Part shown: positions 1 through 64,000 of the stretch, piece after piece
Position numbering within the stretch: the stretch's first letter is position 1
Layout of the letters: each line of letters begins with the position of its first letter
Assembly (NCBI GenBank): GCA_902628925.1
Contig: CACOPA010000003.1
Coordinates: forward strand, 98,485 to 162,484
DNA length: 64,000 nucleotides
From: an uncultured SAR86 cluster bacterium
Lineage (GTDB): Bacteria > Pseudomonadota > Gammaproteobacteria > Magnimaribacterales > D2472
Direction of reading: 5' to 3'
Made by a program: the position numbers and the translations under genes
The notes under the pieces: generated by a model
The model's input: the letters and a program-made list of their open reading frames with translations, nothing else
Databases searched by the model: none
What the model was told of the DNA's origin: nothing

Positions 1-375
1 CAACTTCAAACGCTTGATGACAAAACTTTAAGTGAAAAAGATATTTCCTCTGGCACTTATCTTATAAATGTTTGGGCAAGTTGGTGCATTACCTGCAGAG
101 TTGAGCACCCATTTCTGATTGATTTAAAAGATAAAGGAGTTCCCATTATTGGTTTGAATTATAAGGATAATAAAGATGATGCAATAAATTGGCTGAAAAA
201 CTTTAAGAGCCCATATGAAATTTCAATACATGATTTTTATGGAACATTAGCATTAGATTTGGGTGTGACGGGTGCACCTGAAACTTATTTATTAAAAGAT
301 GGCATTATCGTTAGAAGACATATTGGCGAACTGAATATTGAAAAGTGGAGGCAAGATTTTGAAGAGTTTTTCTAG
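1..375 (+). CDS. ccmG: Thiol:disulfide interchange protein CcmG/DsbE (5' end outside window)
   Basis: Frame 1 is open from the window edge. The translation contains NVWASWCITCRVEHP (thioredoxin-fold WCxxC typical of CcmG). It is followed directly by ccmH. Confidence 0.8.
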   Translation, partial: QLQTLDDKTLSEKDISSGTYLINVWASWCITCRVEHPFLIDLKDKGVPIIGLNYKDNKDDAINWLKNFKSPYEISIHDFYGTLALDLGVTGAPETYLLKDGIIVRRHIGELNIEKWRQDFEEFF

Positions 376-742
376 AAAATCTTTAATTGTTTTATTCCTT
401 TTATTTCATATAGATTCGTTTGGTAATGACATTTATGAATTTAAAGACTCCTATCAAGAGCAAAGATTTTTCAGCTTAATTGATGAGATTCGGTGTCCAA
501 AGTGCACAAGTGGAAGCCTTGCTAGTTCCGATGCACCGGTATCAAAAGACTTAAAGGATAGAATCTATTTTATGATCCTTGATGAAAAATCTGATCAAGA
601 GATCAAAGATTTTGTTATTCAAAGATATGGTAAGGAATCTGATTATAATCCTTCATTCTCAGAAAACTTGCTTCTCTGGTTAATGCCATTAATATTTTTC
701 ATTTCCATCATTATTTTTTTTGGCCTAAAAAAAAGGATTTAG
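359..742 (+). CDS. ccmH: Cytochrome c-type biogenesis protein CcmH
   Basis: Signal-like N-terminus, RCPKCTSGSLASSDAPVSKDLK (CcmH CxxC motif) and a C-terminal TM helix. The start is ambiguous: TTG 338, or TTG 359 with GGAGG 7 nt upstream. Confidence 0.8.
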   Translation: MKSFSRKSLIVLFLLFHIDSFGNDIYEFKDSYQEQRFFSLIDEIRCPKCTSGSLASSDAPVSKDLKDRIYFMILDEKSDQEIKDFVIQRYGKESDYNPSFSENLLLWLMPLIFFISIIIFFGLKKRI

Positions 743-743
743 A

Positions 744-1535
744 TTGCTGTATTTAGTATTCGGAATCTCTCTCATACCAATACTTTTTTACTTGTTTTCA
801 AGAGGAGTGAATCACAAGTCAGTGGTTTTATTATCTGCAAGTTTGATCTATGGATTTATTTATTTTTCCTATTTCTCTAGCTATCAAATCATTGGATCTC
901 ATAGAGAGGTTAAGCTTATAAATTCAATCGATTCACAAATTTTTGAAAATACTGATGTTTCTTTCGAGGAGTTAGCTGAGATTTCAAAGCTACAGAGTCA
1001 AGAATTAAGTTTTTTATATATAGCTAAAAAGGCAAATGAAGCCATTTCAAATAATTTACTCATTTCAGCTGAAAGCTTATTAAAGTTTATAAATCAAAAT
1101 TTTAAGGAAGAAGAGTTTCAAGTTGATACTTTTAATTTATTAGCAGACCTTAGAGATGCCAAATACCCGAAATATTCTCAGGCATCTGTCCTGATTAATT
1201 TTAATTTAATAGATGGACCTAAATGCAAAAATGGAATAATTGACACACAAGTGTTTCTTAAAAATGGACCCTTATTACCTTTGGCTGTGTCTTCAGATAG
1301 TTTAAGTGATATTAAAAACAATAACCTAATACTTGATAAGACCAACGCTGTTGTTCGAGGATTTGATATTCCATCAGCAGCACTTAATAAAGAAAATACC
1401 TCAATTTTCATAGAACTAAAATGCATTGACGGAACTTATGATTACGAGTCAAATATTAACTTTTCTAAGCCCATAGAGGCAGCACCATGGCAAGTAAATA
1501 TTAGTGATTCTGAATGGTCTAAAAGGGAACAATAG
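744..1535 (+). CDS. Hypothetical membrane-anchored protein in the position of ccmI
   Basis: 263-aa ORF with a TTG start 1 nt after the ccmH stop and a hydrophobic N-terminus. I recognise no TPR signature, so CcmI identity rests on position only. Confidence 0.45.
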   Translation: MLYLVFGISLIPILFYLFSRGVNHKSVVLLSASLIYGFIYFSYFSSYQIIGSHREVKLINSIDSQIFENTDVSFEELAEISKLQSQELSFLYIAKKANEAISNNLLISAESLLKFINQNFKEEEFQVDTFNLLADLRDAKYPKYSQASVLINFNLIDGPKCKNGIIDTQVFLKNGPLLPLAVSSDSLSDIKNNNLILDKTNAVVRGFDIPSAALNKENTSIFIELKCIDGTYDYESNINFSKPIEAAPWQVNISDSEWSKREQ

Positions 1536-1551
1536 TTTAAAATAACTATAC

Positions 1552-3734
1552 ATGCAGCTTAAACATCTTAAACTTGCTGGCTTTAAGAGTTTCGTTGATC
1601 CAACGAGGATATCCTTCCCCACAAATATGGTAGCCGTAGTAGGTCCTAACGGATGTGGTAAATCAAATATTATTGATGCAGTAAGGTGGGTTCTTGGCGA
1701 GTTATCAGCTAAAAATCTCCGGGGCGAGTCAATGGCAGATGTAATTTTTAACGGTTCAGAATTAAGAAAGGCATCTGGTCAGTGCAGCATAGAATTACTC
1801 TTTGACAACTCAATGGGTAAATTGGGAGGTGAATATTCAAAATATAATGAAATATCTGTTAAAAGGGTAATGACTAGAGATGGAAAATCAAACTATTTCA
1901 TTAATAAAGCGAAAGTTAGGCGTAGAGATGTTCAAGAAATTTTCTTGGGAACAGGACTAGGACCAAATAGTTACGCAATAATTGAGCAAGGGATGATCTC
2001 AAAGATCGTCTCAGCAAGACCTGAGGATTTGAGAATCTATATAGAAGAGGCTGCAGGTATTTCCAAGTTCAAAGAAAGACGTAAAGAAACTGAATCTAAG
2101 ATTAAACGAACCAAAGAGAATATCTCAAGAGTAAAAGATATAAGAGATGAAATTAAGCGTTTAATTGGTCGATTAGAAAGACAGGCAAAGGCTGCAGAAA
2201 AATACAATGAATTGAGTTCTCAGGAAACAGACATAAAACTCAAAATTTCAATAATGAATTCACTTTCAGCTAAGACCCAAAGAGATAAAATTAATTTAAG
2301 TCTCAGAGATTTAACTAGTAAGCTTAAGGTAGCTAATGGTGAAGTCTTAACTATTCAATCGAAGATTGATCAGATTAAAACCGAGCATCAAGATACTCTT
2401 GCTGCTTATGACGAGGCTCAAAAATCCTTTTATGGCGTAGGTTCTGAGTTAGCTCGATTAGAAGAAAGCTTGCAAAACCTTACCTCAGCTGAAGCGAATA
2501 CTAAAACCGATATTATTAAAGCAAATCAGGCTTATGAAGATGCTATAAAAAAAGCTACTGATTTTGAAGAATTGTCGCCAAAAGAGAAGGCTCTTCATAT
2601 TCTTGAAAAATTAATTTCTTCAATTAACAAAAGCGAATTGAAAGAATTAGCTTTGCAGTTAAAAGAGATCCTCCACAAAGTCCTGAATATTGCTTCAGAA
2701 CAGACAAAGGACTTTGCCCAAGAATTCAAGCAAAGAATAGGTGAGCTTGAGCTAAAACTTGATGAAATTTCTAAGAAGAAATCTGAAACCCAAGATCTGC
2801 TTACAAAACAAGTTGAGATGAAATCTTCATCTGAATCAGGGTTGTTAAAAATTAAGCAGGATCAATCTAAAGTCACCGATGAGATAAATCATTTAGAAAA
2901 CCAGAAGGGATTACTTCAAATTGATGAAAAGAATTTAGAAGAAAAGATTAATCAAAATAAACTTGATTTGAGGACTTTTGAAATAAATTTAGAAAACTCA
3001 TCAAAATTACTAGAAAAAAATAATATTAATATTGAGAATTTAGATCCTTGCGACTATAACAATCTTTCACTCGATGGCTTGGAAAGCGATCTAAATTCTG
3101 TACAAAATAAAATTACCTCTTTAGGGGCAATAAATTTGGCCGCTCCTGAAGAAATTAAATCTGAATCAGAAAGGATGTCAGAGTTGGATCGCCAAATTAA
3201 TGATCTTAATGAGGCATTAGATAAATTGCAGATAGCTATACAAAAAATTGATAATGAATCAAGATCTAAATTTGAATCAAGCTTTAAGGCGGTGAATGAA
3301 AAAATATCTGAAATTTTTCCTACACTCTTTGGAGGTGGGAAAGCTGAGCTCAGACTTTTAGAAGGCGATGCTCTTTCGAGTGGCGTTGTTCTTATGGCAA
3401 CACCTCCTGGCAAGAAGAATTCAAATATTTCTCAACTTTCTGGTGGCGAAAAAGCTTTAACTGCGCTTTCACTGGTCTTCGCTCTATTTAAACTTAATCC
3501 TGCACCGTTTTGCATGCTTGATGAGGTCGACGCTCCATTAGATGATCAAAATACTACCCGGTTTGTGAATATGGTTGAATCAATGTCACCTGAAGTTCAA
3601 TTTATATTTATAACGCACAATAAGATCTCGATGGAAAAAAGTGATCATCTCATGGGGATTACAATGCAAGAGGCTGGTGTTTCGAGAGTTGTATCTGTTG
3701 ATGTAAGTGAAGCGCTTGAGCTTGCTGCCTCTTA

Positions 3735-3735
<1 letters not shown>
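1552..3735 (+). CDS. smc: Chromosome partition protein SMC, unusually short (727 aa)
   Basis: N-terminal FKSF...GPNGCGKSNIIDA (Walker A). C-terminal LSGGEKALTALSLVFALF (signature motif) and CMLDEVDAPLDD (Walker B). The middle is coiled-coil-like. Confidence 0.9.
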
Positions 3736-7051
<3,316 letters not shown>

Positions 7052-7055
<4 letters not shown>

Positions 7056-9889
7056 CTTAGTTCTTTTTGATGCAATGAAAGGCTCTTGAAGTCAGATTCA
7101 AAGTCTCTACTTCCAATAACTGATTTAAATGATTTTGTTGTGAGATACTTCTCTGCTACTTCATGTAAATCTTGCAATCGAGTGTTTAAAATTTTATTTC
7201 TATAATCCAGACGCATTTCATGATTAATTCCATTGAGGTTTTGATAAAAATCTGACTTGGCTTCACCCACAGGAGACAGAGGCTTATCCACACTTGAGAT
7301 AACATTTAAAACTGCCTCATCAAGATGTTTGTTTTTTAAATTATGTTTTACCCAATTAATGGATGATTGAAATTCGTGGAAGGTTTCACCACAGTTAGGA
7401 TCTCTGTATGAGAAGAATTTAAAGACTCCTGAGCTTGCATCATGCATTGCACCCGCACCATAAGCACCTCCTTTTTCACGGATAGCAGTATGTAAGTAGC
7501 CATTCCTTAACGCAGCACCCAATAGAGATAACTTCGGAGCATCATCATGCAAGAAATTGACTCCTTTGAAAGTTTCAGCACAATAATTAACTTGCGCAGG
7601 GATTATCCAAGCTGTTTCGTTTTTAAAAATTGGAACATTGGTTTGAGTATTTTGAAAGCTTGAATCAGTAACAAGACTCTCTGAAAGGGCATTTGCATCT
7701 GACAATACGGTTAATATATTGCTAGGATTGCTTTTAACTTTTTCATGTATATTTCTTAATATTTCAACTATCTCATTACATCCTTTTTCAATACCATATT
7801 CATTAATAATTGATTTAATGCCCTGCAGCTTTTTGATTCCAAACATGGATGCATTAAGGGCAGCAAAGGAAGATATTCCACCTGCAGCATAATCCATAGC
7901 TAATCCATGACCATTTGAGTTTATTGCTTCTTCATTTCTTGCAATGCTGTATTGAATTAATTCTTGTATTCTTTTAGTTTCATCAAATCTTGCATGATTA
8001 ATTGATTCAATGATGAGGTCCCTCATTTTTGATGCATTTTTTTCTAAAGATTTTGCTGAAATAATTAGGGATAATTTTTGCTCTCCTGAAAAGTGGTTTA
8101 TATCAGGTTTAATCGAGGCTGATATGTTTCCAGTAATAAGAGATTGATACTCTTGAATTTCATCATAGCCCTTATCGTTCAACCCTACGTTGGTCAAAAG
8201 ATATGCATACAAAGAGGCTATACCAATTTCTTCTTCATTTAAATCTTCCAGTGAAAAAATGTAGTCATGATAAATAATCCCATTCGTACCTGCTTTATAA
8301 AATTTCTTTTCGTTTAAAGTAGAGATTTCTGGAAATGATCTAGAGTCAGGAATGTCTTTTTTTTCTATTTTTGGCAATATTGATTCATCATCAACCTGAT
8401 TTTGTCTATTGTTTAACCTAGTTGAGAGTTCTATGATTTCTTTTTTACTTGATTCATCCAATTCTTGATTCTTTTGGGCAAGATAAGCTTTGTAATATGT
8501 ATTTTCTTTGTCATTAAATTCAGGATCTGCCTTGAGTTCAAATAATAACCTATGCTTATTATCAATAAGGCAGTCTTTAATTAATGTATCAATATAGTCG
8601 CCGCTATTAACTTTCTCTTTAAGTAGCTCAATATTTTTATTAATATCAAGCAAAGAAATTGGATCTTCATCATGGATACAGCCCCCCATAGCACCAAGGA
8701 TAAGTTGAAGACCATATGGCATTGTTCCACCAGATATCTCTCTTTGACTAATCTCAAGTTGATGGAGTGCCGCATCAATTTTTGATTGAGATATTCCTCC
8801 GCACAAAGCTGATTCCAAAGAGTCCATAACTAGCTTTTCGATATCTTTAGCTTTGTCTGGTAACACGCCCTCAAGTCCTACTGCAAAAACCAATTCTTTA
8901 TTGCTTGGCTCCAGACCCATAATTGGTGAAATTGAAGAGCCAAGATCGGTTGTTTCAAGAGCATGACGTAGAGGAGAGGAGGAGTTATCGATAAGTAAAC
9001 TGCTAAGAAAATATTTTTCTAACAAATTAAAAGAGTCATAACTCTTTCCTAGCAACCAACTCACAACAACATGATTGCTATCTTTTTTATCTTCAGTGGG
9101 TTGGTAATATTCAAAAGAATATTTTGGGCTTTCAAATTTTTTTGCAAGTGGGACACTTAATGCGCTTTCAAGCGGATCAAATTTACTCATTACATTTTCT
9201 TCTAAATATTCTTGCAGCTCTTTTACATTCATGTCACCAAAAGAATAAAACGATGCATTTGTGGGGTGATAATGACTTTGATGAAAATTGACTAGATCAT
9301 TATGAGTTAAATTTAATATGTCTTTTGGCTCACCACCGCTATTGAATTGATATGTAGTTTCAGGAAAAAGATGCTTTGTCATCCCATGCCACAATTGCGA
9401 ACTCGGAGCACTCATTGCTCCTTTCATTTCATTGAAGACTACCCCTTTTATTTCTAATTCATTATTTTCATTAAACTCTAGTCGATGACCCTCTTGAAAA
9501 AAATCCAGCTCATCAAGGTTTGGGAAGAAGGCCGCATCTGTGTATACTTTTAAAAGATTTTCAAAGTCTTTGGAGTTTTGAGTTGCAAAAGGATAGGCCG
9601 TCCAGTCACTTGAGGTAAATGCATTCATGAATGTGTTAATTGACCGACGGAGCATCATAAAAAAGGGATCTCGAACAGGGTAACGTTTCGACCCACATAA
9701 AGCTGTATGCTCCAAGATATGAGCAATTCCAGTTGAGTCCTCAGGAACAGTTTTAAATGCAACCATAAATACTTTCTCAGAGTTTTCTGATTCAAGATGA
9801 AGATGCTTGGTTTTGAATTTTGAGTGTTGATATAGATTTGCATTAAGATTTAGCAAATCCACTTTCTTAGTATCTATAAGTTCAAACAT
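7052..9889 (-). CDS. M16 family zinc metalloprotease (PreP/M16C-like)
   Basis: 945 aa. Inverted zinc motif HILEH in GIAHILEHTALCGSKRYP. The length and layout fit the presequence-protease subfamily. Confidence 0.85.
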
Positions 9890-9960
9890 ATTAATTATTT
9901 ATTTAGAAAAATTTGAGTAAATCATTATAATAAAAAATAGTTAATCTTTTAATTTATATT

Positions 9961-10470
9961 ATGAAATTTCACTCTTTAGTTTTAAATTTTTTGTGTTTAT
10001 CTATTATTGTTGCCTGCAATACTGGACCTTACTTAAAAACAAATGCAATAGAAGCTTTTGACTTGCCTCTGGATGCTTCGTTAAATATAAAAATCGATAG
10101 GGAAATACCTGCAAAAGTTGATCCAATTTTTGTAGATTTTATTAAACAAGCTGTTAAACAGAATTTATCTGACAGAGGTAATTTAATTTCAGATGAAGCT
10201 AATCTTGTTATTAATATATCACTCAGTTCTGATGAATTTATTAGAGACGAAGGACATTACTATCGCTATCCTTACTATTACAGATCACCTTATGACTTTG
10301 ATCGTATTCGATCAATCGATGAGTTCTATTTAAGAATATCTATATTTGATGTCGAGGCTGATCAAACGCTTTGGACAGGCTTAACAAGATGGAGACCTGG
10401 TTCAGTTTTTGAACCATCAAGTATAGATAAAGCTGAAAACTTAGTTGGTTTAATACTAGAAACTATTTAA
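9961..10470 (+). CDS. Hypothetical lipoprotein
   Basis: Signal peptide ending IIVAC (lipobox). 169 aa with no motif I can assign. Confidence 0.6.
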   Translation: MKFHSLVLNFLCLSIIVACNTGPYLKTNAIEAFDLPLDASLNIKIDREIPAKVDPIFVDFIKQAVKQNLSDRGNLISDEANLVINISLSSDEFIRDEGHYYRYPYYYRSPYDFDRIRSIDEFYLRISIFDVEADQTLWTGLTRWRPGSVFEPSSIDKAENLVGLILETI

Positions 10471-12253
10471 ATCTGTTTGGCTGAAGGCTATCCGTCACTA
10501 TTTTTTCTAATGGACTGATATTGTTGCCTATCAAGCTGGCTACATGATCACCAAGGATAGGTCCATAACAAAATCCTCTTGAGCCTAAACCTCCCAACAA
10601 GAATACGTTTTTGTATTCTTTATAATGGCCTGAAATTGGTAACTTATCTTTTGAAATGACCCTTATCTGAGTTTTTGATCCACATTCATTTTGAGCATTT
10701 TGCAGATTGAATTGATCACACTGAAATTCGATCATTTCTTGCAGTTTACTTTTATTTACATCCATATTTTGAAATTGATTTTCATAGGACGATCCAATCC
10801 AATTAACTTCATCTTTTAGGGGAAGTATGTATCCATTGGAGTTGATTGGCATCTGAATAGAATCAGAGATTTTTGCTGCAGCTAATTGACCTTTTGAAAG
10901 CATTAAATTGCTTGAGAAATTAATTAATCCTGATCCATGAGCAAGAACCAGATAATCAAATGTTAATTCTTTATTATCTTGAAAATATAATTTAACTGAT
11001 GATGAATTCGAATCAAAGCTCTTAAATTCATAATTTTTATTAACGGTAATATTTTTATGCTCAATCAAACATCCATTCATCTTTACCGGATCAAGATACC
11101 CACCATGATTAAAAATTACCCCCTCAAAGTTATCATATCCAGTTGAATTCTTTTCATCGCTGAAGACAAATAAATCCTCCCTATTAAGCATCTTTAACTT
11201 TTTAATCCATTTTTCTGTTCTCTTATCATGATTCAAAAATGCAACCCCGGTTCTGAAGTAGGCATCACAATTAAGAGATTTATAAAATCTATCGGCATAA
11301 AAAAAACTTGAAAGATTCAAGGTATTGATTGGTTGCTCATTTGGATTAAAACGAGGATAGAGTGCCGCTAGGGGATTGCCAGATGCGCCAGAAGAAATTT
11401 CACCATTGATCTCAAAGAGCTCAACAGTATGCCCATTTTTTGCAAGATGATAGGCCGTAGAACATCCCGCGATACCTGAACCAACCACAGCAACCCTTTT
11501 AAAAGTTTGTTTTTGTTCTATTTGAGAATAGGATCCTGCAAGATGATGTCGCTTAAATTTAAACCCCTTTTTTCTTTCAACCTCAAAACCTCTTTCTGAT
11601 AGTCCTCTGCGGATGAAACCTGCTGCTGAGAAGGTTGATAAGGTTGTATTTTTATGAGAATGAATTTTTATAAAATCCAATACATCATTACTCCACATAA
11701 CAGGATTGGCTTTTGGATCAAAGCCATCTAGATACCATGCATCCATCATAAAGCCTCCATTGAGGTCTCTTATTGCATCAATTACGTCTCCTATATAAAG
11801 AATTAATTCAACATTCCAATTTGAAAAAAAGAACTTATTTATCCCTTTATGAATCGGATCGAAAGATTCAAAGAATCCATCCTCAAGATCTTTAAGTATT
11901 TTAAATTTTTTAAATAATCTTTTTATTTCTGTTTGTGTCGGGACTTTATGATCAATGCTAATGAAAGTCAGCAAACCATTATTTGAATTTTTAAGCCAAG
12001 ATTTACAGGTTGAAAGAAAATTTAACCCGAAGCCAAAACCTATCTCACCTATTACAAGATTTGTATCATTTAAGGCTCTTTGAAGAATTAGATTTGGTTC
12101 TATGAAGACATGCTCAATCTCGTCCAATGCATCATCTTGAAAAAAAATGTCATTGGAATCTAATGAAAATGGGAGATCATTCTGCCATTTCAGTTGATGA
12201 GTTTCTAAAGTTAATTTATGAAAGGCATCAGACACGTTATCTAAGCCTTTCAA
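10463..12253 (-). CDS. mnmC: Bifunctional tRNA (mnm5s2U34) methyltransferase / FAD-dependent cmnm5s2U34 oxidoreductase MnmC
   Basis: The N-terminal methyltransferase half has AWYLDGFDPKANPVMWS. The C-terminal DAO half has VAVVGSGIAGCSTAYHLAKNGH (FAD Rossmann fold). Confidence 0.9.
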   Translation of the reverse strand: MKGLDNVSDAFHKLTLETHQLKWQNDLPFSLDSNDIFFQDDALDEIEHVFIEPNLILQRALNDTNLVIGEIGFGFGLNFLSTCKSWLKNSNNGLLTFISIDHKVPTQTEIKRLFKKFKILKDLEDGFFESFDPIHKGINKFFFSNWNVELILYIGDVIDAIRDLNGGFMMDAWYLDGFDPKANPVMWSNDVLDFIKIHSHKNTTLSTFSAAGFIRRGLSERGFEVERKKGFKFKRHHLAGSYSQIEQKQTFKRVAVVGSGIAGCSTAYHLAKNGHTVELFEINGEISSGASGNPLAALYPRFNPNEQPINTLNLSSFFYADRFYKSLNCDAYFRTGVAFLNHDKRTEKWIKKLKMLNREDLFVFSDEKNSTGYDNFEGVIFNHGGYLDPVKMNGCLIEHKNITVNKNYEFKSFDSNSSSVKLYFQDNKELTFDYLVLAHGSGLINFSSNLMLSKGQLAAAKISDSIQMPINSNGYILPLKDEVNWIGSSYENQFQNMDVNKSKLQEMIEFQCDQFNLQNAQNECGSKTQIRVISKDKLPISGHYKEYKNVFLLGGLGSRGFCYGPILGDHVASLIGNNISPLEKIVTDSLQPNRFK

Positions 12254-12268
12254 ATTCCAGATGTAAAA

Positions 12269-13501
12269 CTATTTTCCTGACGGTATATCTTTAAAAGGCA
12301 GGCCTTTATCTGCTCTAGGATCTTGCGGTAATCCTAAGACTCGTTCAGCAATAATATTTTTAAGAATTTCATCAGTACCACCCGCAATCCTAAGACCAGG
12401 TGCGCCAAGCCATGCAGCCTGAAAAGAACTCATTCCATCCTCTTCATCAATTAACATTCCGGCCATATCGCCTGAATCAATTCCAAAATTACCTATGGCT
12501 TGAAGTTTGTTAGCACTAACAATTTTAGTAATTGATGCTTCAGGACCAGGTGCCTCACCTTTTGAGAGGGCTGACATTGTTCTAAATTTTGTGTATTTGA
12601 GTCCATTTGCCTCACAGAACCAATCAGCTAGTTTATCTCTTACGGCTTGATTTTTAATCATAAGCTGACCAAAGTCATCTTTATCTTTGGCTAGAGAAAG
12701 AGCTTCATTTACATCGGCTCCCTTAGCATCACCAACTGCCAATCTTTCATTCATTAATGTGGTGATAGCTACTTTCCATCCATCACCTATTTCCCCAAGT
12801 CTTTGTGAATCGGGAATCCTGACATCATCAAAGTAAACCTCATTAAAGCCAGCACCACTTCCAGCAGTTCCAGTAATTTGTTTTATGGGCTTGACTGTTA
12901 TGCCCGGTGACTTCATATCAACAAAAAAGAAAGTTAAGCCTTTATGTTTTTCCAGATCAGGATCATGTCTGACTACCAAAATCCCATAATCTGAATAGTG
13001 AGCCCCCGAAGTCCATACTTTTTGACCATTAATAACCCACTCATCGCCATCTTTCACGGCTTTACTTCTAAGACCTGCAACATCCGATCCAGCAGATGGC
13101 TCAGAAAATAATTGACACCAGATTTCTTTCCCTTCTGCCATAGGTGGTAAGTACCTTTCTTTCTGTTCTTCTGAGGCATACTGCATCATGACAGGACCAC
13201 ACATTCCAAGACCTATCTCAAAAATACTTCCTGGCACGTCATATTTTGATTCCTCCTGACCCCAAATTATGCGCTCAATTGGGGTTGCATTTATGCCACC
13301 ATATTCCTTTGGCCAATGCAGCATTGCCCAACCTGCATCATATTTCTTTTTTTGCCAAACTTTGGCTTTGGCAATTAATTCTTCCAGGTTACTTTCTACG
13401 TTTATACGTTTGCCTGCATCTTTCAGCTTAGCATTACTATCTAGCCATTCTTTGCACTTAGCTCTAAATTTAGCTTGATCCGGAGTATCATTAAAATCCA
13501 T
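12269..13501 (-). CDS. Acyl-CoA dehydrogenase family protein (likely catalytic subunit)
   Basis: 410 aa with ACAD-like sequence throughout (WCQLFSEPSAGSD, GQKVWTSGA). It is located 12 bp downstream of a second ACAD gene. Confidence 0.9.
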   Translation of the reverse strand: MDFNDTPDQAKFRAKCKEWLDSNAKLKDAGKRINVESNLEELIAKAKVWQKKKYDAGWAMLHWPKEYGGINATPIERIIWGQEESKYDVPGSIFEIGLGMCGPVMMQYASEEQKERYLPPMAEGKEIWCQLFSEPSAGSDVAGLRSKAVKDGDEWVINGQKVWTSGAHYSDYGILVVRHDPDLEKHKGLTFFFVDMKSPGITVKPIKQITGTAGSGAGFNEVYFDDVRIPDSQRLGEIGDGWKVAITTLMNERLAVGDAKGADVNEALSLAKDKDDFGQLMIKNQAVRDKLADWFCEANGLKYTKFRTMSALSKGEAPGPEASITKIVSANKLQAIGNFGIDSGDMAGMLIDEEDGMSSFQAAWLGAPGLRIAGGTDEILKNIIAERVLGLPQDPRADKGLPFKDIPSGK

Positions 13502-13513
13502 ATTATTTCCTCG

Positions 13514-14629
13514 TTAATTAAGTGTATTTGTTTTTTCCATCGCAGAAACGAGCTTTTCTTTCCAGCTTGCTTCTGATCCTAAGTTTAGTGAAAGAACTTT
13601 AGATCGCTTGTAAAAGAGATGACAGTCATATTCCCAAGTAAATCCATTTCCTCCATGAGTTTGAATATTCTCTTTAGCACATAACTGAAAAGCTTTTGTA
13701 GCACTTACTCGTGAAGTGGCTGCAGCAAGTGGCAACTCTGATGACTCAGATGAAAGTGCCCAGGCACCGTAATAACAATTTGATTTTGCCAAAGTTACTG
13801 CAACATACATATCAGCAAGTTTGTGCTTAATAGCTTGATAAGAACCGATCTGTCTCCCAAATGCATAACGCTCCATAGCATATTCTTTAGCCATATCAAG
13901 AGCTTGCTGCGAACCGCCAACTTGCTCAAAGGCAAATAGTACGGCCGCCTGATCCATAATATGAACATGAGATTCCCAGCCAGAACCTTGATCACCCAAA
14001 AGAGATGACTGAGCATTATTAAAAGCTACTTTATAAAATGATCTTGATTTATCTAAATTTTTTTGAAGAGAGATTTCAACTCCATCAGAATTCAAGTCAA
14101 CCAACCTTAATTCTGGACCTTTAGTTCCTTTAACTAAAACAACTGCATGAGTTGCAAGTTCAGCATCTGGGACAGCTATTTTTGCTCCAGTGACAGAGTC
14201 GCCCTCAACAGCACATGAAAGAGTTGATTCAGTAATTGCAGACATATCTTCAGCAACTGCATAGGTACCTACGATTTCACCTGTAACAAGTTTTGGAAGA
14301 ACATTTTTTTTAATTTCCTCAGACCCATATTTAATGATGGTTTCAGTAAATAAATAGACTGAAGACGAAAAGGGTATTGGAGCCAAAGCTCTCCCAATTT
14401 CTTCAGCAATCACGCATAGTTCTAGGTGACCAAGACCCAAGCCACCATATTCTTCAGGAATTCGAATTCCTGTCCAACCGAGTTCAAGCACTTTTCCCCA
14501 TAGTGCTTCATCATGGCTAAGGCTCTCATCCATTACCTTCCTAGTGTTAGTAAGCCCACCTTCTTTATCAAAAAATTTTCGAGCTTCATCTTGTAAGAAT
14601 TTTTGATCGTCAGAAAAATCTAGGTTCAT
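13514..14629 (-). CDS. Acyl-CoA dehydrogenase family protein (possibly non-catalytic partner)
   Basis: 371 aa with an ACAD fold (QTHGGNGFTWEYDCHLFYKR). It is the first gene of a two-gene ACAD pair. Confidence 0.85.
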   Translation of the reverse strand: MNLDFSDDQKFLQDEARKFFDKEGGLTNTRKVMDESLSHDEALWGKVLELGWTGIRIPEEYGGLGLGHLELCVIAEEIGRALAPIPFSSSVYLFTETIIKYGSEEIKKNVLPKLVTGEIVGTYAVAEDMSAITESTLSCAVEGDSVTGAKIAVPDAELATHAVVLVKGTKGPELRLVDLNSDGVEISLQKNLDKSRSFYKVAFNNAQSSLLGDQGSGWESHVHIMDQAAVLFAFEQVGGSQQALDMAKEYAMERYAFGRQIGSYQAIKHKLADMYVAVTLAKSNCYYGAWALSSESSELPLAAATSRVSATKAFQLCAKENIQTHGGNGFTWEYDCHLFYKRSKVLSLNLGSEASWKEKLVSAMEKTNTLN

Positions 14630-14703
14630 AGCTTAATGTTTAAATATTTTTAGTAATTAGTTAGTTAATTGATTAACATATTAAAACATAAATCATACCC
14701 ATC

Positions 14704-15351
14704 ATGACAGATAAAATATCACCTGAAGACTTTCAGAGAATCTACAAAGTTGTTGAAGAAAAAGGCGGTATTGTCTTAGCAATAGTCTTTGTTGCTCTTT
14801 TATTTGGAATTCTTTTTCTTTCGCTGTGGGTTGGACAGATTTCAAAAAATACAGGTGTAAACACTACTGATTTAGAATCTAGACTTATTCAGCTAGAGGA
14901 GGAGTTCCAATTGGCTGACGAAGTAAGCACTGAGTTTCTGACAGATACTGGCGCACAACTTCAATTTTTGGATAAAGAAATTAAGAAGCTTTGGGACCTC
15001 AGCAATAAACGAAACAAAGTCAACATTCAGAAAATTTTTACCGAACTTGAAGCAATAAAAAAACAAAATAGGGTTGTTACCCAAAGTCTAAACCAGCTTA
15101 AAGCCTCTTCAGTAAATTTCAATAAAGAGCTAAAAGAACTTAACGATATCATCAGGAGGCTTAATGTTGAGAGTGAAGAATTTAAGGCCATAGCACAGCA
15201 AATCAATGCTCTTCAGAGGAGGATGTTGGTCATGGATGAAACCATTCAAGCCTTTGATAATTTTAGAAGGCAAACCAATCAATCGATTGTAGACATTCAG
15301 ACACTTATCAATGAGACTAAAAATAGTCCTCAGGAGTTGACTTCTCCTTAA
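14704..15351 (+). CDS. Hypothetical membrane-anchored coiled-coil protein
   Basis: One TM helix (IVLAIVFVALLFGILFLSLWV) followed by a heptad-rich Q/E/K/L sequence. No family assigned. Confidence 0.6.
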   Translation: MTDKISPEDFQRIYKVVEEKGGIVLAIVFVALLFGILFLSLWVGQISKNTGVNTTDLESRLIQLEEEFQLADEVSTEFLTDTGAQLQFLDKEIKKLWDLSNKRNKVNIQKIFTELEAIKKQNRVVTQSLNQLKASSVNFNKELKELNDIIRRLNVESEEFKAIAQQINALQRRMLVMDETIQAFDNFRRQTNQSIVDIQTLINETKNSPQELTSP

Positions 15352-15440
15352 AATCAGTGATCTGTAAAAGGGTCAAAAAAGTTTATATTTAGCCGAAAAA
15401 AAGGTATATTCTTGGTAAGTTTTTCATATTAGGGGGAAAA

Positions 15441-17972
15441 ATGCGTAAATTATTATCTATATTAATGTTGTTGCCAGTCGGCATCATTTCTTCATCTTTG
15501 CATGCTCAAAATGAATTGGTTCTTGAAGAGGTGGTCGTTACAGCAACTAAAAAAGAAGAAAATGTTCAAACAATTGCTGAAACTGTTAATGCAGTAAGCG
15601 GCAGCGATATCGATGATTATCAAATTCGTGAACTAAGCGAATTAGCACAGCTGGTATCTGGAGTTGAGTTCACTCAAATTGATCCCAGAAGAGCAAGCAT
15701 CACAATTCGAGGTCAAAAACTTGACCCTGACACCGGTACTGATCAACCTATCCAGGCATATATTGATGAAATGCCTGTAAGACCTCAGGTTGCTTTCTAT
15801 CAAATGTTTGATACTGAAAGAGTTGAGATTTTAAAAGGTGCTCAAGGAACGGTTCAGGGTGTTGTTAGCACTGGTGGGGCACTTCAAATTTACACAAGAG
15901 ATGCTGAGATTGGAAGTGATGCTAGAAACGGCTATATCAAGTCTTCTTTTGCGGATAATTCTACTCAGATCTTAGAATTTGCATCTGATATAGGCATTAG
16001 TGACACAATGGCAATGAGATTTGCTGCTGTAACTAATGACAATGCTGGAAATGAAGTTAAAAATATTAGAAATAACCAAAGAGAAGACCATGCTTACGAT
16101 GCTTTTAGACTCTCACTAAATTGGGAGCCAAGTGATAATCTCTCAGTAAGACTTAAATTTCAAAATATGGAGTCAACAAGCATAGCTCCAAGAGCTGTTG
16201 CAGGCTCAAGTGGCCCTATTACTTTTGATACATTTGCAGCAGTTGCAGGTGTTTCAAATCCATTTTTTCCTGCCACTACTTATCCGGATTATGCTTCACT
16301 TGTAAATGGCTATGTAGCTACAGTTGCTCAACTTGGAGGAGCGGCTGCAGCACAGCAACTAGCTTTCCTTCACAGACCAACCTATGGTGATATTGCTGGT
16401 GGTTCACTTGACTTTGAAGACCGAACAGCCCTTCATTTCCAAAGAGCTTATCAGAATAATTCTGGAGAAACCCTAAACCTCATGATTGATTATGATATGG
16501 GATCACATCTTTTATCATTAAGAATGTCCGATTATGAAAATGATACTCTAGGGTTAATTGATAGGGATATTGCTGGTGCGTATCCATATGGGTATCCTCA
16601 AGAAGTAAGAACAAATGCTGGTATAGATACTTTTGAAGCAAGGATTTCTAATCAGGATAATTCTAAACTTGAGTATACTTTAGGTGTTTTCAGTAGAGAT
16701 TCAGAAACATTTACCCATGCTGATCTAGATAGATCCTTTGATATAACATCTGTAGCTCCTCATTTATATAAAGGAGCAGTACCATTTAATTACAAGACAC
16801 CTTTCAATGCATGTCAGGCTGCTGTTAATGATGGCAGTACATTTGCAAATCAAAGTGTGATTTTGGCTTGTTCAAACTATACAGTTAACTCTAAAACCGA
16901 AGCAGTTTTTGCTAACTTTAAGTACAACATTAGCGATCAAACTTTTCTTCAGTTTGGTATGAGAGAGCAAGAAATATCTGCCTATGCATCAAACCAATTC
17001 TTCCTTCCATTATCTTTGTTGGTAGGACAAGCATCAGGCGGGGGTGGCTCATTTGAGTTAATACCTGCTGCCTTACAGCAAGTTGACAATGAATCAACAA
17101 CTGGAAGCTTTAAAATCGGCCATTTTGTTGATGATGACGTAATGGTTTATTACTCATTACAACAAGGTTTCAGAGGCGCAGGACGTACTTTAGCTAACAC
17201 ACCAATTTCACCAGCGCTAGTTCCTTTTGCCGAAGAAGAAACTGACATGACTGAAGTTGGTATGAAAGGTACATTCATGGACGGCAGATTAAGACTTAAT
17301 TTTGCTTATTTTGATTATTCCTTCGAAAACTTCCAAAGAAAATGGGATGATGTAACCGCAAGAACATATGGTCCTACAGGCCCAGGAGCAACAGCTCAGG
17401 TACAGGGTGGAATCATTAATAATAATGATGCATCTCTTACAGGTATGGATCTTGAGTACAAATATATTGTTAATGAAAATCTTGTATTAGGAGGAAGCAT
17501 TACATCTTCTGAAAGTGAGTTTGATGCAGGATCAGTTGGTTATATCAATGATCCTTCCTATACAGGAATGACTGCTGCTACAAGAGATGTTAGTGGTGAT
17601 CCAATTAATGATGCTGTTGAAACCTCATGGACTTTTTATCTTGATCACACAGTGCCTTCTTATGCAGGCGGTGAAAGATACACAAGATACAACATCAACT
17701 ACAGAGGTGAAAGAGATAATGGCGTCAATCCAGATCTTAAAATCGGCGAGCTTTATCTTGCTAACCTTTACTTTGGTTGGAGATCAGGAGACGGACAATG
17801 GGATGCAAATGTCTTTGTAAAAAATGTCTTGGATGATGTAGATCTTGCATTTATGCCTAATTACTTCTCAGACTATGCACTTCCTGGCGGAAATGGATTG
17901 CCTTCAAAATTCTATGAAGCAGTAACTAACCGTGGAAGACAAATTGGATTCCAATTAACTTACAACTTCTAA
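15441..17972 (+). CDS. TonB-dependent receptor
   Basis: Signal peptide, TonB-box/plug start ELVLEEVVVTATKKEE, a long beta-barrel region, and a C-terminal ...QLTYNF with terminal Phe. GGGGGA RBS. Confidence 0.9.
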   Translation: MRKLLSILMLLPVGIISSSLHAQNELVLEEVVVTATKKEENVQTIAETVNAVSGSDIDDYQIRELSELAQLVSGVEFTQIDPRRASITIRGQKLDPDTGTDQPIQAYIDEMPVRPQVAFYQMFDTERVEILKGAQGTVQGVVSTGGALQIYTRDAEIGSDARNGYIKSSFADNSTQILEFASDIGISDTMAMRFAAVTNDNAGNEVKNIRNNQREDHAYDAFRLSLNWEPSDNLSVRLKFQNMESTSIAPRAVAGSSGPITFDTFAAVAGVSNPFFPATTYPDYASLVNGYVATVAQLGGAAAAQQLAFLHRPTYGDIAGGSLDFEDRTALHFQRAYQNNSGETLNLMIDYDMGSHLLSLRMSDYENDTLGLIDRDIAGAYPYGYPQEVRTNAGIDTFEARISNQDNSKLEYTLGVFSRDSETFTHADLDRSFDITSVAPHLYKGAVPFNYKTPFNACQAAVNDGSTFANQSVILACSNYTVNSKTEAVFANFKYNISDQTFLQFGMREQEISAYASNQFFLPLSLLVGQASGGGGSFELIPAALQQVDNESTTGSFKIGHFVDDDVMVYYSLQQGFRGAGRTLANTPISPALVPFAEEETDMTEVGMKGTFMDGRLRLNFAYFDYSFENFQRKWDDVTARTYGPTGPGATAQVQGGIINNNDASLTGMDLEYKYIVNENLVLGGSITSSESEFDAGSVGYINDPSYTGMTAATRDVSGDPINDAVETSWTFYLDHTVPSYAGGERYTRYNINYRGERDNGVNPDLKIGELYLANLYFGWRSGDGQWDANVFVKNVLDDVDLAFMPNYFSDYALPGGNGLPSKFYEAVTNRGRQIGFQLTYNF

Positions 17973-17990
17973 GTTAGTTCAATCATTTAT

Positions 17991-18016
17991 AAAAGGCAGC
18001 CTAGGCTGCCTTTTTT
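17991..18016 (+). terminator. Rho-independent terminator after the TonB-dependent receptor
   Basis: AAAAGGCAGCC-TA-GGCTGCCTTTTTT: a GC-rich palindromic stem followed by a T-run. Confidence 0.75.
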
Positions 18017-18062
18017 ATTAATGAGCTAATGATATAAATTTATTTCAGTAATTAGATAAGTA

Positions 18063-18662
18063 TCAAATATTGCTTTTGATGTATTTCATCAAATCATTTG
18101 AAAGCTCATCAATAATTATTTTTTGATCATGCCTCAGAACATTTCGCAATGAGAACCATGATGGAAAAAGAATTCTTGTAAAAAGTAGATCAGATTTAAT
18201 GGTTGAAAGATTCTCAATTTCAGGAACAATCTTGATAAATCTCTCACGCATAAATTGATAAGATTCAGCAACCTGATTAACGAGGGTTGGTAATCGAGCA
18301 GAATTTGAGATAGTAGCTATAAACAAGGTTTCATATTTCTCATAGATAGTAAATCTCTCACGTATAGCAAAACTTACTCTTTCGTTAAAAGGCCTATCCA
18401 AGTCAACTTCGCTATTAAAAATTTGACCCAACGAATGCATGCATTCTTCATGCAATGATAGATAGATGCTCTCCATATCTTTAAATTGCCTGTATACAGT
18501 TCTGAGACCAATTTTCGATTCCTTGGCTACTTGTTCTGCAGTTGGAAAGGGAGTGTTTCTAAGGAGTTTTAGTAGAGCTCTTACGATAGCATCTTTTGTT
18601 TTTTTGCTTCTAGCGAAACGTCCATCACCTGTTTTAATATTTAATGCAGGCTCATTACTCAT
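18063..18662 (-). CDS. TetR/AcrR family transcriptional regulator
   Basis: N-terminal HTH region (TAEQVAKESKIGLRTVYRQFKD) and a ~200-aa size. It is divergent from the dehalogenase array. Confidence 0.85.
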   Translation of the reverse strand: MSNEPALNIKTGDGRFARSKKTKDAIVRALLKLLRNTPFPTAEQVAKESKIGLRTVYRQFKDMESIYLSLHEECMHSLGQIFNSEVDLDRPFNERVSFAIRERFTIYEKYETLFIATISNSARLPTLVNQVAESYQFMRERFIKIVPEIENLSTIKSDLLFTRILFPSWFSLRNVLRHDQKIIIDELSNDLMKYIKSNI

Positions 18663-18675
18663 TAAAATATATTAA

Positions 18676-18700
18676 CTATTGACATATATAGTGTCAATAG
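18676..18700. promoter_or_regulatory. Candidate TetR operator overlapping divergent promoter elements
   Basis: Inverted repeat CTATTGACA-N7-TGTCAATAG. Each arm contains TTGACA. On the minus strand this gives TTGACA-17 nt-TAATAT (18697..18669), ending about 7 nt before the tetR ATG. Confidence 0.45.
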
Positions 18701-18728
18701 TCATCATGGCTTAGGGGATTAATTACAC

Positions 18729-19796
18729 ATGCAAGTCTTACGTACACCCGATAAATATTTTGAAGGAATAAAGGATTACCCCTTTAAACCAGTATACACA
18801 GAGATAACTTCAAGGGACGGAACACCTTTAAGAATTCATCATATTGATGAAGGCCCAAGAGATGGTCCTATTTTATTGGCAATGCATGGTCAGCCTGTTT
18901 GGAGTTACCTTTATGCACGTATGATTCCTATTCTTAATGATGCAGGAGTAAGAGTTATTGCTCCAGATCTTGTGGGTTACGGCAAATCAGATAAGCCTGC
19001 TGCACGAGAAGATTACTCTTATCAAGATCAAGTAGATTGGATGTCAGCTTGGCTTAAAGTCAATGATTTCAAAGAACTTACATTTTTTGGTCAAGATTGG
19101 GGGGGTCTCATTGGTCTTAGAATGGTTGCAAATGCTCCTCATCGATTTAAAAAAGTTTCGATGGGCAATACTGGATTGCCATATAACCCAGATGTTCCTC
19201 AAGATGTTATAGATCAAATCAAAGAATTTAGAGCAAGCTCAATTAAGTTAACACCCTACAGTATGGTAAAAGAGGTAAGGAAGATGGATGCTGACAGGGC
19301 ATTAGGACATGTTGCTTTGAAATTTATGTATTGGCAAAAATTTTGCTGGGATACAGAAAATTTACCAATAGGCATGATTAATTCAATGCAAATGGAAAAG
19401 AGATCAAAGTTTATGGCTATGGGTCATTATTTGTTTTTTAAACTTGGCTTAGAGAGTATCTCTCCATTTAGTACAAATCTCATGAAAGCTTATGAAGCTC
19501 CCTTTCCAAATGCCTCTTATAAAATGGGTCCAAGAGCAATGCCAAGCCATGTTCCGATTATTCCAGACCAGTCTCTCGAAGCACAAAAAAATGCTAGGGA
19601 CTTTTTTGCCACTTCCTCATTACCTTTTCTTTCAGTATTTGCTGGAGATGATCCTGTAACCAATGGCATTGAAAAAGATGTGTTGAGAATGGCTCCTAAC
19701 GCAAAGAGTGCCCCACATATTGGCGGAGGCCATTTCTATCAGTGGACTAGGCCAAAACAATTATCTAATATTTTAATAAACTTTATTAAGGAGTGA
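18729..19796 (+). CDS. Haloalkane dehalogenase, DhlA-like (HLD-I alpha/beta hydrolase)
   Basis: Closely resembles Xanthobacter DhlA as I recall it: RTPDKYF...[33 protein letters not shown], nucleophile elbow GQDWGG and C-terminal GGGHF. The cap region is longer (355 aa). Confidence 0.8.
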
Positions 19797-19798
19797 CC

Positions 19799-20482
19799 AT
19801 GATTGATTTTTATACAGCACCCACACCCAATGGGCATAAGGTTTCATGTACTTTAGAAGCCTTAAATATGGACTATAAAGTTCATGTCGTTAACCTCATG
19901 GAAAATGAACAAAAACAGCCTGATTTTTTGAAAATTAGCCCCAACGGTAGAATTCCTGCGATTGTTGATAGGAGTGCAGATAACTTATCTATCTTTGAAT
20001 CAGGTGCAATTATGATATATCTGGCGGAAAAGTCAGGAAAACTAATGTCTTCAGATCCAACTAAAAAAGCTAAAGTCTTGGAGTGGTTGATGTTTCAGAT
20101 GGGTGGCGTGGGCCCCATGATGGGACAAGCTAATGTATTTTTTAGGTATTTTCCAGAAAAAATTCAACCCGCTATTGATCGCTATCAAAATGAAGGCAGA
20201 AGGCTTTTTGAAGTTTTAGATACGCATTTAAAAGACAATGAATGGTTGGCTGGAGAATTTTCGATTGCTGATATTGCTAACTGGTGCTGGGTTCGAACGC
20301 ATAAATGGTCTGGTATTAATGTTGATGGTCTTGAGCACTTAGATAGGTGGATAAAAGCTATGTATGAACAGCCTGGCATGGTTAAAGGTATTGAAGTTCC
20401 TATAAAGATAGAGAGCATGTTAGATGATGATGAGAAGGCAAAAGAATTTGCTAAAAATGCTGAAAAAATGGTTAAAAAATAA
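19799..20482 (+). CDS. Glutathione S-transferase, YfcG-like (Nu class)
   Basis: [15 protein letters not shown]...[12 protein letters not shown]...[13 protein letters not shown] parallels E. coli YfcG. AAGGAG lies 5 nt upstream of ATG 19799 (the ORF track uses GTG 19793). Confidence 0.85.
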
Positions 20483-20494
20483 GGAGAAAAAATA

Positions 20495-21109
20495 ATGTTA
20501 AAAGTTCACTTTGTTGCTGGAACTAGAGCAGGTCGCGTGGTCTGGTTATTAGAGGAGTTAGGTTTGGAGTACGAGGTCAACATCATGCCTTTTACAAAAG
20601 AAGGGCTAAAATCTCCTGAACATAGAGCAAGGCATGCACTTGGAAGAGTCCCGGTGTTAGAGGACGGTGATGTATCAATTTTTGAATCCGGCGCTATTAT
20701 TGATTACATACTCGAGCGTCATAAAAATGGTGGATTAAAACCTGGTTCAGATGCTGCTGAGTTTCCTTTCTATTTGCAGTGGTATCACTATTGTGAGGGT
20801 ATGGTAATGCCCCCAATGAATCAGATAGTTGTACAGACTCTTTTATTGCCACCCGATCGAAGGGACGAGACTGTCTTAAACCAAGCTAAAAACTTACTTA
20901 CCAAATCGCTATTGCCTGTTAATGATAACTTAGCTGATAAAGAATACTTAATTGGTAATTTTTCTGCTGCTGATCTGATGCTTGGACATTCTTGCTTTAT
21001 GGCGAATAGACTCGGGTGTGTAGGTGAAGACATGAGCAACATCAAGGCTTATGTTGAAAGGATTAAGGCAAGGCCAGCTTTTGTAAAAGCAATCACTATG
21101 GGGGAGTAG
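20495..21109 (+). CDS. Glutathione S-transferase
   Basis: GST N-domain motif [23 protein letters not shown] followed by a helical C-domain. AAGGAG RBS. Confidence 0.85.
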   Translation: MLKVHFVAGTRAGRVVWLLEELGLEYEVNIMPFTKEGLKSPEHRARHALGRVPVLEDGDVSIFESGAIIDYILERHKNGGLKPGSDAAEFPFYLQWYHYCEGMVMPPMNQIVVQTLLLPPDRRDETVLNQAKNLLTKSLLPVNDNLADKEYLIGNFSAADLMLGHSCFMANRLGCVGEDMSNIKAYVERIKARPAFVKAITMGE

Positions 21110-21111
21110 GC

Positions 21112-21525
21112 ATGAAAGTAAAAAATCATTCTCGTCCTCATAAAACACAAATGGATGGGTTTTTTGAAGGCGATACTGAAACGCCTATTGCTATGCTGAA
21201 TTTATTGAAATTCAAAGAAAAAGCAGAGTACGAAGACGGAAGAGAAACAGACCTTACAGGCAAAGAGGCTTACTCAATTTATGGGCAGGAAGTTGTAAAA
21301 CATCTAGCAAAAGTTGGAGGTAAACTGGTTTTTGGTGGCAGGATCAGTCGTTTGATGATTGGTGAGGTTGAGGATCTTTGGGACAGTGTTGCTATTGCAC
21401 AATATCCTAGCAGGAAGGCAATGCTTGAAATGTTAATGGACCCTGACTACCAAATATCTGAAGAGCACCGCGAAGCTGGACTAGAGGGCCAATTGAATAT
21501 TGAAATTAAAGAAGGGGAGCTATGA
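21112..21525 (+). CDS. DUF1330 domain protein (cytoplasmic form)
   Basis: LNLLKFKEKAEYEDG...AIAQYPSRKAMLEMLMDPDYQ...EHR matches my memory of the DUF1330 (Dabb-like) pattern. Confidence 0.7.
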   Translation: MKVKNHSRPHKTQMDGFFEGDTETPIAMLNLLKFKEKAEYEDGRETDLTGKEAYSIYGQEVVKHLAKVGGKLVFGGRISRLMIGEVEDLWDSVAIAQYPSRKAMLEMLMDPDYQISEEHREAGLEGQLNIEIKEGEL

Positions 21526-22022
21526 AGAAGTATTTAATAGGCTTAGTTATTATTAGTGGCTTAATGTTTTTTTTAATAAGCAATGATTCAGATTCTAACG
21601 AAACCAATTCCTATAAAAATGCATTGAGACCAAATCCTATCCAACTTGCAGAATTTGCACTAGGGGATGATGATCCCATCTTAATGGTTAACCTTCTTAA
21701 ATTTAAAGATAAAGCAGAATATGAAGATGGAAGAGCTACAAATCTGACTGGAAGGGAAGCCTATGAAATTTATGCAACAGAAACAAGAGAGCATCTAGCA
21801 AATGTTGGTGCTGAACTGATATTGGGTGGTGAAGTAAATGGATTATTGTTGGGAGAGGTTGAAGAACTTTGGGATGCTTTCGGCGTTGCTAGGTACCCTA
21901 GTCGAAAAGCCATGATTGCCATGGCAAGGAATCCGGCTTATATAGAGAGTGAAAAGCACAGAGCAGCCGGCTTGGCAGGGCAACTTAATATCGAAGTTTC
22001 GGAGCAAGGGTTTGGATTTTAG
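21522..22022 (+). CDS. DUF1330 domain protein with N-terminal signal/anchor
   Basis: Paralog of the preceding gene (VNLLKFKDKAEYEDG...VARYPSRKAMIAMARNPAYIESEKHR). It is preceded by a hydrophobic MKKYLIGLVIISGLMFFLI segment. Confidence 0.7.
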   Translation: MKKYLIGLVIISGLMFFLISNDSDSNETNSYKNALRPNPIQLAEFALGDDDPILMVNLLKFKDKAEYEDGRATNLTGREAYEIYATETREHLANVGAELILGGEVNGLLLGEVEELWDAFGVARYPSRKAMIAMARNPAYIESEKHRAAGLAGQLNIEVSEQGFGF

Positions 22023-22485
22023 CAAGCTCTTTCCCGAAAACGCCAACAATAATTATGTTGGACATAAGTTTGCACTGTGGGGATTTATTCTTTTTACCTG
22101 TCTAATGACTTGGCGATCCGTTTTGCATATGTTTTTTGAACAATATGGATTTCATCAAATTGCAAATTTTCAAGTAATATCAGGCGACCCTGATCCAATG
22201 CTTCTAATTTATAGATTTTTTTCTTTATGGGGCTTTGCTCAGCTTATATTTTGCATCGTTTGTTGGATAGTTATTATTAGGTACAAAACATTAATTCCGC
22301 TGATGTACTTGCTATGGCTATTTGAGTGGGCTTTTAGAACCTTCGGCTATCCACTGATCAGAGAAGAAATAGCTGTACAAGGTCTTTACACCCATGGCAT
22401 GACTCCAGGCTCAGTGGGAGCACCATATATTTTAATTATTTTATTGGTTCTCTTTGGGTTATCAATTTTTAAAAATAATAATTAG
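22012..22485 (+). CDS. Hypothetical integral membrane protein
   Basis: About 4 predicted TM helices. The ORF opens at GTG 21949, which would overlap the upstream gene by 74 nt. TTG 22012 has GGAG 7 nt upstream and is preferred. Confidence 0.55.
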   Translation: MDFSKLFPENANNNYVGHKFALWGFILFTCLMTWRSVLHMFFEQYGFHQIANFQVISGDPDPMLLIYRFFSLWGFAQLIFCIVCWIVIIRYKTLIPLMYLLWLFEWAFRTFGYPLIREEIAVQGLYTHGMTPGSVGAPYILIILLVLFGLSIFKNNN

Positions 22486-22491
22486 GCAATT

Positions 22492-23598
22492 ATGAATCAG
22501 TTTCAAACTCTTAAATCTGACCTTACAAAATCAAGGATTATTAACGAAGATCTCCCAATTATTAGTGACGGAGAAATTCTTTTGAAAATTGAGAGCTTTG
22601 CATTCACAGCAAACAACGTTACCTATGGAGTTGCTGGAGATACAATCGGATACTGGAAATTCTTTCCAGCCGCACAAAACAGTGACAATAGATGGGGGTG
22701 CATACCCATGTGGGGTTTTGCAGAAATAGTTGAATCAAAGGATCAGAATCTAGATGTTGGTGAGAGGTTGTTCGGATATTTTCCTGCGGCAAATTCACTG
22801 GTCTTAAGTCCAATCAAAATTTCTGATCAGAGCTTTAGTGATGGCAAAGAACATCGAAAAGACCTGCCCCCCGTTTATAATAACTATCTGAGACTTAATG
22901 GTGAAAGCGACTATGATCCATCAATGGATCCAATCAGAGCGCTTTTATTTCCACTTCATATTACTGCCTTTTGTTTATGTGACTCGTTAGAGGAAGATCA
23001 ATATCTAGGCGCATCACAGATAATTATTATTAGTGCTTCTAGCAAGACGGCTATTGGCCTCGCTCAAGGCCTTGCAGATTCAAAAAATTCACCAAAAATC
23101 GTTGGATTAACTTCGGCAACAAACTCAAAATTTGTTGAGGATCTGGGTTGTTACGATGAGGTCATTTCCTATGACCAACTAGAAAAAGTCGATTTTTTAC
23201 AGGGCACTGTGATGGTAGATATGGCAGGAAATCGTGAGATTTTGGGAACTCTTCATGGCAAGCTCGCAGACAACATGCTTAAGTGTCTTACGGTTGGGAT
23301 GACACACTGGGATAATGAAACAACCGCCGAAGATGCTCTTGGACAAGCAATGTTAAGAGAGAGGACTGAATTCTTTTTTGCTCCTGCGCATATTCAAAAG
23401 CGAATAGGGGAATGGGGGCATGAGGGATATACTCAAAAAACAAATGCCTTCATGTCTGCAAGAGCATTACAAAGCAATAATTGGATGCAGATAAAAAAGA
23501 TTATTGGTTTGGAAGATTTTACTACTACCTATAAAGAGGTCGTTGCAGGGCAAATAAAACCTCATGAGGGAATTATTGTTAAGTTAAAAGATGACTAA
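22492..23598 (+). CDS. DUF2855-like protein (MDR/alcohol dehydrogenase-like fold, unknown function)
   Basis: 368 aa. The N-terminal ILLKIESFAFTANNVTYGVAGDTIGYWKFFP resembles DUF2855 as I recall it. Family assignment is not verified. Confidence 0.55.
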   Translation: MNQFQTLKSDLTKSRIINEDLPIISDGEILLKIESFAFTANNVTYGVAGDTIGYWKFFPAAQNSDNRWGCIPMWGFAEIVESKDQNLDVGERLFGYFPAANSLVLSPIKISDQSFSDGKEHRKDLPPVYNNYLRLNGESDYDPSMDPIRALLFPLHITAFCLCDSLEEDQYLGASQIIIISASSKTAIGLAQGLADSKNSPKIVGLTSATNSKFVEDLGCYDEVISYDQLEKVDFLQGTVMVDMAGNREILGTLHGKLADNMLKCLTVGMTHWDNETTAEDALGQAMLRERTEFFFAPAHIQKRIGEWGHEGYTQKTNAFMSARALQSNNWMQIKKIIGLEDFTTTYKEVVAGQIKPHEGIIVKLKDD

Positions 23599-25243
23599 AA
23601 ATCTATCCTTATTTGTACTAGCACTCTTAGTATCTGCATTTTTAATTTGGGAGTATAAAGTCAATTTGATTGTTTGGGCTTTACCAAAGGTAATGAATGT
23701 TGTGAATCCAATTCAAGAAAATATACCTACCACATGGTCAATGGGCCCTGAAGAAGCAGTGGATAGAGATGACGCTCGACCAAATATCATATTAATTTTG
23801 GCAGATGACATGGGTTACAACGATGTATCTTTACATAATGGTGGGGCGGGAGATGGTACCCTTTTAACCCCTCACATAGACTCCCTTGCAACAAGCGGTG
23901 TTTGGTTTGCAGAAGGCTATGCAGCAAATGCTACCTGTGCGCCTTCTCGAGCAGCAATTATGACCGGTAGGTATCCAACTAGATTTGGATTTGAATTTAC
24001 GCCTGTTCCTGATTATGGCCGTTTAGTAGTTCAGTGGCTTGCTGAAGAAGATGACGATATTTTAAAAACAAAAATCGACAAAACAATTGCCAACAATCTT
24101 CCAGATTTCATGGATCAGGGCATGCCTTCAGATCAAATAACTATTGCAGAAATATTAAAAGATGCAGGTTACTATACTGCTCATATTGGCAAATGGCATC
24201 TTGGTCATTCTAACGGCATGTCACCAAATGATCAGGGTTTTGATGATTCTTTATCTTTAGGCGGTTCATATTATCTGCCAGAGAATGATCCCAATGTTGT
24301 GAACGCAAAATTTGATACATCAATCGACAAAATGATTTGGGCATCAGGCCAATATGCGGCTCAATTTAATGGGGGAGATTATTTCGCTCCAAACAAATAT
24401 GTTACTGATTATTACACTGACGAAGCGCTTAAGGTTATTGAAAATAATCAACATAGGCCCTTTTTTCTTTACCTAAGTCATTGGGCTATTCATAACCCAT
24501 TGCAAGCCTTAAGAAGTGATGTTAAAGAAATGAATCATATGAGGGGACATAACCTCAAGGTATATTCTGGAATGATCAGGGCGCTTGATAGAAGTGTTGG
24601 CAAAATCGTTGAAAAGTTAAAAGATTTAGATATTTATGGAAAAACACTAATTATCTTCACCAGTGATAATGGAGGAGCTAACTATATTGAATTAGATGAT
24701 ATCAATAAACCATTCAGAGGCTGGAAGATAAGTTTCTTTGAGGGCGGTATTCGAGTTCCCTTCATTGCAAGCTGGCCTGACGAAATTGATTCAGGTCTAA
24801 AATTTAATCAACCTGTTCATCACTTTGATATTTTTTCAACCATTGCTGCTGCTTCGCGAACATCACTTCCAGCCGATAGAAAGATTGATGGAGTAAACCT
24901 GCTACCTTTTATTAAATCAGGTAAAACTGAAAAACCCCACAAGACACTTTTTTGGAGGTCAGGAAATCACCAAGCTGTTTTGCATGAGGATTGGAAATAC
25001 ATTACAAGTAAACAAGAAAATTCAAAATGGCTCTTTAATACAAATTTAGATCCTCATGAAAAGGATAATTTAATTGAGAGTCATCCCGTGGAATTAAAAT
25101 TAATTGAAAATCTTTTAGGGAAATTTAATTCGGAGCAAAAAGATCCTTTGTTTCCGTCAAGTACACAAATACCGATTTTAATTGATAAATATGATGGCCA
25201 AATTATCGAAGAAAAAGACGAATATATTTACTGGTCAAACTAA
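23591..25243 (+). CDS. Formylglycine-dependent sulfatase (aryl/alkyl-sulfatase family), N-terminally anchored
   Basis: ILILADDMGYNDVS and the sulfatase signature CAPSRAAIMTGRYP (C-x-P-x-R). N-terminal TM/signal helix. Confidence 0.9.
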   Translation: MTKNLSLFVLALLVSAFLIWEYKVNLIVWALPKVMNVVNPIQENIPTTWSMGPEEAVDRDDARPNIILILADDMGYNDVSLHNGGAGDGTLLTPHIDSLATSGVWFAEGYAANATCAPSRAAIMTGRYPTRFGFEFTPVPDYGRLVVQWLAEEDDDILKTKIDKTIANNLPDFMDQGMPSDQITIAEILKDAGYYTAHIGKWHLGHSNGMSPNDQGFDDSLSLGGSYYLPENDPNVVNAKFDTSIDKMIWASGQYAAQFNGGDYFAPNKYVTDYYTDEALKVIENNQHRPFFLYLSHWAIHNPLQALRSDVKEMNHMRGHNLKVYSGMIRALDRSVGKIVEKLKDLDIYGKTLIIFTSDNGGANYIELDDINKPFRGWKISFFEGGIRVPFIASWPDEIDSGLKFNQPVHHFDIFSTIAAASRTSLPADRKIDGVNLLPFIKSGKTEKPHKTLFWRSGNHQAVLHEDWKYITSKQENSKWLFNTNLDPHEKDNLIESHPVELKLIENLLGKFNSEQKDPLFPSSTQIPILIDKYDGQIIEEKDEYIYWSN

Positions 25244-25253
25244 GGAGTAATAA

Positions 25254-25631
25254 ATGGAGAGAATTTTAAGAGTAATAGCAGGATTTTTTGGAGCCTTCTT
25301 TTTGCTAATGGGTTTGCGATGGATCATTGATCCATCTTCAGCAGCCGCATCTCTGAGCATGCCTCTGTTAGACGGGGCTGGATTAAGTACCCAAATTGGC
25401 GATGTGGGAAGTTTCTTTATCACAATCGGCGTGATGACTCTAATCGGCGTAATTAAAAAGCAACGCCATTGGCTTTACGCACCTTCAATGCTCTTGCTTA
25501 CGGCTGCTTTATATAGAGTCCTTTCAACAGTTCTGCATGGAGCTGCATTTGCACTCCCATCAATTGCTATTGAGATAATTGTAGGTTTATTTTTAATCTT
25601 TGCTGGATCAAAAATTTCAAAGGAGTCTTAA
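25254..25631 (+). CDS. Small integral membrane protein (DUF4345-like?)
   Basis: 125 aa with 4 hydrophobic segments. AAGGAG RBS. The family guess is weak. Confidence 0.6.
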   Translation: MERILRVIAGFFGAFFLLMGLRWIIDPSSAAASLSMPLLDGAGLSTQIGDVGSFFITIGVMTLIGVIKKQRHWLYAPSMLLLTAALYRVLSTVLHGAAFALPSIAIEIIVGLFLIFAGSKISKES

Positions 25632-25634
25632 ATA

Positions 25635-26696
25635 ATGAAACTTTTAAAATATTTGGCTGCCATTCTCTTTATTCTTTTTATCTTGGTCAATGTCTTGACA
25701 CGACTACCTATAGTCCAAGATAGAATCATGATGACTGCATTAAATAATGCAGTAAATGCCACAGCAGAGCTTCCTGATAACGCATTATCTGCACTAGTCT
25801 GTGGTTCAGGACCTCCGTTGGCTTCACCAGGAGCTGCACAATCATGCATTTTGATTAAGGCTGGTGATGAGTACTTTATCGTTGATATAGGAGATGGCGC
25901 CTCTGCCAATTTAATGAATTGGGGCATTGACGTACAAAAAGTCAAAGCTGTTTTCTTAACCCATCTGCATTCTGATCACATTGCTGATTTAGCTGAATTG
26001 CATCTCATGAACTGGGTAACCGCTTCAAGACAAAGCAAATTAAAAGTTTATGGTCCTGAGGGTGTTTCAAATGTTACTGAGGGATTCGAAGCTACTTATG
26101 CATTGGATTATAAATTTAGAAACGAGCATCATGGTAATGAGATTGCCCCCATCGAAGTAGCTGGATTTGATCCTTATACAATCAACCTTGATGAACCTGT
26201 TATTTATAATAAAAACGATTTAAAGGTGACTGCCTTTGAGGTTGAACATGACCCAGTACCAGCAGTTGGTTTCAAGTTTGATTACAAGGGCCGTTCTATT
26301 GTAATCAGTGGGGATACCAAGTATTCCCAAAAGGTTATTGATGGGGCTAAAAATGCCGATGTGCTTTTTCATGAAAATCAAGCAAACCATATTTTAGAAA
26401 TGATGAATAAGCCCTTAATGAATGCTGGTCGACCTCAAGCAGCTACTGTCATGAAAGATATAGTGACTTATCATACTACACCAACAGAGGCTGCAGATAT
26501 TGCAAACAAAGCTAATGTTGATCACTTAGTCTTCTATCATCATGTGCCTTATCCTAGAATATCAATTATGGAAAGAGTGCATTTGAGAGGTGTCAATGAG
26601 GTTAGATCAAAAGATAAATGGACTTTCTCTAAGGATGGAACATTGATTGTTTTGCCTTTAAATTCAGATGAAATAAAAATTACTTCAATAAATTAG
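25635..26696 (+). CDS. MBL-fold metallo-hydrolase (RNase Z/AtsA-like), exported or anchored
   Basis: HxHxDH motif in FLTHLHSDHIADL, with later His/Asp ligands. N-terminal hydrophobic helix. Confidence 0.85.
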   Translation: MKLLKYLAAILFILFILVNVLTRLPIVQDRIMMTALNNAVNATAELPDNALSALVCGSGPPLASPGAAQSCILIKAGDEYFIVDIGDGASANLMNWGIDVQKVKAVFLTHLHSDHIADLAELHLMNWVTASRQSKLKVYGPEGVSNVTEGFEATYALDYKFRNEHHGNEIAPIEVAGFDPYTINLDEPVIYNKNDLKVTAFEVEHDPVPAVGFKFDYKGRSIVISGDTKYSQKVIDGAKNADVLFHENQANHILEMMNKPLMNAGRPQAATVMKDIVTYHTTPTEAADIANKANVDHLVFYHHVPYPRISIMERVHLRGVNEVRSKDKWTFSKDGTLIVLPLNSDEIKITSIN

Positions 26697-26704
26697 GAAA
26701 AATT

Positions 26705-27673
26705 ATGAAAACTAAAATTACAGAAATGTTTGGAATCAAGCATCCAATTATTCAAGGTGGCATGCATCATGTTGGGTTTGCTGAGCTAGCTGCTGCAGTA
26801 TCAAATGCTGGAGGGCTTGGAACGATAACAGGCTTAACTCAAGGAACGCCTGAAAAACTTGCTAATGAAATTGCACGTTGTAAAGAAATGACCGATAAAC
26901 CTTTCGCAGTGAATCTAACATTTCTTCCTTCATTGACCCCTCCTGATTATCCTGGTCTAGTTGATGTAATCATTGAGGGAGGCGTGCCAATTGTCGAAAC
27001 CGCAGGACGAAATCCTGCTGAGTATTTACCTGCACTTAAAGATGCAGGAATTAAAATTATTCATAAGTGCACTTCTGTAAGACATTCACTAAAAGCCCAA
27101 TCTATTGGTTGTGATGCTGTCTCTGTGGATGGCTTTGAATGCGGCGGTCATCCTGGCGAAGATGATATTCCTAACTTCATTCTCTTGCCAAGAGCGGCAG
27201 ATGAACTTGAGATACCTTTTGTGGCATCAGGTGGCATGGCAGACGCTAGAAGTTTAGTGGCGGCAATGGCACTTGGAGCCGAAGGCATGAATATGGGCAC
27301 AAGATTTATAGCTACACAAGATGCTCCTGTTCATCAGAATGTAAAAGAAGCCATAGTTGGAGCATCAGAGCTTGATACCCGTTTAATTATGAGATCTCTA
27401 ACAAATACCGAAAGAGTTATGAACAATGATGCTGTTGAGCGCTTAATGGAAAAAGAAAAAGCTCTTGGAGATCAGTTAACATTTGCTGATATTGTTGATG
27501 AAGTTGCTGGTGTTTATCCAAAGATTATGCATGAAGGAACCATGGATGCAGGCGCATGGTCTTGCGGTATGGTTGCTGGATTGGTAAATGATATTCCTAC
27601 TGTCAAAGAATTAATCGACACAATTATGGATGAAGCCGATGCAATAATTTCAAAGCGACTAAGTAATTTCTAA
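26705..27673 (+). CDS. Nitronate monooxygenase / FabK-like FMN oxidoreductase
   Basis: HPIIQGGMHHVGFAELAAAVSNAGGLG and GGMADARSLVAAMALGAEGMNMGTRF are typical of the NMO (2-nitropropane dioxygenase) family. Confidence 0.85.
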   Translation: MKTKITEMFGIKHPIIQGGMHHVGFAELAAAVSNAGGLGTITGLTQGTPEKLANEIARCKEMTDKPFAVNLTFLPSLTPPDYPGLVDVIIEGGVPIVETAGRNPAEYLPALKDAGIKIIHKCTSVRHSLKAQSIGCDAVSVDGFECGGHPGEDDIPNFILLPRAADELEIPFVASGGMADARSLVAAMALGAEGMNMGTRFIATQDAPVHQNVKEAIVGASELDTRLIMRSLTNTERVMNNDAVERLMEKEKALGDQLTFADIVDEVAGVYPKIMHEGTMDAGAWSCGMVAGLVNDIPTVKELIDTIMDEADAIISKRLSNF

Positions 27674-27688
27674 ATAAAAACTAAATAG

Positions 27689-29032
27689 ATGCTCAAGTGG
27701 TTCAGAAACTTCATGAACAGGCGCACGGCTAGCGCAAAGGTTCGCAATGCAGTCATGAATCACTTTGCAAGTTATGAAGTCTTTAAAGAAAATCGAAAAA
27801 AGAGCGAGGAAGCACGAAGCTCAGAAAATCGGCCTCATGAGATCTTATATTTTCATAAAGTTGACGATCCTTACTCACATTTAACCATTCAATTTATTGA
27901 TCGCTTTCGATCTTCATATAACATTCAATTTAAACCTATCTTAGTTGGAGAAGAAAATCCTGAAACTGTTCACGAACCTTCTCTTTACAACATTTATTGT
28001 CTTGAGGATGTTAGAAGAATAGCACCTTATTATGATGTAAGTTTTTCAGTTCACTCTTACCCCTCAAAAGATCTTGTAAGTAAAGCCAATAGAATTTTGT
28101 CTGCTGTGGAAGATGTTAATTTTGGTGAGGTTGGTAAAAAAGTGAGTGCTGCATTGTGGTCTGCAGATGAAGCTTGCCTTGACGCATTATCAAAGGAATA
28201 CAGCATCAGCGAAAACGATGCTCAACAGAAAATTAGGGATGGGAACTCAATTAGGGATGAAAAAGACTATTACTTTGGATCAGCTTTCTATTATGAAAAT
28301 GAACTTTACTGGGGAGTTGATCGATTACATTATTTGGAAAGAAGACTTTCAGAATTAAAGCTGGGAACAGCTCACGAATATACTCCTACCTGCAAACCTA
28401 GATTAGTTGCTCCGTTAACACTTTCCTCCACAAAAAAGTTTAATCTTACTTATTACCCTTCATTGAATAGCCCGTATACTTTTGTAAGCACAAAAAGGGT
28501 CAGACAACTTCAAGAAAATTACCCTATTAATCTTATAACTAAACCTGTACTACCAATGCTAATGCGAATGATGACCATTCCAACCTTCAAGGCAAAGTAC
28601 ATTATTTCAGATGCTGCTCGAGAAGGTAGAACACACCAGCATGAGATAAAAAGGATTTATTCACCTATTGGAAAGCCAGCACGCAAAGCTTACTCATTGT
28701 TTCCAATTATCGATGAAATGGGTAAAGGCTTTGAATATATTGAAGCACTGTTAATTGCCTCTTTTCAGGATGAAATCAATATTGGTGATGATACTTATTT
28801 AGAAGACTTAGTTTCTTCATTGAAATTGGATTGGAGTGAAGTAAAAAAGCATCTCAACAGCAAGCAATGGAGAGAAGATTTAAATCATAACCTTCAAGAA
28901 ATGTATGAAGGGAACTGTTGGGGCGTACCTAGTTTCAAATTAACCGATGATGATGGCGGAAATCCTTTTTATGTTTGGGGTCAAGATCGAATGTGGTTAA
29001 TTCAAGAAGAGATCGCAAAACGTAGTAGTTGA
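27689..29032 (+). CDS. Tandem 2-hydroxychromene-2-carboxylate isomerase / DsbA-like (kappa-GST-like) protein
   Basis: Two copies of the family's N-terminal pattern (ILYFHKVDDPYSHL and FNLTYYPSLNSPYTFV) and a C-terminal CWGVPSFKL. No CxxC motif. The start is uncertain because no RBS is visible. Confidence 0.55.
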   Translation: MLKWFRNFMNRRTASAKVRNAVMNHFASYEVFKENRKKSEEARSSENRPHEILYFHKVDDPYSHLTIQFIDRFRSSYNIQFKPILVGEENPETVHEPSLYNIYCLEDVRRIAPYYDVSFSVHSYPSKDLVSKANRILSAVEDVNFGEVGKKVSAALWSADEACLDALSKEYSISENDAQQKIRDGNSIRDEKDYYFGSAFYYENELYWGVDRLHYLERRLSELKLGTAHEYTPTCKPRLVAPLTLSSTKKFNLTYYPSLNSPYTFVSTKRVRQLQENYPINLITKPVLPMLMRMMTIPTFKAKYIISDAAREGRTHQHEIKRIYSPIGKPARKAYSLFPIIDEMGKGFEYIEALLIASFQDEINIGDDTYLEDLVSSLKLDWSEVKKHLNSKQWREDLNHNLQEMYEGNCWGVPSFKLTDDDGGNPFYVWGQDRMWLIQEEIAKRSS

Positions 29033-29080
29033 TATTCATTTCAAATCATTTAAATTAAGTCCTATCTATAGGGGAACTTC

Positions 29081-29905
29081 ATGAACACATTTGAAAATAA
29101 AGTAGCATTGGTTACCGGTGCGTCTTATGGAATTGGTTTTGCGATTGCAAAAAATTTAGCAAGCAGGGGAGCTCATCTAATTCTTACTGCGAGATCAGTT
29201 GAAAAATTAGAAGCTTTAGCAAGCTCAATAAGATCTGAGGGTGGCAAGGCTAATGTTTTTGAGGCTGACCTTAGTGTTTCTGGTTCTGCGAATGAGCTTT
29301 TTGAAAAAATCTCCAGTGAAGGCATTAAGATCGATTTACTAGTAAACAATGCCGGTTATGGAAGATGGGGTGAGTTCACTGAATTTGAAAGATCTGATTA
29401 CTCAAAAATGATTCATTTAAACATTAATTCTCTGATAGAACTAACCCATATGTTTATTCCTCAGATGATTCAAAAGGGTGGTGGCGGAGTAATTAATGTG
29501 GGTTCAACTGCCTCTTTTCTGCCAGTTCCGTTTGCGAGCGTTTATTCGGCTTCAAAAGCATTTGTTTTGATGTTTTCAGACGCTATTCGTTATGAGTATC
29601 AAGATAAGAATATTCAAGTCATGACTTTATGTCCCGGAGGTACTGCATCTAAATTTAGTGAGGTTGCTAGTGAAAAATCATCTGATGCTTTGAAGGCATT
29701 AAATCAAGTGCTGAAAGAGAAAGGTCAGCTTGGGGACAGTTGTGAACTTGTAGCAAAAGAGGGACTTGATGCTTTCCTAAAAAACAAATCATCATTCATT
29801 ACTGGTAAAGGAAACAAAAAATTTGCTTTCTTACCTCGAATTCTCTCAAGAGATAGAATCATTAAGCTGACTGGAGATATTTTTAGAAAAAGAGTAGCTA
29901 AATAA
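29081..29905 (+). CDS. SDR family oxidoreductase
   Basis: ALVTGASYGIGFAIA (TGxxxGxG), NNAG, and YSASKAF (YxxxK). Confidence 0.9.
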   Translation: MNTFENKVALVTGASYGIGFAIAKNLASRGAHLILTARSVEKLEALASSIRSEGGKANVFEADLSVSGSANELFEKISSEGIKIDLLVNNAGYGRWGEFTEFERSDYSKMIHLNINSLIELTHMFIPQMIQKGGGGVINVGSTASFLPVPFASVYSASKAFVLMFSDAIRYEYQDKNIQVMTLCPGGTASKFSEVASEKSSDALKALNQVLKEKGQLGDSCELVAKEGLDAFLKNKSSFITGKGNKKFAFLPRILSRDRIIKLTGDIFRKRVAK

Positions 29906-29908
29906 TTA

Positions 29909-30847
29909 ATGAAATTATCTATTCGTATCGCAGTCATTATTGCCATCTTGCTATGGATACCTTTTTATTTAAATACATATTATCTAAAAAATATTTCAAT
30001 TGAAGACATTCCTTTAACTGGTGAATGGGCTCAACTTGAGGATGGGAATATCTTTTTTACATGGCATTATCCCGAAGAGCCCTCAAAAGATAATATTGTG
30101 GTTCTTGTGCATGGATTCTCAAGTCCACAATTTGTTTGGGATGGTATTGCTGAATTGCTTGTCGATGCAGGATATAGCGTTCTAGCTTATGATCATTTTG
30201 GTAGAGGTTATTCAGAAAGACCAAGAATCAAATATGATCATAACCTTTACATTAGAGCTCTAAATGGTCTTCTAGAATCTCAGTCCATTGATACCCCGGT
30301 TCATCTTATAGGCTACTCCATGGGAGGGGCGGTAATTGCCCATTTTGCTGATATACATAGCGAAAAAGTTAAAAGTGTTTCCCTGATTGCTCCAGCTGGA
30401 ACAATGATTGAGGAACCTGAAATAAACTTCTGGGCAGTTCAACCTTTAATAGGAGAATGGTTCTGGCATGTGTTGGGTAGCTTTTATGTAGAAGAACAAG
30501 TTTATGAAGTAAATGATCCACGAGGATTATTGCCACTGGAGTATATGGAGCTATTATCTGAGCAAGGTAAATACAAAGGTTTCATTGAATCATTGCTTTC
30601 GACCGTAAGGCATTTTGATATGTTTAATACAGAAGATGAATACAGGTCTATTAATTCATTAAATATCCCAGTTTTAGCAGTGTGGGGCACCAATGATCAA
30701 GTAACACCCTTTTCTGGTAGCAATAGATTATTGGAAGTAATGCCCTCAACAGAGTTAAAAGTTATTGAGGGAGGTACTCATAATATTACCTTTGTCCAAC
30801 CAACTAAAATTGGTAAGATGATAGTATCTTTCTTGGAGGGGAAATAA
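29909..30847 (+). CDS. Alpha/beta hydrolase, N-terminally anchored
   Basis: HGFSSP oxyanion region, nucleophile elbow GYSMGG, and a C-terminal GGTHN. TM helix at the N-terminus. Confidence 0.85.
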   Translation: MKLSIRIAVIIAILLWIPFYLNTYYLKNISIEDIPLTGEWAQLEDGNIFFTWHYPEEPSKDNIVVLVHGFSSPQFVWDGIAELLVDAGYSVLAYDHFGRGYSERPRIKYDHNLYIRALNGLLESQSIDTPVHLIGYSMGGAVIAHFADIHSEKVKSVSLIAPAGTMIEEPEINFWAVQPLIGEWFWHVLGSFYVEEQVYEVNDPRGLLPLEYMELLSEQGKYKGFIESLLSTVRHFDMFNTEDEYRSINSLNIPVLAVWGTNDQVTPFSGSNRLLEVMPSTELKVIEGGTHNITFVQPTKIGKMIVSFLEGK

Positions 30848-30849
30848 GA

Positions 30850-31335
30850 ATGTTGCCACCAATAACTTTTCTTGGATGGATACATACAGGGTGCGGAATT
30901 GCTGCTATTTTGATAGGTGCTTACGCATTAAAGAAATACAAAATTATTTCCTTTTCTGAGCGCGCAGCAAAAATATACTTACTTCTCACATTAATTACTG
31001 CTTCAACGGCATTAGCTATTTACAATCAGGGTGGCTTCAGTATCGCGCACTTTCTTGCCATCCTAACTTTGCTTGCTTTGATAGCTGGCACCATAGTCGA
31101 AAAAACTTACATGCTGGGCTCACTTTCAAAATATTTTTTTACGTTTTGTTATACATCAACTCTCTTATTTCACATGATTCCTGCTATCACAGATACGCTT
31201 AGAAGACTTCCCGTTGGTGATCCCTTTGCAACCAGTTTTGATGATCCACTGGTGGTTAGCTCTCATATCTTATTTTTTGTAATTTTTATTTTTTCATATG
31301 TATGGCAAGTTCAATGGTTGAAAAGAGAAACTTAG
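30850..31335 (+). CDS. Hypothetical integral membrane protein
   Basis: 161 aa with 4-5 hydrophobic helices. GGAGGGG RBS. Confidence 0.65.
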   Translation: MLPPITFLGWIHTGCGIAAILIGAYALKKYKIISFSERAAKIYLLLTLITASTALAIYNQGGFSIAHFLAILTLLALIAGTIVEKTYMLGSLSKYFFTFCYTSTLLFHMIPAITDTLRRLPVGDPFATSFDDPLVVSSHILFFVIFIFSYVWQVQWLKRET

Positions 31336-31348
31336 GATATTAATTAAA

Positions 31349-31618
31349 ATGAAATTATTTATGATCCATGTTGGATTTTATGATCCAGCATTAGGCGAGG
31401 GTATATATGAATTCCATACCAATTATTTTGTGGTTGCTTCTGATCCAAAGTCTGCAAAAAAAGAACTCATGTCCAGAGATGAATTTAAATCAAAGAAGAT
31501 GCACATCGACGGAATTAAAGAAATTAATCAGGTTGATGGATACGATATATCTCTCAATAAAAGCAATCAGTCAAATAACAATCAAACTTTTGACTATGAC
31601 AAATCTAAAACATTATGA
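31349..31618 (+). CDS. Small hypothetical protein (DUF1543-like?)
   Basis: 89 aa. MKLFMIHVGFYDP...EFHTNYFVVASD...HIDG resembles the DUF1543 pattern from memory. Not verified. Confidence 0.5.
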   Translation: MKLFMIHVGFYDPALGEGIYEFHTNYFVVASDPKSAKKELMSRDEFKSKKMHIDGIKEINQVDGYDISLNKSNQSNNNQTFDYDKSKTL

Positions 31619-32403
31619 AGATCCAAGGTAAAAGAGTAGTGGTTACAGGCGCTGCAAGTGGCATAGGTAGAGCATTAGCTCATGCTTTTAATCATAAAGG
31701 CGCCAGTCATGTAGTTTGCGCGGATTTAAATTTCGAAGAAGCACAAAATACTGCAGATTCAATAAAAGGCCTCGCAATTAAATGTAATGTTGGTGATGAA
31801 CATGAAATTCATAGTTTGGTTAAAGAAAGCACAGATTGGATGGAAGGAATAGATATTTTTTGCTCCAATGCAGGCATTATGGGGGAGATAGGCTTGTTGG
31901 AAACATCTTCAGAAAAGTGGCAATCAATTTGGGAAATAAATGTCATGGCGCATGTTTATGCAGCTAAAGCAGTGCTGCCTCAGATGCTGGAAAGAGGAGA
32001 GGGTTATCTTATGAACACTGCCTCAGCAGCTGGCCTACTAACTACACTTGGAGCCGCTCCTTATACTGTTACAAAATCAGCAGCTGTAAGTTTTGCTGAA
32101 TGGGTAAAAATTACTTACGGAGAAAAAGGTATCGGTGTTTCCTGTCTTTGCCCTCAGGCAGTGAGAACTGCCATGACTGCAGGTGGAGCAGGAGTTGCCG
32201 GTGTAGATGGTATGTTGGAGCCTGAGAAAGTAGCTGCGGATGTTTTGCAAGCCATTGAAGACGAAGTTTTCTTAGTAACTCCTCATGAAGAGGTATTAGA
32301 GTATGTCAAACGTAAAGGAAATGATCGAGATCGTTGGATTGAAGGTATGCAAAGGCTGCAGAAGCAATTCGAAGAATTTCTAACACCACCCAAAGGAAAT
32401 TAA
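31615..32403 (+). CDS. SDR family oxidoreductase
   Basis: VVVTGAASGIGRALA, SNAG, and YTVTKSA (YxxxK). Confidence 0.9.
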   Translation: MKIQGKRVVVTGAASGIGRALAHAFNHKGASHVVCADLNFEEAQNTADSIKGLAIKCNVGDEHEIHSLVKESTDWMEGIDIFCSNAGIMGEIGLLETSSEKWQSIWEINVMAHVYAAKAVLPQMLERGEGYLMNTASAAGLLTTLGAAPYTVTKSAAVSFAEWVKITYGEKGIGVSCLCPQAVRTAMTAGGAGVAGVDGMLEPEKVAADVLQAIEDEVFLVTPHEEVLEYVKRKGNDRDRWIEGMQRLQKQFEEFLTPPKGN

Positions 32404-32414
32404 TTAATTCATAG

Positions 32415-34163
32415 ATGCGAAAATATCTTTTTTTTTATTGCATCATTTCTATTGGTTTATTTGCTGAAATTTGCGAAGAAAACTATCCAGATAAAATTCC
32501 TTTATTTGGTGATTTGCATGTTCATACTGCACTATCATTAGACGCTGCTACCCAAGGCACAATTAATAGGCCAGATGATGCATATAGATATGGCAAAGGA
32601 GAATCAATTTCAATTCAACCTTACAAGGATGGGATTGGTCAAAGAACTTCTAAACTATCTCAGCCATTAGATTTTATGTCTGTTACAGACCATGCTGAAT
32701 TGCTAGGAGAGGTAAACATTTGTGAGAATCCAGAATTAGATGGGTATTCAAATTTAGTTTGCTTGGGTTATAGGTATTTCCCAAAACTTGCTTATTTCTA
32801 CATGAATGGAATGGCAAGTCTTGCTAAACCTATGAGCTTTTGTGGGGATGATAGAAAAAATTGCAAAGAAGCTACTAGAACTCCATGGCAAGAAATCATA
32901 AAAAGTGCTGAAAAGCATAATGCACCATGCAAGTTTACTACCTTCGTAGGTTACGAATGGACGGGAGCAAAATATTCTGGAAATAATCTCCATAGAAATA
33001 TAATTTTTGAAAACAGCTCTGTTCCTGAACTCCCAGTAAGCTTCTATGATGCAACCTCCAAAGAAGAGCTGTGGAATAAACTTGATAGTGAATGTACCAA
33101 AGATTGTGATTATGTTGTTATCCCTCACAATTCAAATTTATCTAATGGATTGATGTTTGAAGATCCTAATGCTGAAGATTATCAACGCATAGCTGATCGA
33201 GAACCATTAATAGAAATATTTCAGCATAAAGGTGCCTCTGAGTGCCTCGATGAAGATGACCCTTATTGTGATTTTGAATTACTAGAATATACAGACTTTG
33301 CTGCTAAGTTTACTGGAGGTGACAAGGAAATACCTAAAGAAAGTTTTGCAAGGTATGGCCTGAATCGAGGTCTTGAACTAAAAAATAATACTGTAAATCC
33401 TTTTAGGTTTGGATTCATTGCCAGTACTGATACTCATCTCGCTATTCCAGGTGCAACTGATGAAGTTTCGATGCCTGGACACGGTGGAGCAGGAAAATCC
33501 CTCAGCAAAAACCTACCAAAAGGGCTGCCCGATGATATCGAGTTTAATCCAGGTGGTTTAGCAGTTGTTTGGGCAACAAACAATTCTCGTAAGAGTATCT
33601 TTCACTCATTAAAGTCAAAAGAAGCTTATGCCACATCAGGTCCGAGATATATTGTTAGATTTTTTGGCGGTGAAGAAATACATGAGGATTCATGTGAGCT
33701 AGAAACTGCCATCTCATCTGCTTATCAAAATGGCGTTCCAATGGGCGGCATACTTAATAAAATTAGCTCAAAACCAAAGTTTTTAATCTCTGCAATAGCC
33801 GATCAAACTGATAGCAATCAATATATTTCTAGTATTCAAATCATCAAATCTTCTTATGGAGATCAAACTCTTAATTCTGAAGTTATTGAGGTGCTTGATC
33901 TATCTGATTCATATCAATTGGATGAAACTTCATGTATGGTCAGCGGTGTTAAGAAGAAAAATTATTGTTCGGTTTGGGAAGATAGTAATTTTGATGAGGA
34001 TGAAGATGCCTATTACTATTTAAGAGTAATATCTGCACCAACCTGTAGATGGTCGCATGAACTCTGTAATCAAAATCCTGATTTTTGTGAAGATCACAGT
34101 CAGTTTCCAAAATCCATTCAAGAAAGGGCTTGGACTTCACCAATTTGGATTGATCAAAATTAA
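32415..34163 (+). CDS. DUF3604-like protein (PHP-like metal-dependent hydrolase fold?), exported
   Basis: Signal peptide followed by GDLHVHTALSLDA, later TDHAE and VIPHNSNLSNG. This is the pattern I associate with DUF3604. Confidence 0.65.
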   Translation: MRKYLFFYCIISIGLFAEICEENYPDKIPLFGDLHVHTALSLDAATQGTINRPDDAYRYGKGESISIQPYKDGIGQRTSKLSQPLDFMSVTDHAELLGEVNICENPELDGYSNLVCLGYRYFPKLAYFYMNGMASLAKPMSFCGDDRKNCKEATRTPWQEIIKSAEKHNAPCKFTTFVGYEWTGAKYSGNNLHRNIIFENSSVPELPVSFYDATSKEELWNKLDSECTKDCDYVVIPHNSNLSNGLMFEDPNAEDYQRIADREPLIEIFQHKGASECLDEDDPYCDFELLEYTDFAAKFTGGDKEIPKESFARYGLNRGLELKNNTVNPFRFGFIASTDTHLAIPGATDEVSMPGHGGAGKSLSKNLPKGLPDDIEFNPGGLAVVWATNNSRKSIFHSLKSKEAYATSGPRYIVRFFGGEEIHEDSCELETAISSAYQNGVPMGGILNKISSKPKFLISAIADQTDSNQYISSIQIIKSSYGDQTLNSEVIEVLDLSDSYQLDETSCMVSGVKKKNYCSVWEDSNFDEDEDAYYYLRVISAPTCRWSHELCNQNPDFCEDHSQFPKSIQERAWTSPIWIDQN

Positions 34164-34182
34164 TTTCTGATAATATAAAAAT

Positions 34183-34395
34183 ATGAACAGAGTTTTATTG
34201 CAAATATTTCTATTGTTAGCAGTCATTCCAATTATGTTGGTAATTGGATGGGGTTTTCTTATTTTGGGTCCAATCATCTGTTTTGGCTTTGCAATGAATG
34301 CTTATCGATATAACAATGAAAAAGAATTATATTTTTGGCTGATCATTGGTGTAATTGCTTTCATCGTATCTTTATTTGTTTTGGGAATTTTTTAA
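34183..34395 (+). CDS. Small hypothetical membrane protein
   Basis: 70 aa with three hydrophobic stretches. No RBS is evident. Confidence 0.4.
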   Translation: MNRVLLQIFLLLAVIPIMLVIGWGFLILGPIICFGFAMNAYRYNNEKELYFWLIIGVIAFIVSLFVLGIF

Positions 34396-34457
34396 ATAAT
34401 AAGATTGAATTCTCTCTAGTACTTATTCGTTTTTATAATATAATTCTTTTCTATTTT

Positions 34458-34542
34458 GGGGATGTGGTGGAACTGGTAGACACGCTTGGCTTAGAACCAA
34501 GTGCCGAAAGGCGTGGGGGTTCGACTCCCTCCATCCCTACCA
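34458..34542 (+). tRNA. tRNA-Leu (anticodon UAG)
   Basis: Folds by hand as a cloverleaf. Acceptor GGGGATG/CATCCCT. D-arm GTG-GAACTGGTAGA-CAC. Anticodon stem CTTGG/CCAAG with loop CTTAGAA. Long variable arm. T-arm GGGGG-TTCGACT-CCCTC. ACCA end. 85 nt. Confidence 0.95.
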
Positions 34543-34562
34543 ATATCCTATAATTTGCATAT

Positions 34563-35060
34563 ATGGAATTAGACTTTAGAGCTTTACAAGTAATCGCTGA
34601 AGTTGCCCTAGGCATAGTAGGATTCTCAGCAATTCTTATAGCACTAAGTAGATCAGAGGATGGTTTCACGGAACCAGATAATTTTAGAATACAACTCCTA
34701 ACATTTTCGGCATTTGGTGCGATGTTTTGTGCGTTATTACCATTTGCAATTTTTAATGCTGATAATCCATCCATGAGCTGGAGTATTATTAGCACTGTTT
34801 TGTGTATATATTCAGTGATTGGATTACTAATCTTCCCTAGACGAGTTATAGGGTTAAGAAAAAAAGGCTACCAAGACCTTTTTCCTATAGGAATTGTTGC
34901 AATACAACAGGGAATCCTTGCAATAAATTTTATATTATCTGGAATGATGGTTGTCGATGTGCTTTCGCAAAAAAATAACATTTACCTGTTTTGCCTAATT
35001 TTATTCTTAGTTCAGAGCACCATTGCCTTCATAAGGACTATGTTTTTTAGAGTTAAATAA
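34563..35060 (+). CDS. Hypothetical integral membrane protein
   Basis: 165 aa with about 5 TM helices. No family assigned. Confidence 0.6.
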   Translation: MELDFRALQVIAEVALGIVGFSAILIALSRSEDGFTEPDNFRIQLLTFSAFGAMFCALLPFAIFNADNPSMSWSIISTVLCIYSVIGLLIFPRRVIGLRKKGYQDLFPIGIVAIQQGILAINFILSGMMVVDVLSQKNNIYLFCLILFLVQSTIAFIRTMFFRVK

Positions 35061-35091
35061 AATTTCATTGATTTCTAAATCAACATAACTA

Positions 35092-35119
35092 TTTACATAT
35101 TTACAATTTTGCTTATTAT
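35092..35119 (+). promoter_or_regulatory. Candidate sigma70 promoter of the arg leader/operon
   Basis: TTTACA (35092-35097), a 16-nt spacer, then TATTAT (35114-35119). The predicted start falls around 35126-35127, at the ATG of the putative leader ORF. Confidence 0.3.
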
Positions 35120-35126
35120 TGAGGAA

Positions 35127-35225
35127 ATGAATTGCTTTAATCAAATTAATACACGGAGACAGCTAATATAGCTGGGCTATTTTTTTTGTTAAAGAACCCA
35201 GCTGACGCTGGGTTTTTTGTTTTTT
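35127..35225 (+). promoter_or_regulatory. Putative arginine-operon leader: 14-codon ORF with tandem Arg codons plus alternative hairpins (attenuator)
   Basis: The ORF ATG..TAG (35127-35171) encodes MNCFNQINTRRQLI. Segment 1 is CAGCTA (35160-65), segment 2 TAGCTGGG (35169-76), segment 3 CCCAGCT (35197-203), and segment 4 GCTGGG (35207-12) followed by a T-tract. Pairings 1:2, 2:3 and 3:4 are all possible. Confidence 0.4.
35195..35225 (+). terminator. Intrinsic terminator hairpin immediately upstream of argF'
   Basis: AACCCAGC-TGAC-GCTGGGTT followed by TTTTGTTTTTT. Only 13 nt lie between the T-tract and the argF' ATG. Confidence 0.75.
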
Positions 35226-35238
35226 AGGGTACAAAAAT

Positions 35239-36240
35239 ATGGATGATATCAGACACTTTATTTCGACTAATGACTGGAGTAAGAATGACCTGCAGGCAAT
35301 TATTGATGGAGCTGTAAAACTTAAGGCTTCACCTTTTCAAGCATCCCTTCAGAATAAATCAGTTGCAATGTTATTTTTCAATCCATCACTCAGAACCAAG
35401 ACAAGTTTTGAAGTTGGTATTAGCGAGCTATCAGGCACTGCTATTATTTTACAACCTGGTAAGGATGCTTGGCCTATTGAGTTTGAGGATGGAGTCATAA
35501 TGGATCAAGAACCTGAGGAGCATGTCAAAGAAGTTGCGCAAGTTCTTTCTGAATACTGTGATTGCATTGCCATCAGAGCTTTTCCAAAGTTTATAGACTG
35601 GAATATTGACAGGACTGATCACGTAATTAAAAGTTTTGCAAAATATGCATCTGTTCCTGTAATTAATATGGAAACCATTGAGCATCCTTGTCAGGAATTA
35701 GCTCACTTAATGACTTTACAGGAAACGTTAGGATCTCTTGAGGGAAAAGATTATTTGCTCACCTGGACTTATCATCCCAAACCATTAAATACTGCTGTAG
35801 CAAATTCTAGCCTTCTAATTGCAAGCAAGTTTGGAATGAATGTGAAGCTTCTTTGTCCTTCTGAGGATTATTTGTTGGATAGACGATATCTTGATTATGC
35901 TGAAGAGGCCTGCAGCAAAAATAATAAAAGCTTTGAAATTACTCATGATATTAATGCTGGCTATGATGGAGCCAATATCGTTTATGCAAAAAGCTGGGGG
36001 TCTCTAAATTTTTATGGAAATCCAAAAGATGAATTTGAGGTTAGAAAAAACTTTAAACACTTTATCGTAGATGAAGAAAAAATGGAGTTAACCAATAATG
36101 CTCTTTTTAGTCACTGCCTTCCTTTAAGAAGAAATGTAAAGGCAACAGATGAAGTCATGGATTCTCCTAATTGCGTAGCCATCCAAGAGGCTGCGAATAG
36201 AAAACATGTGCAAAAGTCACTTTTAACAAAAATCTTATGA
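35239..36240 (+). CDS. argF': N-acetylornithine (or N-succinylornithine) carbamoyltransferase, ArgF'-type
   Basis: Transcarbamylase motifs SLRTKTSFE (S-x-R-T), HPCQELA and HCLPLRRN. The sequence otherwise diverges from classical OTC. The gene context matches the Xanthomonas acetylcitrulline pathway. Confidence 0.8.
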   Translation: MDDIRHFISTNDWSKNDLQAIIDGAVKLKASPFQASLQNKSVAMLFFNPSLRTKTSFEVGISELSGTAIILQPGKDAWPIEFEDGVIMDQEPEEHVKEVAQVLSEYCDCIAIRAFPKFIDWNIDRTDHVIKSFAKYASVPVINMETIEHPCQELAHLMTLQETLGSLEGKDYLLTWTYHPKPLNTAVANSSLLIASKFGMNVKLLCPSEDYLLDRRYLDYAEEACSKNNKSFEITHDINAGYDGANIVYAKSWGSLNFYGNPKDEFEVRKNFKHFIVDEEKMELTNNALFSHCLPLRRNVKATDEVMDSPNCVAIQEAANRKHVQKSLLTKIL

Positions 36241-36248
36241 GGAAATCT

Positions 36249-37436
36249 ATGAAAAAAATAGTTTTAGCATTTTCGGGAGGCTTAGATACGAGTTTCTGTA
36301 TCCCTTACCTTATTGAGCAAGGTTATGAAGTGCATACCTTATTTGTCAATACCGGCGGTATTTCAATCAGTGAGGAAAAACATCTATCTAACAGAGCAAT
36401 TCAACTTGGTGCCAAAAAGCACAAGAATGTAAATGTTGAAACTAAGCTTTGGGATCAAGTTTTGGTTCCGTTAATCTTTTCGGGTGCACTTTACCAAAAT
36501 AGATATCCTGTCCTATGTTCGGACAGATATTTGATAGTAAGTGAGTCCATCAAATTATGTAAAAAGCTTAATACTAAATATATTGCTCATGGGTGCACTG
36601 GTATGGGAAATGATCAGGTAAGGTTTGATACATCCATTAATGCCTTAGGTTCATTCAACATCATTACTCCAATCAGAGATATTCAAAATATTACTGATAG
36701 TGTCAGGGACTATGAAATCAATTATCTGAAGCAAAGAGGGATTAGCGTCTCAAGCCTACATAAGAAATACAGCATCAATGAAAATCTAATGGGAGCAACT
36801 ATTTCTGGATCAGAGATTGATGTCTGGAAGGCTCCAAAAGCAGAGAGTTATGTCTTATGTAACTTACCTGAAGATTATCCTAAAAGAACAAAAAAGATTT
36901 CAATTAAATTTAATAAAGGAAAGCCTGTTGCCATTAACGGTACAAAAGTAAAAGGACCTGAGTTGCTACGCCACCTAAATAAAATAGGGGGTAAATACGG
37001 CATTGGAAGGAGTATTTTTGCCAGTGATACCATCATAGGATTAAAGGGCAGATTTGTCTTTGAAGCGCCAGGAATTTCAATTTTAATGACTGCTCACAGA
37101 GCTCTAGAGGAAAGTGTTCTTACGGATAAACAGAATCACTTTAAGTCAATGGTTGGTCAAGAATGGGTAAACCTTGTCTATCGTGGTTTCTTTTTTGATC
37201 CGCAGCGAGAAGATCTTGTAGCATATCTAAACTCATCGCAAACAAAAGTCACCGGAGATGTAACTATTCAACTTGAGCCAGGTAAAGCCGAAGCAATTGC
37301 AGTTGATTCAAAAAATGTACTTATTAGTGCAGAAGGATCTTATGCTCAGTCAGCTAAATGGTCAGATGATGAATCCAAGGGATTCATTAAACTTTTAGGT
37401 CAAAGTACTTCTACTTGGGCAAAACTTCATAAATAA
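36249..37436 (+). CDS. argG: Argininosuccinate synthase
   Basis: MKKIVLAFSGGLDTS (ATP pyrophosphatase P-loop). GAGGA lies 5 nt upstream of ATG 36249. The ORF also opens at ATG 36237. Confidence 0.95.
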   Translation: MKKIVLAFSGGLDTSFCIPYLIEQGYEVHTLFVNTGGISISEEKHLSNRAIQLGAKKHKNVNVETKLWDQVLVPLIFSGALYQNRYPVLCSDRYLIVSESIKLCKKLNTKYIAHGCTGMGNDQVRFDTSINALGSFNIITPIRDIQNITDSVRDYEINYLKQRGISVSSLHKKYSINENLMGATISGSEIDVWKAPKAESYVLCNLPEDYPKRTKKISIKFNKGKPVAINGTKVKGPELLRHLNKIGGKYGIGRSIFASDTIIGLKGRFVFEAPGISILMTAHRALEESVLTDKQNHFKSMVGQEWVNLVYRGFFFDPQREDLVAYLNSSQTKVTGDVTIQLEPGKAEAIAVDSKNVLISAEGSYAQSAKWSDDESKGFIKLLGQSTSTWAKLHK

Positions 37437-37439
37437 GTC

Positions 37440-38504
37440 ATGGAAGATCTATTTAATTCAGCTATCAAGCATCTTCAACAATTGGTTTCATTTGATACCT
37501 CAAATCCTCCAAGGGCAATTTCAGAATCCGGATTATTAGATTATTTGGAATCCATTGCTGGTCACAATTTATCCATCACTGATCATGGTAATGGTTCTTA
37601 TAATTGCTTAATACAGCAAGGCAATCCTAAGCATTTAATTAATGTTCATTTAGATACCGTTCCAGCAGGAGATGGTTGGGAAACAGATCCTTTTAAATTA
37701 CACACAGAAAATGACGTTATTTATGGACTCGGAGCATGTGATATCAAAGGAGCTGCAGCAGCACTTTTGTCATTGATTGAATCCTATGATTCTGAGTATG
37801 CGATTTTATTTAACACCGATGAGGAAGCAGGCAATAGCACCTGCATCAAGAAGTTTTTAGAAGCAGATCATTCTTACGAAGGCATTATAGTCGCAGAGCC
37901 AACTAACAATCTCGCGGTTACATGCCACAGAGGAATTTTTACCGGTACAAAAAAATTTAAGGGTAAAGCTGGACATAGTTCAGAGAAAAGAGGCCTTCAA
38001 GACAGTGCTATCCATAAGCTGATTCATTGGTCAGAAAAAGCATTAAAAGTTGCTGAAGATCATACAGAAACATCTTATGAAAACCTTCATGGCTTAGCTT
38101 TTAATCTTGGTCACATCAACGGCGGTATTAAACCCAATATCATTGCTGAATCTGCAGAAGTGAGACTCGGCTTAAGACCATTGCCAAATCAGGACATCAG
38201 TGAGTTAGTGGCTGAGTTAGGTTTAAGTGATTCCAATGAGGAGGAGTTTATTCAAGGATTTTCAGGTCCCAGTCTGCCAGCACAAGGATCAAATATTGAT
38301 CTAAAGGCTTTCGCAAACAAACTAAATTTATCATTATCATCCCCTGTAAATTTTTGGACCGAAGCATCTTTGTTTAATGAAGCCGGCTATCGTGCGATCG
38401 TTATAGGACCAGGAAATATTGAAAATGCACATCAAGCAAATGAATTTATCCATTTGAGTCAGATCAAGGAATCAATTGAAATATATAAGGGGCTTTTGAA
38501 ATGA
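37440..38504 (+). CDS. argE: M20 family deacylase, acetylornithine/acetylcitrulline deacetylase-like
   Basis: M20 motifs HLDTVP, GACDIKG, TDEEAG and AEPT. It lies within the arg operon. Confidence 0.8.
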   Translation: MEDLFNSAIKHLQQLVSFDTSNPPRAISESGLLDYLESIAGHNLSITDHGNGSYNCLIQQGNPKHLINVHLDTVPAGDGWETDPFKLHTENDVIYGLGACDIKGAAAALLSLIESYDSEYAILFNTDEEAGNSTCIKKFLEADHSYEGIIVAEPTNNLAVTCHRGIFTGTKKFKGKAGHSSEKRGLQDSAIHKLIHWSEKALKVAEDHTETSYENLHGLAFNLGHINGGIKPNIIAESAEVRLGLRPLPNQDISELVAELGLSDSNEEEFIQGFSGPSLPAQGSNIDLKAFANKLNLSLSSPVNFWTEASLFNEAGYRAIVIGPGNIENAHQANEFIHLSQIKESIEIYKGLLK

Positions 38505-39814
38505 CACAAGCCTCAAATATCTTTATCAAAGATACTATCATTAAACTTTTGACTGCAATTGGATCAGAAAAAGAAATCAAAAAATATATAAATAAGTTCT
38601 CTTCAACAGAACAACAATTTGCTGTTATAAAAGTTGGCGGCGCGGTTGTTGAAGATGATCTTGATAATCTAATTTCTTCACTAGTTTTTTTAAATCAAGT
38701 TGGACTAAGACCAATTATTATTCATGGGGGAGGGCCAGGGCTTTCCAAGGAACTCGATGCAAAGAAAATTGACTTTTCATTTATTGATGGTCAAAGAGTT
38801 ACATCTGAAGCAGTCAGAGATGTAGCAATCAATGTCTTTAGTGAAATTAACTCTTTATTAGTAAGACGTTTAAACGAACAAGGAGCATTAGCAATTGGTT
38901 TTAAAGAGGAAATATTTAAATCTGAAAAAAAATCAGAGGAACTTGGTTATGTCGGAGACATTAAGAAAGTAAATATTAAGCCTATTAATGAAGCTATCAA
39001 GGATGGCTTTATTCCAGTGATTTCACCGTTAGGAATTACTGAAACTAATGAGGTGGTTAATATCAATGCAGATATTGCCACAATAAACCTCGTTGAGAAA
39101 ATTAAGCCCTATAAAGTTGTATTTTTATCTCAAGTTGGAGGAATCTATGACAATAATGAATCCTTAATACAATCGATTAACCTTGATCTTGAGTATGAAG
39201 AAATGATGAATGCTGATTGGCTGCATTCAGGAATGCAATTAAAACTAAAACAGATTAAGGAGTTATTGGATTTATTGCCTCGATCATCATCAGTATCGAT
39301 TACAAAACCTATTGACCTGCCAAAAGAATTATTTACTGACTCTGGATCAGGGACGCTGATTAAGCGTGGGCATGGCATAGATATTTTTGAGTCCAAAGAT
39401 CAGGACATTCAGAAAAAATTTTTTAGCATCATAGAAAGCTCATTTAACGGTATTTTAAATAAATCTTTTTTTAGTGATGGCGATTACAAAATTTTTATGA
39501 CGACCTGCGAACGAGCAGCTATTGCTGTTTCTATGGAATACAAAGTTCCTTACATGGATAAATTTGGTGTTATTGCTGAAGCTAAAGGCGAGGGAATTGG
39601 CTCCGCAATTTTTCATGAAATGAAAAAAGAATTTCCCGAGATTTTTTGGCGCTCTAAATCAAATAATCCAATCAATAAATTTTACCTTTCCATGGCAGAT
39701 GGATATCAAAAAACAGGAGAGTGGGATATTTTCTGGATGGGAATTAATGACTACAGCAAATTAAATGAGTGCATTAATTTCGCAGTATCAAAACAGCAAA
39801 CCATCAGTTATTAA
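38501..39814 (+). CDS. argB: Bifunctional N-acetylglutamate synthase/kinase (vertebrate-like NAGS/K, ArgA/B)
   Basis: The N-terminal amino-acid-kinase domain has AVIKVGGAVV and IIIHGGGP. A ~150-aa C-terminal GNAT-like domain follows. At 437 aa it is too long for plain ArgB. Confidence 0.8.
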   Translation: MTQASNIFIKDTIIKLLTAIGSEKEIKKYINKFSSTEQQFAVIKVGGAVVEDDLDNLISSLVFLNQVGLRPIIIHGGGPGLSKELDAKKIDFSFIDGQRVTSEAVRDVAINVFSEINSLLVRRLNEQGALAIGFKEEIFKSEKKSEELGYVGDIKKVNIKPINEAIKDGFIPVISPLGITETNEVVNINADIATINLVEKIKPYKVVFLSQVGGIYDNNESLIQSINLDLEYEEMMNADWLHSGMQLKLKQIKELLDLLPRSSSVSITKPIDLPKELFTDSGSGTLIKRGHGIDIFESKDQDIQKKFFSIIESSFNGILNKSFFSDGDYKIFMTTCERAAIAVSMEYKVPYMDKFGVIAEAKGEGIGSAIFHEMKKEFPEIFWRSKSNNPINKFYLSMADGYQKTGEWDIFWMGINDYSKLNECINFAVSKQQTISY

Positions 39815-39815
39815 C

Positions 39816-40748
39816 ATGTCAAAGAAAATTAGCATCATTGGGGGAAGAGGATTTACTGGCCAAGAGCTTATCAAGCTTATTGAATCTCATCCTGAATTTG
39901 AACTTGCACAAGCATTTTCATCATCAGTGGCAGGTGAGGAAATCATGATCGATGAGCGTAAGCTTAAAAAAACTTATGCTTCACTTAATGAAAATACTGA
40001 GTTTGTTGAGGAAGATGCTTTTATTATGGCTCTTCCAAATAATAAAGCTGCCAAATGGGCTGACAAGATATCTAAACAAAACTCGCAAGCTATTATTCTT
40101 GATTTGAGTGCCGACCATCGTTTTGATAGTGAATGGCAATACAGTGTTCCTGAGTTAACTCATACTATTGGTGGAAATAAGATAAGCAATCCAGGTTGCT
40201 ACGCAACAGCAATGCAATTAATGCTTGCACCCATAAATAAAATGATTGATGGAGAGGTAAATTTTTTTGGGATTTCTGGATACAGCGGAGCGGGTGCAAC
40301 TCCAAATGATAGAAATGATCCTGATAAATTAAAAAATAACATTATTCCCTATTCGCTTAATAATCATATTCATGAAAAAGAGGTAAGTTTTCATATGCAA
40401 AGGGAAATAAACTTTATGCCTCATGTAGCAGATTTCTTTAGAGGAATCTTAATCACTGGAAATTTTTCTCTAAAGAGCCAATGTTCATCACAAGAGACTA
40501 GGAATATCTTTGATGATTTTTATGATGAGCATTCTTTTATAGTTATAAAAGAAGAATTCCCCTCAATATCAGAGGTTATCAACACACCCAATGCCATGAT
40601 AGGTGGATTTAATATTGATGAATCAAAAAAGCGATTAAGCTTTTGTTGTTCAATTGATAATCTACTAAAAGGAGCAGCATCACAAGCCATACAAAATTTA
40701 AATAATGTAATGAATTTTGACGAGAAGTTAGGACTACAGAAGAGATAG
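39816..40748 (+). CDS. argC: N-acetyl-gamma-glutamyl-phosphate reductase
   Basis: ISIIGGRGFTGQELI (NAD fold) and active-site NPGCYAT. ATG 39816 lies 1 nt after the argB stop and is preferred over the longer ORF start at 39765. Confidence 0.9.
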   Translation: MSKKISIIGGRGFTGQELIKLIESHPEFELAQAFSSSVAGEEIMIDERKLKKTYASLNENTEFVEEDAFIMALPNNKAAKWADKISKQNSQAIILDLSADHRFDSEWQYSVPELTHTIGGNKISNPGCYATAMQLMLAPINKMIDGEVNFFGISGYSGAGATPNDRNDPDKLKNNIIPYSLNNHIHEKEVSFHMQREINFMPHVADFFRGILITGNFSLKSQCSSQETRNIFDDFYDEHSFIVIKEEFPSISEVINTPNAMIGGFNIDESKKRLSFCCSIDNLLKGAASQAIQNLNNVMNFDEKLGLQKR

Positions 40749-40753
40749 AAACT

Positions 40754-42034
40754 ATGAAAATTTGGAATTCTAAGAATCAAAAAATAAATCAAAAAGTAGA
40801 CACCTTTTTAAGTGGTGAAGACATAAATCTTGATAATGAGATATTTATATTTGATGTAGATGCATCCATTGCGCACACTGAGGAATTGCTTGCAATAAAT
40901 CTACTTACAGGAAATGAAGCTTCTTTGTTAAAAAGAGAGCTTAAGAAAATTAAAAAAGATTTTTTATCTGGCAAGCTTAGTCTTAATAAAAAATTTGAAG
41001 ACTGCCACTCGGCTATTGAATATCTATTAATCAAAGAACTTGGAGATATTGGCAAGAAGATTCATACCGGCAGAAGTAGAAATGATCAGGTACTGGTTGC
41101 CCTTAGACTTTATCAACAACACTATTTAAAAATTATCAGGGATTTAGTGCTAAAGCTCGCTAAAGAACTTTTAAGTAAGTCAAAGCAAAATGAATATTTA
41201 CCAATGCCTGGTTATACCCATCTGCAAAGAGCAATGCCATCAACATGGGGGTTATGGTTTTCTTCTTATGTGGAAGCATTTTTAGATGATGTTGAGTTAT
41301 TAGATGCAATTTCAGATTGGACTAATATCAATCCCCTAGGAACGGCTGCAGGCTATGGAGTTAATTTACCTATCAAAAGAAAGCTTTCAACCAAGAAGCT
41401 GGGCTTTAGAAGATCTCAAGTAAATGCTTTATATGTTCAAAATAGCAGAGGCAAAATGGATTTAGAAATTTTAGGTGCTTTGAAGCAACCTTTTTTAGAT
41501 TTAAGAAAATTATCATGGGATTTGAGCTTATTTACTTCAACGGAATTTAATTTAATTGAGATTGGTAAGGAATTTACAACCGGATCTTCTATTATGCCTA
41601 ATAAGTCAAACCCCGATACCGTAGAGATAATGAGAGCCAATTATGCAAAACTTGCAGGTTATTATGCTGAAATTGAGAACTTAATCTCACTCCCTAGCGG
41701 CTATCACAGGGATTTGCAGATATCTAAAGGAGCAATCATAAATGCATTTAATATATGCGAATCTTCATTTTCTCTGGCACCTGCATTAATAAAATCATTA
41801 AAAATCAATAAAAAGAGAGCTTCAGAGATGATTGACTCTGATATGCAAATGACTGATCAGGCAAATGCGCTCGTTCAGCAAGGCATACCTTTTAGGGATG
41901 CTTATAGGTCTGTAAAGAATAATCCCAACAAGTATAAAAGTTTATCTTCAAAAACATATGCTTCATCGGTTGGGTCTGCAAATAACTTAAAGTTAAATCT
42001 TTTATCATCAAGATTAAAAAAATTAGCAAAATAA
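40754..42034 (+). CDS. argH: Argininosuccinate lyase
   Basis: Fumarate-lyase signature GSSIMPNKSNPD, plus TGRSRNDQV and GYTHLQRA. Confidence 0.9.
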   Translation: MKIWNSKNQKINQKVDTFLSGEDINLDNEIFIFDVDASIAHTEELLAINLLTGNEASLLKRELKKIKKDFLSGKLSLNKKFEDCHSAIEYLLIKELGDIGKKIHTGRSRNDQVLVALRLYQQHYLKIIRDLVLKLAKELLSKSKQNEYLPMPGYTHLQRAMPSTWGLWFSSYVEAFLDDVELLDAISDWTNINPLGTAAGYGVNLPIKRKLSTKKLGFRRSQVNALYVQNSRGKMDLEILGALKQPFLDLRKLSWDLSLFTSTEFNLIEIGKEFTTGSSIMPNKSNPDTVEIMRANYAKLAGYYAEIENLISLPSGYHRDLQISKGAIINAFNICESSFSLAPALIKSLKINKKRASEMIDSDMQMTDQANALVQQGIPFRDAYRSVKNNPNKYKSLSSKTYASSVGSANNLKLNLLSSRLKKLAK

Positions 42035-42084
42035 TTAGGTCTTCATAAATTAAACAACTATGATTTTTTTGCTAGAATCTTTGT

Positions 42085-44169
42085 ATGAAGAATCAACTTC
42101 TTGTCCTGCCATTATTGTTTTTAATTTTCAGCTGCAGCGAGACGGTTGATTCAAAAAATCCACTAGTTGATTTTAACGCCAGTCCAAATGAGTGGTTATT
42201 GCATGGGAGAACTTATGCGGAAGAAAGGCACAGCCCATTGGATCAAATTAATACTTCTAACGTAGATCAGATTGGATTATCTTGGTCTTTTGAGACCGGC
42301 ACAAATAGGGGTCATGAAACTACTCCAATTGTAAAAGATGGAGTCATGTTTATAACAGCGCCATGGAGTGTAGTGCATGCACTGGATGCAAAAACGGGTG
42401 ATTTGCTTTGGACTCATGATCCACAGGTTGAACGTGCATGGGCAAATAATGCTTGCTGCGATGTCGTTAATAGAGGCGTAGCTCTTTATGAAAACTCTAT
42501 CTTTTTTGGGACGATAGATGGCAGATTAATTTCATTAGATAAAGATACTGGCAACGAAAATTGGAGCATTTTAACAATAGATAAATCATGGCCATATACG
42601 ATCACTGGAGCTCCTAGAATTGTTAAGGGTAATGTGATAATTGGAAACGGTGGTGGTGAGTTTGGAGTAAGAGGCTATGTTACTGCCTATGATGTAGATA
42701 CTGGTGATGAATTGTGGAGATTTTATACTGTTCCAGGCAATCCTAATGAGCCTTTTGAATCTCCTGAAATGGAGATAGCTGCCAAAACCTGGTCTGGTGG
42801 AAAATGGTGGGAGTACGGCGGTGGAGGAACTGTTTGGGATTCTATGGCTTATGATCCAGTTCTAGATACTTTATATATTGGTACGGGCAATGGTTCGCCA
42901 TGGAATAGATATGTCAGAAGTCCTGGAGGAGGGGATAATTTATACCTTTCATCCATTGTAGCCCTCGATCCTGATACGGGAGATTATAAGTGGCATTATC
43001 AGACCACGCCCGGAGATTCTTGGGACTACACTGCCACTCAACACATGATCCTTGCCGATCTTGAGATTAATGGCCAAATCCGAAAAGTAATCATGCAGGC
43101 TCCAAAAAACGGTTTCTTTTATGTGATTGATCGAACGAATGGAGAATTAATATCAGCTGAAAATTATGTGCCAATTAACTGGGCAACTCATGTTGATATG
43201 GAGACAGGAAGACCGGTTGAAAATCCTGCAAACAATTATTTTAATACCCCAGCATTAACAACTCCTGGTCCACTTGGCGGTCATAATTGGCAACCCATGG
43301 CTTTTAATCCTGATACTGGGCTTGTTTACATTCCAGCTCAAGAAATGCTTTTTGTTTACAGTCATGATAAAGACTTTGAATATAATCGAAAGACATGGAA
43401 TACAGGTCAACAGGTTGAAATGACTTATTTACCTAAAAATCCAGATGAGTTGGCTATGGTTGATAAAGCTACAGTTGGATATTTACTGGCGTGGGATCCA
43501 ATTGCTCAAGAAGAAGTTTGGCGTGAGCAATATCAAAGACCTTGGAGTGGAGGACTTTTATCAACTGCTGGAGACTTGGTACTTCAAGGGACGTCTGATG
43601 GAAGATTTATTGCTTTTGATGCTGCCTCTGGAGAAATATTGTGGAGTGTTGATACTGGTCAAGGAATCATTGCTCCCCCGATCACGTACATGATTGATGA
43701 GGAGCAATATATTGCCATTCAAGTTGGTTATGGAGGAGCTTATGCCTTAGCGGGAGCATTTCCATCTGCAAATAAAAATCCAGCACAGAATGGTCGCATG
43801 CTGGTTTTTAAATTAGGTGGAGAGGAGATGAGTCCGCCAGTTCAATCCATTGCAAGAGTTAATCCAGTAGTACCCTCAATGACAACAGATGCGCTCACTA
43901 TTGCCCGAGGCGAGTATGAATATCATGAACATTGCCAGTTTTGTCATGGTGCAGGAGTTATTGGAGGTGGAGTTATTCCTGACTTAAGGTATCTAGATGA
44001 AGTTGGCCACAAAACTTTCTTGGGAGTTATCTTGGGAGGAATGCATTCAGAAAAAGGAATGGCATCATTTAAAGACGTCCTAAGTCTCGAGCAGGCAAAC
44101 CAAATTCAAGCTTACATCATTTCACGGGCAAAACTAACCGGGGTAACACAAGAGGCTGCTGAGGATTAA
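42085..44169 (+). CDS. PQQ-dependent quinohemoprotein alcohol dehydrogenase (lipoprotein signal)
   Basis: Repeated W-motif propeller sequence (LWTHDP, NACCDVVNRG with the adjacent Cys-Cys pair, GGGTVWDS). C-terminal cytochrome c domain CQFCHG. The signal peptide ends LIFSC (lipobox). Confidence 0.9.
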   Translation: MKNQLLVLPLLFLIFSCSETVDSKNPLVDFNASPNEWLLHGRTYAEERHSPLDQINTSNVDQIGLSWSFETGTNRGHETTPIVKDGVMFITAPWSVVHALDAKTGDLLWTHDPQVERAWANNACCDVVNRGVALYENSIFFGTIDGRLISLDKDTGNENWSILTIDKSWPYTITGAPRIVKGNVIIGNGGGEFGVRGYVTAYDVDTGDELWRFYTVPGNPNEPFESPEMEIAAKTWSGGKWWEYGGGGTVWDSMAYDPVLDTLYIGTGNGSPWNRYVRSPGGGDNLYLSSIVALDPDTGDYKWHYQTTPGDSWDYTATQHMILADLEINGQIRKVIMQAPKNGFFYVIDRTNGELISAENYVPINWATHVDMETGRPVENPANNYFNTPALTTPGPLGGHNWQPMAFNPDTGLVYIPAQEMLFVYSHDKDFEYNRKTWNTGQQVEMTYLPKNPDELAMVDKATVGYLLAWDPIAQEEVWREQYQRPWSGGLLSTAGDLVLQGTSDGRFIAFDAASGEILWSVDTGQGIIAPPITYMIDEEQYIAIQVGYGGAYALAGAFPSANKNPAQNGRMLVFKLGGEEMSPPVQSIARVNPVVPSMTTDALTIARGEYEYHEHCQFCHGAGVIGGGVIPDLRYLDEVGHKTFLGVILGGMHSEKGMASFKDVLSLEQANQIQAYIISRAKLTGVTQEAAED

Positions 44170-44176
44170 CATTAAT

Positions 44177-44572
44177 TTATAATTCAGAGCTAAAGCTTTC
44201 TAAGTACTTTACAAACTCTGTATCAGGAATATTTCTTGAATCTCTCCAATGGTCATTGGTATCTAAATTTAAGAGTGCCCCACTTTTACTTACCAAAAAA
44301 ACTCTAGGTATGCCTTCAATTGCGTCCAGACCAAAAGATTTATAAATTTCCATATTGATTGAATATTTTTCAACATCTATGAAGTAGGTAATAAACTGAT
44401 TATCAAGGATTTTTTTTACGTTTCTATCGTTAAGTTTTTGCAGTAAATTCATAGCATCCGGGCACCAATTTGCGCCGAAAACAAATAATTTATTTGAATT
44501 TTTATCTGCAATGAGTTCTTCAATAACTTGAGGATTTTCGATTCTTCCACTAAATTGGTTATTCATAAGCAC
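44177..44572 (-). CDS. Thioredoxin-fold protein (single-Cys WCPDA motif)
   Basis: 131 aa. LFVFGANWCPDA sits at the thioredoxin active-site position but has only one Cys. Confidence 0.6.
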   Translation of the reverse strand: MLMNNQFSGRIENPQVIEELIADKNSNKLFVFGANWCPDAMNLLQKLNDRNVKKILDNQFITYFIDVEKYSINMEIYKSFGLDAIEGIPRVFLVSKSGALLNLDTNDHWRDSRNIPDTEFVKYLESFSSEL

Positions 44573-44616
44573 AATTTCACTGTAAAAAGTATTATTTTAC
44601 AAGAGTGGTTTGAATT

Positions 44617-45009
44617 ATGGATAGGCTTACAAACATTTTTATAATCGCTGCCTCCATTTGGATTGGGGTCCAGGCAATTGGTTTAATTTTCTTCTATGAT
44701 TCTTTTGATGTGCCTTACTTCGCGGTTGGCATTGATCCTGAACTGCTCGATGAATTTAGGCATAGAACCGTTATGCCAGCTTTTTATCTTACTATGCTGT
44801 ATTTTGTTGTCAGGTATTTTTCTGGAAGAAATCCCACCTCGCCAATTTGGCCAATCTTCGTTTCATACAGTGCATGGACATTAACATTATTTATTTCATT
44901 TTTTACTATGGGGATTCATACAATTAGTGTAGTCTTCTTTATAATCACTACCCTAGGTATACTGCTTGTGAGAAGGGCTCACAATAAGCGTAAAAATGAA
45001 ATTTTTTAG
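44617..45009 (+). CDS. Hypothetical integral membrane protein
   Basis: 130 aa with 4 hydrophobic helices. Confidence 0.6.
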   Translation: MDRLTNIFIIAASIWIGVQAIGLIFFYDSFDVPYFAVGIDPELLDEFRHRTVMPAFYLTMLYFVVRYFSGRNPTSPIWPIFVSYSAWTLTLFISFFTMGIHTISVVFFIITTLGILLVRRAHNKRKNEIF

Positions 45010-45012
45010 ATA

Positions 45013-45474
45013 ATGATCTGGCTTTTAAGAATTTACTTATTTTTATATTTTATTCTTTATTTTGGATTAGGAGCTTGGGCTGTTATTGAACCTGTTAGAG
45101 AAATTTTAGAATTTGATATCCCTTCTTTTATGTTGGCTGTTGGTCTTAGCGTATCAGCACCAATAGGCTATTCTGAGGTAGCAGGATTGTACGGGGGAAT
45201 AAACTTGATGGTTGGAATATTTTGTTTGCTTGGGCTTTTTAGTAAATATTTAGCCAATAAAGCACTATTTATACTAGCCTTTTTAACCTTCTCAATTGCA
45301 GCCGGCCGTTATCTTTTATCTTTGATACCTACAGCACCAGGTTTTTTAAATAGCTTTTTTATTTTTGAAGTAGCAACTTTTTTTATATCAATATTTTTTA
45401 TGATCTATTTGAGGACCTTAAATCAGCCCGCTCAGAAGCATGATGTAGGCGATGTAGCTACTAACGAAAGTTAA
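45013..45474 (+). CDS. Hypothetical integral membrane protein
   Basis: 153 aa with 4 hydrophobic helices. The last 57 nt overlap the convergent antiporter gene. Confidence 0.55.
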   Translation: MIWLLRIYLFLYFILYFGLGAWAVIEPVREILEFDIPSFMLAVGLSVSAPIGYSEVAGLYGGINLMVGIFCLLGLFSKYLANKALFILAFLTFSIAAGRYLLSLIPTAPGFLNSFFIFEVATFFISIFFMIYLRTLNQPAQKHDVGDVATNES

Positions 45475-46362
45475 ACCAAAGAATTTCATTACCCATCCCT
45501 TAAAGGAAGAAAATTTAAACACTATAATTGCTGCTAGAAACGTAGTACTCAGAAGAGCTAAAACCAGAAAATCTCTAACAAAGACCGTATCTTCGAGGGT
45601 TAAAGTAGAAAAGAATCCAATCATTGGAACCACAAACACTAGATTGAATATATTTGAACCTATGATGTTACCCACAACCATCTGCGCTTTCTTTTTTACT
45701 AAAGCAGCAACACTTGCAGCTAACTCTGGAAGGCTTGTACCTAGGGCAAGGATTGTTAAGCCAATAATCATTTCAGGGACTCCTAGAATTACAGCAATAT
45801 TCTCGGCATGTGTAACAGAAAGATGTGATCCAAAAATTAATCCAATTAATCCAATTGACAGCCAAAAGATATCCTTAAATATGCTGCTGGTCTGATTTTG
45901 AATATTTTTTTCATTAAAGTCATTGGATTTGAAAAGGGTGAAAAGGAAAAGACCTAATATCCCAATGAAAACAATTGCTTCGATATGATTTATTTTTCCA
46001 TTAAATAAAGCAATTCCTAACCATACAACTGAAATCACAAATGGCAGAAGGTTGATCAGAGAGTCAGTAATTTTTTTTCTTAGAGAAAAGCAAGCGATGC
46101 CAAATATTAAAGCAATATTTGAAATATTTGATCCCATGACTGTGCCAAGCGATAAAGCTGCACTTTCATTAAAAATACCTGAGATACCAATGAAGATCTC
46201 AGGAGCTGAGGTACCAAATGCAACCAGAGTCAATCCAATGATTAAATCGCTGACTCCAATTCTTTTGGCAATGATTGATGATTGAGCCACAAATCTATCA
46301 GCACCCCAAATAAGAATAGCCAATCCAAAACAAAGAATAAGAAAATTATGCAGTAACAACAT
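45418..46362 (-). CDS. Ca2+/Na+ antiporter, CaCA family (YrbG-like)
   Basis: Two alpha-repeats, GTSAPE and GTSLPELA. About 10 TM helices, 314 aa. Confidence 0.9.
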   Translation of the reverse strand: MLLLHNFLILCFGLAILIWGADRFVAQSSIIAKRIGVSDLIIGLTLVAFGTSAPEIFIGISGIFNESAALSLGTVMGSNISNIALIFGIACFSLRKKITDSLINLLPFVISVVWLGIALFNGKINHIEAIVFIGILGLFLFTLFKSNDFNEKNIQNQTSSIFKDIFWLSIGLIGLIFGSHLSVTHAENIAVILGVPEMIIGLTILALGTSLPELAASVAALVKKKAQMVVGNIIGSNIFNLVFVVPMIGFFSTLTLEDTVFVRDFLVLALLSTTFLAAIIVFKFSSFKGWVMKFFGLTFVSSYIAYIMLLSGLI

Positions 46363-46430
46363 CTGAGCATTTTAATTGCAAATACAAAGAATTAATATTA
46401 GATTCAACAGGAAACAAAATAAGGAACACG

Positions 46431-47234
46431 ATGAAGTTAAATCAATTATTTAATATTAATGGCAAAACAGCCATTGTCACCGGTGGATCAAGAGGCATAG
46501 GTGAGATGATTACGGCTGGCTTTTTGGCTAATGGGGTTAAAGTTTATATAACTGCTAGAAAAGCAGGACCATTAATTGATAAGGCTAAAGAGCTCTCTGA
46601 TCAATACGGAAAAGAGTGTATTGCGATACCTTCAGATTTAAGTTCTCATGGTGGCATTGTTGAGTTTGCAGATGAATTAAAAACCAGAGAATCTTCAGTA
46701 GATTTTTTAATTAATAATGCTGGCGCTGCATGGGCAGAACCTCTGGACACATTTTCTGAGGAAGGTTGGGATCGTGTGATGAATTTGAATGTAAAAAGCT
46801 TATTTTTTGTTACTCAACAACTCTTACCGCTTCTCAGGGTTAATGCCGATAATGAGGACCCTTCAAGAATTATCAATGTGGGATCAATTGATGGCATTAA
46901 TACCCCAGTATTTGAAACTTATCCCTATGGACCTTCAAAAGCAGCAGTGCATCATTTAACAAGAGTGCTCTCAGCAAAACTAGTAAAGGAAGATATCATT
47001 GTGAATGCAATTGCTCCAGGTCCGTTTCCAAGCAATATGCTTGGGCCTGCAGTAGGCCACGATTATTCAGGCATTGCGAAAGCAAACCCAAGAAGTAGAG
47101 TAGGTACGCCAGAGGATATTGCTGGATTAACAATATTTTTGTGTTCCAGAGCAGGAGCTTTTACCGTTGGCGAAACTATTACTTGCGACGGAGGATTGGT
47201 TGCAAGATCAGGTCATGATTTAAGCGGCGGATGA
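46431..47234 (+). CDS. SDR family oxidoreductase (RhlG/FabG-like)
   Basis: AIVTGGSRGIGEMI, NNAG, and YGPSKAA (YxxxK). Confidence 0.9.
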   Translation: MKLNQLFNINGKTAIVTGGSRGIGEMITAGFLANGVKVYITARKAGPLIDKAKELSDQYGKECIAIPSDLSSHGGIVEFADELKTRESSVDFLINNAGAAWAEPLDTFSEEGWDRVMNLNVKSLFFVTQQLLPLLRVNADNEDPSRIINVGSIDGINTPVFETYPYGPSKAAVHHLTRVLSAKLVKEDIIVNAIAPGPFPSNMLGPAVGHDYSGIAKANPRSRVGTPEDIAGLTIFLCSRAGAFTVGETITCDGGLVARSGHDLSGG

Positions 47235-47848
47235 GTATTTACGAAACATACATTCTCCCTAAGTTTCTTGATTGCGTTTGCTCACAAGAAGGATTTCAAA
47301 ATAAGCGCGCACAGATATTCCCTCATGCATCAGGAGAGGTATTAGAGATAGGCGTCGGCACTGGTTTAAATTTTGAGTTTTACGATTTTGATAAAGTTAC
47401 CTCAGTTAAAGGTGTTGATCCATCAATGAGTTCTCTAGAAATTGCAAAAAGAAGAATCATCGATATGAATATTCCTGTTGAAGTGATGGAAGGCTCTGCT
47501 GAAGAAATTACTTTTGAAGATAATACCTTCGATTCAGTTGTTGTGGGCTACAGCTTATGCACTATTCCTGATCCGATAAAAGCACTCAAAGAAATTAAAA
47601 GAGTTCTTAAACCCAACGGCAAGTTATTTTTTACAGAGCACGGTATTTCTCCAGATGAGTCAGTGCGCAGATGGCAACACAGAATAAACCCTATATGGAG
47701 TAAATTGGCAGGGGGCTGCAATATAAATCGCAATACCGAAGATATGATTTTAAGGTCAGGTTTTAAGTTTGATCAATTGCAAAAGAAATATATAAAAGGA
47801 CCCAAAATAGCCTGTTTTAATTATTACGGTATTGCTGGAAAAAATTAA
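47231..47848 (+). CDS. Class I SAM-dependent methyltransferase
   Basis: Motif I VLEIGVGTGLN, with post-I and motif II-like segments. 205 aa. Confidence 0.85.
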   Translation: MSIYETYILPKFLDCVCSQEGFQNKRAQIFPHASGEVLEIGVGTGLNFEFYDFDKVTSVKGVDPSMSSLEIAKRRIIDMNIPVEVMEGSAEEITFEDNTFDSVVVGYSLCTIPDPIKALKEIKRVLKPNGKLFFTEHGISPDESVRRWQHRINPIWSKLAGGCNINRNTEDMILRSGFKFDQLQKKYIKGPKIACFNYYGIAGKN

Positions 47849-48750
47849 CTTGTTTTTGAGGCATCAAAAGCTTCAGTGATTAGCTCTCTCATCCATATGT
47901 GAGAACCATCATTGTCATCACTGCTATGCCAGATTAGATATTGTTCAACTGGTGGAACATCTAATGGAAGTTCCTCGAATTGAAGTCCATGTTTTTTAGC
48001 AAAACTTTGCGAGCACACCAATACTAAATCAGTTGATCGAACAATCTCTGGGGTCACTAGAAAGTGTTGTGCTCGAAGTGCAACTTCTCGTTGCAGTTGA
48101 ATTTTGGATAATTCTAGATCAATTAAAGCCGGCCCACGTTTTCGATTGGATATATTTATAAATTTTTGAGCAAGTAACGCGTCCATATCAAAATTAGGCA
48201 GTTTTGTGAGTGGATGGTTGGCTCTGTGCGCACAAACAAATCTATCTTCAAAGACTTTTTTTGAAAGCACATCTTTTGATCTAGGAATCACGGGATCAAT
48301 TGCAAAGTTGAGTTCGTTGGTTGCGAGCGCATGAACTAAATCTTCACGTGTTGTGAAAAAACTTTCAATTGCAATTTTTGGAGCAGTTTTATTAATTTTT
48401 TCCAATAAAAAAGGCAATATCCTACCTTCAGAAATATCGCCAAGAGAAATTCTAAAAGTGCGTTGAGAAGTATTTGGATCAAACTCATCAGGCTCATTAA
48501 CACTCTTTTGCATCAGACTCAAGGCATGCTGAACATCATTGATCATGTGCTCGGTTTTATGCGTTGGAACCATCCCTGTTCCAGTTCTAACAAACAAGTC
48601 ATCATTAAATCTTTCTCTAAGTCTAGCAAGTGCATTTGAAACCGCAGGTTGTGTGATTCCAACAACCTCTGCTGCCTTGGTCAAACTTCCCTCTGTATAA
48701 ATAGCATTCATGATCACAAAAAGGTTTAAATCAAAGGAGCTAATTTTCAT
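47845..48750 (-). CDS. LysR family transcriptional regulator
   Basis: N-terminal wHTH (FVIMNAIYTEGSLTKAAEVVGITQPAVSNALARLRERF) plus a ~200-aa effector domain. Confidence 0.9.
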   Translation of the reverse strand: MKISSFDLNLFVIMNAIYTEGSLTKAAEVVGITQPAVSNALARLRERFNDDLFVRTGTGMVPTHKTEHMINDVQHALSLMQKSVNEPDEFDPNTSQRTFRISLGDISEGRILPFLLEKINKTAPKIAIESFFTTREDLVHALATNELNFAIDPVIPRSKDVLSKKVFEDRFVCAHRANHPLTKLPNFDMDALLAQKFINISNRKRGPALIDLELSKIQLQREVALRAQHFLVTPEIVRSTDLVLVCSQSFAKKHGLQFEELPLDVPPVEQYLIWHSSDDNDGSHIWMRELITEAFDASKTS

Positions 48751-48896
48751 TTTGGGCTTGTGTTAGGGATTAATTATAGGGACTATGTTATTCATCAAAC
48801 TTATAAAGCTATCTTAGCAATTTGTATAATATAAATAAAGGATTGTTAGGGTCTAAATATAGTGACATACTAAGTGCCAATACTTCCTTAAATACC

Positions 48897-49826
48897 ATGA
48901 ATAGAGTAACTCAGATCCTAGGATCTAAATATCCAATCATTCAAGCTCCCATGGGGTGGATTGCAAGAAGTAAGCTTGCTTCAGCAGTATCGAATGCTGG
49001 TGGATTTGGCATTATTGAAACCTCTTCAGGCGAAGTTGAAAACTGCAAAAATGAAATCATGGCAATGGCAGACTTAACAGATAAGCCTTTTGGAGTAAAT
49101 TTACCACTTCTTTTTTTAAAAGATGAATCCATGATTGATGTTGTTTTAAATGCTGGTATTAAGTTTGTTACCACTTCTGCAGGCGATCCAGCAAAGTACA
49201 TTCATATCCTCAAAGATGCAGGGATTAAAGTCTTTCATGCTGTACCTAATGTCGCAGGAGCAAAGAAAGCCGTCGATGCTGGTGTTGATGGATTGGTTGT
49301 AGAGGGAACCGAAGGCGGTGGTTTTAAGAGTCCTGAAGAAGTTGGTCTGTTTGTATTAATTCAAGCCATAAGAAACATCACTGATCTGCCCATTGTTGCT
49401 GCTGGAGGGATTGTGGATGGACGTGGAATGGCAGCTGCATTTGCAGCAGGTGCAGAAGGCATTCAAATGGGTACTCGATTTGTTTCCTGCAAGGAAAGCC
49501 CAGTGCATGAAAATTTTAAAAACTACATCATCGATTCTGACGAGCAGGGCACTTGGATATTAAATAAAAAGGGGAAGCCTTGTATTCGAGCACTGAAAAC
49601 AGATTACACCCAGCCTATCTATGAATCAGGTGAGATGGATATGAGTGCAATGATGAATATTCAGGATTTATATTTTGGAGGTAACATGAATGCAGCGCCT
49701 GCGCTTTCAGGCCAATCAGTTGGATTAATTAGCAGTATGAAGCCTGTAAAAGAAATCATTTCTGAAACCATCAAAGAATTTAATGAAATTTGTTCATCCA
49801 TGAGCCAACAAGCCTTTGATGAATGA
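48897..49826 (+). CDS. Nitronate monooxygenase / FMN-dependent oxidoreductase
   Basis: YPIIQAPMGWIARSKLASAVSNAGGFG and GGIVDGRGMAAAFAAGAEGIQMGTRF. ATG 48897 is preferred over the upstream TTG 48822. Confidence 0.85.
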   Translation: MNRVTQILGSKYPIIQAPMGWIARSKLASAVSNAGGFGIIETSSGEVENCKNEIMAMADLTDKPFGVNLPLLFLKDESMIDVVLNAGIKFVTTSAGDPAKYIHILKDAGIKVFHAVPNVAGAKKAVDAGVDGLVVEGTEGGGFKSPEEVGLFVLIQAIRNITDLPIVAAGGIVDGRGMAAAFAAGAEGIQMGTRFVSCKESPVHENFKNYIIDSDEQGTWILNKKGKPCIRALKTDYTQPIYESGEMDMSAMMNIQDLYFGGNMNAAPALSGQSVGLISSMKPVKEIISETIKEFNEICSSMSQQAFDE

Positions 49827-49853
49827 TATTATTACTATAACCAGGAAAAAAAA

Positions 49854-51104
49854 ATGAAATTTGAACTTAGCAAAAAAACCCAATCTTTATTGGATCAAGT
49901 TACTGAATTTATTAACAAGGAAATCATTCCTCATGAATCTCTCTATGAACAGCAGGTAGAAGAGGGTGGTAGATGGTGCGTGCCGCCCATCATTGAAGAA
50001 ATGAAAGGGAATGCAAAAAAAGCTGGACTGTGGAATCTCTTTCTTCCTGAAAGTGAGCTTGGAGCCGGGCTTACTAATTTTGAGTATGCACATTTAGCAG
50101 AACAAATGGGTAGATCGGGAATTGCTTCCGAAGTTTTTAATTGCTCAGCACCTGATACAGGCAATATGGAAGTTTTGGTTAGATACGGAAGTGATGCTCA
50201 AAAAGATGAGTGGTTAACGCCTTTATTAAACGGAGAGATCAGATCAGCATTTGGCATGACTGAGCCAGGCGTTGCTTCATCCGACGCAACCAATATGGCG
50301 GCCACTGCAGTGCTTGATGGGGACGAGTATGTGATTAATGGTGAAAAGTGGTGGACCTCAGGTGCTGGTGATCCAAGATGCAAGATCATTATTTTCATGT
50401 GTGTCACCGATCAAGATCCTGATTCACCAAGACATAAGCGACATTCAATGATATTGGTACCTTCAGACACTCCAGGCATTGAAACTCGTAAAATGATGCA
50501 TGTCTTTGGATGGGACGATGCTCCTCATGGTCATGCGCATCTCAAGTTTGATAATGTTAGGGTCCCTAAAGAAAACATGATTTTAGGTGAAGGTAGGGGT
50601 TTTGAAATAGCCCAAGGCAGGCTAGGGCCAGGTAGAATTCATCATTGCATGAGAGCAATAGGTATGGGTGAGAGAGTAATTGAGATGATGTGTCGACGTG
50701 GTCAAACCCGTGTTGCATTTGGCAAACCCATCGCCCAACTCGGTGGAAACTTTGATGTCATAGCTGATTCAAGAATTGAGTTGAATATGGCTCGATTATT
50801 AACTCTTCAAGCTGCCCATATGATGGATACCGTAGGCAATAAGGTTGCAGCCAGTGAAATCGCCCAAATTAAAGTGGCGGTTCCTAATATTGTTTGCAAG
50901 ATCATTGATCGTGCAATTCAAATTCATGGCGGAGCTGGAGTTTCTCAAGTCTTTCCACTTTCAAGAATGTATGCTGGGATGAGAACCCTTCGCTTAGCTG
51001 ATGGACCGGATGAAGTTCACAGAAGAGCGGTGGCTCGATATGAGCTTGGTAAACATGCAGTTCAAGATGGTCAGGTAGAATCATCTGAAATTTCTAGAAG
51101 TTAA
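49854..51104 (+). CDS. Acyl-CoA dehydrogenase (ACAD10/11-, FadE2-like)
   Basis: 416 aa. [24 protein letters not shown], and a C-terminal IHGGAGVS...[11 protein letters not shown]. Confidence 0.9.
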
Positions 51105-51115
51105 GCGATAGAGCA

Positions 51116-52498
51116 TTGTCAGCAAATCTGATCTTTTACGATACGGAGACCTCGGGGATTCAGAAAGATTTTTCTCAGATTTTGCAGTGCGGCTCAATTC
51201 AAACCAATCGCAATTTTGGAGAATTAGCGCAACAAAATATTGGGTGCAGACCACTTCCATGGGTTAATCCTCAACCTAAAGCTATGCTCACTAATAAAAA
51301 AATTGAGTTATTTAAATCAAATACTTCGCATTATCAAATGATGAGCGACTTGCATCGTCAGTGGCGTGAGTGGACTGTAGACGGACCAGGTACTTTTGTG
51401 ACCTATAATGGTCATGCTTTCGATGAAGAATTGATTCGAAGACAATTTTATTGGAACCTGTTAGACATTTATCTAACTAATACCAACGGCAACGGCAGGC
51501 TTGATCTTTTCTTAATGATGCAAAACCTTGCGTGTTATTTTAAAAATGTAATTGAAATACCTTTATACGATGGTGGCCCCGGTATCAGTTTAAAGCTTGA
51601 AGATCTAGCAGCTGCAAACAACATTATTAATGATGATGCGCATGATGCAATAGCTGACTGTAGGTTGATGTTACAGCTCCTTAAAATTATTGACGCCCAA
51701 AAACCTGAGTGGATAGATTTTTTTATCTCAACTGCAACAAAATCTGGCATGCAGGCTGCCATTAATTGCAAAACCTTTCTTGCATTGGGAGAAGTATATC
51801 GTCGCGAACGCTTTAGATATCCTGTGGTTATTTGCGGAGCAGATGCTACTCGACCTAATGAAATTGTTTTTTTTGATCTAAGTTTTGATCCCGAAGAGAT
51901 TTTCTCTCTAGAAGCCTCGGATATTTTTAGCATGGTACATAAAGGAGGACGTGATGGACCGCTTAAAAAATATAAAATTAATAAAACCATTCCCGTATGC
52001 CCTCAAGAAATGATTGAAGATAATGCTATATTTGATATGGACATTAATGTTCTTATTAAAAGAGCTGAGCTTGTTAGAAATAATACTGACTTTCACACGC
52101 TGGTCAGCGACGCGATGGCAGATCGTATTTTTAATTTCAAAGAACCTGAACATATTGAACAGCTCATTTATTCAGGTGGCTTTCCAAAACCCTCCGATAA
52201 GGAGCTAATGGATGATTTTCACCGTATTGAAGAGTCATCCTATCGAATAAAGATAGCTAGAAATATAGAGGATAAGCGTTTTAGGCTCTTTGCTGAGAGG
52301 TTGGTCTGTCAAATGTATCCGTCAGAGGTACCAGAAGACATGCAAAAAAGGTATGAGAACTTTTTAAATCAGCGTTTGAATGAGGAGGGGCCCTGGGGCT
52401 CAACTGAAAAAATCCTTGCAGAAATAGAAAAATTGAAAGATTCAGAGGACCAAATCATCTTGAATGCAACCGAATCCTTCATCAAACAAAGAAATTAA
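51116..52498 (+). CDS. sbcB: Exodeoxyribonuclease I
   Basis: DEDDh exonuclease motifs IFYDTETSG, YNGHAFDEE and AHDAIADC. The size and tail resemble SbcB. TTG start. Confidence 0.8.
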   Translation: MSANLIFYDTETSGIQKDFSQILQCGSIQTNRNFGELAQQNIGCRPLPWVNPQPKAMLTNKKIELFKSNTSHYQMMSDLHRQWREWTVDGPGTFVTYNGHAFDEELIRRQFYWNLLDIYLTNTNGNGRLDLFLMMQNLACYFKNVIEIPLYDGGPGISLKLEDLAAANNIINDDAHDAIADCRLMLQLLKIIDAQKPEWIDFFISTATKSGMQAAINCKTFLALGEVYRRERFRYPVVICGADATRPNEIVFFDLSFDPEEIFSLEASDIFSMVHKGGRDGPLKKYKINKTIPVCPQEMIEDNAIFDMDINVLIKRAELVRNNTDFHTLVSDAMADRIFNFKEPEHIEQLIYSGGFPKPSDKELMDDFHRIEESSYRIKIARNIEDKRFRLFAERLVCQMYPSEVPEDMQKRYENFLNQRLNEEGPWGSTEKILAEIEKLKDSEDQIILNATESFIKQRN

Positions 52499-52636
52499 TC
52501 AAAAAAATGTTTTAAATTTACTTAAATTTACAAGAATTGCTTTTGTTTTTAGTCAGAAATTGTTAATCTATGTACCCCTTTTTGAGGAAACTTACAAAAA
52601 GTCATGAAAATATTAAATTTTTTTAAGAGGATATTT

Positions 52637-53242
52637 ATGAGCGAAGATAATAAGATTGTCGATGGCGCTAAAGACGTTGTTGAAGGTGTTGCAGACGTAA
52701 CCAAGGAAACTGTTGGTGCCGTTGGCGATGTAGCCGGTGAAGCGGTAGAGGGTGTTGTTGAAACGGCATCTGCAGCTGCAGAAGGCGTAAAAGAGACCGC
52801 TGAAGAAGTAGTAGATACAGCTGTAGATGTAGCTAGTGAAGTTGTTGAGACTGTTGGTGAAACAGTTGATGCTGCTATCGAAGGCGTTAAAGATGTAGCT
52901 GGTGAAGTTGCTGAAGCAGGAAAAGAAGTTTTAGATGAATTAAAAGAAGGCGATGTTGTTGGTGCCGCTAAAGAAGTTGTTGAAGGCGTAGCTGAAACAG
53001 CTGGAGCAGCAGTTGATGCAGTAGCAGACGTTGCAGGTGAGGTTGTTGAAGGAGCCGTGGAAACAGCTTCTGCAGCAGTTGAAGGTGTTGTTGATGTAGC
53101 TGGCGAAGTTGCTGAAGGCGTCAAAGACGTAGCTGAAGAAGTGGTTGAAACTGTTGGTGAAACAGTAGATGCTGCCATTGAAGGGGTTAAGGATGTTGCT
53201 GAAAGCGTTAAAGACGCAGTTCTTGGCGACGACGACAAGTAG
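52637..53242 (+). CDS. Acidic protein composed of 17 eleven-residue repeats (unknown function)
   Basis: AAGAGG lies 6 nt upstream of ATG 52637, while the upstream ATG 52604 lacks an RBS. The repeat consensus is about xVEGVxDVAGE. A strong terminator follows. Confidence 0.75.
   Translation: MSEDNKIVDGAKDVVEGVADVTKETVGAVGDVAGEAVEGVVETASAAAEGVKETAEEVVDTAVDVASEVVETVGETVDAAIEGVKDVAGEVAEAGKEVLDELKEGDVVGAAKEVVEGVAETAGAAVDAVADVAGEVVEGAVETASAAVEGVVDVAGEVAEGVKDVAEEVVETVGETVDAAIEGVKDVAESVKDAVLGDDDK
52676..53239 (+). repeat. 33-bp periodic coding repeat (17 units) with a nested ~95-codon duplication
   Basis: Manual parsing of the translation gives 17 consecutive 11-aa units with one extra residue in unit 9. 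The segments around 52841-52918 and 53143-53208 are near-identical at DNA level. Confidence 0.8.
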
Positions 53243-53258
53243 TATTATCTTTTCTCAT

Positions 53259-53287
53259 AAAAAAGGAGGCCTTGCCTCCTTTTTTTT
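53259..53287 (+). terminator. Rho-independent terminator
   Basis: AAAAAGGAGGC-CTT-GCCTCCTTTTTTTT. Confidence 0.85.
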
Positions 53288-53300
53288 GGCTTAAAGCTTA

Positions 53301-53328
53301 TTGCCTTTAAACCAGCCTCGTTTAAAAT
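53301..53328 (+). promoter_or_regulatory. Candidate promoter of tRNA-Val
   Basis: TTGCCT, a 16-nt spacer, then TAAAAT. A GC-rich discriminator-like GTCCGTCC follows just before the tRNA 5' end. Confidence 0.4.
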
Positions 53329-53338
53329 AGTCCGTCCT

Positions 53339-53415
53339 AGACCCGTAGCTCAGTTGGTTAGAGCGCTGTCTTGACATGGCAGAGGTCAGCAGTTCAAATC
53401 TGCTCGGGTCTACCA
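53339..53415 (+). tRNA. tRNA-Val (anticodon GAC)
   Basis: Hand-folded cloverleaf. Acceptor AGACCCG/CGGGTCT. D-arm GCTC-AGTTGGTTA-GAGC. Anticodon stem CTGTC/GGCAG with loop TTGACAT. T-arm AGCAG-TTCAAAT-CTGCT. ACCA end. 77 nt. Confidence 0.95.
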
Positions 53416-53428
53416 TTTAAGGATCTTT

Positions 53429-54607
53429 ATGAAAAATTTATTTTTGAGTTTATCGGCATGCTTTTTTTCAACTTTAGCTTTCGCTGAATACTTTCCAGAT
53501 GAAAACTGGGAGATATCCAGTGCATCGCAAGAAAATGTTAATGAGATAAGGCTCAAAGCTCTTGAAGACATTGCATTTAAAGATCCTGCAACTCAGGCTT
53601 TGGTTGTTGTCAAAAACGGGAAAATTATAAGTGAGCGATACGCTGAAAATTATAATAAAGATTCTTTCGGTACCTCATGGTCAGTCGCTAAAAGTTTTTA
53701 TGCTGCATTGATCGGCATTTCTATTGAGAAAGGTGAAATAAAAAGTCTCGATGATCCAGTTTACAAATACTTACCGGTGTATAAAGAAGATGAGCGCTCA
53801 GTTATTACCCTAAGGAATATTCTTGATATGGAAAGTGGTCTGCAGTATCCAGAGACTCAACATGAGACAATGTTTCTAAATGAAGATCAACTTCAATATG
53901 CTTTAAATGTTCCATTAGAAAAAAAACCTGGATCAAAATGGGAATATAACAATGTTAATTCAATGTTATTGGCTGCTATTTTAGAAGCGGCAACCGGTCA
54001 GCCTGCAGATCAGCTTTTAGACAATAGAATATTACAGCCCATTGGCATCAAAAACTCAACGCTATGGAAAGATAGTCGCGGTAATGTTATGACCTATTGT
54101 TGCATAGATATGAGTGCGAGAGACTTTTCAAGATTTGGATTATTGTTTGCAAGAAACGGCAACTGGAATAATCAATCGTTAGTCCCAAATGGCTATATTG
54201 ATGAAACTTTTAGTACATCATGGAGATTTAAAGCACCAAGACAAGGCGGATATTCATTACATTGGTGGATGGCTGCTGATGATAAAAACCATGAAATCTT
54301 TTTTGCTAGCGGTAAATTTGGGCAATATATTTTTGTTGATCGGGATAATGATGTGGTGGTTACCAAAATAACTAAATACGATCCGATTCCTGGTGATACT
54401 CAAGATTTTAAAGAATTTAAATGGTTAAAAGAAATTGGTGATACGGATGTGACCTTAGCGGTTTGGGACTTTCTTGAGAGCTCGAAGATTATGAAAGTGG
54501 GTGAAGGTGGCGTCACATCTCCAATTACCAAAGAAAACGGTGATGAATCAACTTTTCGTAAAGATATTTATAAGTTTATTGAAAATCTTGCCTTGCTATC
54601 TGATTAA
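53429..54607 (+). CDS. Serine hydrolase, beta-lactamase/esterase (class C-like) family, exported
   Basis: Signal peptide, S-x-x-K in WSVAKSF, and a Y-x-N-like EYNNVNS. Confidence 0.8.
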   Translation: MKNLFLSLSACFFSTLAFAEYFPDENWEISSASQENVNEIRLKALEDIAFKDPATQALVVVKNGKIISERYAENYNKDSFGTSWSVAKSFYAALIGISIEKGEIKSLDDPVYKYLPVYKEDERSVITLRNILDMESGLQYPETQHETMFLNEDQLQYALNVPLEKKPGSKWEYNNVNSMLLAAILEAATGQPADQLLDNRILQPIGIKNSTLWKDSRGNVMTYCCIDMSARDFSRFGLLFARNGNWNNQSLVPNGYIDETFSTSWRFKAPRQGGYSLHWWMAADDKNHEIFFASGKFGQYIFVDRDNDVVVTKITKYDPIPGDTQDFKEFKWLKEIGDTDVTLAVWDFLESSKIMKVGEGGVTSPITKENGDESTFRKDIYKFIENLALLSD

Positions 54608-56376
54608 AACCAGACGTACATAATCATTGGCACTGAAATAGCTGCAATCACTATTTCAAGGGGTAACCCAAGTCTCCAGTAATCTCCAAATTTATATCCT
54701 CCCGGTGCCATAACCAGGGTATTACACTGGTGTCCAATGGGTGAGAGAAAAGCACAACTTGCTCCAACAGCAACTGCCATTAAGAAAGGCTCCACAGGAG
54801 CGCCTAGTTGAGAGGCAATATTTGCAGCGATTGGCGCCATGATAATGGCGGTTGCAGCATTATTGATGATGTCTGAAACAAACATGGTTACCACAAGAAT
54901 TAACAGTATGATCATGTAAACGGGTAAGGCTTCGGTATATCCTGATATAAACATCGCAATATTATTGGATATTCCAGTTGTTTCCAGTGCTTGGCCAATT
55001 GGTATCATTGCAGCCAACATCACAATGACTGGCCATTCAATACTTCGATAAAGATTTCCGTTAAGAACTTTAACTCCAATAAATGCAAGAACACATAATA
55101 AGAAAGCAATCACAATATTAATAACATTAAAGGCAGCAAGCAGGAGGAAAGTAACAAAGAAAATAATGCTCTTTAATAGTCGACTGCGACTGGGGATGAC
55201 TTGCATTTCTCGTTGCATCAGTGGCATGAGGCCCAAGTGCTTAATGCGTTCTTTAACTCCTTCTTCATCAATGGACCGCACACCCAGTAAAAGCACATCC
55301 CCAACCCTAAAGATTTCACGTGAAAGCCTGGTTCTAAACTTTGCTCCTTGTCGCCAAAGTCCAAGCAGGGCAAGGTCTTCTGAGGCTAGGCGCTTTAAAA
55401 ATTCTTGTTTACGACCAATGAGTCTTGAAGATGCTGTGACCATCACCTCAATTTCTTCAAGATCAGATTCCTTAATGGTATTAAGATCCTCAGAAATCTC
55501 TAAATCAAGATCACTTTGCAATCTTGAAATATCATCTGGTGAGGTTTTAATCACAAGAACCTGATTATGAGCAAATTTAGTTACCATTGAGACCTTGCTG
55601 ACTGCACCTGATTCATTAACAATGCCCAGTACTTCTGTTTCTGGACCTGCTACTTTTTTAATTTCAGATAATCTTTTACCGATGGCTTTGCTATCTTTTT
55701 TTACTCTGACTTCAAACAAATAGTTTTTCAGATCAATTAACTTAATTTCATCTCCAGCTTCTTGCCTTACTTTGACCAAACGATAACCAAGAAAAGCAAT
55801 GAAGACTACACCCAAAAGGCTTACAGCAACACCCACAAAAGAAAAATCAAAGAAATTAAAGCTGGTCCCTGTATAAGTTTCTCTGTATTGAGAAATAATA
55901 ATATTTGGCGGGGTTCCAATCATGGTATTCATCCCCCCCAAAATACTTGCAAAAGCAAGCGGCATTAAAAACTTCGGAGGATTCCAATTATTTTGCTGAC
56001 AAACCGCAATGGTTACTGGCAGTAGTATTGCCATGGCGCCAATGTTGTTCATAAATGAAGACAATGCAGCAGCAGTTACCAGAATGACTAGCAGAAACTG
56101 GTTCTCGCTCAATGGGATTTTAGAAAGTTGCCCGCCTATTAATCCAACAAAGCCAGATTCCTGTAGACCTCTGCTGATCAATAATACCAAAGCCACGATA
56201 ATGACTGCAGGATGACCAAACCCTGAAAAAGCACCGTTGATTGGAATCACTTCAAACAGAACCAAAACAGCCAGTGCCACTAAAGTAACAGCATCATACC
56301 GCCAGCGACCCCAAATCAATAGACCAACCAAAATACATATAGTTACAACTAACACATTTTGGTCACTAAGCATCAA
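54604..56376 (-). CDS. SLC13/DASS-type anion permease with central TrkA-C domains
   Basis: 590 aa. The N- and C-terminal halves are polytopic. A soluble segment of about 170 aa (VKVRQEAGDE...LMPLMQRE) sits where such permeases carry paired TrkA-C domains. Confidence 0.8.
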   Translation of the reverse strand: MMLSDQNVLVVTICILVGLLIWGRWRYDAVTLVALAVLVLFEVIPINGAFSGFGHPAVIIVALVLLISRGLQESGFVGLIGGQLSKIPLSENQFLLVILVTAAALSSFMNNIGAMAILLPVTIAVCQQNNWNPPKFLMPLAFASILGGMNTMIGTPPNIIISQYRETYTGTSFNFFDFSFVGVAVSLLGVVFIAFLGYRLVKVRQEAGDEIKLIDLKNYLFEVRVKKDSKAIGKRLSEIKKVAGPETEVLGIVNESGAVSKVSMVTKFAHNQVLVIKTSPDDISRLQSDLDLEISEDLNTIKESDLEEIEVMVTASSRLIGRKQEFLKRLASEDLALLGLWRQGAKFRTRLSREIFRVGDVLLLGVRSIDEEGVKERIKHLGLMPLMQREMQVIPSRSRLLKSIIFFVTFLLLAAFNVINIVIAFLLCVLAFIGVKVLNGNLYRSIEWPVIVMLAAMIPIGQALETTGISNNIAMFISGYTEALPVYMIILLILVVTMFVSDIINNAATAIIMAPIAANIASQLGAPVEPFLMAVAVGASCAFLSPIGHQCNTLVMAPGGYKFGDYWRLGLPLEIVIAAISVPMIMYVWF

Positions 56377-56382
56377 AACGCC

Positions 56383-56697
56383 TTAGTAGATTTTTAACTT
56401 AGGTGCATTGGTCATCACGCTCTTAATTCCTTTATTCATTGAAGATCTATCAGCATAGCTTTGTGATGTTGCGACAACTTTATTATTTCCAGCTACTAAA
56501 TTAAAACTCCATTTACCACCGCGAGTTTCTTTGGTTTTGAAGTTATCTTTTGAAGCGGCATGCTTGGCAACTGATTTGATACCTTTCAAACATGTTGCCC
56601 GGGATGCGTAAGCTTGAGATGCAATTATATTTTCTCCATTTTTAGCCTTTAACCTAAAACGATGTTTACCACCCCTATCTTTATAAATTTCGAACAT
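56383..56697 (-). CDS. YegP family protein (two DUF1508 repeats)
   Basis: MFEIYKDRGGKHRFRLKAKNGENIIASQAYASRATCLKGIKSV, repeated as KWSFNLVAGNNKVVATSQSYADRSSMNKGIKSV. Confidence 0.85.
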   Translation of the reverse strand: MFEIYKDRGGKHRFRLKAKNGENIIASQAYASRATCLKGIKSVAKHAASKDNFKTKETRGGKWSFNLVAGNNKVVATSQSYADRSSMNKGIKSVMTNAPKLKIY

Positions 56698-56761
56698 TTC
56701 TCCTCCTTATCTGCAGAGTTCAAATACTAACAAACTTACTTGGTAAAAACACATTTTTTTT

Positions 56762-57832
56762 ATGCACGCGAGTGCTCTAGGCTATAATCCGCTTATGAAA
56801 AATCTCAAAAGTTTTTTTGAAGGAACCTTTTCAAAAATCATTGGCATCTTCATTATTCTATCCATTACTGACCAGGTATTAACTTCAATGGAACTCACTC
56901 GTACGGTAGAGAGAATTTTTGATGTTTTTTACCTTCTCACTATAACCTTATTCAGTCTGGAATTTTTAATTCGTATTATAGTTATAAGAAAGTTTGATTT
57001 TCTTTTGGCTGTTGATGCTATTGTCTTGATTAATGCCCTTTTTATTGGATTAGTTGATTTAAGAATGTTGAGATTGTTCCGGCTCTTTCAAATTTTTAGA
57101 GCTTCAAAGTTTTTAGTACCCACTAATACGTTAATTAAGACCATTGTCATGCAACGGAATGCATTGCTTGGCTCACAAATGATGGTGATCTCCATCTTAC
57201 TGGTTGTTTCCACACTTATTTATTTTCTTGAATCAGAAGCACAGCCAGAAATATTTGGCAGCATTCCTGCTGCGATGTGGTGGGGCATAGCAACGTTAAC
57301 TACGGTGGGCTATGGAGATGTTGTACCAAGCACTGAAGTTGGTAAAATTCTTGCAAGCTTTACCATGTTTATTGGCATTGGCATGTTTGCTTTGCCAGCT
57401 GCAATTTTGGCATCAGCTTATTATGAGGAGATTCAAAAAAGGAATTTTTTGATCACTTTCGAGGCCATCGCAGCCATTCCTTTATTTCAGCAATTACCAG
57501 TGGGGGCGATCAATAAAATCAACGAAAAGCTGGATGTAAAACTATTTCAAAAGAATGAAGAAATTTTTAAAAAAGGTGACGAGGGTGATGCGATGTTTAT
57601 TATTGAGCAAGGTCAAGTCAAAGTAGATCTTGAAAACCCTGTTTACTTAGGTCCAGGTGATTTTTTTGGAGAGATGGCATTAATCTCAAACTCACCTAGA
57701 AATGCAACCCTCATTGCTACCGGTGATAGTAAACTCTTTGAACTCAAAAAATCTGATCTTGAAGAACTCTTTGATGAGCACGAAGTGCTCTTTAGAGAAC
57801 TTGAGGAAACAATCAAAAACCGCTCAGCTTAA
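56762..57832 (+). CDS. Cyclic-nucleotide-gated/voltage-sensor-type K+ channel (MloK1-like)
   Basis: Six TM helices with an S4-like LRMLRLFRLFQIFRASK, selectivity filter TTVGYGD, and a C-terminal cNMP-binding domain (FFGEMALISNSPRNATLIA). An alternative start is ATG 56795, 6 nt after a TATAAT box. Confidence 0.9.
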   Translation: MHASALGYNPLMKNLKSFFEGTFSKIIGIFIILSITDQVLTSMELTRTVERIFDVFYLLTITLFSLEFLIRIIVIRKFDFLLAVDAIVLINALFIGLVDLRMLRLFRLFQIFRASKFLVPTNTLIKTIVMQRNALLGSQMMVISILLVVSTLIYFLESEAQPEIFGSIPAAMWWGIATLTTVGYGDVVPSTEVGKILASFTMFIGIGMFALPAAILASAYYEEIQKRNFLITFEAIAAIPLFQQLPVGAINKINEKLDVKLFQKNEEIFKKGDEGDAMFIIEQGQVKVDLENPVYLGPGDFFGEMALISNSPRNATLIATGDSKLFELKKSDLEELFDEHEVLFRELEETIKNRSA

Positions 57833-58995
57833 TCGTCACCGCCTGAATCAGGATCAATGCGTTGAGGTTCATGAGAAAGGTCTTGCACCACATCATAATC
57901 TTCAGGATTTTTTTCTGTATTCTCCACATAAACTGACGTTGATGGATAAGCAAACTCTGAGCCATTCGCACGAACGATTTTAATAGTTTCAAAAATTAAT
58001 GACTGTTTCACTTTAGTAAAGTCAGTGAGGTTAAGAGGCTCGGTATAACAGAGAATTCTTATATCAATTGAGCTAGCTCCAAACTCATCAGTTCTAGCAA
58101 AGGAGTCCTGTCGTGGGTTTTCAGCAAACTGATCAGAGCTTTTAATGAAGCCTTCAATCTCTTCACAAATTTTAGCGAGTTGATCTTGAGTTGTTGAGTA
58201 AATCAAATTAATGGTCCAGCTAATTCTTCGATATTGCATGGCACCATGATTGATAACTTTAAAATCAGCAAGATCTTTATTTGGGACCAACATGGGAGCG
58301 GTACTAAAAAGCCTTACTAGTGTGGATCTGAAGCCAATGTTTTCAACCACGCCGTGAAGTTCACCTTCAATTTCAATTCTGTCGCCAGGTTGGAATCGAT
58401 TCTCACCTATAATTAAAATTCCTGCAATTAAGTTTTTAAATAAGTCTTGGGCACCCAAGGCTACGGCAACAGAAAATAGTCCTAAACCGGCAACTAGAGG
58501 ACCAATTTGAATGCCGAAGATATCTAGTATTACCCCAATACCTATTACCCAAATTAAAACCCTAGCCGCTCTCTCGAGCCACATGGTCATTGATGCCGTC
58601 AATAAACTTGTTGCTGAGAACATCCCAAATATAGGCTGCACAGAGTTTGATAAAGTGCTAAAAATTGTAAAAGCAATTGCAGCCTTAACAATATTTTGCG
58701 CAACTAATTCAGGAGTTCCGCTTAAGGGTAAGTAAAGGGTAATTACATACAAGGCGATCGTGATGGGTAGATAACCTAGAGGCTTTTTTAGCGTTTCTAA
58801 AAGAGCATCATCGGCTTCTGATTCAGTTTGCTCAGAAAGTTTTTCGAGCCATTTAAATACCCTTGCTATAAATATTCCTCTAACAATGAATCCAGCAAAA
58901 AGAATGACAATAGATACAATAAGCTCGGTGATACCAATTCCATATAAACCATCATCCCAAACCTGATTAACCACATTTAAAAAACTATCTAACAT
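57829..58995 (-). CDS. Mechanosensitive ion channel, MscS family
   Basis: TM helices followed by the MscS beta-domain motif PGDRIEIEGELHGVVENIGFRSTLVR. Confidence 0.9.
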   Translation of the reverse strand: MLDSFLNVVNQVWDDGLYGIGITELIVSIVILFAGFIVRGIFIARVFKWLEKLSEQTESEADDALLETLKKPLGYLPITIALYVITLYLPLSGTPELVAQNIVKAAIAFTIFSTLSNSVQPIFGMFSATSLLTASMTMWLERAARVLIWVIGIGVILDIFGIQIGPLVAGLGLFSVAVALGAQDLFKNLIAGILIIGENRFQPGDRIEIEGELHGVVENIGFRSTLVRLFSTAPMLVPNKDLADFKVINHGAMQYRRISWTINLIYSTTQDQLAKICEEIEGFIKSSDQFAENPRQDSFARTDEFGASSIDIRILCYTEPLNLTDFTKVKQSLIFETIKIVRANGSEFAYPSTSVYVENTEKNPEDYDVVQDLSHEPQRIDPDSGGDD

Positions 58996-59004
58996 CTTCT
59001 TCTC

Positions 59005-59751
59005 CTAGAAATTCCATGAAAATTTTGTACTAATGCTTTCATCCATTTTATCAGCATTTAATGGAGGTGCATTATCGTTAAACCTAGAATATTGCAGTGA
59101 AATTGTAACTTGTTCATTAACTTCAAAATCCAGAGCAAAAATAGCACTTGATTTAACATCATCGCTGAAGTCGTCGATAGAGGGCTGTACATAAATGGTG
59201 GTATTAAAATAAATGTTCTCACCTATTTCAAAATCATCATGGAAATAGATACTTATACGATCTGTTTTTGTATTTACTATGTTTAGATCCTCTTCATCCT
59301 CGTTTATGTAAGCCACACCAAGTCTTGCGTGATCATTGATAAGATATCTTAAACCCAAACCAGCAACCTCTCTTTTTCTGTAATTTCTGAAAGGGTTTTC
59401 AGAACGTTGCACAAATAACTCGTAATGCAATTTAGATTCATTTTTAAAGACTACTCGCCCATGGAAAAAATTGGACTCATCGATAATGTTACCGGTATAT
59501 TTTCTCTCTGACTGACTAACTACCAAGAAAGAATCAACCACTTCAGAATTATTATCTATTCGGTAGGTGAAAGTATAAAAATCTCGATCGCGGTTTCCTC
59601 TTGATGCATCAAGACTCCCTGAGATTGATTGAAATAGCCCTACTTCACCTTCTTGACGTAAGTCCTCTATATTGATAATTGCTGATGCAAAAGAATGCAT
59701 GCCAATCAATGCGATAGCTGCCAGTAAGCATTTATTTAGTTGTTGCAACAT
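59005..59751 (-). CDS. Outer-membrane beta-barrel protein, DUF481 (YdiY)-like
   Basis: Signal peptide ...SFASA, alternating beta-strand pattern, and a C-terminal NDNAPPLNADKMDESISTKFSWNF with terminal Phe. It resembles the YdiY C-terminus as I recall it. Confidence 0.6.
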   Translation of the reverse strand: MLQQLNKCLLAAIALIGMHSFASAIINIEDLRQEGEVGLFQSISGSLDASRGNRDRDFYTFTYRIDNNSEVVDSFLVVSQSERKYTGNIIDESNFFHGRVVFKNESKLHYELFVQRSENPFRNYRKREVAGLGLRYLINDHARLGVAYINEDEEDLNIVNTKTDRISIYFHDDFEIGENIYFNTTIYVQPSIDDFSDDVKSSAIFALDFEVNEQVTISLQYSRFNDNAPPLNADKMDESISTKFSWNF

Positions 59752-61921
59752 TTACACCATTCCAATCAAATCTTGGGGGGTGTATTCTAAATTGATTTAT
59801 CCTTTCTTGAAAGTATTGATAGTATTTTTCTAGCTCGGGAGCCTTAGCCTTTGCTTTTAATAAATAGCGTTCTGCCTCATCCCAATTTTGTTGTCTATAT
59901 TTTGCTAGCATTTCTTTGTGGGGCTCTTTCAGTTTTGCAGCCTCATCAATATGCAATTCACTCAAATAGGTATAAATTCTAACTGGCTCACTTTTTCCTT
60001 TTACCGCTATTAAATCTAGTTCAATTAGCTTGAAATCTGGCATTTGTTTCGCTGTTTCCTCACCTAAAACAATGTTGACACCATACGTTCCTGACTGACC
60101 CTCAAGTCGAGCTGCTAAATTAACTGCATCGCCTAGTACTGTATAGTCAAAGCGTTTATCTGAACCCATATTTCCTACAATGCAATCACCTGTATTAATG
60201 CCAATGCCAATCTCCATGGCAAGCTTTCCTTCACCAACTAGTTCGTTATTGAGTTCTTTAAGTGCCCTGCGCATTTTGACACCCGCTTTGATCGCAAGTT
60301 CAGCATGATTATCTTGGGAAGCAGGTGCATTCCAAAAGGCCATAATGCAGTCTCCCATGTATTTATCAATAGTTCCCTCACATTCTAAAATCTCATTGGA
60401 TAAAGTTGTTAGCAGTCGATTGATAAGGTCGGTGAGGGCTTCAGGATCTTGTTTATACTGCTCAGAGATTTTAGTAAAACCACGAATATCTGAAAATAGC
60501 ATGGTCATATCTTTGCGCTCACCTCCAAGTTTCAGTGATTCATTAGATTCAGCCAAACGGTTCACCATTTCTGGTGACATATATTGTGCGAATGCACCAC
60601 GCACTCTACTTCTTTCGAGCTCTGTAAAGAGAAAATTAAAGAACGTAACAGCGACATAAACAGTCAAAATTATCACCAAAGGTGAAATGGGGTCAACCAA
60701 AAATAGTTTTGATTTAAAGAAATACCAGCTACCACCAATAATGCCTCCTGAACCCACACCCAGAACCGTCAAGCCTCCAATTGGACCAAGAGTTTGAATC
60801 ATGAAAGTAATTAATAAAGATAAAACTAGTCCAGCAATAAATTCTGCACCAAACAACCAATCAGGTCGTTGTAAGAACTCATTAGCAAAAATTTGCTGTA
60901 CAAATTGACCGATAATGGTGACCCCTGGAATATTTTTTTCAATTGGAGTAGATCGTAGATCAAATAAACCCGCAGCCGAAGTCCCAACTAATACTACTTT
61001 CCCTGAAAAGAAATCAGGATCAATCGATCCAGATAGCACATCCCAGGCCGAGACAGTGACTAACTCTGCAGTTGGTGCAAAGTAAATCCACGATTGCCCA
61101 TCAGGCGTGGTGGGCATGGTTAGTGGTCCAAGTTTGATGTTGTTAATTCCCGTTTGGGCACCAAAGGCTTCTTCGCTGGAGGCATTAGAAGCTTTAATTT
61201 GAAAAGTTGAAGCACCAATGGCAACCCGAGCAAGCTCAAGTCCTAAACTCGGGATCATTGTCTCACCAACACGATCAAAAGTCGGTAAGCTTCTCACTAC
61301 TGAATCATTATTACCAATGCTCATGGTTCCAATTCCTGCTGCATTTTCCTCAAGCAAGGAGATGTTCGGTTTTAATCCAGTGTAGGCAGGTAAGAACTGG
61401 TCAGGGTTGTCTCCCTGAGTTACCAAGCCAAATTTTGCCTTAGTCATGGGCAAAGTTTCATCAGAGTTATTAACCGCTACACCCAGTACCACCGTGCCAT
61501 GATTGGCTATAGCTCGAGCAAATACCTCATCATTATCTGGCAGTAATTCTACCTGTTGCTTCAAGGCAAGATTATTAGGAAACTGAGTTATGAGATTGCG
61601 GGGGTTAGTTCGATCAGGCTCAGCGAAGACGATATCAAAACCCAAAGCAGCTGCTGCATAAACTTGATCCGTTAATCTTGCAAGCGTGGTTCGTGACCAA
61701 GGCCATTGTCCTACTAGCTCTAAAGAGCGGTCATCAATATCAACAATTACCACCGGATCGTCTTCATAAACTTGTCTTGGAAAAAGTTGCTGAAAGGTAT
61801 CAAACGAATAGTTTTGTAAATTCGTAAAGACGCTAAAAGGATTAAGAATCGGCAACAAACTAACTAAGACAGCCAATCCATACAGTCCTCCTTTAATAAT
61901 CTGTTTAATTGAAAATTGCAT
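59732..61921 (-). CDS. CHASE2-domain class III adenylate cyclase
   Basis: N-terminal TM helix, a ~330-aa periplasmic CHASE2-like region, a TM bundle, then a cyclase domain (TMLFSDIRGFT, KYMGDCIMAFWNAP, FDYTVLGDAVNLAARLE). The Lys/Asp specificity pair suggests ATP. Confidence 0.9.
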   Translation of the reverse strand: MQFSIKQIIKGGLYGLAVLVSLLPILNPFSVFTNLQNYSFDTFQQLFPRQVYEDDPVVIVDIDDRSLELVGQWPWSRTTLARLTDQVYAAAALGFDIVFAEPDRTNPRNLITQFPNNLALKQQVELLPDNDEVFARAIANHGTVVLGVAVNNSDETLPMTKAKFGLVTQGDNPDQFLPAYTGLKPNISLLEENAAGIGTMSIGNNDSVVRSLPTFDRVGETMIPSLGLELARVAIGASTFQIKASNASSEEAFGAQTGINNIKLGPLTMPTTPDGQSWIYFAPTAELVTVSAWDVLSGSIDPDFFSGKVVLVGTSAAGLFDLRSTPIEKNIPGVTIIGQFVQQIFANEFLQRPDWLFGAEFIAGLVLSLLITFMIQTLGPIGGLTVLGVGSGGIIGGSWYFFKSKLFLVDPISPLVIILTVYVAVTFFNFLFTELERSRVRGAFAQYMSPEMVNRLAESNESLKLGGERKDMTMLFSDIRGFTKISEQYKQDPEALTDLINRLLTTLSNEILECEGTIDKYMGDCIMAFWNAPASQDNHAELAIKAGVKMRRALKELNNELVGEGKLAMEIGIGINTGDCIVGNMGSDKRFDYTVLGDAVNLAARLEGQSGTYGVNIVLGEETAKQMPDFKLIELDLIAVKGKSEPVRIYTYLSELHIDEAAKLKEPHKEMLAKYRQQNWDEAERYLLKAKAKAPELEKYYQYFQERINQFRIHPPRFDWNGVNVATTK

Positions 61922-61934
61922 GAATGGGTGGAAT

Positions 61935-62573
61935 TTAGCTAGGTAGGGTGAATTTAACTGCTAGTTTAACTGCCTCGTTTGTTAGCTCTTGATGAATATG
62001 AGGTGGTAAATTAAACAAATTCACTGCATCCATAAATTCTGAGTAGATGACATCCAGTTTTTTCCCCTCATTGAGTTGTCGAATAATATGCTGATAGGTC
62101 CAATAAATATATTCTCTCACACGAAGGTAGTGCTCATAATTTTCCTGCGTGAATTCAGGAACATCTTTCACCTCTAGGGATTCTTTTAAAAATGCTTCAG
62201 CGGTTGCATGCGTGAAGGTTGCCCATGTTTGATTCATAAAATTAGGATGCTGTCTCAGCCATTGATAAACATTTTCCTGCTGGAAAATTCCAATTGCAAA
62301 GTAATAACCCACATATAAGCGTAAAAGAGGTGATTCAATATTTACCAATTCTGCTTCAGCAAATTCTGCCAAAATGGTGGCTCGATATTCAATCAATTCC
62401 TTATGGACTTGATCTAAATTCTTGTAATAGCGATAAAATGATCCATATGCTGTTTTTGCCTTTTCAGTTATAGTTTTAACCGAAATAACTTTATCACCTT
62501 CCAAGATCAGCTCCCACATTGCCTGCATCAGCCTAGCTTTAGTTTGATCTGACTTCTTTATTTTTTTTACCAT
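61935..62573 (-). CDS. TetR/AcrR family transcriptional regulator
   Basis: N-terminal HTH-like VKTITEKAKTAYGSFYRYYKNLDQV. 212 aa. Confidence 0.7.
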   Translation of the reverse strand: MVKKIKKSDQTKARLMQAMWELILEGDKVISVKTITEKAKTAYGSFYRYYKNLDQVHKELIEYRATILAEFAEAELVNIESPLLRLYVGYYFAIGIFQQENVYQWLRQHPNFMNQTWATFTHATAEAFLKESLEVKDVPEFTQENYEHYLRVREYIYWTYQHIIRQLNEGKKLDVIYSEFMDAVNLFNLPPHIHQELTNEAVKLAVKFTLPS

Positions 62574-62614
62574 TTATAAGTGAATAATAATTTAAAAACC
62601 GGCATCTTAGTAGT

Positions 62615-62635
62615 AAAATGACGTATTGTCATTTT
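62615..62635. promoter_or_regulatory. Candidate TetR operator
   Basis: Perfect inverted repeat AAAATGAC-GTATT-GTCATTTT in the 77-bp divergent intergenic region. Confidence 0.4.
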
Positions 62636-62650
62636 AGGGAATCCAATATC

Positions 62651-64000
62651 TTGAGAAAAATTCTTGCACTTTTAATAGCATCAACTTTATGCATTGATAC
62701 CCTACGGGCACAAAATGTGGCTCCGGCGATTACTGATCCTGTTGCGTTGGCTAAAGTCCAAGAACAGAGGGACGCGGTATTTAAAAAAATGTTTGCCGAT
62801 CCCACAAACCTAACGCTCTTGTTTGAATACGCTAATTTATCCATTTTAGTAGGTGATCTTGAGGCTGCGATTGGAGTTTTTGAGCAGATGCTGATCTACG
62901 ATAACGAACTTCCACGAATCAGACTTGAACTAGGAGTTTTGTACTTCAGGTTGGGAGCTTTTGCGCTAGCAAATACCTATCTTAAAAGCGTTAAAGAATT
63001 TAACCCACCACCAGAAGTACTCAATCGAGTGAATCAATTTTTAGAAGCCATTGAAGAAGCTCAGGAGCCAATCAAGTTTCAACAAACCATCAGCATTGGC
63101 TTTAAGCATACCACTAATGGTAATTCTGGTATTAATGCTGATTTTATTGAGATTGGTGATTTTTTATTGGATGTTGATGAGGACTCAAAAAGAGCATCTG
63201 ATAAAAGTACGTTGCTTAATTATTCCTTGAGCGTTGAACAAGATCTTAATCACCCTAGAGGTGATAACATCCAATACTTTTTCAGCTACGGGAGCGATGT
63301 TCTTAATACGTTCAAACAGTTTAATGTGCAAAGTAATGTTATTTCAGTGAGACGCAACTATAATCTTGATGAAAACTTTTTCAGGGTAACTGAGCATGGT
63401 TGCTGTGATTTATTAAGTTTTCTAGATATTGAAGATGCAGTCTTTTCTCCAAGCATTAATTTAGTCAGGGTGGTGCTTAATCGAAAGGAAATATTAAGAA
63501 GTGGGCGCATTAGCCTTGATTACTCAGGTCTATTATCTAATGGCTCGTCAATTTTGCTCTCTTATTACCGAGATGAAAAATCCTTTGCTACCTCGCCCTT
63601 GAAAAGTGGACGCATTAATGGCTTTGCCTTCGGCCAAACTTTTTCCATCCCTGGAGGTCAAGGGATTTTCGGCTACAAAGCCATTATTGAAAACTTTCGT
63701 GGTGGGGTGGATTATGAATTTTTTGAAAATTTTGGTCTCGAACTGACTTATTCAAAACCACTGGAAAGCGGTTGGCAGCTCTCATCTAAATATAGTTATG
63801 CAGATAAGGCACACGATGCTGACTTTCCACTCTTTGGTAAACGTGTCGATCGTCTTGAGACCTTGAGAATTAACCTGACTCGATCCATTGGCTTGTGTTG
63901 GTCAACCAATCTTGGAGCCGTCTTCAGTGACTCAAGAAGCACCATCAATATTTACAAACGAAGTGCTAATAACTATTCAGCGACCCTGAATTATCAATGC
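62651..64000 (+). CDS. Outer-membrane protein with N-terminal TPR and C-terminal beta-barrel (DUF560/Slam-like architecture); 3' end outside window
   Basis: This ORF is absent from the supplied track because it has no stop in the window. It is open for 450 codons from TTG 62651. It has a signal peptide (LRKILALLIASTLCIDTLRA), TPR-like helices (GDLEAAIGVFEQML..., GVLYFRLGAFALANTYLK), then an alternating beta pattern. Confidence 0.55.
   Translation, partial: MRKILALLIASTLCIDTLRAQNVAPAITDPVALAKVQEQRDAVFKKMFADPTNLTLLFEYANLSILVGDLEAAIGVFEQMLIYDNELPRIRLELGVLYFRLGAFALANTYLKSVKEFNPPPEVLNRVNQFLEAIEEAQEPIKFQQTISIGFKHTTNGNSGINADFIEIGDFLLDVDEDSKRASDKSTLLNYSLSVEQDLNHPRGDNIQYFFSYGSDVLNTFKQFNVQSNVISVRRNYNLDENFFRVTEHGCCDLLSFLDIEDAVFSPSINLVRVVLNRKEILRSGRISLDYSGLLSNGSSILLSYYRDEKSFATSPLKSGRINGFAFGQTFSIPGGQGIFGYKAIIENFRGGVDYEFFENFGLELTYSKPLESGWQLSSKYSYADKAHDADFPLFGKRVDRLETLRINLTRSIGLCWSTNLGAVFSDSRSTINIYKRSANNYSATLNYQC

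Follow-up and report, generated by a model that had tools for sequence, protein, structure and literature searches.

The window (64 000 nucleotides, the whole stretch of DNA that was analysed) comes from a SAR86 gammaproteobacterium. Its arginine genes lie on the + strand in the order argF'-argG-argE-argB (NAGS/K type)-argC-argH (35239–42034). The first of them encodes N-acetylornithine carbamoyltransferase (argF'; NF003384, 530 bits against a cut-off of 288); this match and the arg genes that follow it confirmed the identification, made in the first-pass annotation, of argF' as the first gene behind an intrinsic terminator. A tRNA-Leu gene (34458–34542) and a 165-aa ORF (34563–35060) lie upstream on the same strand as the arg operon.

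A promoter, TTTACA-16-TATTAT, was located on the + strand where it had been proposed, with the −35 hexamer at 35092–35097 and the −10 hexamer at 35114–35119; it was the top + strand match of the promoter scan (10/12). TTTAC is invariant in 29 aligned relatives, most relatives have TATACT as the −10 hexamer and the 16 nt spacer is constant across them. Because the −10 hexamer ends 7 nt before the leader ATG (35127), transcription is predicted to start at or next to this codon. A GAGG (35121–35124) ends 2 nt 5' of the ATG. With a start at or within 1–2 nt of the ATG the leader ORF can be read as a leaderless message, an idea already put forward in the first-pass annotation and strengthened by the relatives, since the ATG lies 6–9 nt past the −10 hexamer in every lineage and a Shine–Dalgarno sequence is absent in most. 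The leader peptide is probably translated from a leaderless transcript.

The leader ORF (MNCFNQINTRRQLI; 35127–35171, + strand) has 14 codons and ends with TAG (35169–35171), 67 nt before the argF' ATG. Codons 10 and 11 are the arginine codons CGG AGA (35154–35159), which align with an arginine position in relatives; ORF and codons were found as first annotated and are conserved. CGG is the rarest arginine codon of the window (1.9% of Arg codons). Arginine accounts for 3.65% in the window's genes, compared with two tandem arginines among the 14 leader codons, and two neighbouring Arg codons are expected by chance in 1.5–4.9% of 13-codon ORFs. The putative sensing codons of the window leader number only two.

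Four segments on the + strand provide alternative pairings, all of which were checked base by base and occur where they had been described. Segment 1 (CAGCTA, 35160–35165), the 5' arm of an anti-antiterminator or pause hairpin, forms 6 bp with TAGCTG (35169–35174; −6.7 kcal/mol). Segment 2 (TAGCTGGG, 35169–35176) contains the stop codon and can pair either with segment 1 or with segment 3 (AACCCAGCT, 35195–35203), the latter as a 7 bp antiterminator between AGCTGGG (35170–35176) and CCCAGCT (35197–35203). Segment 3 is also the 5' arm of the terminator, which consists of AACCCAGC (35195–35202), the loop TGAC and GCTGGGTT (35207–35214), followed by a T-tract to 35225; segment 4 comprises the 3' arm and this U-run (35207–35225). 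The terminator stem has 8 bp, six of them G–C pairs, and a 4 nt loop, and the terminator ends 13 nt before the argF' ATG. The spacer contains AGGG, a possible Shine–Dalgarno sequence, and leads to the start codon ATG 35239 (spacer and start codon, 35226–35241, + strand). A T8 run (35180–35187, + strand) 5 nt after hairpin 1:2 was terminator-like in the scan and is a possible pause or weak termination site; it occurs in the window and in relatives L001, L002 and L004 and is absent from L003 and from the main clade, so that it belongs to the window's own clade only.

The calculated energy of the antiterminator was −10.5 kcal/mol, reaching −13.3 kcal/mol once one more pair and a small inner hairpin are added, and that of the terminator was −13.3 kcal/mol, reaching −17.9 kcal/mol when extended. 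A weaker antiterminator had been named beforehand as a possible objection. The antiterminator is indeed the weaker structure, and this was not counted against the model because attenuators act kinetically and segment 4 is made last. Ribosome positions were modelled as masks with an assumed footprint. For a ribosome at the Arg codons before synthesis of segment 4, pairing 2:3 was the minimum-energy fold; it remained so for masks reaching 35165–35170 (−11.4 to −13.3 kcal/mol). The largest mask (AGA stall, protection to 35172) reduced the antiterminator to −5.4 kcal/mol, so the geometry favours a stall in which the A site is occupied by CGG. A ribosome positioned with the stop codon in its A site fully covered segment 2, leaving no competitor to the terminator. 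The leader fold had a z-score of −2.54. Three terminator-like sites were found in 2 kb, compared with 1.0 ± 0.9 in shuffled sequences, and two of the three are the leader hairpins. RNAalifold on the full leader returned the terminator only, because alternative structures compete; the named structures were scored explicitly instead.

Another 34 species-level genomes of SAR86 have the element immediately before argF'; the identity of their argF' ranges from 98% to about 65%. Covariance-model matches at these 34 loci scored 43–123 bits, and the element lies 11–20 nt from the argF' ATG, in the same orientation throughout. Its upstream neighbours differ among the loci (tRNA-Leu, the 165-aa ORF, other genes) and it stays with argF'. 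A covariance model built from the relatives had a single real match in the window, at the leader (77 bits). The next match (25 bits, 17906–18026) corresponds to the 3' end of an 843-aa gene and a bidirectional terminator and was rejected as an attenuator. At 20 other SAR86 loci the element is absent, and it is thus not indispensable.

Conservation in relatives, on which the first-pass annotation had made its reading depend, was seen for the short ORF, for its Arg codons and for the alternative stems, and the promoter is conserved as well. Across the 29 aligned relatives pairing amounts to 99.6% in the terminator helix, with ACCCAGC of segment 3 invariant, and to 88.5% in the antiterminator, compared with 12–49% when its partner is slid by 1–3 columns; 11 of the 29 have a mismatch inside the antiterminator (pair 97:126). 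TAGC-G of segment 2 is invariant in relatives. Segment 1 had been defined as CAGCTA, which holds in the window; in most relatives the corresponding stem is longer, is imperfect and includes the Arg codons. In the relatives the anti-antiterminator is a three-helix stem (70–82% paired, five covarying pairs), and the helix equivalent to the 1:2 hairpin of the window is 82% paired across the 29.

The leader ORF has 14 codons in 32 of 35 SAR86 lineages and 15 in the other three; in a sequence-level look at translation, the position of its ATG, its frame and its length are conserved in the relatives. The N-terminal residues of the SAR86 leader peptides vary freely and only Arg-Arg is conserved. Arginine occupies the aligned leader position in 35/35 lineages and is tandem or triple in 33, spelled AGA CGG (26 lineages), CGG AGA (3), AGG AGA (2) or CGA AGA CGG (2); the leaders of L002 and L004 retain a single Arg codon (CGG ggt). 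Distant relatives, including Xanthomonas campestris, Lysobacter, Frateuria and Luteibacter, have the same layout with longer leader ORFs (RARR, RRRR, RRRRR) that carry 3–5 Arg codons. The arginine runs read CGC CGA CGT CGT CGT and CGA CGT CGT CGT in distant Gammaproteobacteria and CGT gcg CGC CGA in Xanthomonadales. Since the spelling varies both in SAR86 and in the distant relatives, selection appears to act on arginine as codons and not on a nucleotide string. The Xanthomonadales peptide core GMTSRARRP has five synonymous third-position changes and no replacements in the five leaders with codon listings.

In the window segment 2 is the top partner of the terminator 5' arm in the whole leader (−11.4 kcal/mol, compared with −2.2 kcal/mol for the next). 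In 13/13 lineages the sequence that pairs best with this arm is found at the stop codon of the leader (−13 to 0 nt), and across these 13 segment 2 co-varies with the terminator arm, CCCAGC occurring with GCTGGG or CCCGGC with GCCGGG; the terminator and antiterminator pairs are mostly invariant within SAR86, so that the co-variation signal comes mainly from the comparison of SAR86 with Xanthomonadales. On the comparative evidence the predicted attenuator is not peculiar to SAR86: it is an ancient trait of argF'-type operons and extends as far as Xanthomonas.

In assembled metatranscriptomes, single contigs contain leader, terminator and argF', which shows co-transcription, and some contigs pass from tRNA-Leu straight through the leader. 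At locus L029, the leader ATG of which is at 2888, contigs start at 2886–2889 in three of four runs. These starts at the leader ATG are suggestive and are confounded by strain SNPs at 2880–2885, an alternative cause of contig breaks near the predicted start.

The element is most probably a ribosome-mediated attenuator of transcription of the classical leader-peptide type, with charged tRNA-Arg as its signal and argF'-argG-argE-argB-argC-argH as its target, and the operon is most likely switched on as charged arginine-tRNA runs low. Transcription would begin at the TTTACA-16-TATTAT promoter and the 14-codon ORF would be translated leaderless. When arginine is scarce, the ribosome would stall at CGG AGA (35154–35159) and cover segment 1, and segment 2 (AGCTGGG) would be paired to segment 3 (CCCAGCT) by the time segment 4 is made; the terminator would then be blocked and RNA polymerase would read into argF'. 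When arginine is plentiful, the ribosome would proceed to the TAG inside segment 2 and mask this segment, 3:4 would form and transcription would stop at the U-run (35215–35225). In an untranslated leader, for example one reached by read-through from the upstream tRNA-Leu, 1:2 and 3:4 would form and lead to termination.

The switch might be real and yet be set by a trans-acting factor, either an RNA-binding protein or an ArgR-like repressor at the promoter, instead of by translation of the ORF. Protein-mediated attenuation is common (e.g. the TRAP and PyrR types), a protein might bind the conserved nucleotides around AGACGGG and TAGCTGG, and translation of the ORF in SAR86 is something that we infer. 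Against such a factor, the Arg codons are kept while their spelling and the neighbouring sequence change, the Xanthomonadales leaders differ at synonymous sites only and the position, frame and length of the ORF are conserved. ARG boxes (WNTGAATWWWWATTCANW; window scan, ≤3 mismatches) gave 65 matches compared with 61 ± 7 expected, which is chance level, and no tandem boxes overlap the promoter; the nearest match (35052–35069) is single, has three mismatches and lies upstream of the −35 hexamer. We regard control by a trans-acting factor as improbable.

It is somewhat less probable still that the unit from promoter to terminator is an independent small gene, encoding a trans-acting small RNA and/or a functional 14-residue peptide, that merely adjoins argF'. 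The unit is self-contained, having a strong promoter and a strong terminator within some 100 nt, and a precedent exists in Sinorhizobium, in which products of an attenuated leader, rnTrpL and peTrpL, are reported to act in trans (bioRxiv 10.1101/606483). Such a gene does not account for a peptide that is not conserved beyond Arg-Arg, for the constant place of the unit 11–20 nt upstream of argF' in the same orientation or for a segment 2 that can pair with the terminator arm in each lineage, a property not required of a free-standing small RNA. A secondary role of the leader unit in trans may nevertheless exist.

A further explanation takes the hairpins as terminators of the upstream tRNA-Leu and 165-aa ORF, takes the short ORF as a chance occurrence, and assumes read-through or a promoter elsewhere for expression of the arg operon. 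Both upstream genes share the strand of the operon and lack any other terminator upstream of 35160, a number of metatranscriptome contigs extend from tRNA-Leu into the leader, and transcripts of the upstream genes would also be ended by a terminator in this place. The element is nevertheless fixed near argF', with its own conserved promoter, at 34 loci with differing neighbours, and its ATG, 14-codon length, Arg codons and stop inside segment 2 are all conserved. Xanthomonadales have the same layout behind a different upstream gene (of the Rick_17kDa_Anti family at the four loci where Pfam identified the neighbour). The promoter had been placed upstream of the terminator by the first-pass annotation, and this placement held: the 13 nt between the T-tract and the argF' ATG leave no room for another and the scan predicts none there. 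A −10-like TAGGGT (35227–35232) in this interval was considered as part of a bypass promoter and rejected, as it has no −35 hexamer, the relatives do not conserve it and the promoter scan did not list it. The comparative data largely refute this explanation, which we consider very improbable. Equally improbable is a riboswitch for arginine, a precursor or a derivative, or a nascent peptide that itself senses free arginine, as the fungal arginine attenuator peptide does: the element is a cis-regulatory leader with an expression platform, nascent-peptide amino-acid sensors such as TnaC and SpeFL exist and the conserved GMTSRARRP hints at a nascent-chain contribution in Xanthomonadales, but no Rfam family scored above threshold, some 40 nt of variable sequence and two small helices offer too little space for an aptamer, SAR86 leaders do not conserve the peptide and stalling at high arginine would turn a biosynthetic operon on at the wrong time.

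Rfam 15 at the gathering threshold identified tRNAs only in the whole window and ten related loci; in 35050–35260 at E ≤ 10 the sub-threshold matches were driven by the terminator and the T-box family (RF00230) gave no match. A Pfam and NCBIfam search with six leader peptides matched no family. The first-pass annotation had called an Arg-codon attenuator unusual, and no leader-peptide attenuator of arginine biosynthesis was found in Rfam 15, Pfam, NCBIfam or the open-access literature. To our knowledge, the known leader-peptide attenuators cover Trp, His, Leu, Thr, Phe, Ile/Val and Cys. Judged by sequence and comparative criteria, arginine would be a new amino-acid specificity for a real, classical leader-peptide attenuator.

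The closest likeness is to the enterobacterial leaders trpL, hisL, leuL, thrL, pheL and ilvL (Rfam Trp_leader, His_leader, Leu_leader and Thr_leader), which share the promoter, the ORF with codons for the end product, the 1:2/2:3/3:4 segments, the terminator just before the first structural gene and the stop codon placed for masking of segment 2. trpL has 14 codons with two tandem sensing codons, as in the window leader. The SAR86 element differs in that it would sense arginine and is without sequence or Rfam similarity to them; its hosts are SAR86 and Xanthomonadales, in which an ATG 6–9 nt after the −10 hexamer and without a Shine–Dalgarno sequence suggests a leaderless ORF.

In the Salmonella speF leader, orf34 is reported to contain consecutive Arg codons, and its arginine-set translation speed to alter mRNA conformation and downstream expression (PMC6386406). 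It resembles the present element as an Arg-codon leader ORF under control of the arginine supply, but it controls polyamine synthesis (ornithine decarboxylase) and not arginine biosynthesis, through a long multi-level leader in place of a compact 1:2/2:3/3:4 intrinsic-terminator switch. The small uORF rbfL of Staphylococcus aureus senses arginine limitation through ribosome pausing at the rare codons AGA and AGG (PMC13009471), and the SAR86 element likewise keeps the rarest, CGG. In rbfL, however, the paused ribosome occludes the rbf ribosome-binding site and so acts on translation, repressing under Arg limitation; there is no terminator and the target is a biofilm regulator. Escherichia coli argL is a small translated ORF overlapping the 5' end of argF in another frame (bioRxiv 10.1101/511675). 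It shares with the SAR86 element a position at the 5' side of an arginine-pathway gene for a carbamoyltransferase, but the passage describing it names no terminator or antiterminator, and nothing points to a relation between the two. The uORFC-8-2 motif upstream of cysS in Rhodobacterales, a candidate ribosome-mediated attenuator from comparative analysis (PMC8632094), has two tandem cognate codons inside its first stem and a terminator at its 3' end; it differs in sensing cysteine, in targeting a tRNA synthetase, in being alphaproteobacterial and in its unrelated sequence. Arginine genes are T-box regulated in other species (PMC1262725). The Firmicutes T-box with an Arg specifier also couples tRNA-Arg charging to arginine genes through a terminator/antiterminator choice, but it binds uncharged tRNA directly and needs no translation, and the present leader is far too short for it.

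Escherichia coli argF is ArgR-controlled, and arginine biosynthesis is generally taken to be governed by ArgR-type repressors or, in Firmicutes, by T-boxes. Taking all observations together, we lean, by a narrow preference, towards a broader reading in which the SAR86 element would be the first recognized member of an old, widespread and undescribed family of Arg-codon attenuators on acetylornithine-route (argF') operons, from SAR86 to Xanthomonadales including X. campestris. The family would replace ArgR-type repression, would be translated from a leaderless transcript and would use CGG, the rarest Arg codon of the genome, as the sensor; GMTSRARRP may add to the stall in Xanthomonadales, and sister SAR86 clades would have swapped in a different device made of an Arg-rich uORF and a hairpin.

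If the attenuator reading is true, a conserved Arg-codon attenuator adds a new specificity to a textbook mechanism. The same device in the cultured, genetically tractable Xanthomonas, Lysobacter, Frateuria and Luteibacter makes it open to testing, and a leader peptide that is apparently translated leaderless in a gammaproteobacterium is relevant to transcription–translation coupling without a 5' UTR. SAR86 is among the most abundant bacterial groups of the surface ocean. Attenuation of this kind would explain how a costly, nitrogen-rich pathway is tuned in a streamlined genome with few transcription factors, and in ocean metatranscriptomes the abundance of leader relative to argF' transcripts would provide a sequence marker for arginine limitation.

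The element lies on the forward strand directly 5' of argF'. Its promoter consists of a -35 box, seen in the sequence as TTTACA (35092-35097), and, after a 16-nt spacer, the -10 box TATTAT (35114-35119); the leader ORF (ATG 35127, TAG 35169-35171) encodes MNCFNQINTRRQLI and contains the tandem Arg codons CGG AGA (35154-35159). Four segments can form an anti-antiterminator hairpin 1:2 (CAGCTA paired with TAGCTG), an antiterminator 2:3 (AGCTGGG, 35170-35176, with CCCAGCT, 35197-35203) and a terminator 3:4, AACCCAGC-TGAC-GCTGGGTT followed by T6-G-T6 to 35225, which ends 13 nt short of the argF' start codon at 35239. All elements named in the first-pass annotation were found in the sequence at these coordinates, and its observation is confirmed. 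Three terminator-like sites were counted in 2 kb (1.0 ± 0.9 expected), two of them being the leader hairpins, and shuffled sequences folded less well than the leader (z = -2.5). The second terminator call arises from a T8 run (35180-35187) located 5 nt 3' of hairpin 1:2 and present only in the window's clade (the window and loci L001, L002 and L004); the gap between stem and run makes pausing here likelier than efficient termination.

The alternative pairings proposed in the annotation are present in the sequence, with calculated energies of -6.7 kcal/mol for 1:2, -10.5 kcal/mol for 2:3 (-13.3 when one more pair and a small internal hairpin are included) and -13.3 kcal/mol for 3:4 (-17.9 when extended). 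The terminator thus outweighs the antiterminator, which is no objection because attenuators act kinetically; the E. coli trp leader is likewise more stable as terminator. When a ribosome-like mask covered the Arg codons and segment 4 was still to be transcribed, the minimum-energy fold was 2:3, and a mask at the stop codon left the terminator without a competitor. A footprint extending from the AGA codon to 35172 would cut 2:3 to -5.4 kcal/mol, and the models agree best with a ribosome stalled while CGG occupies the A site. In the genes of the window CGG is used least often for Arg (12 of 643 Arg codons, 0.68 per thousand codons) and AGA most often.

Conservation was assessed by an argF' protein scan with one genome per species, which gave 62 loci, nearly all from the SAR86 cluster, at identities from 98% to about 60%; on this basis the window is assigned to a SAR86 gammaproteobacterium. 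The upstream region was included in 59 loci, of which 34 carry the window-type element. In the 35 SAR86 lineages compared (window included), the -35 box is TTTACA, the spacer measures 16 nt without exception, the -10 box is TATACT (TATTAT or TATCAT in the window's clade) and the leader ATG follows it by 6-9 nt. The leader ORF runs to 14 codons (32 lineages) or 15 (three); its first eight residues vary freely, its stop codon belongs to segment 2's invariant TAGC-G, and the terminator core ACCCAGC...GCTGGGT and T-run are also invariant. All 35 lineages have an Arg codon at one aligned position, and in 33 a second adjoins it, spelled AGA CGG (26), CGG AGA (three, the window's clade), AGG AGA (two) or CGA AGA CGG (two); L002 and L004 retain CGG as their sole Arg codon. 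Relative to the main clade, the window's clade has its Arg pair one codon further 3' and surrounded by different nucleotides, which argues that selection has kept the coding of Arg and not a nucleotide string. The promoter, short ORF, Arg codons and alternative stems are kept among relatives, as the annotation's reading predicted. A switch operated by a protein is disfavoured by this codon-level conservation and by an ARG-box scan at chance level.

A covariance model trained on 27 leaders recovered the element in 34 loci, eight of them outside the training set, always just 5' of argF', and the leader was its single element match in the window. The other match (17979-18010) was rejected as a bidirectional terminator, AAAAGGCAGCC-TA-GGCTGCCTTTT, separating convergent genes (an 843-aa gene ending at 17972 and a 199-aa gene on the reverse strand from 18063).

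In an alignment of 29 leaders the terminator, which hardly varies, is 99.6% paired. Pairing in the antiterminator reaches 88.5%, compared with 12-49% after its 3' arm is shifted by 1-3 columns, and in the anti-antiterminator 70-82%, with five pairs changed on both sides; in the main clade the latter is an imperfect three-helix stem that includes the Arg codons. More distant leaders were found in two GC-rich gammaproteobacterial metagenome assemblies (62% argF' identity; the window has 37% GC), with RRRRR and RRRR in their ORFs and the run spelled CGC CGA CGT CGT CGT. ORFs of 29-35 codons occur in one Lysobacterales metagenome genome and in seven named-taxon genomes, namely six named species or strains (Frateuria aurantia, Luteibacter aegosomaticola, Tahibacter amnicola, Xanthomonas campestris, Lysobacter antibioticus, Pseudoxanthomonas sp.) and one Dokdonella sp. 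assembly.

These Xanthomonadales leaders (loci L063-L069 and L054), about 100-220 nt 5' of argF', share the core A(A/S)GMTSRARRP. Five synonymous third-position differences and no replacements in GMTSRARRP (five leaders with codon listings) argue for translation; the SAR86 peptide is not conserved in this way, and in Xanthomonadales the nascent chain (RARRP) may itself contribute to the stall. The Frateuria leader has already been called as an unnamed 34-aa gene by a gene caller. Each ORF closes with GCTGGGT or GCCGGGT and a stop codon, and an ACCCAGC or ACCCGGC terminator follows 31-45 nt later. When the best 12-nt partner of the terminator 5' arm was sought across the whole leader, it lay at the stop codon in 13 of 13 lineages (offset -13 to 0, -10.5 to -16.6 kcal/mol) and co-varied with the arm (CCCAGC/GCTGGG or CCCGGC/GCCGGG). 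This covariation is compensatory sequence evidence for the predicted antiterminator, of a kind not obtainable from the invariant SAR86 stems. If the unit were an independent gene for a small RNA or a peptide, the conserved complementarity between segment 2 and the terminator would be left unexplained. Since the stem core ACCCAGC/GCTGGGT is common to SAR86 and Xanthomonas, the 14-codon SAR86 leader looks like a streamlined homologue of the Xanthomonadales one.

SAR86 conservation, the alternative pairings and the stop-codon covariation in 13 lineages support the annotation's interpretation, and the element is most likely a classical ribosome-mediated attenuator sensing charged tRNA-Arg. A riboswitch or nascent-peptide sensor of free arginine finds no support in the Rfam searches, and its regulatory sign would be wrong. 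Without translation the attenuator would terminate by default, and would therefore also shield the operon from read-through out of the strongly transcribed tRNA-Leu gene (34458-34542).

The upstream neighbour varies by locus (tRNA-Leu at the promoter, other protein genes, or a 165-aa ORF), and the element is therefore assigned to argF' and not to the upstream gene; this linkage contradicts the view that the hairpins terminate upstream genes. Only in the window and L001 is the 165-aa ORF (34563-35060; without a hit in Pfam or NCBIfam) interposed between tRNA-Leu and the promoter; it looks like an insertion beside the tRNA gene, which adjoins the promoter directly in L002, L004, L027, L029 and others. 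One metatranscriptome contig jumps from 34545 to 35222, exactly this stretch. Downstream, argF', encoding N-acetylornithine carbamoyltransferase (NF003384, 530 bits), is followed on the same strand by argG, argE, NAGS/K-type argB, argC and argH. Overlaps of 4 nt between argF' and argG (36237-36240) and between argE and argB (38501-38504) are consistent with tight translational coupling within one operon; argC as listed overlaps argB by 50 nt (39765-39814), and its real start may lie further 3'.

Ten of the 59 loci, from SAR86 clades (L007-L012, L022-L024, L059), carry a different element about 35-160 nt 5' of argF' in place of the attenuator: a uORF of about 40 codons with its ATG 7-9 nt past a CATACT-like -10, ending RRRRSI*, RRLRSI*, RRSRSI* or KLRSL*, and a small hairpin about 5 nt past the stop, with the argF' ATG 34-38 nt past the stop. 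No consistent T-run follows the hairpin in these loci, and the device may be an Arg sensor of a translational or hairpin-melting type. Six loci (L013-L018) have panD directly 5' of argF', ending ...IPTQR(L/I)RS(L/V)* like the uORF C-terminus, and the same hairpin, co-varying (CACCA-GCAA-TGGTG, CCATCA-GAAA-TGATGG, TCACCA-GCGA-TGGTGA); the panD 3' end may have given rise to the uORF, or the reverse. Four loci (L005, L006, L025, L026) lack a leader ORF and show an upstream-gene terminator (GGGAGC-loop-GCTCCC plus T-run) and then a CTATAAT-type -10; the remaining five (L048, L051-L054) are distant and not SAR86-type. This distribution indicates that the attenuator was lost or replaced more than once in SAR86-related loci. 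L008 (CASIAN010000014.1), labelled 'uncultured Rhodobacteraceae', is nearly identical upstream of argF' to SAR86 locus L010 and is probably mis-binned or mislabelled.

Assembled marine metatranscriptome contigs show that argF' is expressed, with leader, terminator and argF' together on single contigs. For an abundant L029-type strain (leader ATG at 2888), three of the four runs have this contig starting at 2886-2889, with depth lower or absent upstream. This agrees with transcription starting at the leader ATG; contig breaks at that spot would also follow from strain SNPs at 2880-2885. Contigs of other runs reach from tRNA-Leu across the leader. The annotation's remark that a properly spaced Shine-Dalgarno sequence is missing holds for the window (GAGG 2 nt before the ATG), and most of the 35 SAR86 lineages have none. 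With 14% of Xanthomonas mRNAs known to be leaderless (PMC3300014), it is plausible that the leader ORF of this lineage is leaderless too.

The element would work on the principle of trpL, hisL, leuL, thrL and pheL and has all the structural parts of that class; the Rfam models of these leaders gave no match to it. Arg codons serve sensing in uORFs of Salmonella speF (PMC6386406) and S. aureus rbf (PMC13009471), and E. coli argF is overlapped by the small ORF argL (bioRxiv 10.1101/511675); none of these is described as attenuating arginine biosynthesis by a terminator/antiterminator switch. A 2005 comparative paper names T-boxes alone as the means by which arginine genes are controlled at the RNA level (PMC1262725), the main text of a 2010 genome-wide premature-terminator survey contains neither 'arginine' nor any arg gene name searched (PMC2965389), and the element goes unmentioned in the papers on the Xanthomonas arginine operon and transcriptome. 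The class of attenuation is already known and the mechanism a textbook one; judged against the open-access literature, what is new and open to direct test is the probable arginine specificity, the apparent leaderless arrangement, the breadth and the host's ecological importance. The finding reaches beyond the window, to a conserved family extending to cultured, tractable bacteria.
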